Shown here one piece after another: positions 1 to 64,000 of a stretch of DNA of 64,000 bases. The DNA comes from Escherichia coli (GTDB taxonomy: Bacteria > Pseudomonadota > Gammaproteobacteria > Enterobacterales > Enterobacteriaceae), in NCBI RefSeq assembly GCF_003334385.1, contig NZ_QOWN01000006.1; one strand, 5' to 3'. Both the position numbers and the translations under genes were made by a program. The stretch's first letter is position 1. The number at the start of each line of letters is the position of its first letter. The notes below the pieces were generated by a model. That model saw nothing but the letters and a program-made list of their open reading frames with translations, did no database searches and was not told the origin of the DNA.

Positions 1-498
1 GGCACTGCCGGTTCTAAACATCGGGCGATTCTGGCTATCGATGATCTGAATACGTAGACCTTCCTGGACCAGATCGATTTTGAGATGGGGACGTAACGCC
101 CGCAGTTTCGGATCGGACTCTATCAACTGGTCGAGATCACCCCGCAATTTCCGCAATCGACTTTGCTCCATGCGTTTTTTCAGCTCTTCGATGTTCGGCT
201 GCTTATTCACTTCCCCCTGGCTTTGGGTGTAATCATCACCACCGCCGGGAATTGGGCTTTCACTATTAGAAATGCGATCGCCGCCCGTAACCGCAGTCGC
301 CAGTGGAGTCCGGAAGTACTCCGCAATCTGAATCAGCTCTTTTGGGCTGGAGATGGAGATCAGCCACATCACCAGAAAAAAGGCCATCATCGCAGTCATA
401 AAGTCGGCATAAGCAATCTTCCACGATCCATGTGCTGCCCCGTGGCTTTTGGCTTTGCGTCGTTTGACGACAATAATCGGATGCGCTTGATTCTTCAT
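1..498 (-). CDS. motB: Flagellar motor stator protein MotB, 5' portion (first 166 codons; 3' end lies beyond window start)
   Basis: Reverse complement of 481-498 reads ATGAAGAATCAAGCGCAT (MKNQAH), the MotB N-terminus; start overlaps motA stop (ATGA coupling); in frame to position 1. Confidence 0.9.
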
Positions 499-1382
499 GC
501 TTCCTCGGTTGTCGTCTGTTGTTGCGGATTTTTCACCGCACGCACATGCTCTTCCAGTTCAATAAACGACGGACGTTCGCTGGAATAGAGCGTTTTGCGA
601 CCAAACTCAACGGCGATAGGCGGTGCGTAACCGTTCAGATTAGAAAGCAGAGTGACTTTGACGCACTGCATCATTTTGCTGGTTTCGGCGCTTTTCTGAC
701 GTAAAACAGTCGCTAATGGGGAAATAAATCCGTAAGCCAATAAAATGCCGAGGAAAGTCCCCACCATCGCATGTGCGATAAGCGCACCCAGCTCGGCGGC
801 AGGACGATCGGCTGAACCTAACGCGTGAACGACCCCCATTACAGCCGCAACAATACCAAACGCCGGAAGTGAGTCCCCGACCAGCGCCAGACTGTTCGCC
901 GGGACTTCTGCCTCGCTTTCGTGCGTCTCAATCTCTTCATCCATCAGAGCTTCGATTTCGAAGGTGTTCATGTGACCGCTGATAATCAGGCGCAGATAAT
1001 CGACGATAAAATCAAGCATGACGCTATCCGCGAGGATGCGTGGGTAGCTGGCGAAGATCTCGCTCTCACGGGGATTTTCAATATCACGTTCCAGCGAAAA
1101 CATCCCCATCTGCCGCGATTTCGCCATCAACCGATAAAGCAGAGCCAGCAGATCCATATACATTGCTTTGGTGTATTTGGAGCGACGAAACAGCAACGGC
1201 AGCGCCTTCAGCGTGCCTTTAATCGCTTTGCCATTATTGCCGACGATAAACGACCCAATCCCTGCACCGGCAATAATCACCAGTTCAGCGGGTTGATAGA
1301 GTGCTCCAAGGCTTCCACCGGTCATCAAATAACCGCCGAAAACTGTACCGAGAACAACCAGGTAACCTAATAAGATAAGCAC
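495..1382 (-). CDS. motA: Flagellar motor stator protein MotA (295 aa)
   Basis: ORF translation matches MotA in length and sequence; position downstream of flhDC. Confidence 0.96.
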
Positions 1383-1449
1383 GACATCATCCTTCCACTG
1401 TTGACCATGACAGGATGTTCAGTCGTCAGGCGTTAACGCGCGATTGGGG

Positions 1450-1483
1450 CAAAAAAAAGCAGCGGTACGTCGTTACCGCTGCT
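1450..1483 (-). terminator. Intrinsic terminator after flhC (10-bp stem AGCAGCGGTA/TACCGCTGCT followed by T8 on minus strand)
   Basis: Perfect inverted repeat 1459-1483 with A8 on plus strand (U-tract on minus transcript). Confidence 0.75.
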
Positions 1484-1543
1484 GGAATGTTGCGCCTCAC
1501 CGTATCAGTTAAACAGCCTGTACTCTCTGTTCATCCAGCAGTT
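1450..1543 (-). ncRNA. motR: Candidate MotR sRNA (motA 5'UTR-derived, sigma28-dependent)
   Basis: Sigma28-type promoter inside flhC 3' end (1552-1578) plus terminator at 1450-1483 would yield a ~95-nt RNA; published MotR is described as derived from the motA 5'UTR (recalled). Confidence 0.45.
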
Positions 1544-2087
1544 GTGGGATAATATCGGCAGGATTCTGGGAAAGTTTACGTCTTTTTACTGCCCGGGATG
1601 GCGGTTGACATAAGCTGCAGGCAAAGCTGCCAACAGGCTGGTGAGCGTGGGTAATAAAATTGCCGCCGCAGCAGTTGCAGCTGGAAAGTTGCAGTAATCC
1701 ACTTTCAACAAACCGCACCAATGTCCAGGCACGGGTTAATGCCAGCAGTGGTCCTTCTTCTGCTTGTGGGCACTGTTCAAGGTATAAACGGTAGGCTTTG
1801 ATCACCGCATCGACGCCATTACACAAACCGGTTTTCAGTAAAAACTGCCATGCATTACAGAACATCGAAGCATGAACGTTTTGTTCCCAGGTCATAAACC
1901 AGTCGGTTGAGAATGGCAGCATGCCTTTCGGCGGTGGGCTTCCGCGCAGTTCTTTATAAAGTTTTATCAGGCGTCCGCGACTTAACTGTGTTTCGCTTTC
2001 CAGCATCTGCAAACGAGCGCCCAGGGTGATCAATTCCATTGCCAGCTGAATATCCCGCGCTTCCTGAACAATGCTTTTTTCACTCAT
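1509..2087 (-). CDS. flhC: Flagellar master regulator FlhC (192 aa)
   Basis: ORF translation matches FlhC including the C-terminal Cys cluster; adjacent to flhD. Confidence 0.96.
1552..1578 (-). promoter_or_regulatory. Sigma28 (FliA) class 3 promoter for motAB-cheAW: TAAACTTT-N11-GCCGATAT
   Basis: Minus-strand match to sigma28 consensus TAAAGTTT-N11-GCCGATAA located within the 3' end of flhC. Confidence 0.65.
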
Positions 2088-2089
2088 GA

Positions 2090-2440
2090 TCAGGCCCTTT
2101 TCTTGCGCAGCGCTTCTTCAGGCTGATTAACATCATTCAGCAAGCGTGTTGAGAGCATGATGCCGGTATGAATTTGCTGGAGATCGTCAACGCGGGAATC
2201 TTGCGTCAACTGAGTAATCGTCTGGTGGCTGTCAAAACGGAAGTGACAAACCAGTTGATTGGTTTCTGCCAGCTTAACCATTTGCGGAAGAGTCAGTGCC
2301 GCTAACGTTGTCGCCATTTCTTCATTTATGCCGAGACGAAACATAGCGGACGCTTTGTCCTGAACAATCAAACGCTGTGCAAGTAGTAAATATGACAAGT
2401 TGATGTCATAAATGTGTTTCAGCAACTCGGAGGTATGCAT
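2090..2440 (-). CDS. flhD: Flagellar master regulator FlhD (116 aa from MHTSELL; ORF extends to 2449)
   Basis: ORF translation matches FlhD; start trimmed to the annotated [12 protein letters not shown]. Confidence 0.95.
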
Positions 2441-3219
2441 TATTCCCACCCAGAATAACCAACTTTATTTTTATGCGGTTTCACCGCACCCCGTGATGTC
2501 GCCGGGAAGCCCCGGTAAAAAATAATTAGCATTAGAATAGTTGCGATAAGCTGCAATAAGCAGAACCACCTTTTTGGTTTAATATGTCCTTACAAATAGA
2601 AATGGGTCTTTACACTTATCTAAGATTTTTCCTAAATCGACGCAACTGTACTCGTCACTACACGCACATACAACGGAGGGGGGCTGCGATTTTCAATAAT
2701 GTGTGATGCAGATCACACAAAACACTCAATTACTTAACATAAATGTATAAGTCATACTTTTGTTTTGGGTGTATTTCAATCTGTTAAAAAGTTTTTCGCT
2801 ACGCTAGCAAGCAAAAATGAAACAGGAATAATCGAAATGGGATGTTGCGCACAGTCAAAATAACTCACCGTAAATAATCATCTGCTATAAATAATCACTT
2901 TCATGCAATACCAGATAAGCTATTTTTAAACAGACACTTACCGCACAACAAACTAATTAAATACAAAGAAAGGCAACAATCAACTTAATGTTAATGAAAT
3001 GTTTTACATATATTAACCACTTGTTTAATGCGGAGAATCAGTACACTATTTTCTTATAATTACATTTGAAATTATATGATCACCGGGAGTGATTGATTAA
3101 TTGTCTTTACTAATAATCAGGCTAATATTTACCTGTTTGACCGAGTTGGGATTGCGTCGTTTCTCCATTAGGAGTAAAGCTTTAATGTCACCTGAAGTTC
3201 ACAGAATAAGGAACAGGTT
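2441..3219. promoter_or_regulatory. flhDC promoter, long 5'UTR and AT-rich upstream regulatory region; divergent uspC promoter
   Basis: About 780 bp AT-rich non-coding region between divergent flhD and uspC; known regulatory hub in E. coli; no IS element present. Confidence 0.7.
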
Positions 3220-3648
3220 ATGAGCTATAGCAATATTCTTGTCGCTGTTGCGGTTACACCGGAAAGTCAGCAACTGCTGGCAAAAGCGGTATCTATCGCC
3301 AGGCCAGTAAAGGGACACATCAGTTTAATTACTCTCGCTTCCGACCCGGAAATGTACAATCAATTAGCTGCGCCGATGCTTGAAGATTTACGCAGCGTGA
3401 TGCAGGAAGAAACGCAAAGCTTTCTTGATAAGTTAATTCAGGATGCGGGGTATCCCGTTGACAAGACGTTTATTGCCTACGGTGAGTTAAGCGAACATAT
3501 TCTGGAAGTATGTCACAAGCATCATTTCGATTTGGTGATTTGCGGTAATCACAATCACAGTTTCTTTTCGCGAGCATCCTGCTCGGCGAAAAGAGTTATT
3601 GCCTCAAGTGAGGTCGATGTGCTGTTAGTTCCACTTACGGGAGATTAA
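3220..3648 (+). CDS. uspC: Universal stress protein C (142 aa)
   Basis: ORF translation matches UspC/YecG; position between flhD and otsA. Confidence 0.93.
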   Translation: MSYSNILVAVAVTPESQQLLAKAVSIARPVKGHISLITLASDPEMYNQLAAPMLEDLRSVMQEETQSFLDKLIQDAGYPVDKTFIAYGELSEHILEVCHKHHFDLVICGNHNHSFFSRASCSAKRVIASSEVDVLLVPLTGD

Positions 3649-3654
3649 CCGCTC

Positions 3655-7007
<3,353 letters not shown>

Positions 7008-7021
7008 CATACTCTCCTTAC

Positions 7022-8536
7022 TCAGGCAACAGCCTGGCTGACTTTAGGCATCGCAAGGCTCAGTGCCTGACGCTCATCTGCCTGCTCGTGTAACAATTCA
7101 CCGGCGATTTCACCTTCCCGCATCACCACAATCCGGTCGGCAACGCCGAGGACTTCAGGTAAGTCGCTGGAGGCAAACAGCACCGCCACGCCCTGCGCCG
7201 CCAGCGCATAAATTACGTTATATATTTCGTGCTTAGCGCCAACATCAATGCCGCGCGTAGGTTCATCCAGCAAAATGACCTTCATCTCTTCCGATAACCA
7301 GCGGCCCAGAATGGCTTTTTGCTGATTTCCGCCTGAGAGATTCATGATCAGTTGCTCCGCGCCCGGCGTTTTGATGTTGAGCGAACGAATGTGGTGATCG
7401 GCATTGTTTTCTTCCCAACCGTTGTTGATTACACAACCGCCGAGCACATGTTTACGTCTGGCACTGATGTTGATATTGTCGCGAACGGAGTGCACGGGAA
7501 TAATGCCTTCCGCTTTGCGATCTTCCGGGCAGAGCATCATGCCTGCGGCAATGGCGTGGCTCGGTTTACGAATATCGATCGGCTGTTGGTCGATATAAAC
7601 CTGACCGGCGGTGATTTGCGTCCCGCCAAACATGCCTTTCATTAATTCGCTACGCCCCGCCCCTACCAGACCAAACAGCCCAACAATTTCACCACTGCGA
7701 ACCGCCAGACTTATTGGCGTACGCACGCCTGGTGCTTTCACAGCATCAAGACGTAGGCGCTCCTCGCCATAACTACGCGGTTGCCAGCCGTAGATATCGC
7801 CAATGTCGCGCCCGACCATCGCCTGCACCAGCGCGTCGTGGTCAACCTGCTGCATATCGGTAAAGGTTTTGACATAACGTCCATCTTTAAAGACAGTAAT
7901 GGCATCGCTGAGGGCAAATATTTCTTCCATACGGTGAGAAACGTATAAGATTACCCGCCCCTCTTTTCGCAGTTCACGAATAACGCGGAAAAGATTGTCG
8001 ATTTCACGGGCAGAGAGGGAGCTGGTTGGCTCATCAAAGGCGATAATTTTGGCGTTACGCGCCAGCGCTTTGGCGATTTCAACCATCTGCCACTGACCAA
8101 TGGAGAGATATTTCAGCGGCGTGTCCGGGTCAATATCCATACCAAGATGTTTAAGTTGTAAACCCGCCTCATAATTCAGCAATGAGCGATTCACAATGCC
8201 GCCTTTATGCGGCAGCTGGCCGAGATAGATGTTTTCCGCGACGGTCATTTCCGGCACGAGATGCAGTTCCTGGTAAATAATCGCCACGCCCGCGTTAAGT
8301 GCTGCGGTCGTGTCGGAAAAGGACATTTCCTGCCCATTAATCACTACAGAACCCGTGGTTGGCGCATAGTTGCCGCTGAGGATTTTTAAGAGAGTTGATT
8401 TTCCTGCGCCATTTTCACCCATCAACGCATGAACCTGACCGGCATAGCAGTCAAAACTAATATCCGTCAGCGCCTTAACGCCGGGAAACGTTTTACCGAT
8501 GCCGCGAAATGAGAGATACGGGGTAGACTGTTGCAT
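7022..8536 (-). CDS. araG: L-arabinose ABC transporter ATP-binding protein AraG (504 aa)
   Basis: Duplicated ABC ATPase with Walker [10 protein letters not shown]; matches AraG from [10 protein letters not shown]. Confidence 0.95.
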
Positions 8537-8605
8537 AACGTCTCCGTGAATCACTGGTCGTTCACACCCCCTCTGCATCATGCAGAGGGGAATTTTTCCG
8601 GCAAA

Positions 8606-9595
8606 TTACTTACCGCCTAAACCTTTTTTCTCCAGTTCTTCTTTAAAGTTGTCACGCGTGATCAGTACCACGTCGGTAACTTCGGTAAATTTTGGCGGTT
8701 CAACGTCTTTTGCTACCCAGTTGTAAAGCATTTCGCTGGATTTATAGCCATGTACGTCCGGGCTTGGCAGCAGGGAACCGTAGAAGCCGGTTGCCTGTGC
8801 TTTAGACAGTTCGCTCACCGCATCCACACCGTTAATGCCAATGCCGATGATATCGGCCGCTTTAAAGCCCTGACCTTCCGTCGCGCGTACGCCGCCCAGC
8901 ACGGTGCTGTCGTTCATACCGACGATCAGCCAATGTTTAACTTCCGGATGTTGAACCAGCATTGAGTTGGCAGCGTCAAATGCCCCCGGGATGTCGTTAG
9001 ATTTGGTAGGTACCTGATAAATTTGTTTTTCCGGGAATCCGGCCGCTTTCAGCGCATCCATAGATCCCGTAGTACGGCGGCGGGCGGTATCCAGTTCGTT
9101 GGCGGTAATCGCCATCACCGCGCTTTCTTTGACATCCCAGCCACGTTTCTGCATCTCTTTATACAGTTCCTGGCCCTGACGTTCGCCAATTTTAGTCGCC
9201 GCCATCATCACCAGCGGAACGGTATCCATTGGCTTACCTTTGGCGTTAACAAACTGGTCATCCACGGCAATGACTTTCATATCGTAGCCACGCGCTTTCG
9301 CGACGATGGCAGAGCCGAGTTTGGGGTCCGGAGTACAAATAACGAAACCTTTTGCGCCACTGGCAGCCAGGCTGTCGATCGCGTTCAATGTTTTTTCGCC
9401 ATCCGGCACGGCAATCTTAATAACCTCAAACCCTAAATCCTTCCCGGCTTTATCGGCAAACTTCCATTCGGTCTGGAACCACGGCTCTTCCGGTTGCTTC
9501 ACCAGAAAACCGAGCTTCAGGTTCTCCGCCATAGCGGATTGTGACATAACGGCTGCCAGACCAATGGCTGCCAGGGCTTTAGTAAATTTGTGCAT
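8606..9595 (-). CDS. araF: L-arabinose periplasmic binding protein AraF (329 aa)
   Basis: Matches AraF from MHKFTKALAAIGLAAVMSQSAMA (signal peptide). Confidence 0.95.
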   Translation of the reverse strand: MHKFTKALAAIGLAAVMSQSAMAENLKLGFLVKQPEEPWFQTEWKFADKAGKDLGFEVIKIAVPDGEKTLNAIDSLAASGAKGFVICTPDPKLGSAIVAKARGYDMKVIAVDDQFVNAKGKPMDTVPLVMMAATKIGERQGQELYKEMQKRGWDVKESAVMAITANELDTARRRTTGSMDALKAAGFPEKQIYQVPTKSNDIPGAFDAANSMLVQHPEVKHWLIVGMNDSTVLGGVRATEGQGFKAADIIGIGINGVDAVSELSKAQATGFYGSLLPSPDVHGYKSSEMLYNWVAKDVEPPKFTEVTDVVLITRDNFKEELEKKGLGGK

Positions 9596-10391
9596 GGTTC
9601 TCTCCAGCTTTAGTGTCGTTTTGTGTAGGGCAAAAACGAATGACATTCGTTAAATTAATCGGAAAACAAAGCATTACCTTTTAACTAAAAGATAAGTGAC
9701 TGTGTTGACATAGTTTTAGCGAGAAATTAATTCTCCATAGGAGAGCAATATCACATCGCAGAATTACAGTGAGAACGTGCATAAATTTAGCGGGAAAAGA
9801 CATAAGGGAAAGCCAATTTGTCAGACAAATTGTCGAATGCACAGCAGATTAATCCATAAGATTAGCCTAGAAATCCTTGTTGTCTTTGGTACCCATGCGG
9901 GATGTCTTCTTTTTAACCAGTCAATAGGCCGCATTACCTGGCGTTGAGTTTTTGAAATGGTGTAATAACCGCAACTCAAAGATGTGGAAAATGCACGTCA
10001 TTCATTTCGTCATTAATTATCACTGTGCTCATTAATTAACAGAACACGTATAATGAGAGCCATCTCGCAAAAATGAAAAAACGTTTTATAAAATCATCAC
10101 TTCATCATGAATTCAAATTCATTGATTAATATCAACAAGATACAAAAAGCACTATCATTAAAATTCATTGCAGTTACATTGATTTCATCAATGAAATGTA
10201 AAAATATATAAACTTGATGATTTAAGCATTTTCTTATACCCGTTCAGACGTTATTCTTATTTCAGATCATCGTCAGAATTGACTCCACGATCACATTTCG
10301 GACCGGCAGAAAGGAATTATTCTGCAAACAGTAATTATGGTGTTTTGATTTATCTTGCACCTCTCCACTTCTGGATATAAGGATATTAGGT
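9596..10391. promoter_or_regulatory. AT-rich araFGH promoter region (AraC/CRP-controlled in E. coli) and ftnB upstream region
   Basis: About 800 bp AT-rich intergenic region between divergent araF and ftnB. Confidence 0.55.
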
Positions 10392-10895
10392 ATGGCAACC
10401 GCTGGAATGCTTCTCAAACTCAACTCTCAAATGAACCGCGAGTTTTACGCATCCAATCTCTACCTTCACCTGAGTAACTGGTGTTCTGAACAGAGTCTGA
10501 ACGGCACCGCCACTTTCCTTCGCGCCCAGGCACAGAGTAATGTGACCCAAATGATGCGCATGTTTAACTTTATGAAGAGTGTCGGCGCTACCCCCATCGT
10601 TAAAGCCATTGATGTTCCCGGTGAAAAACTGAACTCTCTGGAAGAACTGTTCCAAAAAACGATGGAAGAATACGAGCAACGTTCTAGTACGTTGGCACAG
10701 TTAGCCGATGAAGCGAAAGAACTGAATGATGATTCAACCGTCAATTTCCTGCGCGATCTGGAAAAAGAACAGCAGCATGATGGTCTGTTGCTGCAAACCA
10801 TTCTTGATGAAGTGCGCAGTGCGAAACTTGCGGGTATGTGCCCTGTGCAGACCGACCAACATGTTCTGAATGTCGTGTCACACCAGCTGCATTGA
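10392..10895 (+). CDS. ftnB: Ferritin-like protein FtnB (167 aa)
   Basis: ORF translation matches FtnB/YecI; ferritin fold, paralog of FtnA. Confidence 0.93.
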
Positions 10896-10973
10896 TCATC
10901 ATCGGCGCTAATGCATTGCGCCGATGAAGGTTTTGAGAAACCGCTGCCTCATCTGTTTGAAGCAGCGGTTTTT

Positions 10974-11225
10974 TTAATGGGATTCACCCTGTGGGGTAAA
11001 CTTGAGTTCAATAAGCGCGATGGCTTTTTGGATTGCCCGCATGGTGACCGGGTCTGCGGCGGCGGGATGGTTAGTAAAGTCGATATTCTTCAGCTGACTG
11101 GACATTTTTTCACGAACTTCAACGGGCGCGATTACATCGAGAACATCCAGAATTTGTTTGATAACCAACTGGCAAGCAACCACATCAGAAACCAATTCCT
11201 GATCGGCATTCAGCGGCTGGGACAT
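10974..11225 (-). CDS. yecJ: DUF2766 family protein YecJ (83 aa)
   Basis: ORF translation matches YecJ. Confidence 0.88.
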
Positions 11226-11311
11226 CGTAAACTCCTGATAGCATTTTGAAAGCCGTTATAGTAGCGACTTCACATCTTCAGCGATAGTCACATCCACCGT
11301 CATCAGGACAC

Positions 11312-11339
11312 AAAAAAACCTGCCGGAGCAGGTTTTTTG
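11312..11339 (-). terminator. Intrinsic terminator downstream of azuC (hairpin AACCTGC-CGGA-GCAGGTT flanked by A/T tracts; potentially bidirectional)
   Basis: Inverted repeat 11317-11333 with A7 upstream and T6 downstream. Confidence 0.7.
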
Positions 11340-11426
11340 TTATCGGAACATATTGCCTGGCGGTACGTCTTTGAACGTCTTGCAATAGTTATTGAACATA
11401 CTTTTCAGGATTTTGCGCAGTTTCAT
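11340..11426 (-). CDS. azuC: Small protein AzuC (28 aa: MKLRKILKSMFNNYCKTFKDVPPGNMFR)
   Basis: Manual translation of minus strand gives exact 28-aa AzuC sequence; carried on the IsrB transcript. Confidence 0.88.
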   Translation of the reverse strand: MKLRKILKSMFNNYCKTFKDVPPGNMFR

Positions 11427-11688
11427 CGCGGCACTCCGACCATTTGTTATACAGGTGTTATTGTCTTTGCGCTTATAATATGACAACCATCACAAAAATC
11501 AATCTTTATGTGATACAAATCACATAAATACCCCTTTAATGTTATAAAAATGATAATCAAAAAACAGCCCCCCTATTTCTGACACCTACAGATGGCAAGA
11601 AATAGCGCCTGCCAGGCGTCTTTTCCGGCCATTGTCGCAGCACTGTAACGCGTAAAATAGTGCTTTCTCTTACTCTTCTGGCTGGACC

Positions 11689-12012
11689 ATGAGACTTCTG
11701 ATTCTGACTCTTTCATTAATAACGCTGGCGGGGTGTACGGTTACTCGCCAAGCCCATGTGAGCGAAGTTGACGCGGCAACAGGTATTGTACGGTTAGTTT
11801 ATGACCAGGCTTTTTTGCAGCATGCCCATACCGATCGTTATGTCAGTCGCGGGATCGCCGATCGCGCATGCCAGCAGGAAGGCTATACCCACGCGGTCCC
11901 CTTTGGTCAGCCAGTAGGCAACTGTAGCCTTTTTGCGGGTTCCTTATGTTTGAATACGGAATTCACTTTGTCATATCAGTGCCATCATTCCGCCTTCCCT
12001 GTCTTTCTCTAA
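11689..12012 (+). CDS. yecR: Lipoprotein YecR (107 aa), FlhDC-regulated
   Basis: ORF translation matches YecR with lipobox LAGC. Confidence 0.9.
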   Translation: MRLLILTLSLITLAGCTVTRQAHVSEVDAATGIVRLVYDQAFLQHAHTDRYVSRGIADRACQQEGYTHAVPFGQPVGNCSLFAGSLCLNTEFTLSYQCHHSAFPVFL

Positions 12013-12182
12013 ATATTTTAATCAGCGAGGGGATCTTCGCTGATTAAAGAAATAGCGGTAATGCGTTTTATTCCCATTCGTATTTTTAATAATTGAAGTT
12101 TATATTTTACCTTTTGCAAATAATAAAATAACAAATTATAGTGACGCCACAGCAACAAATATAACCTTTGTGGAGCACTATC

Positions 12183-12680
12183 ATGCTGAAACCAGAAATG
12201 ATTGAAAAACTTAATGAGCAGATGAACCTGGAACTGTACTCTTCACTGCTTTATCAGCAAATGAGCGCCTGGTGCAGCTATCATACCTTCGAAGGTGCTG
12301 CCGCGTTCCTGCGCCGTCACGCCCAGGAAGAGATGACGCATATGCAGCGTCTGTTTGATTACCTGACTGATACCGGCAATTTACCGCGTATTAATACCGT
12401 TGAATCTCCGTTTGCTGAATATTCCTCACTTGATGAATTATTCCAGGAAACCTATAAACACGAACAATTAATCACCCAGAAAATTAACGAACTGGCTCAT
12501 GCTGCAATGACCAATCAGGACTACCCAACATTTAATTTCCTGCAATGGTATGTTTCTGAGCAGCATGAAGAAGAGAAACTGTTCAAATCGATTATTGATA
12601 AATTAAGCCTGGCAGGCAAAAGCGGCGAAGGTCTGTATTTTATCGACAAAGAACTCTCTACCCTCGACACACAAAACTAA
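12183..12680 (+). CDS. ftnA: Ferritin FtnA (165 aa)
   Basis: Matches FtnA from [13 protein letters not shown]. Confidence 0.96.
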
Positions 12681-12687
12681 TGCTCTC

Positions 12688-12713
12688 CGGCGGCAGGTTT
12701 ACTGCCGCCGTTT
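12688..12713. terminator. Bidirectional intrinsic terminator between convergent ftnA and yecH
   Basis: Hairpin CGGCGGCAG-GTTTA-CTGCCGCCG followed by TTT. Confidence 0.7.
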
Positions 12714-12717
12714 CAAA

Positions 12718-12957
12718 TCAGTGACGGCAAATCTTACTCTGATCGGTCGAAAAACCGTCTTTCGAAGGTATAAATTTGCCTTTTGCTGCCAGAAACGCTA
12801 CCAGCTCTCCCGCTGTCATCCCTTCTGCCGAGCAGGTGTGAAAACGTGCCTGTTCACCAAAACGCGCTTTAATCGCAGCTTCCAGACTGGCATGCGTATA
12901 TTGCTCGCCTGATTCAATCATCATATTTAACACTTCATGACCGTGAATAGAGTCCAT
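12718..12957 (-). CDS. yecH: DUF2492 family protein YecH (79 aa)
   Basis: ORF translation matches YecH. Confidence 0.88.
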   Translation of the reverse strand: MDSIHGHEVLNMMIESGEQYTHASLEAAIKARFGEQARFHTCSAEGMTAGELVAFLAAKGKFIPSKDGFSTDQSKICRH

Positions 12958-13147
12958 CGTCCCTCCTCAAAAAAAGCCTAGCGTAGCGATTGCCGCTTAT
13001 GAAGACTTTGCGCCAGCGCAGGACTGAATGCTTTTTATTGTACATTTATATTTACACCATATGTAACGTCGGTTTGACGAAGCAGCCGTTATGCCTTAAC
13101 CTGCGCCGCAGATATCACTCATAAAGATCGTCAGGACAGAAGAAAGC

Positions 13148-14359
13148 GTGAAAAACAGAACCCTGGGAAGTGTTTTTATCGTGGCGGGAACCACAATTGG
13201 CGCAGGCATGCTGGCAATGCCGCTGGCTGCGGCCGGTGTTGGTTTTAGCGTTACGTTAATCTTGTTGATTGGGCTTTGGGCGTTGATGTGCTACACGGCG
13301 CTATTACTGCTGGAGGTGTACCAGCATGTTCCGGCAGATACCGGTCTGGGCACGCTGGCAAAACGCTATCTGGGACGCTACGGTCAATGGCTGACGGGCT
13401 TCAGTATGATGTTCTTAATGTATGCTCTGACTGCGGCATACATCAGCGGTGCCGGTGAATTGTTGGCCTCCAGCATCAGCGACTGGACAGGTATTTCTAT
13501 GTCGGCAACCGCTGGCGTGCTGTTGTTCACTTTTGTTGCCGGTGGCGTGGTTTGTGTCGGAACTTCACTGGTCGATTTATTTAACCGTTTTCTGTTCAGC
13601 GCCAAGATTATTTTTCTGGTGGTAATGCTGGTACTACTGCTGCCGCATATTCACAAAGTGAATCTTTTAACCCTGCCGTTGCAACAGGGGCTGGCTCTGT
13701 CTGCAATCCCGGTGATTTTTACGTCGTTTGGTTTTCACGGTAGCGTGCCGAGTATTGTCAGCTATATGGATGGCAACATTCGTAAGCTACGCTGGGTGTT
13801 TATAATCGGTAGTGCGATCCCCCTGGTGGCATATATTTTCTGGCAGGTGGCGACGCTTGGCAGCATTGATTCAACAACCTTTATGGGATTGCTGGCTAAT
13901 CATGCTGGATTAAACGGGCTGTTACAGGCGTTACGCGAAATGGTGGCCTCTCCGCATGTTGAGCTGGCAGTGCATTTATTTGCTGATTTAGCCCTCGCCA
14001 CGTCATTTCTCGGCGTTGCGTTAGGCTTATTTGATTATCTGGCTGATTTATTTCAGCGTTCAAATACCGTTGGTGGACGGTTGCAAACTGGTGCAATTAC
14101 GTTTCTGCCGCCGTTGGCGTTTGCACTGTTTTATCCACGAGGATTTGTGATGGCGCTGGGTTACGCCGGTGTGGCGCTGGCGGTACTGGCATTGATTATC
14201 CCTTCGCTGTTGACCTGGCAAAGCAGAAAGCACAATCCTCAGGCGGGTTACCGGGTCAAAGGTGGTCGTCCGGCGCTGGTGGTGGTGTTTCTCTGTGGTA
14301 TTGCTGTGATTGGCGTGCAATTTTTGATTGCGGCAGGGTTGTTACCAGAAGTGGGGTGA
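13148..14359 (+). CDS. tyrP: Tyrosine:H+ symporter TyrP (403 aa)
   Basis: ORF translation matches TyrP; polytopic membrane protein. Confidence 0.95.
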
Positions 14360-14420
14360 TCAGATAGCCTCAAATTCCTTATTGGGTGCCAGAATTAACG
14401 CTGACACCCAATTTGGCCTC

Positions 14421-15086
14421 TTAATGCAGGCAGCACTGCTTAAATTTCTTACCACTACCGCACGGGCAAGGATCGTTACGCCCCGGTTTCTCTTCTGCTT
14501 TGATCGGTTGCTGAACAGCTTTTTCCTGCGGATGCGCCATCCAGTACGCATGTAGATCAAGCGCCGCCAGTCGAATGGCATCTACGCTCTCTTCAAACGC
14601 TTCTGGCGACATCTTTTCTACCCGCTCGAAGTTTTCCTCAGTACCGTGCAGCGCAATCGCCTCCAGCGCTGGTTTTAACGAATCGGGCAACGTTGACCAG
14701 TCAGAAAGTGCCACGCCCCGCATATAGCCAAAGCACCACTCCTCAACAATCGTCAGCTCGCTGCCATCAACTTCTCGCAAGCCGAATAACGGCTCAAACT
14801 GCTCCGGGAATTCGTTCAGACGCTCTGCGGTATCGGCCATATGTTGAAAAGCCAGATTCATAAAGCGCGTCATCTCTTTCTCTGACGCCCAGCGCGGCAC
14901 ATAGTCAGCCCCACCCCACACGGCAACCAGCCACTGTTCCGGTTCAATCTCTTGCGGAGAACTCAACACCGCCGTCAATAAACCGTCCAGCTCCGCCACA
15001 TCAAGGATGGCGTGGTCAGTGTTGTATTTGGTCAGAATATCGTCCAGCCATTCCAACTCACTTTCGTTTAACGGTCCCGTTTTCAT
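14421..15086 (-). CDS. yecA: SEC-C motif metal-binding protein YecA (221 aa)
   Basis: ORF translation matches YecA; C-terminal [13 protein letters not shown] motif. Confidence 0.93.
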
Positions 15087-15211
15087 ACGCTTTTCCTTGT
15101 GGATCTCAACTCGCCAGCACCTATCTTACATGCCGGTCCGTATCAGAGATACTTTTTGAGTGGCTTTGCTGGTGATTAAAAATTAAGGAGGGTGTAACGA
15201 CAAGTTGCAGG

Positions 15212-15240
15212 CACAAAAAAACCACCCGAAGGTGGTTTCA
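15212..15240 (-). terminator. Intrinsic terminator of the pgsA-glyW-cysT-leuZ transcript
   Basis: Minus-strand hairpin GAAACCACCTTCGGGTGGTTT followed by T-tract. Confidence 0.8.
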
Positions 15241-15291
15241 CGACACTGCTTATTGCTTTGATTTTATTCTTATCTTTCCCATGGTACCCGG

Positions 15292-15378
15292 AGCGGGACT
15301 TGAACCCGCACAGCGCGAACGCCGAGGGATTTTAAATCCCTTGTGTCTACCGATTCCACCATCCGGGCTCGGGAAGAA
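15292..15378 (-). tRNA. leuZ: tRNA-Leu (87 nt)
   Basis: Reverse complement matches E. coli leuZ tRNA sequence as recalled (GCCCGGATGGTGGAATCGGTAGACACAAGGGATTTAAAATCCC...CCA). Confidence 0.95.
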
Positions 15379-15390
15379 AGTGGAGGCGCG

Positions 15391-15464
15391 TTCCGGAGTC
15401 GAACCGGACTAGACGGATTTGCAATCCGCTACATAACCGCTTTGTTAACGCGCCAAATTCTTCA
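15391..15464 (-). tRNA. cysT: tRNA-Cys (GCA), 74 nt
   Basis: Reverse complement matches E. coli cysT (GGCGCGTTAACAAAGCGGTTATGTAGCGGATTGCAAATCCG...). Confidence 0.95.
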
Positions 15465-15507
15465 GGCCTTTCAGCCAGACATCCGCTTGACGCCGATGTC
15501 TTTTAAA

Positions 15508-15584
<77 letters not shown>

Positions 15585-15735
15585 ATTCATCAAGCAATCA
15601 GTTAATCACTTGATTTTATTATCGTCTGGCAATCAGTGCCGCCGTTCGATGCGTTGCATTCTACTTACCTGGCGCGATGAGTCAACGATATTTTTCACCA
15701 CTTTTGATCGTTTGCTGAAAATTACGCCGAAACGA

Positions 15736-16284
15736 TCACTGATCAAGCAAATCTGCACGCGCAGCGCTCAAATATTGCAACATTGACCACAGAGTCAGTA
15801 CCGCAGCCACAAAGAAAAGTGCAATACCGGCGTACTCAACCCAAATGTTCGGACGCCACAGCAGCCATGCCAACGCCACCATCTGGGCAGTGGTTTTCAC
15901 TTTCCCAATCCAGGAGACGGCCACGCTACTGCGTTTACCCAACTCCGCCATCCATTCGCGTAGCGCAGAAATAATAATTTCACGGGCGATCATCGTTGCC
16001 GCCGGTAATGTCACCCACCAGCTGTGATAATGCTCGGTTACCAGCACCATGGCGATAGCCACGAGAACTTTATCTGCCACAGGGTCAAGGAAAGCACCAA
16101 ACCGGGTACTCTGGTTCCAGCGGCGTGCCAGAAAACCATCGAACCAGTCAGTCACCGCCGCGACGCAGAAAATGAGCGCGGCGGCAAACGGCGACCAGGT
16201 GACAGGCAGATAAAAGACCAATACAAAGAATGGGATAAGGATGACACGGAACAGTGTAAGCAACGTAGGGATATTAAATTGCAT
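15736..16284 (-). CDS. pgsA: CDP-diacylglycerol-glycerol-3-phosphate 3-phosphatidyltransferase PgsA (182 aa)
   Basis: ORF translation matches PgsA. Confidence 0.96.
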
Positions 16285-16340
16285 AATGACGGGTAACTAT
16301 CTGTTGTCAGTAAGATTACCCCTATGTTGCTACAGAGACA

Positions 16341-18173
16341 TCAATGTTTCAACGACCAGAAGATCTTTTCTGCCAGACCTTGCGAAATACCCGGCACTTT
16401 TGCAATTTCCTCGACGCTGGCGTTACGTAAACCTTGCAAACCGCCCATATATTTCAACAACATTTGCCGACGTTTTGGCCCGACGCCTTCAATGGTTTCC
16501 AGGGAACTGGTATTTTTGACCTTCGCCCGTTTTTTACGGTGCCCGCCAATCGCGTGATCATGTGATTCATCGCGAATATGCTGGATAACATGCAGCGCGG
16601 GTGAATCTGGCGGCAAACTAAATCCCTCACCTTCCGGCTCAAAGAACAGCGTTTCCAGTCCAGCCTTACGATCTGCTCCTTTGGCAACGCCAAGTAGCAG
16701 CGGATGATTTTTATCCCATGAGACATCCAGTTCGGCGAAGACATTTTTCGCCTGCGCAAGCTGGCCTTTGCCGCCGTCGATAAGGATCACATCCGGGATC
16801 TTACTGTCGTCAATGGCTTTACCATAACGCCGACGCAGCACCTGATTCATCGCCGCATAATCATCGCCCGGCGTGATGCCTGTAATGTTATAGCGCCGAT
16901 ACTCCGCACGCAGCGGGCCGTTAGCATCAAACACCACACAGGAAGCGACGGTTTGTTCGCCCATGGTATGGCTGATGTCAAAGCACTCCATCCGCTTCAC
17001 TTCCGGCAATTTCAACACGCTGGCAAGCGCGGTCAGTCGCTGGTGAACGGTAGATTGCTGCGAAAGTTTGCTGGTTAAGGCCGTCGCCGCATTGGTGCGC
17101 GCGAGTTTCAGATAACGCGCCCTATCGCCGCGAGGTTTGGTTTGAACATTAATCTTGCGTCCCGCCAGTTCTGAAAGGGAATCGGCGAGCAGCGTTTTAT
17201 CGCTAAGATTAAAATCGAGCAGGATCTCACCCGGTAAGGTGCGCATCTGGCTGCCTTGTAAATAGAACTGGCCTACGAAGGTTTCTACCACCTCGCTCAG
17301 TTCCGTACCGCCAGGCACTTTCGGGAAATAGCTGCGGCTGCCGAGCACTTTGCCCTGACGAATGAACAATACGTGGACACAAGCCATGCCCGCATCGAAC
17401 GCCACACCAATAACGTCGAGGTCGTCGCCGGTATTGGAAACGAATTGTTTTTCGGTGACGCGTCGCACCGCCTGAATTTGGTCGCGAATACGTGCAGCTT
17501 CTTCAAACTCCAGATTCTGGCTGGCAGTTTCCATACGACTAATGAGTTGCGTAAGCACCTGATCATCTTTGCCAGACAAAAACAGGCGCACATACTCGAC
17601 CTGCTGAGCGTATTCTTCTTCACTCACCAGTCCTTCAACGCACGGTCCCAGACAGCGCCCTATCTGGTATTGCAGACACGGACGCGAGCGATTGCGATAA
17701 ACACTATTTTCGCACTGGCGAATGGGGAAAATCTTTTGCAGTAGCGCCAGTGTTTCACGTACGGCATAGCCATTCGGGAACGGGCCGAAATATTCACCTT
17801 TGGCATGCTTCGCACCACGATGCATCGCCAGACGCGGGTGGGTATCACCACTCAGGAAGATAAAAGGATATGATTTATCATCGCGTAGCAAAACGTTGTA
17901 ACGCGGCTGATAGAGTTTGATGTAGTTGTGTTCCAGCAACAGCGCTTCGGTTTCTGTGTGAGTAACCGTTACATCAATTTGCTGGATCTGGGCGACCAGC
18001 GCTTCGGTTTTGCGCGAAGCGAGGTTGCTACGGAAATAGCTGGAAAGCCGTTTTTTCAGGTCTTTCGCTTTGCCGACATAGATAACCGTACCACCAGCAT
18101 CGTACATGCGATAAACGCCTGGCTGGCTGGTTACGGTTTTTAAAAACGCTTTTGCGTCAAACTGATCACTCAC
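16341..18173 (-). CDS. uvrC: Excinuclease ABC subunit C UvrC (610 aa)
   Basis: ORF translation matches UvrC (GIY-YIG N-terminus). Confidence 0.97.
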
Positions 18174-18826
18174 TGACTTGATAATGTCTCCGCATTACAC
18201 AGACCATGGCGAATTGCCAGGTGAGTCAGCTCAACATCGCCATGAATGTTTAGTTTACTGAACATACGATAGCGGTAGCTGTTCACCGTTTTCGGACTGA
18301 GATTGAGCTGTTCTGAGATCTCATTGACCTTCTGGCCCTTGGTGATCATCAGCATAATCTGCAATTCACGTTCAGACAAACTGGCAAATGGGCTTTCTGT
18401 TTTTTCTGGTTCGATCTGGCTTAACGCCATTTGTTGAGCGATGTCAGAAGCAATGTAACGCTGCCCTGAATAGACAGAACGAATCGCACTCACGACTTCC
18501 TGCGGAGCCGCGCCTTTGCTGAGGTAGCCCGCAGCACCGGCCTGCATGACTTTCGCTGGTAAAGGGTTTTCTGTATGGACGGTAAGCATGATGATTTTGA
18601 CATCAGCTGTGGAACGCGCGATTTTACGCGTCGCCTCAAGACCGCCAATGCCCGGCATACTCATGTCCATTAGCACCACGTCAACGGCATTTGTCCGGCA
18701 CCACTTAACGGCGTCTTCACCGCACGATGCCTCACCGACGACTTTTATACCCTTTATATCTTCCAGAATGCGTCGTATCCCTGCGCGCACCAGTTCGTGG
18801 TCATCAACAAGTAGAACGTTGATCAA
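18170..18826 (-). CDS. uvrY: Response regulator UvrY (BarA/UvrY two-component system), 218 aa
   Basis: ORF translation matches UvrY; receiver plus LuxR-type HTH; 4-nt overlap with uvrC start. Confidence 0.96.
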
Positions 18827-19218
18827 AGGAATATCTCCAGAAATAGGGATAACGCTACTGATAGTTAGTCATTCGTATATTAGCGGTTTTTATTGCAACT
18901 TTGAAACGTTAAAAATGGTGGGTATTCGATTTTTCTCTCGTTTTTGTCAATTCGATTGTCCACAGTTATGGTCACGCCCGTCACCAACGGCTTACCGGAT
19001 CGTTTCACAGTAAGCCCTGCGACGAAATGTGACAAAAATTACCTTTATTCAGCAAAAATGAAAATCAGCCCGCTGAATATGTAACATTAATTAACCCGAA
19101 CAATACGGGCAAAAAACATTCATGATAAAAATATTTATTGGTCATTATATTAACGCATTTAATAGCACCGTTGACGATACGCTCAAAAAACAACCACTGC
19201 TATTTTTAGCAAAGCTTA

Positions 19219-19227
19219 TGGTATACT
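19219..19227 (+). promoter_or_regulatory. Putative extended -10 element (TGgTATACT) for yecF
   Basis: Sequence motif about 60 nt upstream of yecF start; not verified. Confidence 0.4.
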
Positions 19228-19284
19228 CCGCCGCCTTAACATTTTTCACCGCAAATTTTCATTGCAACATGACGAGGAAAATAA

Positions 19285-19509
19285 ATGAGTACGCCTGATT
19301 TTTCTACTGCCGAGAATAATCAAGAACTGGCAAATGAAGTCTCCTGCCTGAAAGCGATGCTGACGCTGATGCTGCAGGCGATGGGACAAGCTGACGCGGG
19401 CCGCGTGATGTTAAAGATGGAAAAACAGCTTGCGCTGATCGAAGACGAAACCCAGGCTGCAGTATTTTCCAAAACGGTTAAGCAAATTAAACAAGCCTAC
19501 CGTCAGTAA
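19285..19509 (+). CDS. yecF: DUF2594 family protein YecF (74 aa)
   Basis: ORF translation matches YecF. Confidence 0.88.
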
Positions 19510-19512
19510 TAT

Positions 19513-19548
19513 AAAACCGGCTGATAGCGTGCCTTTCAGCCGGTTTTT
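19513..19548. terminator. Bidirectional intrinsic terminator between convergent yecF and sdiA
   Basis: Hairpin AAACCGGCTGA...TCAGCCGGTTT flanked by A/T tracts. Confidence 0.7.
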
Positions 19549-19576
19549 GCATCTGGCACGCAGGACAGAAAAGAGA

Positions 19577-20299
19577 TCAAATTAAGCCAGTAGCGGCCGC
19601 GTAACAGGCAACCTGGGTCTTATTCGGTGCATTGATTTTTTTCTGCATGTTTTTCTGATGGAAATTGACCGTATTCTCAGAGATTGACAAAATCATCGCT
19701 ATCTCTGCTGATGTCTTCCCTTCCGCCGTCCATTTCAAAATTTCTTTTTCGCGCTTGCTGAAATTCATCTCTGGCGTCATCACTATTTCATCATTTAAAC
19801 GCATCAGAGCCATCAGACTTTCGCGCACCAGTAACTGCATTTTTAATTGCAGTTCATCACTAAGAATGGGTATTTCGCGCGCGCTGCTACGGGAAAAGGA
19901 CAAAAAGCCCAGCGCCCGGTTTGGCAGCATTAAATACTGAGTGACACCGCGGCGTAAACCATGTGCGCGCGCGGCTTCCCATAACGGCTGTGCTTCGCTG
20001 AATAAGTCATCATTCCACATTAAATGGCCCTGACTAAAGTTTTCAGGGTTCAGCACCGGATCAATTGCGAGAAAGTTTTTTGCCTGATAATAACTAACCC
20101 ACGCCTCAGGGTAATTGGTGTAGAAAGCCACTTTAGGTCGCGTGAATGGTACCGGGTGGCGAACACATAACGAATAGTAATCGTACTCTAGCTGCTGAGC
20201 CTGAAGCTCTATTTCATGGTAGACCTCTTCTGCGGCCTCCATCCTCTGAAAACGCAACAGCATCGTGCGACGCCAGCTGAAAAAATCCGTATCCTGCAT
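19577..20299 (-). CDS. sdiA: LuxR-family quorum-sensing regulator SdiA (240 aa)
   Basis: Matches SdiA from MQDTDFFSWRR. Confidence 0.96.
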   Translation of the reverse strand: MQDTDFFSWRRTMLLRFQRMEAAEEVYHEIELQAQQLEYDYYSLCVRHPVPFTRPKVAFYTNYPEAWVSYYQAKNFLAIDPVLNPENFSQGHLMWNDDLFSEAQPLWEAARAHGLRRGVTQYLMLPNRALGFLSFSRSSAREIPILSDELQLKMQLLVRESLMALMRLNDEIVMTPEMNFSKREKEILKWTAEGKTSAEIAMILSISENTVNFHQKNMQKKINAPNKTQVACYAAATGLI

Positions 20300-20346
20300 A
20301 GTAAACCGCAACGCCCCTGAGAGTGAGTATCATTTATAATGATAAT

Positions 20347-20524
20347 TCAAACTATCACATAAATAAGATTTATATATAATTTATATTATTCAGGCAATGA
20401 ATTACTTTTGCAAGCCATCGCATTCTCTTATGTTATTAATGAGTTATGCTGATTTGTTAAGCTGTTTTATCACGCTTGAAATGGCGTCCCGCCCCGACAG
20501 ATGAATCGTCGGGGCTGATTTTTT
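20347..20524 (+). ncRNA. sdsN: Candidate sigmaS-dependent sRNA SdsN (178- and 137-nt forms)
   Basis: Two TATAAT -10 boxes (20335-20340, 20375-20380) give predicted starts about 178 and 137 nt upstream of a plus-strand terminator at 20491-20524, matching the published SdsN178/SdsN137 sizes adjacent to sdiA (recalled). Confidence 0.55.
20491..20524 (+). terminator. Intrinsic terminator (GCCCCGAC-loop-GTCGGGGC followed by T-tract)
   Basis: 8-bp GC-rich stem followed by TGATTTTTT on plus strand. Confidence 0.75.
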
Positions 20525-20528
20525 CTTA

Positions 20529-21281
20529 TTATTGCAGCAGAAACTTCTCGAGGAACTGGCGGGTGCGAGGCTGCTGGGGATCGGCAAATAACGCTTTTGC
20601 TGCCCCCTGCTCGACTATCCGCCCCTGGTCCATAAAAATCGCCCGGTCCGCAACATCCCGGGCAAAGCTCATTTCGTGCGTTACAATCACCATCGTGCGC
20701 TTTTCCTGCGCCAGCTGACGGATGGTGTTCAGGACTTCGCCCACCAGCTCTGGATCCAGCGCCGACGTTGGCTCGTCAAACAAAATCACCTCAGGACGCA
20801 TTGCCAGCGCACGTGCAATCGCAACACGTTGCTGTTGACCGCCAGACAAACGACGTGGATAGCTGGTTTCTTTACCGGCCAGCCCAACTTTCGCCAACAG
20901 CTCGCGAGCGCGCGCCGTGGCCTCTTCTTTCGGTTCGCCTTTGACGATCACCGGCCCTTCAATAATGTTTTCCAGCACCGTACGATGCGGAAACAAATTA
21001 AAGTTCTGGAAGACAAACCCGACGTGCTGACGCAACTGGCGAATCAGCGATTTTTGCTGACTTAATGAACGTGCAGTATCAATAGTGATATCGCTAACGG
21101 TGATAGTTCCCGCTTCCGGTTGTTCCAGCAGATTTATGCTGCGTAGCAACGTGGTTTTGCCGGAACCACTCGGACCGATAATTGCCACCACTTCGCCAGG
21201 CTTTACCTCAAGGTCGATACCGTGCAGCACCGTCTGACCGTGAAATTTTTTCACCAGGTTCTTAACTTCAATGGCACTCAT
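20529..21281 (-). CDS. tcyN: Cystine ABC transporter ATP-binding protein TcyN (YecC), 250 aa
   Basis: ABC ATPase, Walker A GPSGSGKTT; matches YecC. Confidence 0.94.
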   Translation of the reverse strand: MSAIEVKNLVKKFHGQTVLHGIDLEVKPGEVVAIIGPSGSGKTTLLRSINLLEQPEAGTITVSDITIDTARSLSQQKSLIRQLRQHVGFVFQNFNLFPHRTVLENIIEGPVIVKGEPKEEATARARELLAKVGLAGKETSYPRRLSGGQQQRVAIARALAMRPEVILFDEPTSALDPELVGEVLNTIRQLAQEKRTMVIVTHEMSFARDVADRAIFMDQGRIVEQGAAKALFADPQQPRTRQFLEKFLLQ

Positions 21282-21946
21282 TTTGGTTCTCTCTCCTGGC
21301 GATTAAGTTGATTCTCAAAATGGTTCTGCAACGTCGATAATACTGTCGCCATGATCCAGTAGATGAGCGAAGCCGCCAGGTACATGGTGAACACCTCCAG
21401 CGTGCGCGAGGTAATCAACTGCGCCTGACGGAACAGCTCCGGCACCTGAATTGTCGCGGCCAGCGACGTATCTTTTACCAGGCTGATAAAGCTGTTCGAC
21501 AGCGGCGGCAACGCCACCCGCGCCGCCTGTGGCAAAATCGCGCGACGCATAGTCTGCCATGGCGTCATACCAATACTGGCAGCTGCTTCCCACTGACCTT
21601 TATCAATAGAAGAAATGGCGGCGCGCAGCGTTTCGGCAGCATAGGCGGCAGTGTTGAGCGACAGACCAATCATTGCTGACGGAATGGGATCTAATTCGAT
21701 ACCAAACTGCGGCAGGCCGTAATAGATCATAAACAGTTGTGCGATGAGCGGTGTACCACGAAAAATAGAGATATAAAAACGCGCCAGCCAGCGCACGGGC
21801 CAGATTGGCGACAGGCGCATCAGCGCGAGAATAAACCCGAGCAGTAAGCCAAAAAACATGCCGCCGATACTGAGTTGCAGCGTATACCCAGCCCCTTTCA
21901 GCAGGAACGGCAAGGAATCAATAACCAGTTGTATACTTTCTTGCAT
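21278..21946 (-). CDS. tcyL: Cystine ABC transporter permease TcyL (YecS), 222 aa
   Basis: ORF translation matches YecS; 4-nt overlap with tcyN. Confidence 0.94.
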   Translation of the reverse strand: MQESIQLVIDSLPFLLKGAGYTLQLSIGGMFFGLLLGFILALMRLSPIWPVRWLARFYISIFRGTPLIAQLFMIYYGLPQFGIELDPIPSAMIGLSLNTAAYAAETLRAAISSIDKGQWEAAASIGMTPWQTMRRAILPQAARVALPPLSNSFISLVKDTSLAATIQVPELFRQAQLITSRTLEVFTMYLAASLIYWIMATVLSTLQNHFENQLNRQEREPK

Positions 21947-21960
21947 GAGCGTTCCCGGAG

Positions 21961-23852
<1,892 letters not shown>

Positions 23853-23939
23853 ATTCACCCCGAATGTTGTTATGTCTGTTTGCAGTGTAGAGCCATTGTT
23901 TGTAAACACAAAAACAACTCCGCTACATCTTATTCTTAT

Positions 23940-24491
23940 TTAATATATATCAGAAGAAGGCAGGCTGGAGGATTTCTGCACAAGTCCGGTACAGGTTTGG
24001 CGCTGATAGTGTTGATACTTCCGTAACGCGATGCGGTAATTGTTGGTGCTGGTGGTGGGCAGCCACGGGGCGAGGATTTCATCAAGGAAACCGTCCTGCA
24101 GCTGTTCGAGGGAAATATTTTGCTCGTGTAGATGATTCCCCAAACGGCGCAAACGAACGACATATTCACGCACCGTACCTGGGCTCATTTCAGTTTGCTC
24201 AAAAAGAAATTGCTTAAAGCCGATAATATCGAAAAAATCACTCTGCGTTTTGCAGTGTAAATCACCGCAAAATCGGCACAATGCCGCCCATGATTGTTGT
24301 TCCACTTGCCAGCCATTTTCATCAAGCAGCGTGTCCAGGCGGGAAATCTCGATTTTATTCACTATTTTGCCGTCGCGAACTAAGGTAATGCGATCGAGTA
24401 ATTTACGGCAATGCGCACAATGGGTCTGGCTGTGTTTAAAGTCTTTAAGATAGCGGCTTAATGGCCGTCTTTTCAGGTGCTGCACCATCAT
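23940..24491 (-). CDS. fliZ: Regulator FliZ (183 aa)
   Basis: Matches FliZ from MMVQHLKRRPLSRYLKDF. Confidence 0.95.
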   Translation of the reverse strand: MMVQHLKRRPLSRYLKDFKHSQTHCAHCRKLLDRITLVRDGKIVNKIEISRLDTLLDENGWQVEQQSWAALCRFCGDLHCKTQSDFFDIIGFKQFLFEQTEMSPGTVREYVVRLRRLGNHLHEQNISLEQLQDGFLDEILAPWLPTTSTNNYRIALRKYQHYQRQTCTGLVQKSSSLPSSDIY

Positions 24492-24536
24492 TAAGAACTC
24501 CTGGTAGTCAAAGTTAAAGTGCGGCATTTACTGACG

Positions 24537-25256
24537 TTATAACTTACCCAGTTTAGTGCGTAACCGTTTAATGGCCTGGCTGTGTAACTGACTGACCCGC
24601 GATTCCCCGACCTCCAGCACCGCGCCAATCTCTTTGAGATTCAGCTCTTCCTGGTAATAGAGGGTTAATACCAGTTTTTCGCGCTCCGGCAGCGTTTCGA
24701 TAGCTTCCATCACCCGCTGGCGCAGATTACTGTCCAGCAGTTGTTGTAGCGGGTTTTCTCGCTGATGATCATCAGTAACCAGTTCGATGCTATCGCCGTG
24801 CTCTTCGCGCCACTCATCGTAGGAGAAGAGCTGGCTGTTATTGGTGTCGAGCAACATTTGGCGATAATCGGCAATATCGATCCCTAAACGTTCCGCTACC
24901 TCAGTTTCCGTGGCGTTGCGGCCAAGTTCCTGCTCCAGTTGCCCTATTGCCTGTGCCACTTCACGCGCGTTGCGTCGCACGCTGCGCGGCACCCAGTCAC
25001 GGCTGCGAAGTTCATCCAGCATAGCGCCACGGATACGCTGCACTGCGTAAGTTGTAAATGCCGTTCCTTGTAGGGCGTCATAGCGTTCGACGGCATTAAG
25101 TAACCCAATGCCGCCCGCCTGTAGCAGATCGTCAAGTTCCACGCTCGCGGGCAGTCGAACCTGCAGGCGCAATGCTTCGTGACGCACCAGCGGGACATAA
25201 CGCTGCCACAGCGAGTGTTTATCCATTACACCTTCAGCGGTATAGAGTGAATTCAC
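24537..25256 (-). CDS. fliA: Flagellar sigma factor FliA (sigma28), 239 aa
   Basis: ORF translation matches FliA. Confidence 0.97.
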   Translation of the reverse strand: MNSLYTAEGVMDKHSLWQRYVPLVRHEALRLQVRLPASVELDDLLQAGGIGLLNAVERYDALQGTAFTTYAVQRIRGAMLDELRSRDWVPRSVRRNAREVAQAIGQLEQELGRNATETEVAERLGIDIADYRQMLLDTNNSQLFSYDEWREEHGDSIELVTDDHQRENPLQQLLDSNLRQRVMEAIETLPEREKLVLTLYYQEELNLKEIGAVLEVGESRVSQLHSQAIKRLRTKLGKL

Positions 25257-25281
25257 GATAAACAGCCCTGCGTTATATGAG

Positions 25282-25289
25282 TTATCGGC
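25282..25289 (-). promoter_or_regulatory. GCCGATAA -10 element of the sigma28-dependent fliA promoter (fliA also has an FlhDC class 2 promoter in this region)
   Basis: Minus-strand GCCGATAA located about 30 nt upstream of fliA start. Confidence 0.5.
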
Positions 25290-25376
25290 ATGATTATCCG
25301 TTTCTGCAGGGTTTTTAATCGGACGATTAGTGGGTGAAATGAGGGGTTATTTGGGGGTTACCGGTAAATTGCGGAC

Positions 25377-25405
25377 AGAAAAAACCCCGCCGGTGGCGGG
25401 GAAGC
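25377..25405 (-). terminator. fliC intrinsic terminator (CCCCGCC-ACCG-GCGGGG followed by T6)
   Basis: Minus-strand GC-rich hairpin followed by TTTTTTCTG. Confidence 0.8.
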
Positions 25406-25419
25406 ACGTTGCTGACAAA

Positions 25420-25545
<126 letters not shown>

Positions 25546-25575
25546 CGTCAGTCTCAGTTAATCAGGTTAGGACGA

Positions 25576-27288
25576 TTAACCCTGCAGCAGAGACAGAACC
25601 TGCTGCGGTACCTGGTTAGCTTTTGCCAGCACGGAGTTACCTGCCTGCTGAATAATCTGCGCTTTCGACATGTTGGACACTTCGGTCGCATAGTCGGCGT
25701 CCTGAATACGGGACTGCGCTTCGGACAGGTTGGTAGTGGTGTTGTTCAGGTTGGTGACTGCGGAATCCAGACGGTTCTGCACGGCACCCAGGGAAGAACG
25801 GAATTTGTCTACGGATGCGATAGCATCGTCCAGCGCTTTCAGCGGATCCGTGGTCGCTTCAGATTTACCTGTAGCTTCAGTGGTCAGAGAGCCGTCAGCC
25901 GCTTTATACAGAGCCGCGCCGTCATCATCCAGAATATTGCCGTTAGCAAATTCGTGATAAGTTTCTGTGACAGTCTTGTTGGCCGCAGTCGTCAGTTCAC
26001 CCTCAGCACCAATATTTACGGTCGCTCCACCTGTAGTAGCAGTTACTGCACCATCAGCGGCAACGTCATAAGACTGTGCGCCGTTAGCTACGGTATAAGC
26101 CTGACCGGTTAACGCAGTGTTCATATCTTCGGCGGATACCGTCGCGCCCTTAATATCCACATTGTTGCTAACCTGGGTGAAGTCAACGGTCATGCCGCTG
26201 CCGAAGGTAATCTTCGCATCAACTGCATCATGACCATTCGCACCGTTGAAAATACCGTCCAACGTTGCCGCGGCTGGGCCGCCGGCCTGGTTTTTCGTCA
26301 GGTTACCGTCAGCACCAATGTATAAAGCATCGCCATTAGTATCCGTCAGGGTACCATCGCTGGCAATTTTAACTTCCTGAGCGCTACCACCGATGGAGAT
26401 CTGAGCCGTGTTATCGCCGTTTGCTGCATAGGCTTTCAGAACATCAGCAACTTTAGTTGAGCCCGCAGTACCATCACCATTAGTAAGTGCGGTTGCGTCA
26501 AATGAATAAGACTTGCTGGTTGCGTTGTAGGTATATGCAGTAGAAGCCGCTACGCCTAACCCATTGTTTGTGCCAGCATAACCGCTAATAGTGCTGCCGC
26601 CACTAACGCTAGCCAGCACATCGGTAGCTGTTGCTGCATTAAAGGTAGTAACAGTAGATTTAGTCCAGGTGCTATTGCCACTGACAACTGCACTTTGGGA
26701 GAAGCCCGCAGCGGTCAGATCTGCTTCAGTGGCTTTTGCATTATCAACAGCGCCTTTACCGTTGACGTTGAAGCTGGTCAGCTTCAGTGTAGAAGAGTCG
26801 ATTTTTTTCAGGTCAATCGTGATGGTTTCACCATCATTTGCGCCCACCTGAATTTTCATTGAACCGTCTTTGGACAACACATTCACGCCATTGAACTGGG
26901 TCTGACCAGATACGCGGTCAATTTCATCAAGACGAGATTTGATTTCGTCCTGGATGGAGTCCAAGTCAGAATCGGAGTTAGTACCGGTAGTGGCCTGAAC
27001 CGTCAGTTCACGGATACGCTGTAAGTTGTTGTTGATTTCGGACAGCGCGCCTTCGGTGGTCTGCGCAACGGAAATACCGTCGTTGGCGTTACGTGCAGCC
27101 TGAGTCAGGCCTTTAATGTTAGAAGTAAAACGGTTAGCAATCGCCTGACCCGCGGCGTCATCCTTCGCGCTGTTAATACGCAAGCCAGAAGACAGACGCT
27201 CGATAGAACTCGACAGCGCAGACTGGTTCTTGTTGATATTATTTTGAGTGATCAGCGAGAGGCTGTTGGTATTAATGACTTGTGCCAT
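25576..27288 (-). CDS. fliC: Flagellin FliC (570 aa) with conserved termini and a variable central domain
   Basis: N-terminus MAQVINTNSLSLITQNNINKNQSALSSSIERLSSGLRINSAKDDAAGQAIANRF and C-terminus ...VLAKANQVPQQVLSLLQG are canonical; central region is Thr/Ala/Gly/Ser-rich. Confidence 0.97.
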   Translation of the reverse strand: MAQVINTNSLSLITQNNINKNQSALSSSIERLSSGLRINSAKDDAAGQAIANRFTSNIKGLTQAARNANDGISVAQTTEGALSEINNNLQRIRELTVQATTGTNSDSDLDSIQDEIKSRLDEIDRVSGQTQFNGVNVLSKDGSMKIQVGANDGETITIDLKKIDSSTLKLTSFNVNGKGAVDNAKATEADLTAAGFSQSAVVSGNSTWTKSTVTTFNAATATDVLASVSGGSTISGYAGTNNGLGVAASTAYTYNATSKSYSFDATALTNGDGTAGSTKVADVLKAYAANGDNTAQISIGGSAQEVKIASDGTLTDTNGDALYIGADGNLTKNQAGGPAAATLDGIFNGANGHDAVDAKITFGSGMTVDFTQVSNNVDIKGATVSAEDMNTALTGQAYTVANGAQSYDVAADGAVTATTGGATVNIGAEGELTTAANKTVTETYHEFANGNILDDDGAALYKAADGSLTTEATGKSEATTDPLKALDDAIASVDKFRSSLGAVQNRLDSAVTNLNNTTTNLSEAQSRIQDADYATEVSNMSKAQIIQQAGNSVLAKANQVPQQVLSLLQG

Positions 27289-27364
27289 GATTCGTTATCC
27301 TATATTGCAAGTCGTTGATTACGTATTGGGTTTCCACCCGTCGGCTCAATCGCCGTCAACCCTG

Positions 27365-27391
27365 TTATCGTCTGTCGTAAAACAACCTTTA
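27365..27391 (-). promoter_or_regulatory. fliC sigma28 promoter TAAAGGTT-N11-GACGATAA
   Basis: Minus-strand match to sigma28 consensus about 80-105 nt upstream of fliC start. Confidence 0.75.
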
Positions 27392-27483
27392 GAATTTTTT
27401 TCACAAACAGCCATTTTTTGTTAGTCGCCGAAATACTCTTTTCTCTGCCCCTTATTCCCGCTATTAAAAAAAACAATTAAACG

Positions 27484-27510
27484 TAAACTTTGCGCAATTC
27501 AGGCCGATAA
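27484..27510 (+). promoter_or_regulatory. fliD sigma28 promoter TAAACTTT-N11-GCCGATAA
   Basis: Near-perfect sigma28 consensus about 45-70 nt upstream of fliD start. Confidence 0.8.
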
Positions 27511-27553
27511 CCCCGGTATTCGTTTTACGTGTCGAAAGATAAAAGGAAATCGC

Positions 27554-28960
27554 ATGGCAAGTATTTCATCGCTGGGAGTCGGGTCAGGCCTGGATTTAAG
27601 TTCAATCCTTGATAGCCTCACCGCCGCGCAAAAAGCGACGCTAACCCCTATTTCAAATCAGCAATCGTCGTTTACCGCTAAACTTAGCGCCTACGGTACG
27701 CTGAAAAGCGCGTTGACGACTTTCCAGACCGCCAATACTGCATTGTCTAAAGCCGATCTTTTTTCCGCCACCAGCACTACCAGCAGCACCACCGCGTTCA
27801 GTGCCACCACCGCGGGTAACGCCATCGCCGGGAAATACACCATCAGCGTCACCCATCTGGCGCAGGCGCAAACCCTGACCACGCGCACCACCAGAGATGA
27901 TACGAAAACGGCGATCGCCACCAGCGACAGTAAACTCACCATTCAACAAGGCGGCGACAAAGATCCGATTACCATTGATATCAGCGCGGCTAACTCGTCG
28001 TTAAGCGGGATCCGTGATGCCATCAACAACGCAAAAGCGGGCGTAAGTGCGAGCATCATTAACGTGGGTAACGGTGAATATCGTCTGTCAGTCACATCAA
28101 ATGACACCGGCCTTGACAATGCGATGACACTCTCGGTCAGCGGTGATGATGCGCTACAAAGTTTTATGGGCTATGACGCCAGTGCCAGCAGCAACGGCAT
28201 GGAAGTCTCGGTCGCCGCCCAGAATGCGCAGCTGACGGTCAACAACGTCGCCATTGAGAACAGCAGCAACACCATCAGCGACGCGCTGGAAAACATCACC
28301 CTGAACCTGAACGATGTCACCACGGGCAACCAGACGCTGACCATCACTCAGGACACCTCCAAAGCGCAAACGGCGATTAAAGACTGGGTGAATGCCTATA
28401 ACTCGCTAATAGATACCTTCAGCAGCCTGACCAAATACACCGCCGTAGATGCGGGAGCTGATAGCCAAAGCTCTAGCAATGGCGCACTGCTCGGCGACTC
28501 CACGCTGCGGACGATTCAGACGCAGTTGAAGTCGATGCTGAGTAATACCGTCAGTTCTTCCAGCTATAAAACGTTGGCGCAGATTGGTATCACGACCGAT
28601 CCCAGCGATGGCAAACTGGAACTGGATGCCGACAAACTCACCGCTGCACTGAAAAAAGATGCCAGCGGCGTAGGTGCATTGATTGTTGGCGATGGTAAAA
28701 AAACCGGCATCACAACCACCATCGGCAGCAACCTGACCAGTTGGCTTTCGACAACGGGCATTATTAAAGCCGCTACCGATGGCGTTAGTAAGACTCTGAA
28801 TAAATTAACTAAAGACTACAACGCCGCCAGCGATCGCATTGATGCGCAGGTCGCGCGCTACAAAGAACAATTTACCCAACTGGACGTTTTAATGACCTCG
28901 TTAAACAGCACCAGCAGCTACTTAACGCAGCAGTTCGAAAACAACAGTAATTCCAAGTAA
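27554..28960 (+). CDS. fliD: Flagellar filament cap protein FliD (468 aa)
   Basis: ORF translation matches FliD. Confidence 0.96.
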   Translation: MASISSLGVGSGLDLSSILDSLTAAQKATLTPISNQQSSFTAKLSAYGTLKSALTTFQTANTALSKADLFSATSTTSSTTAFSATTAGNAIAGKYTISVTHLAQAQTLTTRTTRDDTKTAIATSDSKLTIQQGGDKDPITIDISAANSSLSGIRDAINNAKAGVSASIINVGNGEYRLSVTSNDTGLDNAMTLSVSGDDALQSFMGYDASASSNGMEVSVAAQNAQLTVNNVAIENSSNTISDALENITLNLNDVTTGNQTLTITQDTSKAQTAIKDWVNAYNSLIDTFSSLTKYTAVDAGADSQSSSNGALLGDSTLRTIQTQLKSMLSNTVSSSSYKTLAQIGITTDPSDGKLELDADKLTAALKKDASGVGALIVGDGKKTGITTTIGSNLTSWLSTTGIIKAATDGVSKTLNKLTKDYNAASDRIDAQVARYKEQFTQLDVLMTSLNSTSSYLTQQFENNSNSK

Positions 28961-28984
28961 TCAATATTCATCGGGAGACAGGTC

Positions 28985-29395
28985 ATGTACGCGGCAAAAG
29001 GCACCCAGGCCTATGCACAAATTGGCGTCGAAAGCGCCGTAATGAGCGCCAGCCAGCAGCAGCTGGTCACCATGCTATTTGATGGAGTGCTGAGCGCACT
29101 GGTTAGAGCGCGCCTGTTTATGCAGGACAACAATCAGCAAGGCAAAGGCGTCTCTTTGTCAAAAGCGATCAACATCATTGAGAACGGACTGCGGGTGAGT
29201 CTTGATGAAGATAGCAAAGACGAATTAACCCAAAACTTGATTGCTCTTTATAGCTATATGGTCAGGCGTTTGCTGCAAGCCAATTTACGCAACGATGTCT
29301 CCGCAGTCGAAGAAGTGGAAGCATTAATGCGCAATATTGCCGATGCCTGGAAAGAGTCGTTACTCTCCCCTTCTTTGATTCAGGACCCAGTCTGA
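28985..29395 (+). CDS. fliS: Flagellin-specific chaperone FliS (136 aa)
   Basis: ORF translation matches FliS. Confidence 0.96.
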
Positions 29396-29760
29396 TGAAC
29401 CATGCACCGCATTTGTATTTCGCCTGGCAACAACTCGTCGAAAAAAGCCAGCTCATGTTACGCCTGGCAACGGAAGAACAATGGGACGAACTCATCGCCA
29501 GCGAAATGGCGTATGTGAATGCGGTGCAGGAGATAGCACACCTGACTGAAGAGGTTGCCCCGTCCACCACGATGCAGGAGCAGCTCCGCCCGATGCTGCG
29601 CCTGATTCTCGACAACGAAAGCAAGGTAAAGCAGTTATTACAGATTCGTATGGATGAACTGGCGAAACTGGTCGGTCAGTCATCGGTGCAAAAATCGGTG
29701 TTAAGTGCCTATGGCGATCAGGGCGGCTTTGTGCTGGCTCCGCAAGATAACTTCTCGTGA
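29395..29760 (+). CDS. fliT: FliD chaperone / anti-FlhDC factor FliT (121 aa)
   Basis: ORF translation matches FliT; start overlaps fliS stop. Confidence 0.95.
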
Positions 29761-29837
29761 ATCTTAACGAGCTAATGGTTCGCGAATAATCCGATTACGG
29801 CTACGCTTCTAATGTTCCCCTTGAATGGAGTCGAAGA

Positions 29838-31325
29838 ATGCGTAATCCCACGCTGTTACAATGTTTTCACTGGTATTACCCGGAAGGCGGTAAGCTCTGG
29901 CCTGAACTGGCCGAGCGCGCCGACGGTTTTAATGATATTGGTATCAATATGGTCTGGTTGCCGCCCGCCTATAAAGGCGCATCGGGCGGGTATTCGGTCG
30001 GCTACGACTCCTATGATTTATTTGATTTAGGCGAGTTTGATCAGAAAGGCAGCATCCCTACTAAATATGGCGATAAAGTACAATTGCTGGCCGCCATTGA
30101 CGCCCTGAAACGTAATGACATTGCGGTGCTGTTGGACGTGGTAGTCAACCACAAAATGGGCGCGGATGAAAAAGAAGCTATTCGCGTGCAGCGTGTAAAT
30201 GCTGACGACCGTACGCAAATTGATGAAGAAATCATTGAGTGCGAAGGCTGGACGCGTTACACCTTCCCCGCCCGTGCCGGGCAATACTCACAGTTTATCT
30301 GGGATTTCAAATGTTTTAGCGGTATCGACCATATCGAAAACCCTGATGAAGATGGCATATTTAAAATTGTTAACGACTACACCGGCGAAGGCTGGAACGA
30401 TCAGGTTGATGATGAATTAGGTAATTTCGATTATCTGATGGGCGAGAATATCGATTTTCGCAATCATGCCGTGACGGAAGAGATTAAATACTGGGCGCGC
30501 TGGGTGATGGAACAAACGCAATGCGACGGTTTTCGTCTTGATGCGGTCAAACATATACCGGCATGGTTTTATAAAGAGTGGATCGAACACGTACAAGAAG
30601 TTGCACCAAAGCCGCTGTTTATTGTGGCGGAGTACTGGTCGCATGAAGTCGATAAACTGCAAACGTATATTGATCAGGTGGAAGGCAAAACCATGCTGTT
30701 CGATGCGCCGCTGCAGATGAAATTCCATGAAGCATCGCGCATGGGCCGCGACTACGACATGACGCAGATTTTCACGGGTACATTAGTGGAAGCCGATCCT
30801 TTCCACGCCGTGACGCTCGTTGCCAATCACGACACCCAACCGTTGCAAGCCCTCGAAGCGCCGGTCGAACCGTGGTTTAAACCGCTGGCGTATGCCTTAA
30901 TTTTGTTGCGGGAAAATGGCGTTCCTTCGGTATTCTATCCGGACCTCTACGGTGCGCATTACGAAGATGTCGGCGGTGACGGGCAAACCTATCCGATAGA
31001 TATGCCAATAATCGAACAGCTTGATGAGTTAATTCTCGCCCGTCAGCGTTTCGCCCACGGTGTACAGACATTATTTTTCGACCATCCGAACTGCATTGCC
31101 TTTAGCCGCAGTGGCACTGACGAATATCCCGGCTGCGTGGTGGTCATGTCGAACGGGGATGATGGCGAAAAAACCATTAATCTGGGAGAGAATTACGGCA
31201 ATAAAACCTGGCGTGATTTTCTGGGGAACCGGCAAGAGAGCGTAGTAACCGACGAAAACGGTGAAGCGACCTTCTTTTGCAACGGCGGCAGCGTCAGCGT
31301 GTGGGTTATCGAAGAGGTGATTTAA
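29838..31325 (+). CDS. amyA: Cytoplasmic alpha-amylase AmyA (495 aa)
   Basis: ORF translation matches AmyA; GH13 motifs. Confidence 0.96.
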
Positions 31326-31331
31326 ATTCAT

Positions 31332-31350
31332 CCCCGGCGGCAAGCCGGGG
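31332..31350. terminator. Bidirectional intrinsic terminator between convergent amyA and yedD
   Basis: Hairpin CCCCGGC-GGCAA-GCCGGGG. Confidence 0.7.
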
Positions 31351-31358
31351 AGATTTCA

Positions 31359-31775
31359 TTACGGCAGTGGCGTCGGTAACGGCGCTTTATCCAGCGCGGC
31401 GGCACACTCTGCCGTCGGGCGATCCACACGCTCCATCGTCATACCATCGTACTCAATGGTGTTACCGTCACGCTCAACCTCGTATAGCTCACGTTTTACG
31501 GTAACGTTAGTGAGATCATCAGACATCAATGTCAACTTACCCGGCACGGCAATCACCCGCTGCCACTGACGGCAATCAAGAGTATCGCCCTCTTTAGTGA
31601 CAATCAGGCTGCCTATCGCTTCCGGGCTGACCAGCGCACGTTGCGGCCCTTTGGTCTGCCAGTAGCCCGCCAGCCAGTCCGGCGCGGGGGTTTTCACGAC
31701 ATTGTTATAGTTTTCGACTTCGGCACAGCCCGCCAGCAACATGAGCGCGCCTGCAATTGCGAGTTTTTTCATCAT
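31359..31775 (-). CDS. yedD: Lipoprotein YedD
   Basis: ORF translation matches YedD; lipobox LAGC. Confidence 0.9.
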   Translation of the reverse strand: MMKKLAIAGALMLLAGCAEVENYNNVVKTPAPDWLAGYWQTKGPQRALVSPEAIGSLIVTKEGDTLDCRQWQRVIAVPGKLTLMSDDLTNVTVKRELYEVERDGNTIEYDGMTMERVDRPTAECAAALDKAPLPTPLP

Positions 31776-31958
31776 TCGTCCTGCATGAGAAGAAAAGAGG
31801 ATTGTGGCATTAAAGCCCTGATGTCGCCAGCCTTTACAGGTTCAGAGAGAAATTTGATCTAACTATTATTTTTGTGAATTATTACCCCGAAAATAAATTT
31901 GCATGATGTATGATTCGCGACTCTTGTTTCAAACCTTCTGAGTTCAGAGGCTACATTC

Positions 31959-33164
31959 ATGTCATGGCAGCAATTCAAACACGCCTGGTTGATTAAATTC
32001 TGGGCACCCATCCCTGCGGTCATCGCGGCGGGTATTCTCTCCACTTACTATTTTGGCATTACTGGCACCTTTTGGGCTGTCACGGGTGAATTTACCCGTT
32101 GGGGCGGCCAGCTCCTGCAGCTGTTTGGCGTCCATGCTGAAGAGTGGGGTTATTTTAAAATTATCCATCTGGAAGGATCGCCATTAACCCGCATCGACGG
32201 GATGATGATCCTCGGCATGTTTGGCGGCTGCTTTGCCGCAGCGCTGTGGGCCAACAATGTCAAACTGCGCATGCCACGCAGCCGTATCCGCATTATGCAG
32301 GCCATTATTGGCGGTATTATCGCTGGTTTTGGCGCGCGTCTGGCAATGGGCTGTAACCTGGCGGCGTTCTTTACCGGTATTCCTCAGTTCTCGCTGCATG
32401 CCTGGTTCTTTGCCATCGCCACTGCCATTGGTTCATGGTTTGGCGCACGCTTTACCCTGCTGCCCATCTTCCGTATTCCCGTGAAAATGCAGAAAGTTTC
32501 TGCCGCCTCACCGCTGACGCAAAAACCGGATCAGGCGCGGCGTCGTTTTCGTCTCGGGATGCTGGTCTTTTTCGGCATGCTGGGCTGGGCGCTGCTCACG
32601 GCGATGAACCAACCCAAACTGGGGCTGGCAATGCTGTTTGGCGTCGGCTTTGGTTTACTGATTGAACGTGCGCAAATCTGCTTTACTTCGGCGTTCCGCG
32701 ATATGTGGATCACCGGACGTACCCACATGGCGAAAGCAATCATTATTGGTATGGCGGTGAGTGCCATCGGGATCTTCAGTTACGTACAGTTAGGTGTTGA
32801 ACCCAAAATCATGTGGGCGGGACCAAACGCGGTAATTGGTGGTTTACTGTTTGGTTTTGGCATCGTGCTGGCAGGCGGCTGCGAAACCGGTTGGATGTAC
32901 CGCGCGGTAGAAGGTCAGGTGCACTACTGGTGGGTCGGTCTGGGCAATGTGATCGGCTCAACCATTCTGGCGTATTACTGGGATGATTTCGCTCCGGCGC
33001 TGGCCACCGACTGGGACAAAATCAACCTGCTGAAAACCTTTGGCCCGATGGGTGGCCTGCTGGTGACATATTTGCTGTTGTTTACTGCGCTGATGTTGAT
33101 TATCGGCTGGGAAAAACGCTTCTTCCGCCGTGCGGCACCGCAGACTGCTAAGGAGATCGCATGA
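31959..33164 (+). CDS. yedE: Inner membrane protein YedE (YeeE/YedE family; selenium/thiosulfate-related transporter), 401 aa
   Basis: ORF translation matches YedE. Confidence 0.93.
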   Translation: MSWQQFKHAWLIKFWAPIPAVIAAGILSTYYFGITGTFWAVTGEFTRWGGQLLQLFGVHAEEWGYFKIIHLEGSPLTRIDGMMILGMFGGCFAAALWANNVKLRMPRSRIRIMQAIIGGIIAGFGARLAMGCNLAAFFTGIPQFSLHAWFFAIATAIGSWFGARFTLLPIFRIPVKMQKVSAASPLTQKPDQARRRFRLGMLVFFGMLGWALLTAMNQPKLGLAMLFGVGFGLLIERAQICFTSAFRDMWITGRTHMAKAIIIGMAVSAIGIFSYVQLGVEPKIMWAGPNAVIGGLLFGFGIVLAGGCETGWMYRAVEGQVHYWWVGLGNVIGSTILAYYWDDFAPALATDWDKINLLKTFGPMGGLLVTYLLLFTALMLIIGWEKRFFRRAAPQTAKEIA

Positions 33165-33394
33165 AAAATATCATTCCTGATTACCGTCTTGATATGGTGG
33201 GTGAACCCTGCCCTTATCCGGCAGTCGCAACCCTTGAGGCGATGCCGCAGTTAAAAAAAGGTGAGATCCTGGAAGTGGTGAGCGACTGTCCGCAGTCGAT
33301 CAATAATATTCCACTGGATGCTCGTAATCACGGCTATACGGTGCTGGATATTCAGCAAGACGGGCCGACCATTCGTTATTTAATTCAGAAGTAA
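33161..33394 (+). CDS. yedF: TusA-like sulfurtransferase-fold protein YedF (77 aa)
   Basis: ORF translation matches YedF with CPxP motif (GEPCPYP); 4-nt overlap with yedE. Confidence 0.93.
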   Translation: MKNIIPDYRLDMVGEPCPYPAVATLEAMPQLKKGEILEVVSDCPQSINNIPLDARNHGYTVLDIQQDGPTIRYLIQK

Positions 33395-33502
33395 TCCCTC
33401 ATTCCCGCTGTGGCCAACAGCGGGAATATCGTTGCCTCTGTACCACATAGATTTTACCCGCCCCCTCTCCTATTCTTTTCAGTGTGCTCTCAGGAGGTTG
33501 CT

Positions 33503-34171
33503 ATGTGTGGACGCTTTGCCCAATCCCAAACGCGTGAAGATTACCTTGCGCTTCTCGCGGAAGATATTGAACGCGATATTCCCTATGATCCCGAACCCAT
33601 TGGCAGATACAACGTCGCGCCGGGAACCAAAGTTCTTCTGCTCAGTGAACGTGATGAACACCTTCATCTGGATCCGGTTTTCTGGGGATATGCTCCCGGA
33701 TGGTGGGATAAACCGCCGCTGATTAACGCCCGCGTAGAAACTGCGGCCACCAGTCGTATGTTTAAACCGCTCTGGCAACATGGTCGGGCAATCTGTTTTG
33801 CCGATGGCTGGTTTGAGTGGAAAAAAGAAGGCGACAAAAAACAGCCTTATTTTATCTATCGTGCTGACGGACAACCTGTTTTTATGGCCGCGATAGGTAG
33901 CACACCGTTTGAGCGCGGTGACGAAGCCGAAGGATTTTTAATTGTCACTGCAGCAGCAGACCAGGGTCTGGTAGATATTCATGACCGCCGCCCGCTGGTA
34001 CTGTCGCCAGAAGCTGCGCGGGAATGGATGCGGCAAGAGATTGGCGGTAAAGAAGCATCAGAAATTGCTACCAACGGCTGTGTGCCAGCAAACCAGTTCA
34101 CCTGGCACCCGGTATCGCGCGCGGTAGGTAATGTCAAAAACCAGGGCGCGGAGTTAATTCAACCTGTTTGA
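33503..34171 (+). CDS. yedK: SOS-response-associated peptidase YedK (abasic-site processing, HMCES ortholog), 222 aa
   Basis: Matches YedK from MCGRFAQSQTREDYL (catalytic Cys2). Confidence 0.94.
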   Translation: MCGRFAQSQTREDYLALLAEDIERDIPYDPEPIGRYNVAPGTKVLLLSERDEHLHLDPVFWGYAPGWWDKPPLINARVETAATSRMFKPLWQHGRAICFADGWFEWKKEGDKKQPYFIYRADGQPVFMAAIGSTPFERGDEAEGFLIVTAAADQGLVDIHDRRPLVLSPEAAREWMRQEIGGKEASEIATNGCVPANQFTWHPVSRAVGNVKNQGAELIQPV

Positions 34172-34563
34172 TAAGCCAGGAGACTATTGATCAATAATAC
34201 TGCGTCATAAGAAATCTCTATTAGACAAAGTAGACGCTCCTTCCACATGCGCCACAAGAAACCTCTATTCCAGTGACACAATTACGCCTGATTATTTCCC
34301 TAGCCCGGAATATGAATAAAAACATCAACAAAGATTAAATTATTCAAACGTTACTGTTGCGTCTGCGGTCGTAACAACATCCGACGTGGTGATGTGTATC
34401 AAATGAGGCCTCTGATGATCAGAGGGTTTATCGCGTATACGGATCGTGGATGGCAGAAAACTTTCAGAATCAGGTTTCCATTTTAAACCAGAAATTGAGT
34501 GAGTTTGCCCCATCCATGCCCCACGCGGTGAGATCGGATGTAATTAACAACAGGTTACAAAAC

Positions 34564-34878
34564 CTACACCTGCATGCTCATCACTTCCTGATACGCCGCC
34601 ACCAGCTTATTACGCACCTGAATCCCCATTTGCATAGAAACTGAGGCTTTTTGCATATCGGTCATCACATCGTTTAACGCCACGCCGGGTTCACCGAGAG
34701 TGAATTTTTCTGCCTGCGTGCGGGCAGCTGTTTGTGTATCACTAATGCGATCGAGCGCGGCGTGCAGCTGCCCGGCAAAACTAATGGTCGGTTGCGGCAG
34801 TGATTCCTGCGCACGCGCACTCATCGCCGTAGCCTGTAACTGGCTGATAACCCCTTCAATCCCCTGTATCGCTGACAT
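34564..34878 (-). CDS. fliE: Flagellar hook-basal body protein FliE (104 aa)
   Basis: Matches FliE from [15 protein letters not shown]. Confidence 0.96.
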
Positions 34879-35092
34879 TCTCGTCTCCCGGATAATTTCT
34901 GGTAGCAAAGCCTACCAGTAAGTCAATAAGACAAAGGCGCTAAATAACAACAAAAAAACGGGTTTATTGGCGGATAGAAAAAAACGAAAGCACAAATAAT
35001 GGGAGCGTCAATTTTTCGAGTTTGCTGACCCGGGAGTGAGTCTTGTTCCACTTTGCCAATAACGCCGTCCATAATCAGCCACGAGGTGCGCG
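34879..35092. promoter_or_regulatory. Divergent fliE / fliF class 2 (FlhD4C2-dependent) promoter region
   Basis: Intergenic region between divergent fliE and fliFGHIJK; known class 2 architecture. Confidence 0.6.
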
Positions 35093-38417
<3,325 letters not shown>

Positions 38418-38418
<1 letters not shown>

Positions 38419-39791
38419 TGACCACGCGCCTGACTCGCTGGCTAACCACGCTGGATAACTTTGAAGCCAAAATGGCGCAGTTGCCTGCGGTACGTCGCTA
38501 TGGGCGATTAACCCGCGCTACCGGGCTGGTGCTGGAAGCCACCGGATTACAATTGCCGCTCGGCGCAACCTGTGTCATTGAACGCCAGAACGGCAGCGAA
38601 ACGCACGAAGTAGAAAGCGAAGTCGTTGGCTTTAACGGTCAACGGCTGTTTTTAATGCCGCTGGAGGAAGTGGAAGGTGTCCTGCCCGGCGCGCGGGTTT
38701 ATGCCAAAAACATTTCGGCTGAAGGACTGCAAAGCGGCAAGCAGTTGCCGCTCGGTCCGGCGTTATTAGGTCGCGTTCTGGACGGCAGCGGTAAGCCGCT
38801 CGATGGCCTGCCCTCCCCCGATACGACGGAAACCGGTGCGCTGATTACCCCGCCATTTAACCCGTTGCAACGTACACCGATTGAACATGTGCTGGACACC
38901 GGCGTGCGCCCAATCAATGCCCTGCTTACCGTTGGGCGTGGGCAGCGTATGGGGCTGTTTGCCGGGTCCGGCGTTGGTAAAAGTGTGCTGCTGGGGATGA
39001 TGGCACGTTACACCCGCGCCGATGTCATTGTCGTGGGTTTGATTGGTGAACGCGGACGCGAAGTAAAAGATTTTATTGAGAATATCCTCGGTGCCGAAGG
39101 GCGTGCACGCTCCGTGGTGATTGCCGCTCCGGCGGATGTCTCTCCGCTTCTGCGAATGCAAGGTGCCGCCTATGCCACGCGCATTGCCGAAGATTTTCGC
39201 GATCGTGGTCAGCATGTGTTGCTGATTATGGACTCCCTCACCCGCTACGCGATGGCCCAGCGTGAAATTGCGCTGGCGATTGGCGAACCACCCGCCACCA
39301 AAGGTTATCCCCCGTCGGTGTTTGCCAAATTACCGGCACTGGTCGAGCGTGCCGGAAATGGCATTAGCGGCGGCGGATCGATTACCGCGTTTTATACCGT
39401 GCTCACCGAGGGCGATGACCAGCAGGACCCCATTGCCGACTCCGCGCGGGCAATCCTCGACGGTCACATTGTGCTGTCTCGCCGACTGGCGGAAGCCGGG
39501 CACTATCCGGCTATCGATATTGAAGCGTCGATCAGCCGCGCAATGACGGCGTTGATCAGCGAGCAACATTACGCGCGAGTGCGCACCTTCAAACAGCTGT
39601 TGTCGAGTTTTCAGCGTAACCGAGATCTGGTTAGCGTCGGCGCGTATGCCAAAGGCAGCGATCCGATGCTCGATAAAGCCATCGCCCTGTGGCCGCAGCT
39701 GGAGGGCTATTTGCAACAAGGCATTTTTGAACGCGCGGACTGGGAAGCGTCTCTCCAGGGGCTGGAGCGTATTTTCCCGACAGTGTCATAA
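38418..39791 (+). CDS. fliI: Flagellum-specific ATPase FliI (457 aa)
   Basis: ORF translation matches FliI; Walker A GSGVGKS. Confidence 0.97.
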
Positions 39792-39809
39792 CCCAGGAGA
39801 TAACGGCAG

Positions 39810-40253
39810 ATGGCAGAACATGGCGCGCTGGCGACCCTGAAAGATCTGGCAGAAAAAGAGGTAGAGGATGCCGCGCGCCTGCTGGGTGAAATGCGTCGCG
39901 GGTGTCAGCAGGCGGAAGAACAGCTCAAAATGCTGATCGATTATCAGAATGAATATCGCAATAACCTCAACAGCGATATGAGTGCCGGGATGACCAGCAA
40001 CCGCTGGATCAACTATCAGCAGTTTATCCAGACGCTGGAAAAAGCCATTACTCAGCATCGCCAGCAACTTAATCAGTGGACGCAGAAAGTTGACATTGCC
40101 CTGAACAGCTGGCGAGAAAAGAAACAACGTTTGCAGGCCTGGCAGACACTGCAGGAACGGCAATCCACGGCGGCACTGCTTGCAGAAAACCGCCTCGATC
40201 AGAAAAAGATGGATGAGTTCGCCCAGCGCGCCGCCATGAGGAAACCTGAATGA
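39810..40253 (+). CDS. fliJ: Flagellar export protein FliJ (147 aa)
   Basis: ORF translation matches FliJ. Confidence 0.96.
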
Positions 40254-41377
40254 TTCGCTTAGCGCCCTTAATTACCGCCGACGTTGACACCACCACATTG
40301 CCTGGCGGCAAAGCCAGCGATGCTGCACAAGATTTTCTCGCGTTGTTGAGCGAAGCATTAGCAGGCGAGACAACTACCGACAAAGCGGCCCCCCAGTTGC
40401 TGGTGGCAACAGATAAGCCCACGACAAAAGGCGAGCCGCTGGTCAGCGAGATTCTTGCCGATGCGCAACAAGCGGATTTACTGATCCCTGTGGATGAAAC
40501 ACCGCCTGTCATCAACGACGAACAATCCACATCAACACCATTAACCACCGCTCAAACGATGACGATGGCTGCGGTGGCTGGCAACAATACGGCAAAAGAC
40601 GAAAAAGCGGATGATCTGAATGAAGACGTCACCGCAAGCCTGAGCGCCCTTTTTGCGATGTTGCCGGGTTTTGACAATACGCCCAAAGTGACTGATGTGC
40701 CGTCAACCGTGTTACCGGCAGAGAAACCAACGCTCTTCACAAAACTGACTTCTGCGCAACTCACAACAGCACAGCCTGATGATGCCCCCGGCACGCCAGC
40801 TCAGCCATTAACACCGCTGGTAGCAGAAGCCCAGAGTAAAGCGGAAGTCATCAGCACACCTTCACCGGTGACCGCTGCCGCCAGCCCGCTAATCACTTCA
40901 CACCAGACACAGCCACTGCCCACCGTCGCCGCGCCTGTGTTGAGTGCACCGCTGGGTTCTCACGAATGGCAACAATCATTAAGCCAGCATATTTCGCTGT
41001 TCACCCGCCAGGGGCAACAAAGTGCAGAGTTGCGTCTGCACCCGCAGGATTTAGGTGAAGTGCAAATCTCCCTCAAAGTGGATGATAACCAGGCGCAAAT
41101 CCAGATGGTTTCACCGCATCAACACGTACGCGCCGCCCTGGAAGCAGCGCTTCCGGTACTGCGAACGCAGCTGGCCGAAAGTGGCATTCAGTTAGGGCAA
41201 AGCAACATCAGTGGCGAAAGCTTTAGTGGTCAGCAGCAGGCCGCTTCCCAACAACAGCAAAGCCAACGCACAGTAAACCATGAACCTCTGGCGGGGGAAG
41301 ACGACGATACGCTTCCGGTTCCCGTCTCTTTACAAGGGCGTGTAACAGGCAACAGCGGCGTTGATATTTTCGCCTAA
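40250..41377 (+). CDS. fliK: Flagellar hook-length control protein FliK (375 aa)
   Basis: ORF translation matches FliK; Pro/Thr/Ala-rich central region. Confidence 0.96.
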
Positions 41378-41481
41378 CGTCAGAGATAGCACCGTAATCC
41401 GCGTCTTTTCCCCGCTTTGTTGCGCTCAAGACGCAGGATAATTAGCCGATAAGCAGTAGCGACACAGGAAGACCGCAACAC

Positions 41482-41946
41482 ATGACTGATTACGCGATAA
41501 GCAAGAAAAGCAAGCGATCGCTTTGGATCCCGATTCTGGTATTCATTACCCTCGCGGCCTGTGCCAGCGCAGGTTACAGCTACTGGCATTCGCATCAGGT
41601 TGCCGCTGACGACAAAGCGCAGCAACGCGTCGTACCCTCCCCGGTCTTCTACGCGCTGGATACCTTCACGGTCAATTTGGGCGATGCGGATCGCGTGCTT
41701 TATATCGGCATAACCCTGCGCCTGAAAGATGAAGCTACCCGCTCGCGGCTGAGTGAGTATTTGCCGGAAGTCCGTAGCCGTTTGCTGTTACTGTTTTCGC
41801 GTCAGGATGCTGCCGTACTGGCGACAGAAGAAGGCAAGAAAAACCTGATTGCCGAGATTAAAACCACGCTTTCCACCCCGCTTGTTGCCGGGCAACCGAA
41901 ACAGGATGTCACCGACGTGCTGTATACCGCTTTTATTCTGCGATAA
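41482..41946 (+). CDS. fliL: Flagellar basal body-associated protein FliL (154 aa)
   Basis: ORF translation matches FliL. Confidence 0.96.
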
Positions 41947-41950
41947 CGAC

Positions 41951-42955
41951 ATGGGCGATAGTATTCTTTCTCAAGCTGAAATTGATGCGCTGTTGAATGG
42001 TGACAGCGAAGTCAAAGACGAACCGACAGCCAGTGTTAGCGGCGAAAGTGACATTCGTCCGTACGATCCGAATACCCAACGACGGGTTGTGCGCGAACGT
42101 TTGCAGGCGCTGGAAATCATTAATGAGCGCTTTGCCCGCCATTTTCGTATGGGGCTGTTCAACCTGCTGCGTCGTAGCCCGGATATAACCGTCGGGGCCA
42201 TCCGCATTCAGCCGTACCATGAATTTGCCCGCAACCTGCCGGTGCCGACCAACCTGAACCTTATCCATCTGAAACCGCTGCGCGGCACAGGGCTGGTGGT
42301 GTTTTCACCGAGTCTGGTGTTTATCGCCGTGGATAACCTGTTTGGCGGCGATGGACGCTTCCCGACCAAAGTGGAAGGTCGCGAGTTTACCCATACCGAA
42401 CAGCGCGTCATCAACCGCATGTTAAAGCTGGCGCTTGAAGGCTATAGCGACGCCTGGAAGGCGATTAATCCGCTGGAAGTTGAGTACGTGCGTTCGGAAA
42501 TGCAGGTGAAATTTACCAATATCACCACCTCGCCGAACGACATTGTGGTTAACACGCCGTTCCATGTGGAGATTGGCAACCTGACCGGCGAATTTAATAT
42601 CTGTCTGCCATTCAGCATGATCGAGCCGCTACGGGAATTGTTGGTTAACCCGCCGCTGGAAAACTCGCGTAATGAAGATCAGAACTGGCGCGATAACCTG
42701 GTGCGCCAGGTGCAGCATTCACAGCTGGAGCTGGTCGCCAACTTTGCCGATATCTCGCTACGCCTGTCGCAGATTTTAAAACTGAAACCCGGCGACGTCC
42801 TGCCGATAGAAAAACCCGATCGCATCATCGCCCATGTTGACGGCGTCCCGGTGCTGACCAGTCAGTACGGCACTCTCAACGGTCAGTATGCGTTACGGAT
42901 AGAACATTTGATTAACCCGATTTTAAATTCTCTGAACGAGGAACAGCCCAAATGA
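41951..42955 (+). CDS. fliM: Flagellar motor switch protein FliM (334 aa)
   Basis: Matches FliM from MGDSILSQAEIDALLNGD. Confidence 0.97.
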   Translation: MGDSILSQAEIDALLNGDSEVKDEPTASVSGESDIRPYDPNTQRRVVRERLQALEIINERFARHFRMGLFNLLRRSPDITVGAIRIQPYHEFARNLPVPTNLNLIHLKPLRGTGLVVFSPSLVFIAVDNLFGGDGRFPTKVEGREFTHTEQRVINRMLKLALEGYSDAWKAINPLEVEYVRSEMQVKFTNITTSPNDIVVNTPFHVEIGNLTGEFNICLPFSMIEPLRELLVNPPLENSRNEDQNWRDNLVRQVQHSQLELVANFADISLRLSQILKLKPGDVLPIEKPDRIIAHVDGVPVLTSQYGTLNGQYALRIEHLINPILNSLNEEQPK

Positions 42956-43365
42956 GTGACATGAATAATCCGGCCGATGACAACAACGGCGCAATGGACG
43001 ATCTGTGGGCTGAAGCGTTGAGCGAACAAAAATCAACCAGCAGCAAAAGCGCTGCCGACGCGGTGTTCCAGCAATTTGGCGGTGGTGATGTCAGCGGAAC
43101 GTTGCAGGATATCGACCTGATAATGGATATTCCGGTCAAGCTGACCGTCGAGCTGGGCCGTACGCGGATGACCATCAAAGAGCTGTTGCGTCTGACGCAA
43201 GGGTCCGTCGTGGCGCTGGACGGTCTGGCGGGCGAACCACTGGATATTCTGATCAACGGTTATTTAATCGCCCAGGGCGAAGTGGTGGTCGTTGCCGATA
43301 AATATGGCGTGCGGATCACCGATATCATTACTCCGTCTGAGCGAATGCGTCGCCTGAGCCGTTAG
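42952..43365 (+). CDS. fliN: Flagellar motor switch protein FliN (137 aa)
   Basis: ORF translation matches FliN. Confidence 0.97.
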   Translation: MSDMNNPADDNNGAMDDLWAEALSEQKSTSSKSAADAVFQQFGGGDVSGTLQDIDLIMDIPVKLTVELGRTRMTIKELLRLTQGSVVALDGLAGEPLDILINGYLIAQGEVVVVADKYGVRITDIITPSERMRRLSR

Positions 43366-43367
43366 TG

Positions 43368-43733
43368 ATGAATAACCACGCTACTGTGCAATCTTCCACG
43401 CCGGTTTCTGCTGCGCCACTGCTGCAGGTCAGCGGCGCACTCATCGCCATTATTGCCCTGATCCTCGCTGCTGCCTGGCTGGTAAAACGGTTGGGATTTG
43501 CCCCGAAACGCACTGGCGTTAACGGTCTGAAAATTAGCGCCAGTGCTTCGCTGGGCGCGCGTGAACGGGTTGTGGTGGTCGATGTGGAAGATACACGGCT
43601 GGTGCTCGGCGTTACCGCAGGGCAAATCAATCTGCTGCATAAACTTCCCCCTTCAGCACCAACAGAAGAGATACCGCAGACCGATTTTCAGTCGGTCATG
43701 AAAAATTTGCTTAAGCGTAGTGGGAGATCCTGA
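43368..43733 (+). CDS. fliO: Flagellar biosynthesis protein FliO (121 aa)
   Basis: Matches FliO from [10 protein letters not shown]. Confidence 0.93.
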
Positions 43734-44470
43734 TGCGTCGTTTGTTGTCTGTCGCACCTGTCCTTCTCTGGCTGGTTACGCCCCTCGCCTTCGCGCAACT
43801 GCCGGGTATCACCAGCCAGCCGCTGCCTGGCGGTGGACAAAGCTGGTCGCTCCCGGTGCAGACGCTGGTGTTCATCACCTCGTTGACGTTTATTCCGGCA
43901 ATTTTACTGATGATGACCAGTTTCACCCGCATCATCATTGTTTTTGGTTTATTGCGTAACGCGCTGGGAACGCCCTCCGCGCCACCTAACCAGGTATTGC
44001 TGGGGCTGGCACTATTTTTGACCTTTTTTATTATGTCACCGGTGATCGATAAAATTTATGTCGATGCGTACCAGCCATTCAGCGAAGAGAAAATATCAAT
44101 GCAGGAGGCGCTGGAAAAAGGGGCGCAGCCGCTACGTGAGTTTATGCTGCGTCAGACCCGTGAGGCAGATTTAGGGTTGTTTGCCAGACTAGCGAATACC
44201 GGCCCGTTGCAGGGACCTGAAGCCGTGCCGATGCGCATTTTGCTCCCGGCCTACGTGACCAGCGAGTTGAAAACCGCATTTCAGATAGGCTTCACGATTT
44301 TCATTCCTTTTTTGATTATCGACCTGGTGATTGCCAGCGTGTTGATGGCATTGGGGATGATGATGGTCCCCCCCGCCACCATTGCTCTGCCCTTTAAACT
44401 GATGCTGTTTGTACTGGTGGATGGTTGGCAATTGCTGGTCGGTTCGCTGGCGCAGAGCTTTTACAGCTAG
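43733..44470 (+). CDS. fliP: Flagellar export apparatus protein FliP (245 aa)
   Basis: ORF translation matches FliP. Confidence 0.97.
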
Positions 44471-44479
44471 AGAGGCAAA

Positions 44480-44749
44480 ATGACACCTGAATCGGTCATG
44501 ATGATGGGGACTGAAGCGATGAAAGTCGCGCTGGCACTGGCTGCCCCGCTGTTGCTGGTGGCGCTGGTCACGGGCCTTATCATCAGTATTTTGCAGGCCG
44601 CCACCCAGATCAACGAAATGACGCTGTCGTTTATTCCAAAAATCATCGCCGTATTTATTGCCATTATTATTGCCGGACCGTGGATGCTCAATCTGTTGCT
44701 GGATTACGTCCGCACCTTGTTCACTAACCTGCCGTATATCATCGGGTAG
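44480..44749 (+). CDS. fliQ: Flagellar export apparatus protein FliQ (89 aa)
   Basis: ORF translation matches FliQ. Confidence 0.97.
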
Positions 44750-44756
44750 CCGTACT

Positions 44757-45542
44757 ATGTTGCAGGTGACAAGCGAACAATGGCTATCCTGGTTAAGCCT
44801 CTACTTCTGGCCGTTACTGCGCGTGCTGGCGCTCATTTCTACCGCGCCAATTCTGAGCGAACGCAGCGTGCCGAAACGGGTAAAACTGGGTCTGGCAATG
44901 ATGATCACGTTCGCAATTGCCCCATCATTACCTGCCAACGATGTTCCTGTTTTTTCGTTCTTTGCTCTGTGGCTGGCCGTGCAGCAGATCCTGATCGGCA
45001 TTGCGCTTGGTTTTACCATGCAATTTGCCTTTGCCGCTGTGCGAACCGCTGGCGAAATTATCGGCCTGCAAATGGGGCTGTCATTTGCGACGTTTGTCGA
45101 TCCGGCCAGCCATCTCAATATGCCCGTTTTAGCGCGTATCATGGATATGCTGGCGTTATTGCTGTTCCTGACATTTAACGGTCATTTATGGTTAATTTCA
45201 CTGCTGGTCGATACCTTTCACACCCTGCCAATTGGTGGCGAACCGTTGAACAGCAATGCGTTTCTGGCACTCACCAAAGCAGGGAGTTTGATTTTCCTTA
45301 ACGGGCTGATGCTGGCGTTACCGCTCATTACTCTGCTGCTGACCCTGAATCTGGCATTAGGTTTACTGAATCGTATGGCCCCGCAATTATCCATTTTTGT
45401 TATTGGATTTCCATTAACTCTGACTGTCGGTATCTCTTTAATGGCGGCATTAATGCCGTTAATTGCGCCTTTTTGCGAACATTTATTCAGTGAAATTTTT
45501 AATTTGCTGGCTGATATTATTAGTGAATTGCCATTAATATAA
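44757..45542 (+). CDS. fliR: Flagellar export apparatus protein FliR (261 aa)
   Basis: Matches FliR from [19 protein letters not shown]. Confidence 0.96.
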
Positions 45543-45831
45543 TTCCGTAACGTTTATCATGTTATCCTAAGGATTATCCGAAAAATAATACCTACGAACA
45601 TCTTCCAGGATACTCCTGCGGCGAAATATTTGTTTTAAGCTCACTCACATATCGCAACATTTACTTTACTTTAAGACAATTCCAGGCAAATTATACAACA
45701 CTTTACGGGATAGTAAGTCCGCCTGAAAAATCGCGAGAGTAGCGCATTAGGTGACCCATGTTGTTCCGTTTAGTCATGATGAAATATTCAGGTAAGGGGA
45801 ATTATCGTTACGCATTGAGTGAGGGTATGCC
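45543..45831 (+). promoter_or_regulatory. rcsA promoter region (AT-rich; autoregulated and H-NS-silenced in E. coli)
   Basis: AT-rich intergenic region upstream of rcsA; regulation from established knowledge, sites not mapped here. Confidence 0.5.
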
Positions 45832-46455
45832 ATGTCAACGATTATTATGGATTTATGTAGTTACACCCGACTAGGTTTAACCGGGTATCTGTTGAGTAGA
45901 GGGGTTAAAAAAAGAGAAATCAACGACATTGAAACCGTTGATGACCTTGCCATAGCTTGTGATTCACAGCGCCCTTCAGTGGTGTTTATTAATGAGGACT
46001 GTTTCATCCATGATGCTTCTAACAGTCAGCACATCAAGCACATCATTAATCAACATCCCAATACGTTATTTATCGTTTTTATGGCAATTGCCAATGTTCA
46101 TTTTGATGAATATCTATTGGTCAGAAAAAATTTATTGATCAGTTCTAAATCGATTAAACCGGAATCTCTCGACGATATCCTTGGCGATATTCTGAAAAAA
46201 GAGACAACGATAACCTCGTTTTTAAATATGCCGACGTTATCATTGAGCCGAACCGAATCGAGTATGTTGCGAATGTGGATGGCAGGTCAGGGAACCATTC
46301 AAATCTCTGACCAAATGAATATCAAAGCCAAGACCGTTTCATCGCATAAAGGTAATATTAAACGTAAGATCAAAACGCATAATAAACAGGTTATCTACCA
46401 TGTCGTCCGACTGACGGATAATGTGACTAATGGTATTTTTGTCAACATGCGCTAA
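45832..46455 (+). CDS. rcsA: Capsule synthesis co-regulator RcsA (LuxR-family), 207 aa
   Basis: ORF translation matches RcsA. Confidence 0.96.
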
Positions 46456-46461
46456 CACATT

Positions 46462-46487
46462 CTGACTGGTGGTTTCCCACCAGTCAG
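46462..46487. terminator. Bidirectional intrinsic terminator between convergent rcsA and dsrB
   Basis: Hairpin CTGACTGGTGG-TTTC-CCACCAGTCAG. Confidence 0.7.
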
Positions 46488-46498
46488 GCTGAATAAGA

Positions 46499-46777
<279 letters not shown>

Positions 46778-46849
46778 CTATACTTAAGAGATGCCAGGCG
46801 GACTTAACGACTGGCGGCAACAACAGAGTAACGGTTGCGAGGAAAGATG

Positions 46850-47077
46850 ATGAAAACCGCAAAAGAGTACAGCGATACCGCAAAACGTGAGGTCAGCGTC
46901 GATGTCGATGCCCTGCTGGCGGCGATCAATGAAATTAGCGAAAGCGAAGTTCATCGCAGCCAGAACGATTCTGAACACGTTAGCGTCGATGGACGTGAAT
47001 ATCATACATGGCGTGAATTGGCGGATGCCTTCGAACTGGATATTCATGACTTCAGCGTCTCTGAAGTGAATCGTTGA
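46850..47077 (+). CDS. yodD: Stress-induced protein YodD (75 aa)
   Basis: Matches YodD from MKTAKEYSDTAKREV. Confidence 0.9.
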   Translation: MKTAKEYSDTAKREVSVDVDALLAAINEISESEVHRSQNDSEHVSVDGREYHTWRELADAFELDIHDFSVSEVNR

Positions 47078-47090
47078 ATGCACAATAAAA

Positions 47091-47177
47091 AAATCCCGAC
47101 CCTGAGGGGGTCGGGATGAAACTTGCTTAAGCAAGAAGCACTTAAAAAATTCGTTACACCAGGAAATCTGATGTGTT
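47091..47177 (-). ncRNA. dsrA: DsrA small regulatory RNA (87 nt)
   Basis: Reverse complement reads AACACATCAGATTTCCTGGTGTAACGAATTTTTTAAGTGCTTCTTGCTTAAGCAAGTTTCATCCCGACCCCCTCAGGGTCGGGATTT, matching DsrA as recalled. Confidence 0.93.
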
Positions 47178-47356
47178 CATCACCTTATCCGCAATTTTTT
47201 TCGCTGACAAGAAAATATTCGCGATATGAATGATTAACGCTACTTATGAATAGAAATGTGACGTGCGTCACCCCTTGGTGGCTCTGGCGTCAACGGGATC
47301 GCTCCCGAAAAAATCATCTTTGATTATTTGTGCTGTTTTGAGAATCATCCTGGTAA

Positions 47357-49881
<2,525 letters not shown>

Positions 49882-49959
49882 CCTGACGACTCCCAACCTG
49901 CTTTTTTATGATTCTGGCATAACCTGGCGATAGCGTACCGCAAAACAGCGATAATTTTA

Positions 49960-50105
49960 TAATGGTGGCATGATAAGACGCGACAGACATCGATAGTTTT
50001 ATAACGTAGGCATGATAAGACGCGATAGCGTCGCATCAGGCAATTCAGTGCAGACACTGGCACACCCGACCGGATGCGACGTGAGCGCCACATCCGGTCG
50101 GGTGT
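49960..50105. repeat. REP/BIME-type palindromic repeat cluster
   Basis: Duplicated GGCATGATAAGACGCGA units plus palindromic CCCGACCGGATGCGACGTGAGCGCCACATCCGGTCGGG. Confidence 0.75.
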
Positions 50106-50118
50106 TAATGATACCCTT

Positions 50119-50301
50119 TCAAACTTCTTCCGCAGGACGACTTCCCTCCCCCGGAACAAGCTCGGTTTCATGAAAAGCTTCCCGCTTGACCCCGTAACCG
50201 TCATACCAACGACACTCAACCATACCGCTGGAGTATCCGGTGACAATCATCCGCGGGCCGCCCTCTTTAACCGTAACTTCCTCACTAACCATAAAGCTCA
50301 T
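50119..50301 (-). CDS. yodC: Small protein YodC (60 aa)
   Basis: ORF translation matches YodC. Confidence 0.85.
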   Translation of the reverse strand: MSFMVSEEVTVKEGGPRMIVTGYSSGMVECRWYDGYGVKREAFHETELVPGEGSRPAEEV

Positions 50302-50379
50302 ACTCGCCTCCTTTTTTCGAGTGAAACTTGTTCACCTTAGTTGAAGATGGCGAATTTTGCATAATAGCCTGTGCGAGTA

Positions 50380-51297
50380 TTAATGTGCCTGACCGCGTAT
50401 TTTCGCTACGGCTTTCACTCCCAGCACCACGATGCCGCCGATGATAAATCCAAGAATCAGATTTAAAACAGTCGGTAATATCATCGCCACCACTGCACTT
50501 TGCTGCCCGGCGAAATGTTCAATGGCGTGATGCAGCGGCGCAATACCATGTACCACAATCCCGCCGCCGACGAGGAACATCGCCAGCGTGCCGACAATCG
50601 ATAACGCTTTCATCAGCCAGGGCGCGATAATCAATAATCCTTTACCTAATGCCTGCATCAGCGCGCTGGATTTTTCCGCCAGCCAATACCCCAGGTCATC
50701 AATCTTAACGATAACCCCTACCAGACCGTAGACGCCCACGGTCACTACCAACGCGATGCCTGAAAGCACCAGCACCTGATTAAGCAACGGCGCTTCGGCC
50801 ACAATCCCCAGCGTGATGGCGACGATTTCGGCAGACAATATAAAATCGGTACGAATCGCCCCTTTTATTTTGTCCTTTTCAAACTTCAGCGGATCCTGCG
50901 CCGCCAGCTTCTCCAGACGCTGCTGGCTCTGCGCCGGATCTTCTTTATGTTTACGCGCCTCCAGCATATGCAGCACTTTCTCTACTCCTTCAAAGCAGAG
51001 AAACGCGCCACCAATCATCAACAGAGGCGTAATCGCCCACGGGATAAACGCACTGATGATCAGCGCCAGCGGCACCAGAATCACTTTATTAATCAGCGAT
51101 CCTTTCGCCACGCCCCAGACCACGGGAAGTTCCCGGTTGGCCCGCACGCCTGAAACTTGTTGCGCATTGAGCGATAAGTCATCCCCTAATACACCGGCGG
51201 TTTTCTTCGCCGCCAGTTTGCCCATCACGGAGATATCGTCCAGCAGTGTGGCGATATCATCGAGCAACGTCAGTAAACTACTCCCGGCCAAAAGCAT
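50380..51297 (-). CDS. yedI: DUF808 inner membrane protein YedI (305 aa)
   Basis: ORF translation matches YedI. Confidence 0.93.
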
Positions 51298-51469
51298 TCC
51301 CTCTCATTTTTATTGTTGAAGGGTGTAAGTATGAAGCAAAAACGGCAGCTCTGATACTTGCTTCACAGGTCAACATTTTTTTAACAATCAAGTGCAATTA
51401 TATCTCTCGCCAGCAGAATGATTTTCACGTTTACTATGAACCACCTTTTTATTTCCACCGTGAGGGATT

Positions 51470-52390
51470 ATGCGTTTCCGCCAGTTGTTACCGCTTTTTG
51501 GCGCGCTGTTTGCGTTGTATATCATTTGGGGCTCAACCTATTTTGTCATTCGGATTGGCGTGGAAAGCTGGCCTCCGTTAATGATGGCAGGCGTTCGATT
51601 CCTGGCAGCCGGTATTTTATTGATGGCATTTTTGCTACTGCGCGGACACAAACTCCCCCCGCTACGTCCGCTGCTCAATGCCGCGCTGATTGGCCTGTTA
51701 TTGCTGGCTGTCGGTAATGGCATGGTGACGGTTGCCGAACATCAAAATGTTCCTTCCGGCATCGCCGCCGTAGTGGTTGCAACCGTGCCCCTCTTTACCC
51801 TGTGCTTCAGCCGCCTGTTTGGCATTAAAACGCGCAAACTGGAATGGGTGGGTATTGCCATTGGGCTTGCCGGAATCATCATGCTCAATAGCGGTGGAAA
51901 TTTAAGCGGCAATCCGTGGGGCGCGATTCTGATTTTAATCGGCTCGATTAGCTGGGCGTTTGGCTCGGTTTATGGCTCGCGCATTACCTTACCTGTAGGG
52001 ATGATGGCGGGTGCGATTGAGATGCTGGCGGCAGGCGTGGTGTTAATGATCGCGTCGATGATTGCAGGTGAAAAACTGACGGCACTCCCTTCCCTTTCAG
52101 GCTTCCTTGCGGTCGGCTATCTGGCGCTGTTTGGTTCGATTATCGCCATTAACGCTTATATGTATTTAATCCGCAACGTCAGTCCGGCTCTCGCCACCAG
52201 CTACGCCTACGTTAACCCGGTGGTCGCGGTCTTGCTGGGTACGGGACTGGGCGGAGAAACGCTGTCGAAGATTGAATGGCTGGCGCTCGGCGTAATTGTC
52301 TTCGCGGTGGTACTGGTCACGTTGGGAAAATATCTCTTCCCGGCAAACCCCGTAGTTGCGCCAGTTATTCAGGACGCATCAAGCGAGTAA
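51470..52390 (+). CDS. yedA: EamA/DMT-family transporter YedA (306 aa)
   Basis: ORF translation matches YedA. Confidence 0.93.
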   Translation: MRFRQLLPLFGALFALYIIWGSTYFVIRIGVESWPPLMMAGVRFLAAGILLMAFLLLRGHKLPPLRPLLNAALIGLLLLAVGNGMVTVAEHQNVPSGIAAVVVATVPLFTLCFSRLFGIKTRKLEWVGIAIGLAGIIMLNSGGNLSGNPWGAILILIGSISWAFGSVYGSRITLPVGMMAGAIEMLAAGVVLMIASMIAGEKLTALPSLSGFLAVGYLALFGSIIAINAYMYLIRNVSPALATSYAYVNPVVAVLLGTGLGGETLSKIEWLALGVIVFAVVLVTLGKYLFPANPVVAPVIQDASSE

Positions 52391-52849
52391 ATGAATCCCC
52401 TGCGTGTCGATCTGCGCGCTGGCACCTTCGCCGCAGATCCACTCTTCCAGACGCTCGCTAAGCGCTTCATCCGTCAGCTTCTCGCGCCCACGTAATGCAC
52501 ACTCCCAGACAATCAATACGCGCCAGCCGAGTTCCTGCAAACGACTGATATCGCGGCGATCGCGTTCAACATTTTTACCTATCTTCTCCAGCCAGAACTC
52601 GGTTCGAGTCGCAGGCACTTTAAACAGATAGCAGTGATGATGATGCCAGAAGCAGCCGTGGGTAAATATCACGCAGCGATATTCATCAACGACAAAATCC
52701 GGGCGTCCGGGCAGACTGGCGTCCTGAACGCGAAATGCCAGGCCCTGCCCGGTTAACAGACTGGCGAGGCGCTTCTCTATCGCCGTATCACGCGTGGCAA
52801 TCGCGCGCATATTTTTGCTGCGAGTGGCCTTATCGTGAACGTCGGCCAT
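52379..52849 (-). CDS. vsr: Very-short-patch repair endonuclease Vsr (156 aa)
   Basis: Matches Vsr from [17 protein letters not shown]; start lies inside dcm 3' end. Confidence 0.95.
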
Positions 52850-54248
52850 GTTGTGCCTCTTGCTGACGCAACGCCACCGCCTGTTTGATTTTTGGCTCAA
52901 GCAGTTTTGCCACCGCGGCAAAGACCGGCACGACCACCGAGTTACCGAACTGGCGATAGGCCTGAGTGTCCGAAACCGGAATGCGGAATTTCGCTTCTCC
53001 CGGCGCTTCAAAACCCATTAAGCGCGCGCATTCCCGAGGCGTTAACCGACGTGGACGATGTTGCTGATTCAGCGGATCGTCAAAGTCTTTCTCACCCGTG
53101 GCCATATCCCAGCCGCGATCGATTAAAATTTCCGCGCCATCTTTGTAATAACGCGCAGACAGCGTACGCGTGACGCTTTGCGGATTGTTAGGATAGACCA
53201 TTCCATAACCGAAGCCGTTACCGCGCGCCTGATGTTTTTTCGCATAACGATAGAGGTACTTCCACAGCACCGGCGTCAGGATATATTTCGCCTCGACCAT
53301 CGGGTCCAGCAGCTGTGCCAGCGTCACTCGCTGTGCAGGGAAACATTCGCTGATATCACGCAGAGTAAAATCGGCTTTCAGATTCAGATCGCGACGAAAA
53401 CCCACCAGCACGATGCGTTCACGGTGCTGCGGCAGAAAATGTTTACCATCGATGATTTTCGGATCGTCCGGCCCGTTATCTTCTGCATCAGCCACGTCAT
53501 AGCCCAGTTCGTCCAGCGTCTGCATGATGATGCGGAACGTTTTACCCTGGTCGTGGCTTTTCAGGTTTTTGACGTTTTCGAGCACAAACATCGCCGGACG
53601 ACGCGCGTCGATAATGCGCACCACATCAAAGAACAGCGTGCCCTGAGTATCGCAGGCAAAACCGTGCGCCCGCCCGAGCGAGTTCTTTTTCGATACGCCA
53701 GCCAGCGAAAATGGCTGACAAGGGAAACCGGCCAGTAAAACATCGTGTTCAGGAATGTGTTTACGAATATGTTCCGCCGCCGCCTCATCACTCACGCCTT
53801 CTTTATGGCTGAGGGTGATGTCGCGGATATCTTCATTAAAATGATGCGTCGCCGGGTCGCAATAATGATTGGCTTTATAAGTGCGTACCGCATGTTTGTT
53901 CCATTCGCTGGTAAACACGCATTGTCCGCCAATCGATTCAAAACCGCGACGGATGCCGCCAATTCCGGCAAATAGATCGATAAAGCGAAACGCATAATGC
54001 GGATGATGTGCCGGTGGTTTGGGTAACAACGTTTGCAGATGGGCGAACTCTTTCTCACTTAAACGGTGCCATGCCGAGTCATTCGCCAGCGCACGTTTTA
54101 AAATTGCCGCGCTCCAGTGATTCTCACCCACACCATTAAGCTGCGCCACCAGCGTTTTAACATCATAAATTTGCAGCAGTTTCTCCAGCATTGCCTGTGC
54201 GGCATTCCCGGTGCTGTATGAATCGGTTACTGATATATTTTCCTGCAT
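52830..54248 (-). CDS. dcm: DNA-cytosine methyltransferase Dcm (472 aa)
   Basis: Matches Dcm from [14 protein letters not shown]; C5-MTase motifs FAGIGG and PCQPFS. Confidence 0.96.
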
Positions 54249-54314
54249 AGATTTCACCGGCCATCTGAGATGGCCGACAGGTTAACATAATTACAGCCAT
54301 TTAGGGCCACGCGC

Positions 54315-55010
54315 TCAGCCAGCGGATGAAAACGCATCTATCACCTTGTGATCGACACCTTCATTCTCCCCCGCCAGTTCGGCACTGAGCTTCGCCATAA
54401 ACTCGACTAAAAAATGCGCGTTGTGCTGCGCCAGCTGCTTGCCTCTTGCGGTTTGCATGGTTTGCGGTAGCTTCAGCAACTTAGTCTGGAAATGATCCAG
54501 CGCGTAGCGTTTATCATCAAGCGGGCGATGCTGTGCGAGCGGATCTTCACCATCAAACAGCGCCACGCCCAATGCCCCTGAAACGGCAAACACGCGCGCC
54601 AGGCCAATCGCTCCCAGGGCTTCCAGCCGATCTGCATCCAGGACGATTTTAGCTTCCGTGGTTAAGGGGGCGATTTGCGCGCTGAAACTGTGAGCGGCAA
54701 TGGCATGACAAACGGCCTCAATTTTCTCCGCCGGAAATTGCACGAACTCTTCACGGAGCAGGCGACGCGTCTCTTCTGCTGCCAGGATTGAAGAACGCTG
54801 CCTTTGCGGATGATTTTTCGCCAGGCTCACAATATCGTGAAAATAACAGGCGGTTAAAATCACCAGCATATCGACGTCGTCATCTGCCGCCAGCTTCTGT
54901 GCCGTAGCCCAGACGCGGCGAAAATGACACACGTCATGGGCCGCGTCCTGGTGCTGATGATGGTTTTTCAACCAATTTTCGAACTGTGCCTGCCAGTGTT
55001 GTAAGTCCAT
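54315..55010 (-). CDS. yedJ: HD-domain phosphohydrolase YedJ (231 aa)
   Basis: ORF translation matches YedJ. Confidence 0.93.
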
Positions 55011-55049
55011 ACGCGCTCCGTTGCCAAAGAGTCGCCACCTTAGCAGTTT

Positions 55050-55415
55050 TTATTCATAGCGTCTGCTACGTGCGGGACGAGGTCGGGTGTACCAGGCAAT
55101 GCTGCCTAACAATGCCCCGACCAGAGCCATAAATAAAAATCCGACCAGTGCCCCTAACCACTTTCCCGCGGTAGAGCCTAAATCGCTTTCAAATCCCGAC
55201 ACGGGGGCATCGGGGATCCGGCTCATCACCCAGATGTAACGCGCCATTGCCCAGACGAAATAGCCACACCATGTATAGAAAGCCCACAAAGCCAGTTTGC
55301 CGCCAGGGCTGCGAGAGAGTCTCTCTTCCATCTTTGTCGAACCGTATTCCATTTTGAGATAACCCGGAAAATTCAGACTTAGTACTATTATGTGATAAAA
55401 GTCACATTTTTCCAC
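55050..55415 (-). CDS. yedR: Inner membrane protein YedR (start uncertain; ORF extends to 55433)
   Basis: ORF translation matches YedR; a GTG start at 55415 gives the 121 aa I recall for K-12. Confidence 0.8.
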   Translation of the reverse strand: MEKCDFYHIIVLSLNFPGYLKMEYGSTKMEERLSRSPGGKLALWAFYTWCGYFVWAMARYIWVMSRIPDAPVSGFESDLGSTAGKWLGALVGFLFMALVGALLGSIAWYTRPRPARSRRYE

Positions 55416-55643
55416 ATTGGATGAGCCAGTCAAGACTCACTCATTTTTTGAACAAATAGATAATTTTTGCGCAACGGCAGTGAATACAGGAAAAATCGTT
55501 TTGAGCGATTTTATTTATCTTTGATATCGGCTTTATTAATTCATTTAATCAATATATTAGCACTGATTACAATTATACCTTTTTATTATTCTGTGTCATG
55601 ATGCTTACGTTATTAGCCTTTTATCGTCTTGTTTATATTTTTT

Positions 55644-55669
55644 GGGCCGGCATGATGCCGGCTTTTTTT
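55644..55669 (+). terminator. Orphan plus-strand intrinsic terminator (GGGCCGGC-ATGAT-GCCGGC followed by T7) with no upstream plus-strand gene
   Basis: GC-rich hairpin 55644-55662 followed by TTTTTTT 55663-55669; nearest upstream plus-strand CDS is absent. Confidence 0.6.
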
Positions 55670-55980
55670 ATACCTTCATTAATGTGCGCGTGATCACACC
55701 AAGTGTTTAGCGCAACAATCATTGATACTCCCTATCTTTCCGCTTAACTCATAACATATTGATATACATTTATAATTTTCATGAATATTTATATTTGGAA
55801 TTCATGATTCTGAATTATATTAAATAGATTAGAAACATTTTGAAATCTTTTAAATACATTTGTTGCATGTAATCCTTAAAATAAAATGAAGTTCATAGAA
55901 TAGTATCCAAATGTGCTTTTTTTTGGATAACGGCACTTATTGATATATTCATGAAGATTATAATCACAAGGGAATACATA

Positions 55981-57039
55981 ATGAAAAGAAAAGTTCTGGC
56001 AATGCTGGTCCCGGCGTTATTAGTTGCTGGCGCAGCAAATGCGGCTGAAATTTATAATAAAAATGGCAATAAACTGGATTTGTACGGCAAGATGGTTGGT
56101 GAGCGCATTCTGACCGACCGTGAAAATGGTGAAAAAGGCGATAATTCTCAAGATACCTCTTATGCCCGTGTAGGCGTGAAAGGTGAAACTCAGATCAACC
56201 CTGAATTGACTGGTTACGGTCAGTTTGAACTAGACCTGGAAGCATCAAACAGACACAACCCTGACCAAACTCGTTTGGCTTATGCTGGTTTGAGTTACAA
56301 AGATTTTGGTTCATTCGACTATGGTCGTAATGTCGGTGTCGCGTATGATGCAGAAGCATTTACTGATATGTTTGTTGAGTGGGGCGGTGATTCATGGGCT
56401 GGTACTGACCTGTTCATGACCAACCGTACCAACGGTGTTGCAACCTATCGTAACACAGATTTCTTTGGCATGGTTGAAGGTCTAAATTTTGCTCTGCAAT
56501 ATCAGGGTAAAAATGAAGGTACAGGCAACTACAAAGCAAATGGCGATGGCCATGGTTTATCTGTAACTTACACTATTGACGGTTTCTCATTTGCTGGTGC
56601 TTACGCAAACTCTGATCGTACTGATTTCCAGTCTAGTGATAGTAAAGGTGAAAAAGCAGAAGTTTGGGCACTGTCAACAAAATATGATGCCAACAACGTC
56701 TATGCTGCTGTGATGTACGGTGAATCTCACAACATGAATTCCGACGACGGTGATGTTGTGAACAAAACACAAAACTTCGAAGTTGTTCTGCAATATCAGT
56801 TCGACTTCGGTCTGCGTCCATCCATCGGTTACTCCTATTCTAAAGCACTGGACGTAGCAGGTTACAAAGATTCTGATCGTCTGAACTACATTGAAATCGG
56901 TACCTGGTATTACTTCAATAAGAACATGAACGTATATACCGCTTATCAGATCAACCTGCTTGATAAGAGTGATTATGTTCTCGCTCATGGACTGAACACC
57001 GACGACCAACTCGCATTTGGTATCGTCTACCAGTTCTAA
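55981..57039 (+). CDS. yedS: Outer membrane porin YedS, intact (352 aa), OmpC/OmpF family
   Basis: Signal peptide MKRKVLAMLVPALLVAGAANA, trimeric porin hallmarks and C-terminal ...FGIVYQF; same position as the yedS pseudogene fragments of K-12. Confidence 0.93.
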   Translation: MKRKVLAMLVPALLVAGAANAAEIYNKNGNKLDLYGKMVGERILTDRENGEKGDNSQDTSYARVGVKGETQINPELTGYGQFELDLEASNRHNPDQTRLAYAGLSYKDFGSFDYGRNVGVAYDAEAFTDMFVEWGGDSWAGTDLFMTNRTNGVATYRNTDFFGMVEGLNFALQYQGKNEGTGNYKANGDGHGLSVTYTIDGFSFAGAYANSDRTDFQSSDSKGEKAEVWALSTKYDANNVYAAVMYGESHNMNSDDGDVVNKTQNFEVVLQYQFDFGLRPSIGYSYSKALDVAGYKDSDRLNYIEIGTWYYFNKNMNVYTAYQINLLDKSDYVLAHGLNTDDQLAFGIVYQF

Positions 57040-57083
57040 TCAGCCAACGCGCCGCGGCGTGTTACTGTAAAACTTAACACTAG

Positions 57084-57118
57084 CCTGAGTTCGTCCCTCA
57101 TCGAACTCAGGCTTTTTT
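57084..57118 (+). terminator. yedS intrinsic terminator
   Basis: Hairpin GCCTGAGTTCG-TCCCTCA-TCGAACTCAGGC followed by TTTTTT. Confidence 0.85.
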
Positions 57119-57630
57119 ATTGGCATTTTATCTCCCTCTGCGGCACGCGCAATTGCCAAAGCATATCGATACAGCACCTTACCCTGCCCCTGCTGGCACA
57201 ATAACATCTACCAGCGACTCTTCCAGCCAAGACCCAAATGCATTTCTTTATGAATTAATCTGCAACAAAACCGCCTCCCATATAGAAATATTTGCAAAAA
57301 TAGTGCATGAAATACGCTTTTTCTCTACCAATCCGGGATATAAATATTCATCAGCACCACAATATTCCACAGCACTAAATCTCTCCCCGTCGCCCCGTAC
57401 CTCTGATAATGGTCTAAAATCATTGAGGCCACTTGCGACGACGTTGCTCAATAAGGAAAATTTGGCGTGAATAATATTCAACACCAGTGCAGCATCATCA
57501 TTACATACTTACACCCGCCGACGACCGCTTTCGATATATTGACTCAATTTTCCAGCCTGGTTAAAAATAGCGACCAGCTCAGTCGAAAATATAGTGACTA
57601 CCCTAACTAAGCAACAATAAGGAATACACT

Positions 57631-58482
57631 ATGACTGTTCAAACAAGTAAAAATCCGCAGGTCGATATTGCTGAAGATAATGCATTCTTCCCTTCAGAAT
57701 ATTCGCTTAGCCAATATACCAGTCCCGTCTCTGATCTTGATGGCGTGGACTATCCAAAACCGTATCGCGGTAAGCATAAAATTCTGGTGATCGCCGCGGA
57801 CGAACGTTATTTGCCAACCGATAACGGAAAACTGTTCTCGACCGGTAACCATCCGATTGAAACGTTGCTGCCGTTGTATCATCTCCATGCTGCAGGTTTC
57901 GAATTCGAAGTGGCGACCATTTCCGGTCTGATGACCAAGTTTGAATACTGGGCTATGCCGCACAAAGATGAAAAAGTAATGCCATTCTTTGAGCAGCATA
58001 AATCGTTGTTCCGCAATCCGAAGAAACTCGCGGATGTTGTCGCCAGCCTCAACGCTGACAGCGAATATGCAGCAATCTTTGTTCCTGGTGGTCATGGCGC
58101 ACTTATTGGTTTACCAGAAAGCCAGGACGTAGCTGCTGCTTTGCAGTGGGCAATCAAAAATGACCGTTTTGTTATCTCCCTTTGCCACGGCCCGGCGGCT
58201 TTTCTGGCGCTTCGCCACGGCGATAACCCACTGAATGGTTATTCCATTTGCGCATTCCCAGACGCCGCAGACAAACAAACGCCAGAGATAGGCTATATGC
58301 CGGGTCATCTCACCTGGTACTTCGGCGAAGAGCTGAAGAAAATGGGCATGAACATTATTAATGACGACATCACCGGGCGAGTACATAAGGACCGTAAAGT
58401 TCTCACCGGCGACAGTCCTTTCGCAGCGAATGCGTTGGGTAAACTGGCGGCGCAGGAAATGCTGGCAGCTTATGCGGGTTAA
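57631..58482 (+). CDS. hchA: Glyoxalase III / chaperone Hsp31 HchA (283 aa)
   Basis: ORF translation matches HchA (DJ-1/PfpI family). Confidence 0.96.
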   Translation: MTVQTSKNPQVDIAEDNAFFPSEYSLSQYTSPVSDLDGVDYPKPYRGKHKILVIAADERYLPTDNGKLFSTGNHPIETLLPLYHLHAAGFEFEVATISGLMTKFEYWAMPHKDEKVMPFFEQHKSLFRNPKKLADVVASLNADSEYAAIFVPGGHGALIGLPESQDVAAALQWAIKNDRFVISLCHGPAAFLALRHGDNPLNGYSICAFPDAADKQTPEIGYMPGHLTWYFGEELKKMGMNIINDDITGRVHKDRKVLTGDSPFAANALGKLAAQEMLAAYAG

Positions 58483-58518
58483 TCCCTGTTACGTATGAAT
58501 GTAAGCGCATAATCAATC

Positions 58519-58556
58519 GCAGCCACGTTAATACTCACGACGTGGCTGCGTTTTTT
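58519..58556 (+). terminator. hchA intrinsic terminator
   Basis: Hairpin GCAGCCACG...CGTGGCTGC followed by TTTTTT. Confidence 0.8.
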
Positions 58557-58589
58557 CATGGTTGATTTATGGCGTACTGAAGCCCTATG

Positions 58590-59948
58590 TTAATTTCTTT
58601 GCGGTAACATAATCCGGAACACATTATGCTTATTGAGATAGTGATACGTAGCACTTCCCCCATGTAATTCGGCAATCGCTTTGACTAAAGAAAGACCAAG
58701 TCCCTGACCTACGGAATGACGCGAATTATCTCCCCGCCAAAATCTACGGAAGAGTTTTTCAGGCTCATGAATTTTCGTTCCAGGACTGGCGACATCAATA
58801 TTAAGATAGCCGTTGGTATCAAGAAAACTGGTTATCTCAATACGCGATTTTTCTGGTGAATATCTAATGGCATTAACAATAAGATTCGATAACATTCGTT
58901 GCAGTAAAATTTTATCCGCAAAGATTTGCTGATTGCACTCGACCTTAAAGCAAATCTCTTTCTCGTCTGAAAGGTATTCAAGATAATCCAACAAATTTTC
59001 GACTTCCTTATTGAGAGAAAGCGAGTCCAGTTTCACCAAAACATTGTTTTTATCTGCCCGGGCAAGAAACAGTATGTTCTCTGTTAACCGCGAAATATTT
59101 TCCAGCTCTTCAATGTTACCGGCAATTGTTTTTTGATATTCAGCGATACTTCTGGTTTGACTGAGCGTAACCTGATTCTGACCCAGTAATGCATTAATGG
59201 GCGTTCTAAGTTCATGAGCGAGATCGTCAGCAAATTGACTTAGGCGTTCAAAATCTTTGACTAAAGCATGATGCATTTTATTCAACGCCTGCCCAAGAGG
59301 TTTTAGTTCTCTCGGTAATGCGCTAACCTCAACAGGCTCCCGGCTATCGTTATAATTCAGCGCTTCCGTTACACCACTCAACTTTTTGATCTCTCGTAAC
59401 CCCGTTCGGATTAACAGCGGACTTAATACTGAGCACAGTATAATGGCGACAATGCAAATTATAATGCTATTGATTTTATACTGTTCAAGCATGTTATGTC
59501 TGGCTGAAGCCAATTTAGCCACAGTAACCGTTAATGATGGCGAAACTTCATCAATATTAATTCGTAAAGCATCTATCTCTGTATCATTAATAATGCTTCT
59601 GTAAATGCCAGCTGCGCTGATTGTCTCACTAGCAGGTATGTTATTTAACATGCCATCACTGACATTTGTCCGGTTAACAATTTTATTGATGCTATCACCA
59701 TGAATGATCAAGATATCCTGACTAACATCCATCATCCGGTTAAAGTACACAGGTAACGTATCTGGATTTACCCCATCAATTAACAACTGCTTGATCTGTG
59801 CTGTCCGGTTAATGAGTGTTGTATCATCGCGCCATTTCAACTCACTTGCCAGGCCATTATAGAGAGTCCAGACAATTCCAGCACCAGCAACAGACAGTAG
59901 CAATATAAAAAGCAAGGTTAAACGGACGGTTATAGACAATCTTTTCAT
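58590..59948 (-). CDS. hprS: Sensor histidine kinase HprS/YedV (452 aa)
   Basis: ORF translation matches YedV; HisKA H-box (ELRTP) and HATPase domain. Confidence 0.95.
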   Translation of the reverse strand: MKRLSITVRLTLLFILLLSVAGAGIVWTLYNGLASELKWRDDTTLINRTAQIKQLLIDGVNPDTLPVYFNRMMDVSQDILIIHGDSINKIVNRTNVSDGMLNNIPASETISAAGIYRSIINDTEIDALRINIDEVSPSLTVTVAKLASARHNMLEQYKINSIIICIVAIILCSVLSPLLIRTGLREIKKLSGVTEALNYNDSREPVEVSALPRELKPLGQALNKMHHALVKDFERLSQFADDLAHELRTPINALLGQNQVTLSQTRSIAEYQKTIAGNIEELENISRLTENILFLARADKNNVLVKLDSLSLNKEVENLLDYLEYLSDEKEICFKVECNQQIFADKILLQRMLSNLIVNAIRYSPEKSRIEITSFLDTNGYLNIDVASPGTKIHEPEKLFRRFWRGDNSRHSVGQGLGLSLVKAIAELHGGSATYHYLNKHNVFRIMLPQRN

Positions 59949-60619
59949 TATTTTTTTACCGCTACGAACGAATATCCCATCCCACGGATTGTGGCAATTA
60001 GCTTTTCAGGAAAAGGATCATCAACTTTTGCGCGGAGCCTGCGAATGGCGACGTCCACCGTATTGGTATCACTATCAAAGTTGATTCCCCAAATTTCACT
60101 CGCAATAACCGTTCTGGGTATAATTTCGCCAGCTCTGGAGGCCAGTAGCCAAAGTAACTGAAACTCCTTGCGCGTCAGTGTAATACTGATATTGTCCCTG
60201 CTCACACTTTGACTAACAGAGTCCATTCTTAAGCCGCTGATTTCTAATGTTGAATTCAAAGCGTGATGTTGCCTTAATTGTGCCCGAACCCTTGCCAGCA
60301 ACTCAGAAAATGAAAAAGGTTTTACCAGATAATCATTTGCCCCACTGTCCAGCCCTCTGACTCTGTCATCGACAGAATCCCTTGCAGTAAGGCAAATAAC
60401 AGGGGTTTGCTTTGCTGTTCTTAACGTTTGTAAGATCTGCCAGCCATCCATACCCGGAAGCATAATATCCAGAATGATCAATGCATAATCATCCTTCAGC
60501 GCAAGATAAAGCCCATCTCTGCCATCAGAAACGGCATCAATGACATAACCCGCTTCGGAAAGCCCCTGCGTTACCCACTCCTGGGTCCTTTGATTATCTT
60601 CAATAAGTAAAATCTTCAT
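59948..60619 (-). CDS. hprR: Response regulator HprR/YedW (223 aa from MKILLIEDN; ORF extends to 60730)
   Basis: OmpR-family receiver plus winged helix; start trimmed to the conserved receiver N-terminus; 1-nt overlap with hprS. Confidence 0.93.
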   Translation of the reverse strand: MKILLIEDNQRTQEWVTQGLSEAGYVIDAVSDGRDGLYLALKDDYALIILDIMLPGMDGWQILQTLRTAKQTPVICLTARDSVDDRVRGLDSGANDYLVKPFSFSELLARVRAQLRQHHALNSTLEISGLRMDSVSQSVSRDNISITLTRKEFQLLWLLASRAGEIIPRTVIASEIWGINFDSDTNTVDVAIRRLRAKVDDPFPEKLIATIRGMGYSFVAVKK

Positions 60620-60751
60620 GAAAATAATATGCCATAAATCATATGTTATAGAAACAGCCTGGTTCATTACAAAATTGTAATGCTGCTGTAAGGTTACCCT
60701 GGACGCTTTTTCGCTATCCTCAAAACTCATTCACATGACAAGGATATAAAC

Positions 60752-61165
60752 ATGTTAAAGCGTTATTTAGTACTCTCCGTAGTAACGGCTGCATTTTCAT
60801 TACCTTCTTTGGTCTATGCTGCACAACAAAACATTCTTAGCGTGCACATTTTGAACCAGCAAACAGGAAAACCCGCTGCCGACGTGACAGTCACTCTTGA
60901 AAAGAAAGCGGACAACGGCTGGTTACAACTTAATACCGCCAAAACAGATAAGGATGGACGAATTAAGGCACTGTGGCCCGAGCAAACTGCAACTACGGGC
61001 GATTACCGTGTCGTATTTAAAACCGGGGACTATTTCAAGAAACAAAATCTTGAAAGTTTCTTCCCTGAGATCCCCGTTGAATTTCATATTAATAAAGTGA
61101 ACGAGCATTATCATGTGCCTTTATTACTTAGCCAATATGGGTATTCAACCTATCGTGGCAGTTAA
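60752..61165 (+). CDS. hiuH: 5-hydroxyisourate hydrolase HiuH/YedX (transthyretin-like periplasmic protein), 137 aa
   Basis: ORF translation matches YedX; C-terminal YRGS motif. Confidence 0.95.
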
Positions 61166-61267
61166 TGCATAAATATGTAAAAGCAGATCTCTGCTACTGT
61201 TAGGGAGGACACTCCCTGACAGATTAACAGTAAACGGCTCTTGCTGGCTAACGACAAAAAAGTGTGA

Positions 61268-62278
<1,011 letters not shown>

Positions 62279-62914
62279 ATGCGTCTGACAGTAAAACAGG
62301 TGACATGGCTGAAAGTTTGCCTGCATCTTGCCGGATTGTTGCCGTTTCTCTGGCTGGTCTGGGCGATCAATCACGGTGGACTGGGTGCCGATCCGGTGAA
62401 AGATATTCAGCATTTTACCGGTCGCACTGCACTGAAATTTTTGCTGGCGACCTTGTTAATCACACCTCTGGCACGCTACGCAAAACAGCCGTTATTGATA
62501 CGCACTCGCCGCCTGTTAGGCTTATGGTGCTTTGCCTGGGCGACACTGCATTTAACCAGTTACGCATTGCTGGAGCTGGGCGTGAATAATCTGGCGTTAT
62601 TAGGCAAGGAGTTAATTACCCGGCCTTATTTAACGTTAGGAATTATCAGCTGGGTTATTTTGCTTGCTTTAGCGTTTACTTCAACCCAGGCGATGCAGCG
62701 AAAACTCGGCAAGCACTGGCAACAGTTGCATAACTTCGTCTATCTTGTCGCGATCCTGGCCCCAATACATTATTTGTGGTCAGTGAAGATTATTTCACCG
62801 CAGCCACTCATCTACGCTGGGCTGGCGGTACTGCTTTTAGCCTTACGGTATAAGAAGTTGCTTTCCCTTTTTAACCGGTTACGCAAGCAGGTTCACAACA
62901 AATTATCTGTATAA
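62279..62914 (+). CDS. msrQ: Heme-binding membrane subunit MsrQ/YedZ (211 aa)
   Basis: ORF translation matches YedZ; start abuts msrP stop. Confidence 0.95.
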
Positions 62915-62947
62915 CTTCATATTGCCGACAAAGTACGCGTTATCCCT

Positions 62948-62981
62948 GCCGGATGCGGCGCGAGCGCCCTATCCGGCCTAC
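62948..62981. repeat. REP element (GCCGGATGCGGCGCGAGCGCCCTATCCGGCCTAC)
   Basis: Canonical REP consensus downstream of msrQ. Confidence 0.8.
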
Positions 62982-63170
62982 GCAGATCACATCAAGTTAT
63001 GTTTCGTTTGTCATCAACCTCAAATCATCGACATAATTTATTATATTTCAATAAGATAGATAAGCACACCTGAGAGAACTATTCTCTTGTCTCCTAAGAG
63101 TTGTTGCATTTTGTTATATGTTACAATATAACATTACACATCATATACATTAACTCTGGAGGAAACTGTT

Positions 63171-63821
63171 TTGGCGATTCGTCTTCATAAACTGGCTGTT
63201 GCTTTAGGTGTCTTTATTGTTAGCGCTCCTGCCTTTTCGCATGGTCATCACTCACACGGCAAACCCTTAACAGAGGTCGAACAAAAAGCTGCTAATGGTG
63301 TTTTTGATGATGCCAATGTACAAAACCGAACGCTCAGTGACTGGGATGGAGTCTGGCAATCCGTTTATCCTTTACTGCAAAGTGGCAAACTTGACCCCAT
63401 CTTTCAGAAGAAAGCGGATGCAGATAAAACCAAAACATTTGCTGAAATTAAAGATTATTATCGCAAAGGTTATGTGACAGACATCGAGATGATTGGCATT
63501 GAGGACGGCATTGTCGAATTCCATAGAAATAATGAAACAACATCCTGTAAATATGATTACGATGGATACAAAATACTCACCTATAAATCAGGCAAGAAAG
63601 GCGTTCGTTACTTATTCGAATGTAAAGATCCTGAAAGCAAAGCCCCTAAATATATACAATTTAGCGATCATATAATTGCACCACGAAAATCATCTCATTT
63701 TCACATTTTTATGGGTAATGATTCCCAACAGTCTTTATTGAATGAAATGGAAAACTGGCCAACGTATTATCCCTATCAGTTGAGTAGCGAAGAAGTGGTC
63801 GAGGAGATGATGTCTCATTGA
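63171..63821 (+). CDS. zinT: Periplasmic zinc/cadmium-binding protein ZinT/YodA (216 aa)
   Basis: ORF translation matches ZinT; His-rich N-terminus after signal peptide (HGHHSHG). Confidence 0.95.
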
Positions 63822-63909
63822 TTTTTTTGCGCTGACTTCAGTTATTTAACAGAACAGTGCCTGGTAGTAACAACAATAATTTGCCAAGACAAATAAGTAA
63901 GACAAACTC

Positions 63910-63941
63910 AGACACGCTCATACTTGAGTCGTGTCTTTTTT
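63910..63941 (+). terminator. zinT intrinsic terminator
   Basis: Hairpin AGACACG...CGTGTCT followed by TTTTTT. Confidence 0.7.
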
Positions 63942-64000
63942 ATTATGTCTGTAGAAAAAAAATGCGAAAAAGGCGAACAATAAATACACAACTCAGCCAT

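Follow-up and report, generated by a model that had tools for sequence, protein, structure and literature searches.

The intrinsic terminator and ~90-nt transcript that looked like an orphan element in the intergenic region between drpB and yedS of Escherichia coli are the already known small regulatory RNA (sRNA) RseX, not a new gene. Taken as a whole, the evidence is best explained by rseX being the gene for a ~90-nt Hfq-dependent trans-acting sRNA that acts on ompA and ompC, a reading that we regard as nearly certain. The initial annotation had suggested an unannotated sRNA. The sRNA part of that suggestion was right, but the element is not new: RseX was predicted in 2002 and characterized in 2006, and it is present in Rfam (RF01401), in the curated K-12 annotation (b4603), and in published papers. 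Its promoter, length, and terminator had nevertheless been recovered to the base from raw sequence. The identity, ends, conservation, and terminator of the RNA, its complementarity to ompA and, less clearly, to ompC, and its lack of coding potential come from the present analysis; that RseX depends on Hfq, is repressed by H-NS, and represses its targets in vivo is taken from the literature.

To identify the element, the whole window (the 64-kb stretch of E. coli DNA that was analyzed) was searched with the RNA families of Rfam 15. Family RF01401 (rseX, “Hfq binding RNA”) matched the plus strand at 55580–55669 with 96.8 bits against a gathering threshold of 50. The match is full length (model positions 1–94 of 94; E = 4.9e-12 over the 64-kb window), though partly so by construction since the family was built from E. 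coli–type sequences. In the curated MG1655 record NC_000913.3, the ncRNA rseX (b4603) occupies 2033649–2033739 between drpB and the yedS pseudogene; upon base alignment, MG1655 position 2033649 corresponds to window position 55580, and 2033739 corresponds to 55669. Thus, the named feature that the initial annotation was unable to supply is provided by both the full-length family match and the alignment to b4603. The window copy and RseX of E. coli K-12 share the locus, relative strand, 5′ end, and terminator and are 97.8% identical. They differ by one substitution, C to A at 55607 (RseX nt 28, a loop position of the 5′ hairpin), and by a tail of U7 in the window instead of U8. The neighboring porin gene yedS is intact (352 amino acids) in the window strain and a pseudogene in K-12. 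Carrying both rseX and yedS intact, unlike K-12, the window strain therefore offers a better background for studies of RseX expression. The gene order in the window is dcm-yedJ-drpB(−), rseX(+), yedS(+)-hchA; this order is identical to that of MG1655 and to the map yedS′-rseX-drpB-yedJ in PMC7648144, where rseX is described as a 91-nt sRNA. Nothing was found against the RseX identity, and the identification is left uncontradicted.

The element looked orphan because automatic PGAP annotation of RefSeq genomes leaves rseX blank: the PGAP-annotated genomes among the matches listed carry no feature at this locus. The absence of an annotated feature in these E. coli genomes is therefore not evidence of novelty here. 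Two other family matches at the terminator were rejected, STnc430 (minus strand, 28.1 bits against 47) and RyhB (21.7 bits against 55); in both cases, the terminator hairpin fits the generic terminator part of the model. Elsewhere in the window, the search found the DsrA sRNA (RF00014; 47091–47177, minus strand, 102.5 bits), which is known and expected in this chromosomal region, a borderline match to the ES036 (CssrF) sRNA (25470–25511, plus strand, 38.1 bits against a gathering threshold of 37.6), and an ordinary cluster of three tRNAs (15285–15584, minus strand, 54 to 69 bits with the Rfam tRNA model). The features of the locus are collected in Table 1.

Table 1. Coordinates of features in and around the drpB-yedS intergenic region (window positions).
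Feature	Position	Strand	Basis or remark
drpB (formerly yedR)	55050–55352	minus	ATG-22 start per PMC7648144
Weak −35 candidate TTAATC	55545–55550	plus	3/6 match; 17-bp spacer to the −10 box
rseX −10 box TACAAT	55568–55573	plus	read from sequence
Promoter-like ATGACA-16-TATAAT	55599..55572	minus	sigma-70 scan, 11/12
rseX (RseX small regulatory RNA, 90 nt)	55580–55669	plus	RF01401 and MG1655 alignment
5′ stem-loop of the Rfam consensus, RseX nt 14–38, weak A-U/G-U helix	55593–55617	plus	Rfam structure and MFE fold
31-codon ORF, peptide MMLTLLAFYRLVYIFWAGMMPAFFIPSLMCA	55598–55693	plus	rejected as gene
Conserved single-stranded core/seed, RseX nt 25–51 (...CGUUAUUAGCCUUUUAUCGUCUU)	55604–55630	plus	
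U-rich stretch GUUUAUAUUUUUU, directly 5′ of the terminator	55631–55643	plus	
Rho-independent terminator	55644–55669	plus	hairpin 55644–55664 and U7 tail 55663–55669
Conserved yedS upstream block, probable promoter and 5′ untranslated region, separate from rseX	55810–55980	plus	
yedS, OmpC-family porin, intact	55981–57039	plus	

The ends of the RNA can be predicted from the DNA. The initial annotation had proposed that the TACAAT hexamer would give an RNA of about 85 to 90 nt, and the ends predicted in this way coincide exactly with the annotated rseX gene; 7 nt separate the end of TACAAT from the RseX 5′ end at 55580. A simple sigma-70 scan of the window did not call this plus-strand promoter because its −35 element is weak. 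As originally described, a plus-strand terminator consisting of a hairpin and a T7 tract closes the transcript, with no plus-strand gene upstream of it (drpB, earlier yedR, is a minus-strand gene) and yedS starting 311 nt beyond the end of the T tail. The hairpin reads GGGCCGGCA-TGA-TGCCGGCTT in DNA and GGGCCGGCA-UGA-UGCCGGCUU in RNA. Its core stem (55646–55652 paired with 55656–55662, loop UGA at 55653–55655) has seven G/C-rich pairs with a folding energy of −12.0 kcal/mol, and with two G·U pairs added it reaches nine pairs and −14.6 kcal/mol. It is the sole element of the centroid fold. The z-score of the whole folded RNA, −1.37, is unremarkable, as expected since the sRNA body is AU-rich and mostly unstructured. 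In Hfq-dependent sRNAs generally, a U-rich stretch of the kind that precedes the hairpin is part of an Hfq-binding 3′ module, and the stretch at 55631–55643 would play this role in RseX.

The intergenic region 55434–55980 is AT-rich, with 28 to 34% GC compared to ~50 to 55% in its flanks, and this trough is consistent with silencing by H-NS. According to PMC8313858, which recounts the earlier work, Chen et al. (2002) predicted RseX computationally from a sigma-70–like promoter and a terminator, and RseX was isolated as a multicopy suppressor of RseP loss; the same source credits Douchin et al. (2006) with 5′ RACE support for a primary transcript and a sigma-70 promoter and with the finding that RseX relies on Hfq to repress ompA and ompC. 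PMC8313858 itself reports that native RseX is undetectable in the wild type, that a Northern signal, comprising ~91-nt and ~75-nt species, is seen only in Δhns, that an H-NS motif lies at −42 to −32 of rseX, that RseX “and surrounding areas” increase in hns mutants, and that fimB and ihfB are further targets. In PMC11979758, fepA is repressed by the 3′ part of the RNA (RseX+52), which requires the terminator loop, Hfq, and RNase E.

To determine how widely the gene is conserved, we surveyed complete E. coli genomes. rseX and its promoter were found in 4880 of the 5426 genomes, and almost all of these carry one copy, on the chromosome (4883 rseX matches in total, two of them on plasmid-labeled records, with two copies in a few genomes). 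The remaining 546 genomes (~10%) had no rseX match. In one of the strains that lack it, Res13-Lact-PEB21-38-A, IS1A replaces the rseX region (positions 4100–4890 of locus L016, compared to window 55533 onward), and the replaced segment begins a short way upstream of rseX, takes in yedS, hchA, and the genes that follow, and reaches as far as hiuH. At least some of the absences thus arose via IS1-associated deletion.

Representative genomes of other species were scanned with a pattern taken from the 5′ half of RseX only. Since the 3′ half was excluded from the pattern, the terminator served as an independent test. The locus was found in E. albertii, E. whittamii, two other Escherichia species, one E. 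coli strain, and Citrobacter amalonaticus, and all six loci contain a full-length rseX scoring above the Rfam gathering threshold (70.9 to 95.2 bits). As far as the contigs reach, all six loci retain the order yedJ-drpB-rseX-porin(-hchA): E. albertii, E. whittamii, and the two other Escherichia species have yedJ-drpB-rseX-porin-hchA, and C. amalonaticus has yedJ-drpB-rseX-porin.

Thirteen copies from E. coli, four other Escherichia species, and C. amalonaticus were aligned. Invariant columns make up 59 of the 90 positions of RseX, compared to 7 of 47 in the segment upstream of the −10 box and 32 of 140 in the segment that follows the terminator; relative to the flanks, conservation is concentrated in the RNA. 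Within the core, CGTTATTAGCCTTTTATCGTC is invariant in 13 of 13 copies, Citrobacter included, and the 21-nt motif CGUUAUUAGCCUUUUAUCGUC (RseX nt 29–49) is unchanged even in Citrobacter. The terminator is present in all 13 copies, Escherichia and Citrobacter alike, and its stem varies only at the outermost pair, G-C in the other copies but A-U in C. amalonaticus, the only compensatory change in RseX. Eleven Escherichia copies cover the −10 box, and 10 of them match TAnnAT; the variants are TTCAAT in one E. coli strain and TACGAA in Citrobacter. The length of the U-rich stretch varies by 1 to 2 T between copies.

Covariation is minimal, with one compensatory pair (30 of 500 shuffles scored as high); with so little divergence among the copies, the statistics are weak, and the structure of RseX therefore rests on thermodynamics and conservation. 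The 5′ stem-loop showed no covariation across the 13 copies, and one of its G·U pairs is broken in 3 of them; the helix is only weakly supported.

This conservation bears on the view, already raised in the initial annotation, that the element is a remnant. In its strongest form, the locus would be RseX by descent but a cryptic, decaying part of an rseX-yedS porin module gained by horizontal transfer; H-NS would silence it permanently, and it would have no role today. The undetectable native expression in the wild type (PMC8313858), the weak −35 element, the AT-rich DNA, the absence from ~10% of E. coli genomes, in one of them through an IS1 deletion, and the decay of yedS to a pseudogene in K-12 and O157 would all fit such a history. 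However, from E. coli to Citrobacter, the RNA is far better conserved than the DNA on either side, the 21-nt core has not changed, and the terminator stem has been preserved through a compensatory change. This contrast points to purifying selection that still acts on the RNA, and we consider a remnant distinctly improbable.

Full-length folding of RseX against target mRNAs gave unrealistic end-to-end duplexes and was replaced by a windowed search for seed-like duplexes between the RseX body and start regions (−60 to +20) of K-12 targets, with 60 mononucleotide shuffles as controls, a limitation of the comparison. For ompA, RseX nt 37–51 pairs with −23 to −7, across the Shine-Dalgarno sequence, with an energy of −17.5 kcal/mol and a z-score of −2.25, and 1 of 60 shuffles was as good. 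For ompC, RseX nt 25–44 pairs with −15 to +5 (−16.5 kcal/mol), including 14 consecutive pairs over the Shine-Dalgarno sequence; 7 of 60 shuffles were as good, and the ompC score by itself is not statistically exceptional against mononucleotide shuffles. Both duplexes fall in the invariant core and are consistent with a block of translation at the ribosome-binding site. Regulation of the neighboring yedS through its start region was considered and rejected, as the best duplex (RseX nt 12–27 with −50 to −33, −10.1 kcal/mol) was no better than chance (51 of 60 shuffles as good).

In the mechanism that we propose, the weak sigma-70 promoter would initiate a transcript near 55580, which the GC-rich hairpin with its U7 tail would end at 55669. 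H-NS, with StpA, would silence the AT-rich locus and keep the RNA almost undetectable under normal conditions. When RseX is made, its core would pair with the Shine-Dalgarno regions of the ompA and ompC mRNAs and block their translation, which would lower outer-membrane protein synthesis. The additional targets reported would be fimB, ihfB, and, via the terminator loop, fepA.

A further possibility offered by the initial annotation was that the terminator belongs to a leader or attenuator of yedS, with transcription from TACAAT either stopping at the hairpin or reading through the 311 nt into the porin gene. rseX and yedS do have the same orientation, no plus-strand promoter above the scan thresholds lies between the terminator and yedS, RseX is induced together with its surroundings in hns mutants, and antitermination at the terminators of other sRNAs is known (the last two points from PMC8313858). 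Yet K-12 and O157, in which yedS is a pseudogene disrupted by frameshift, retain rseX at 97.8% identity. The 140 bp that follow the terminator show the lowest conservation in the region, and no structure competing with the terminator appears in the fold. RseX also acts in trans from plasmids (PMC8313858, PMC11979758, and PMC7648144). Closer to yedS lies a separate, near-invariant block of ~170 bp, in which 143 of 181 columns are invariant across eight copies from E. coli to C. amalonaticus; identity is 82.9% even in Citrobacter. This block resembles the ompC promoter region and contains GAAACATTTTGAAAT-type repeats like those of the ompC OmpR-box region, and yedS most likely has its own promoter within it. 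Some read-through from rseX into yedS may occur, but attenuation as the function of the element is very improbable, and the trans-acting sRNA remains the preferred reading.

The porin gene itself differs strongly between genomes. In the window strain, the intact product has 352 amino acids with a signal peptide, while porins at the yedS site of other Escherichia species and Citrobacter are 53 to 57% identical to it, and some alleles are labeled “ompC” by PGAP. DrpB and HchA are 95 to 97% identical in the Escherichia copies, and DrpB is 66% identical in Citrobacter. Judged by these comparisons, the yedS porin locus is hypervariable; the regulatory DNA upstream of yedS is much more conserved than the porin downstream.

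The 31-codon hydrophobic ORF noted earlier exists with the translation given for it and lacks a Shine-Dalgarno sequence. A small mRNA or dual-function sRNA encoding the peptide might be imagined, since the ORF is present, its product is hydrophobic, as many small membrane proteins are, and the N-terminal half, LLAFYRLVYIF, appears conserved in translation; this apparent conservation, however, is that of the sRNA core nucleotides read in one frame. Single-base changes in the length of the T run before the hairpin shift the frame among copies: four Escherichia copies have a stop at codon 19, and four others (K-12, O157, strain AHB1, and E. albertii) have a different C-terminal sequence. In Citrobacter, ATT and ATC replace both ATGs of the ORF. 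The reading frame also crosses the terminator hairpin, and its stop codon lies past the RNA 3′ end at 55669. As neither frame nor start is conserved, the ORF is not coding, and a peptide-encoding transcript can be dismissed as having next to no probability.

The sigma-70 scan revealed one more element, the promoter-like sequence on the minus strand, which is the only match of at least 11/12 in the 64-kb window. Its −10 hexamer shares 2 bp with the rseX −10 box, and its −35 hexamer lies within RseX nt 15–20. Most Escherichia copies retain both hexamers, although the −10 is reduced to 5/6 in E. albertii; in Citrobacter, the −10 is lost. The site faces drpB but lies ~180 bp upstream of that gene's mapped promoter. 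It was rejected as the drpB promoter, which has been mapped near 55352–55415: according to PMC7648144, the true drpB start is ATG-22 (55352), giving a protein of 100 amino acids, and the promoter lies between the old GTG-1 start (55415) and ATG-22. Weaker minus-strand matches at 55433..55406 and 55414..55387 agree with this mapped promoter. The mechanical ORF list has drpB at 55050–55433 on the minus strand, with a TTG start and 127 amino acids.

The minus-strand site may act as a divergent promoter, either competing or cryptic. In a broader reading, RNA polymerase at this site would add to H-NS in controlling the rseX promoter; separately, rseX and the yedS upstream block could form a conserved regulatory cassette flanking a hypervariable porin. 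We regard this reading as unlikely. If true, polymerase bound at the minus-strand site would keep polymerase off the rseX promoter and make a divergent transcript, so far undescribed, toward drpB, and this occupancy would help explain why native RseX is difficult to detect.

Among known systems, RseX can be compared to MicF and MicC, short Hfq-dependent porin-repressing sRNAs with a Rho-independent terminator that are encoded beside porin genes, MicF near ompC and MicC near ompN. Like RseX, sRNAs of this type repress mRNAs of other outer-membrane proteins by pairing at the ribosome-binding site. The adjacency of micF and ompC was seen in the genome, and rseX likewise adjoins the porin gene yedS. 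However, transcription of micF and micC runs divergently from the adjacent porin gene, whereas rseX precedes yedS in tandem. RseX is not related in sequence to either MicF or MicC, and Rfam assigns no shared clan; moreover, the pairing of RseX with the translation start of its own neighbor does not exceed chance. A second parallel concerns SdsR and ArrS, which regulate through an exposed intrinsic-terminator loop, as does RseX on fepA (PMC11979758). The loop is UUU in C. amalonaticus, so its sequence is not universally conserved; in the window, both the UGA loop and the stem that presents it are intact.

Follow-up and report, generated by a model that had tools for sequence, protein, structure and literature searches.

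The 64,000-nt stretch of Escherichia coli DNA analysed here (GCF_003334385.1 NZ_QOWN01000006.1; hereafter the window) contains a real, intact outer-membrane porin gene at the place occupied in strain K-12 by the yedS pseudogene. In the reading that we favor, with a probability of about 0.8, the gene is silenced under most conditions and would encode a working general porin that belongs to an OmpK35-like clade and represents one of at least four cassette-like allele classes at the yedS/ompS1 locus. The window allele, which we refer to as the A-type, reads as a common porin of a lineage distinct from that of K-12 and not as an undamaged K-12 yedS. NCBI already lists the exact 352-aa protein under the name 'porin [Escherichia coli]'. 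Both the family and the likely function of this protein are conventional, and the discovery is modest in that respect.

The ORF listing and the sequence agree on an uninterrupted plus-strand reading frame of 352 aa, running from the ATG at 55981 to a TAA at 57037–57039, and RefSeq annotates the same CDS, 1059 nt long, in a strain that is 99.9% identical. A Shine-Dalgarno-like motif is positioned ahead of this start codon (Table 1); an alternative in-frame ATG at 55951 would place 10 additional residues ahead of the signal peptide and is without a comparable ribosome-binding site. The N-terminus, MKRKVLAMLVPALLVAGAANA/AEIYNK, reads as a typical porin signal peptide that ends in an A-N-A cleavage site, as judged by eye and from the alignment, and the mature N-terminus AEIYNK aligns with the mature chains of OmpF, OmpC and PhoE. 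At the other end, the protein terminates in GIVYQF, with an aromatic Phe as the final residue. Residues 27–352 match the Pfam Porin_1 family (PF00267) over model positions 1–337 of 337 with E = 1.6e-110. The reading frame, the full-length family match and the terminal Phe confirm the original prediction of a full-length 352-aa porin of the OmpC/OmpF family with a signal peptide and a C-terminal aromatic residue. The hairpin of an intrinsic terminator begins 43 nt past the stop codon, and the opposite-strand ORFs inside the gene reach at most 111 aa and show no sign of being genes.

Table 1. Features of the porin locus, with positions counted from the first letter of the window
Feature	Position	Strand	Description
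yedJ	54315–55010	−	Neighbour
drpB/yedR	55050–55331	−	Neighbour
rseX, Hfq-binding sRNA gene	55580–55669	+	Rfam RF01401 at 96.8 bits (gathering score 50; E = 3.5e-13)
AT-rich upstream region	55670–55980	+	311 nt, 27% GC, from the rseX terminator to the ATG; 91–99.5% identical across allele classes; must hold the promoter and 5′ UTR
Shine-Dalgarno-like AAGGGA	55968–55973	+	Read from the sequence; 7 nt 5′ of the ATG
Porin CDS, A-type allele of the yedS/ompS1 locus	55981–57039	+	352 aa, of which 21 form the signal peptide
Conserved 5′ part of the CDS	55981–56064	+	Signal peptide (55981–56043) and first 7 mature codons; common to all classes
Variable cassette (mature porin body)	56065–57039	+	60–70% nt identity to other classes
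Intrinsic terminator	57082–57119	+	Hairpin 57082–57113, 12-bp stem with 7 G-C pairs, then a T run
hchA	57631–58482	+	Neighbour

The gene order yedJ, drpB, rseX, porin, hchA is the order found around the K-12 yedS pseudogene. The small RNA gene rseX is the upstream neighbour of the porin in the same orientation, which we note as context only. The K-12 copy, the pseudogene b1964–b1966 (UniProt P76335), is annotated by PGAP as 'porin OmpC, frameshifted; internal stop'. In our own translation the lesions are one TAG stop and one frameshift, and repairing both yields a 397-aa protein. The expectation that K-12 carries a disrupted yedS at this position is correct on both counts, gene order and lesions. 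An intact porin was present in 9 of the 13 E. coli copies of the locus that we inspected, the window's included; far from being unusual, an intact gene at this position is common in E. coli.

The relationship to K-12 changes abruptly inside the gene. In a global alignment of the region from yedJ to hchA, scored in 50-nt windows, the two sequences are 95–100% identical as far as 56063, in codon 28. Identity then falls from 47/50 to 35/50 to 21/50, and from codon 28 to the stop it stays at roughly 40–75% per 50 nt with many indels. Across the stop codon (57011–57060) it is 40/50, and from 57061 it returns to 49/50. A megablast search with K-12 yedS aligned to the A-type over the first ~110 bases only. 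The alignment to the K-12 yedS fragments, which had been proposed as a check on the 'intact yedS' label, thus lacks species-typical identity past codon 28. The label holds for position, in that the gene occupies the slot between drpB/rseX and hchA, but it fails for descent, the mature body being too dissimilar from K-12 YedS (58–60% amino acid identity).

The same pattern of conserved ends and a divergent body recurs among E. coli strains. We computed segment identities between allele classes over ten E. coli loci that represent all of the classes. The yedJ–drpB segment (95–100% nucleotide identity), the upstream intergenic region (90–99.5%), the first 84 nt of the CDS (95–100%), the downstream intergenic region (93–98%) and hchA (97–100%) are all similar between classes, whereas the CDS from nt 85 to its end is only 60–70% identical. 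For the window allele itself, identity of the flanks to those of other classes is 94–100%. At least four deep porin lineages occupy the yedS locus in E. coli. The classes that we distinguish are (i) class A, the window type, with 352 aa (WP_000824370-like); (ii) class B, with 357 aa; (iii) class C, with 371 aa and 90% amino acid identity to B; (iv) a short form of the OmpC subfamily with 387 aa, found in ETEC-2264 and (v) the K-12 type, with 395–397 aa, which is intact in G8 and PCP06235 and a pseudogene in K-12 and O157:H7. As a side observation, the lineages at this slot differ from one another as much as OmpF differs from OmpC.

Allele frequencies were counted in 5426 complete E. coli genomes. 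The variable segment of the A-type is present at ≥95% identity in 1166 of them (~21%), divided between a subtype at ≥99% (638 genomes) and one at ~97% (528 genomes). The B-type is found at ≥95% in 743 genomes, the C-type, which is ~87% identical to the B query, in roughly 780, and relatives of the K-12 type with ≥80% query coverage in 1662. These counts place the A-type among the commonest alleles and bear out that an intact porin at the locus is common. Allele class does not follow the upstream haplotype: the yedJ–drpB segment of the window is 99.4% identical to that of one B-type strain, as compared with 98.8% for another A-type strain. This lack of coupling is consistent with a cassette that has been replaced through recombination near the gene.

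Several lines of comparison suggest that the protein is very probably a functional general-diffusion porin. Among solved structures, OmpK35 is the nearest by sequence (443 bits, E = 1e-131), followed by the protein of entry 5o78 and by E. coli OmpF. An AlphaFold2 model built with 39 homologues has 16 main strands and a mean pLDDT of 77.5, and its confidence is no more than moderate in loops L2 and L3. The top Foldseek match for this model is OmpK35 (5o77; TM-score 0.87/0.91), and the scores range from 0.80 to 0.91 for the chains of OmpK35, OmpF, OmpC and OmpK36 that were listed. In the alignment, the window protein retains every one of the OmpF constriction residues (K16, R42, R82, R132, D113 and E117), and it has the same L3 motif, VEWGGD, as OmpK35.

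OmpK35 of Klebsiella pneumoniae (PDB 5o77, 9hn1) is 59–62% identical to the window protein, is similar in size and has short loops and the same basic and acidic constriction residues; the ~40% of residues that differ are found chiefly in the external loops. The three classical E. coli porins OmpF, OmpC and PhoE share with the window protein the Pfam family, the fold, the type of signal peptide, the strands, the L3 architecture and the C-terminal YQF, but their mature proteins are only 52–57% identical to it and they are encoded at different loci. Among the allele classes of the yedS slot, divergence is unevenly distributed. The strands of the A-type protein are 60–75% identical to those of other classes, L3 is 57–76% identical and the periplasmic turns are ~70% identical, whereas identity is ~35% in the remaining external loops, which account for nearly all of the indels. 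Loops L4–L7 of the A-type are the shortest among all classes. Divergence concentrated in this way in surface loops would be compatible with pressure exerted by phages, colicins, antibodies or antibiotics.

An important question for this model is when such a porin would be made. GC content is 27% in the region upstream of the gene, 43% in the porin CDS and 49.5% in the window as a whole, and a simple scan between rseX and the ATG found no consensus sigma-70 promoter. Such a composition is typical of H-NS targets, and K-12 yedS and the window gene probably share this AT-rich, H-NS-target-type transcriptional context. All classes have the upstream region and the opening 84 nt of the CDS in common, and any regulation through these segments would therefore apply to every class. 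The neighbouring rseX is reported to be repressed by H-NS and StpA (PMC8313858), and Salmonella ompS1 is described as encoding a quiescent porin, with H-NS as its silencer and LeuO relieving the repression (PMC4264507). By its base composition and by analogy with Salmonella ompS1 and rseX, H-NS/StpA probably keep the porin gene silent in laboratory culture, with the protein being made only under particular conditions or in regulatory mutants.

According to Warner et al. in 2013, control of YedS reportedly depends on MicF and MarA. We took MicF from K-12, with its sequence confirmed by an exact match, and evaluated its pairing with positions −80 to +60 of the gene against 300 dinucleotide shuffles. 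For the window gene the duplex energy within this interval came to −12.6 kcal/mol (z = +0.55), a value equalled or bettered by 206 of the 300 shuffles, and no direct pairing is predicted in the same interval of K-12 yedS either (z = +0.5). The positive control, MicF with ompF, gave −27.4 kcal/mol (z = −4.4) at the known site. A direct MicF site in the window gene is therefore without computational support between −80 and +60; an indirect effect of MicF, or a MicF site elsewhere, is possible. A predicted pairing of RseX with the 5′ region of the porin gene (−43 kcal/mol) was rejected as an artefact of the RseX poly-U tail on the A-rich start of the CDS.

An AT-rich promoter region of the kind typical of H-NS targets, together with the result of the promoter scan, could also mean that the ORF is intact but cryptic, never usefully expressed and with its pseudogenization yet to come. 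The tendency of the locus to decay points the same way: K-12 and O157:H7 carry disrupted copies, and even the A-type has an internal stop codon in ATCC 8739 and is disrupted by an IS3/group II intron in CDE2901. The locus thus decays readily, and the gene is accordingly dispensable. We nevertheless consider a cryptic ORF unlikely. The two A subtypes are separated by 20 synonymous and 10 non-synonymous differences, and the resulting dN/dS of 0.13 indicates that the A-type lineage is under purifying selection. Conservation extends to all of the constriction residues, to the signal peptide and to the C-terminal signal, and the 90%-identity cluster that contains the window protein, named merely 'porin' or 'hypothetical protein', holds 2356 sequences, with most of the members listed being full length. 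Evidence from related systems also argues for a useful product. Salmonella ompS1 mutants are reported to be attenuated in mice (PMC4264507), and an outer-membrane proteomics study detected, in a Shiga-toxin-producing strain, a putative porin only ~50% homologous to K-12 YedS (PMC9731836); if that porin is encoded at the yedS locus, divergent alleles can be expressed.

Where the A-type lineage belongs among enterobacterial porins is evident from neighbor-joining trees. Classes A, B and C group with OmpK35 and with porins of E. fergusonii, Citrobacter, Enterobacter, Leclercia, Kluyvera and Klebsiella oxytoca, whereas K-12-type alleles fall with OmpC, OmpF, PhoE and NmpC, so that the window protein and K-12 YedS are on opposite sides of the deepest split in the tree. 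The homologues in K. oxytoca, Citrobacter, Enterobacter and E. fergusonii adjoin dcm and an HD-domain yedJ homologue, and a called drpB gene is located beside the porin homologue in K. oxytoca and E. fergusonii. The presence of homologues at the same place in other genera makes the short type a positional orthologue across the Enterobacteriaceae. OmpK35 is the ompF-locus porin of Klebsiella, whereas the window gene is at the yedJ–drpB locus; in K. oxytoca, the yedJ–drpB locus holds a separate porin of 351 aa. The B-type, the C-type and the syntenic porins of E. fergusonii, Citrobacter, Enterobacter and K. oxytoca share with the A-type the locus, the clade, the L3 motif VEWGGDSW and the signal peptide, but they are only 66–69% identical to it. 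The E. coli B-type is 80% identical to the Citrobacter and Enterobacter proteins and 85% identical to the E. fergusonii protein. Because the B-type is nearer to proteins of other genera than to the A-type, the A-type is an outlying branch without a close relative outside E. coli.

These relationships bear on a second alternative, in which the gene was acquired recently from another genus and replaced a resident yedS by homologous recombination through the conserved gene ends. Sharp boundaries at codon 28 and at the stop codon, a GC content of 43% that is under the window average and nearest named relatives among the porins of Klebsiella, Enterobacter and Citrobacter all speak for such an event. 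We regard it as very unlikely, because the best match to the A-type outside E. coli, the K. oxytoca protein, is merely 69% identical, and no sampled genus can therefore have been a recent donor; transfer in recent times from a known genus is improbable for a type that has no sampled donor. The low GC content is also shared by all allele classes at the locus (43–46%), and the A-type lineage has already split into its 99% and 97% subtypes (dS = 0.09) and is present in 21% of genomes. Ancient import and long persistence in Escherichia fit the A-type data equally well. Differential loss of tandem paralogues, suggested by two adjacent porin genes in E. fergusonii, was considered and rejected: the second of these genes is not a K-12-type yedS but encodes a porin with an NmpC-type signal peptide that groups with a prophage NmpC-like porin, and a trkH-like gene comes after it.

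It is highly improbable that the window gene is simply an ordinary yedS without the K-12 lesions, with the K-12 fragments as its decayed copies. The two genes do lie in the same place and direction between drpB/rseX and hchA, with 95–100% identity in both flanks and over the opening 84 nt, so that K-12 YedS and the window gene have in common the chromosomal slot, the upstream region, the signal peptide, the downstream flank and the protein superfamily. From nt 85 to the stop, however, nucleotide identity is ~66% (60–70%) with many indels, and the mature window protein has 58–60% identity with K-12 YedS as reconstructed. The reconstruction, at 397 aa, is longer by 45 residues, and loops L4, L5, L6 and L7 are much shorter in the window protein. 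K-12 YedS is closer to OmpC, to the NmpC-like prophage porin and to PhoE (64–66% identity) than to the window protein. True intact relatives of K-12 YedS exist in other strains; these are 395 aa long and 88–90% identical to it.

The NCBIfam models separate the two types in the same way. Against cut-offs of 583 bits for OmpF (NF007446), 599 for PhoE (NF007544) and 484 for the OmpC subfamily (NF007841), the window protein scores 414.9, 407.8 and 391.8 bits, respectively, and falls below all three, whereas K-12-type alleles score 519.8 and 542.4 bits on the OmpC-subfamily model and are placed inside that subfamily. Relatives of the K-12 type among the matches listed come from E. coli and Shigella, with one additional cluster from E. 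albertii, and databases name these long alleles 'outer membrane protein S1' or 'yedS'. The identification of K-12-type YedS as the counterpart of OmpS1 derives from these names and from a sigma-E regulon analysis, in which yedS is equated with ompS1 and is among the repressed genes (PMC2731931).

Little credence can be given to a PhoE-type, solute-specific or anion-selective porin in place of a general one. In its favor, the PhoE score is nearly that of OmpF (408 versus 415 bits), and the third-best solved relative is 5o78, for which one library gives the name phosphoporin PhoE and the other Enterobacter aerogenes Omp35. Against it, the score is far under the 599-bit PhoE cut-off, an Asn (FMTNR) in the alignment replaces the Lys of the PhoE motif FMTKR, K125, which sets the anion selectivity of PhoE, and the gene is located away from the phoE locus.

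Our model of a general porin encoded by one of several interchangeable alleles can be described in terms of the protein and of the locus. The protein would be exported by the Sec pathway and assembled by BAM as a 16-stranded β-barrel with an L3 constriction loop, and we infer that three such barrels form a trimer. At the locus, allele classes would replace one another as a cassette, with the promoter region, the signal-peptide coding region and the 3′ flank remaining common while the region that encodes the mature protein is swapped, presumably by homologous recombination anchored in the common segments. The A-type would then belong with the syntenic, drpB-adjacent porins of the OmpK35-like clade and the K-12 pseudogene with an OmpC-subfamily, OmpS1-like class. 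A cassette pattern of this kind is familiar for surface proteins. In the part of the open literature that is searchable and that names yedS, we found no description of this allele structure.

A broader proposal, which we offer tentatively and at somewhat less than even odds, is that the yedS/ompS1 slot may hold a long-lived porin cassette polymorphism maintained by selection, in which at least four lineages are shuffled by recombination among genetic backgrounds and the A-type is an E. coli-specific, OmpK35-like, short-looped member.

When produced, the window porin would provide an outer-membrane route for small hydrophilic solutes, which may include β-lactams and carbapenems. One structural comparison reports a slightly larger constriction radius in OmpF and OmpK35 than in OmpC and OmpK36 (PMC7157821), which makes a β-lactam route through the window porin plausible. 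The original prediction also mentioned a connection in the literature between intact YedS and carbapenem permeability. A 2013 study that connects active yedS with carbapenem resistance (Warner et al.) does exist, and later papers cite it for 'marR inactivated and yedS active'. The carbapenem phenotype may carry over to the A-type allele.

The label 'yedS' hides several distinct porins, and statements that link 'intact YedS' to carbapenems must name the allele class. The same holds for genomic screens that score yedS as intact or disrupted against a K-12 reference, which must specify the class. If the A-type porin is expressed in isolates without OmpF and OmpC, residual permeability to β-lactams and carbapenems could change. 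If the cassette reading is true, the yedS locus would represent a compact natural system for the study of cassette exchange in surface proteins.

Among the E. coli porins there are some that fall between the allele classes defined at the yedS locus, as represented by two proteins recovered in the homologue search, P0008 and P0015. P0008 is 84–85% identical to the A-type porins, the class of the window allele, and 80% identical to the B-type. Such intermediate identities suggest, from comparison of the sequences, that these proteins may be mosaic alleles produced by recombination inside the gene.

The A-type allele is also found as a pseudogene in some strains, with the lesions in ATCC 8739 and CDE2901 described in the table below. 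In E. coli O157:H7 ECP17-1298 (L007 1570–1850), the yedS-locus porin and the adjoining drpB are both annotated as frameshifted pseudogenes.

Features at the yedS locus and in the loci compared with it
Feature	Sequence	Coordinates	Strand	Description
rseX, Hfq-binding sRNA gene	window	55580-55669	+	Rfam RF01401, 96.8 bits
rseX own terminator	window	55644-55664		
Porin-hchA spacer	window	57040-57630		591 nt
Spacer ORF	window	57120-57470	+	116 aa
A-type pseudogene, E. coli ATCC 8739	L020	282-1334		internal stop at codon 50 and 2-codon deletion
A-type pseudogene, strain CDE2901	L021	2382-3302		truncation by IS3 element and group II intron
Second porin gene, E. fergusonii	L015	6663-7772		369 aa; NmpC-type signal peptide MKKLTVAVSAVAASILMAMSAQA
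Prophage NmpC-like porin gene, E. coli O26 RM8426	L011	1197-2279		between lysis genes and quuD

The spacer that separates the porin stop codon from hchA is 93–98% identical over all allele classes, and its annotation is inconsistent between RefSeq genomes: some call a hypothetical protein corresponding to the window ORF in the table, and others a 64-aa hypothetical protein on the opposite strand. A search of the spacer against Rfam gave no match at E ≤ 0.01. In Escherichia fergusonii, the stretch from the drpB-adjacent porin to hchA contains two inserted genes, a second porin gene and a TrkH-like gene.

A megablast search with the porin gave weak matches, with 85% identity over 85 nt, to an NmpC-like porin gene carried by a prophage. 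The PGAP name for this gene in O26 RM8426 is also 'ompC'. In RefSeq, therefore, the name 'ompC' is shared by at least three distinct genes, namely ompC proper, the yedS of the K-type and the nmpC-like gene of the prophage.

Upstream, the porin ATG lies 311 nt downstream of rseX in the window, and the two genes have the same orientation. The RseX sRNA represses ompA and ompC. Thus, the gene for an sRNA with these targets is located directly beside an alternative porin gene.
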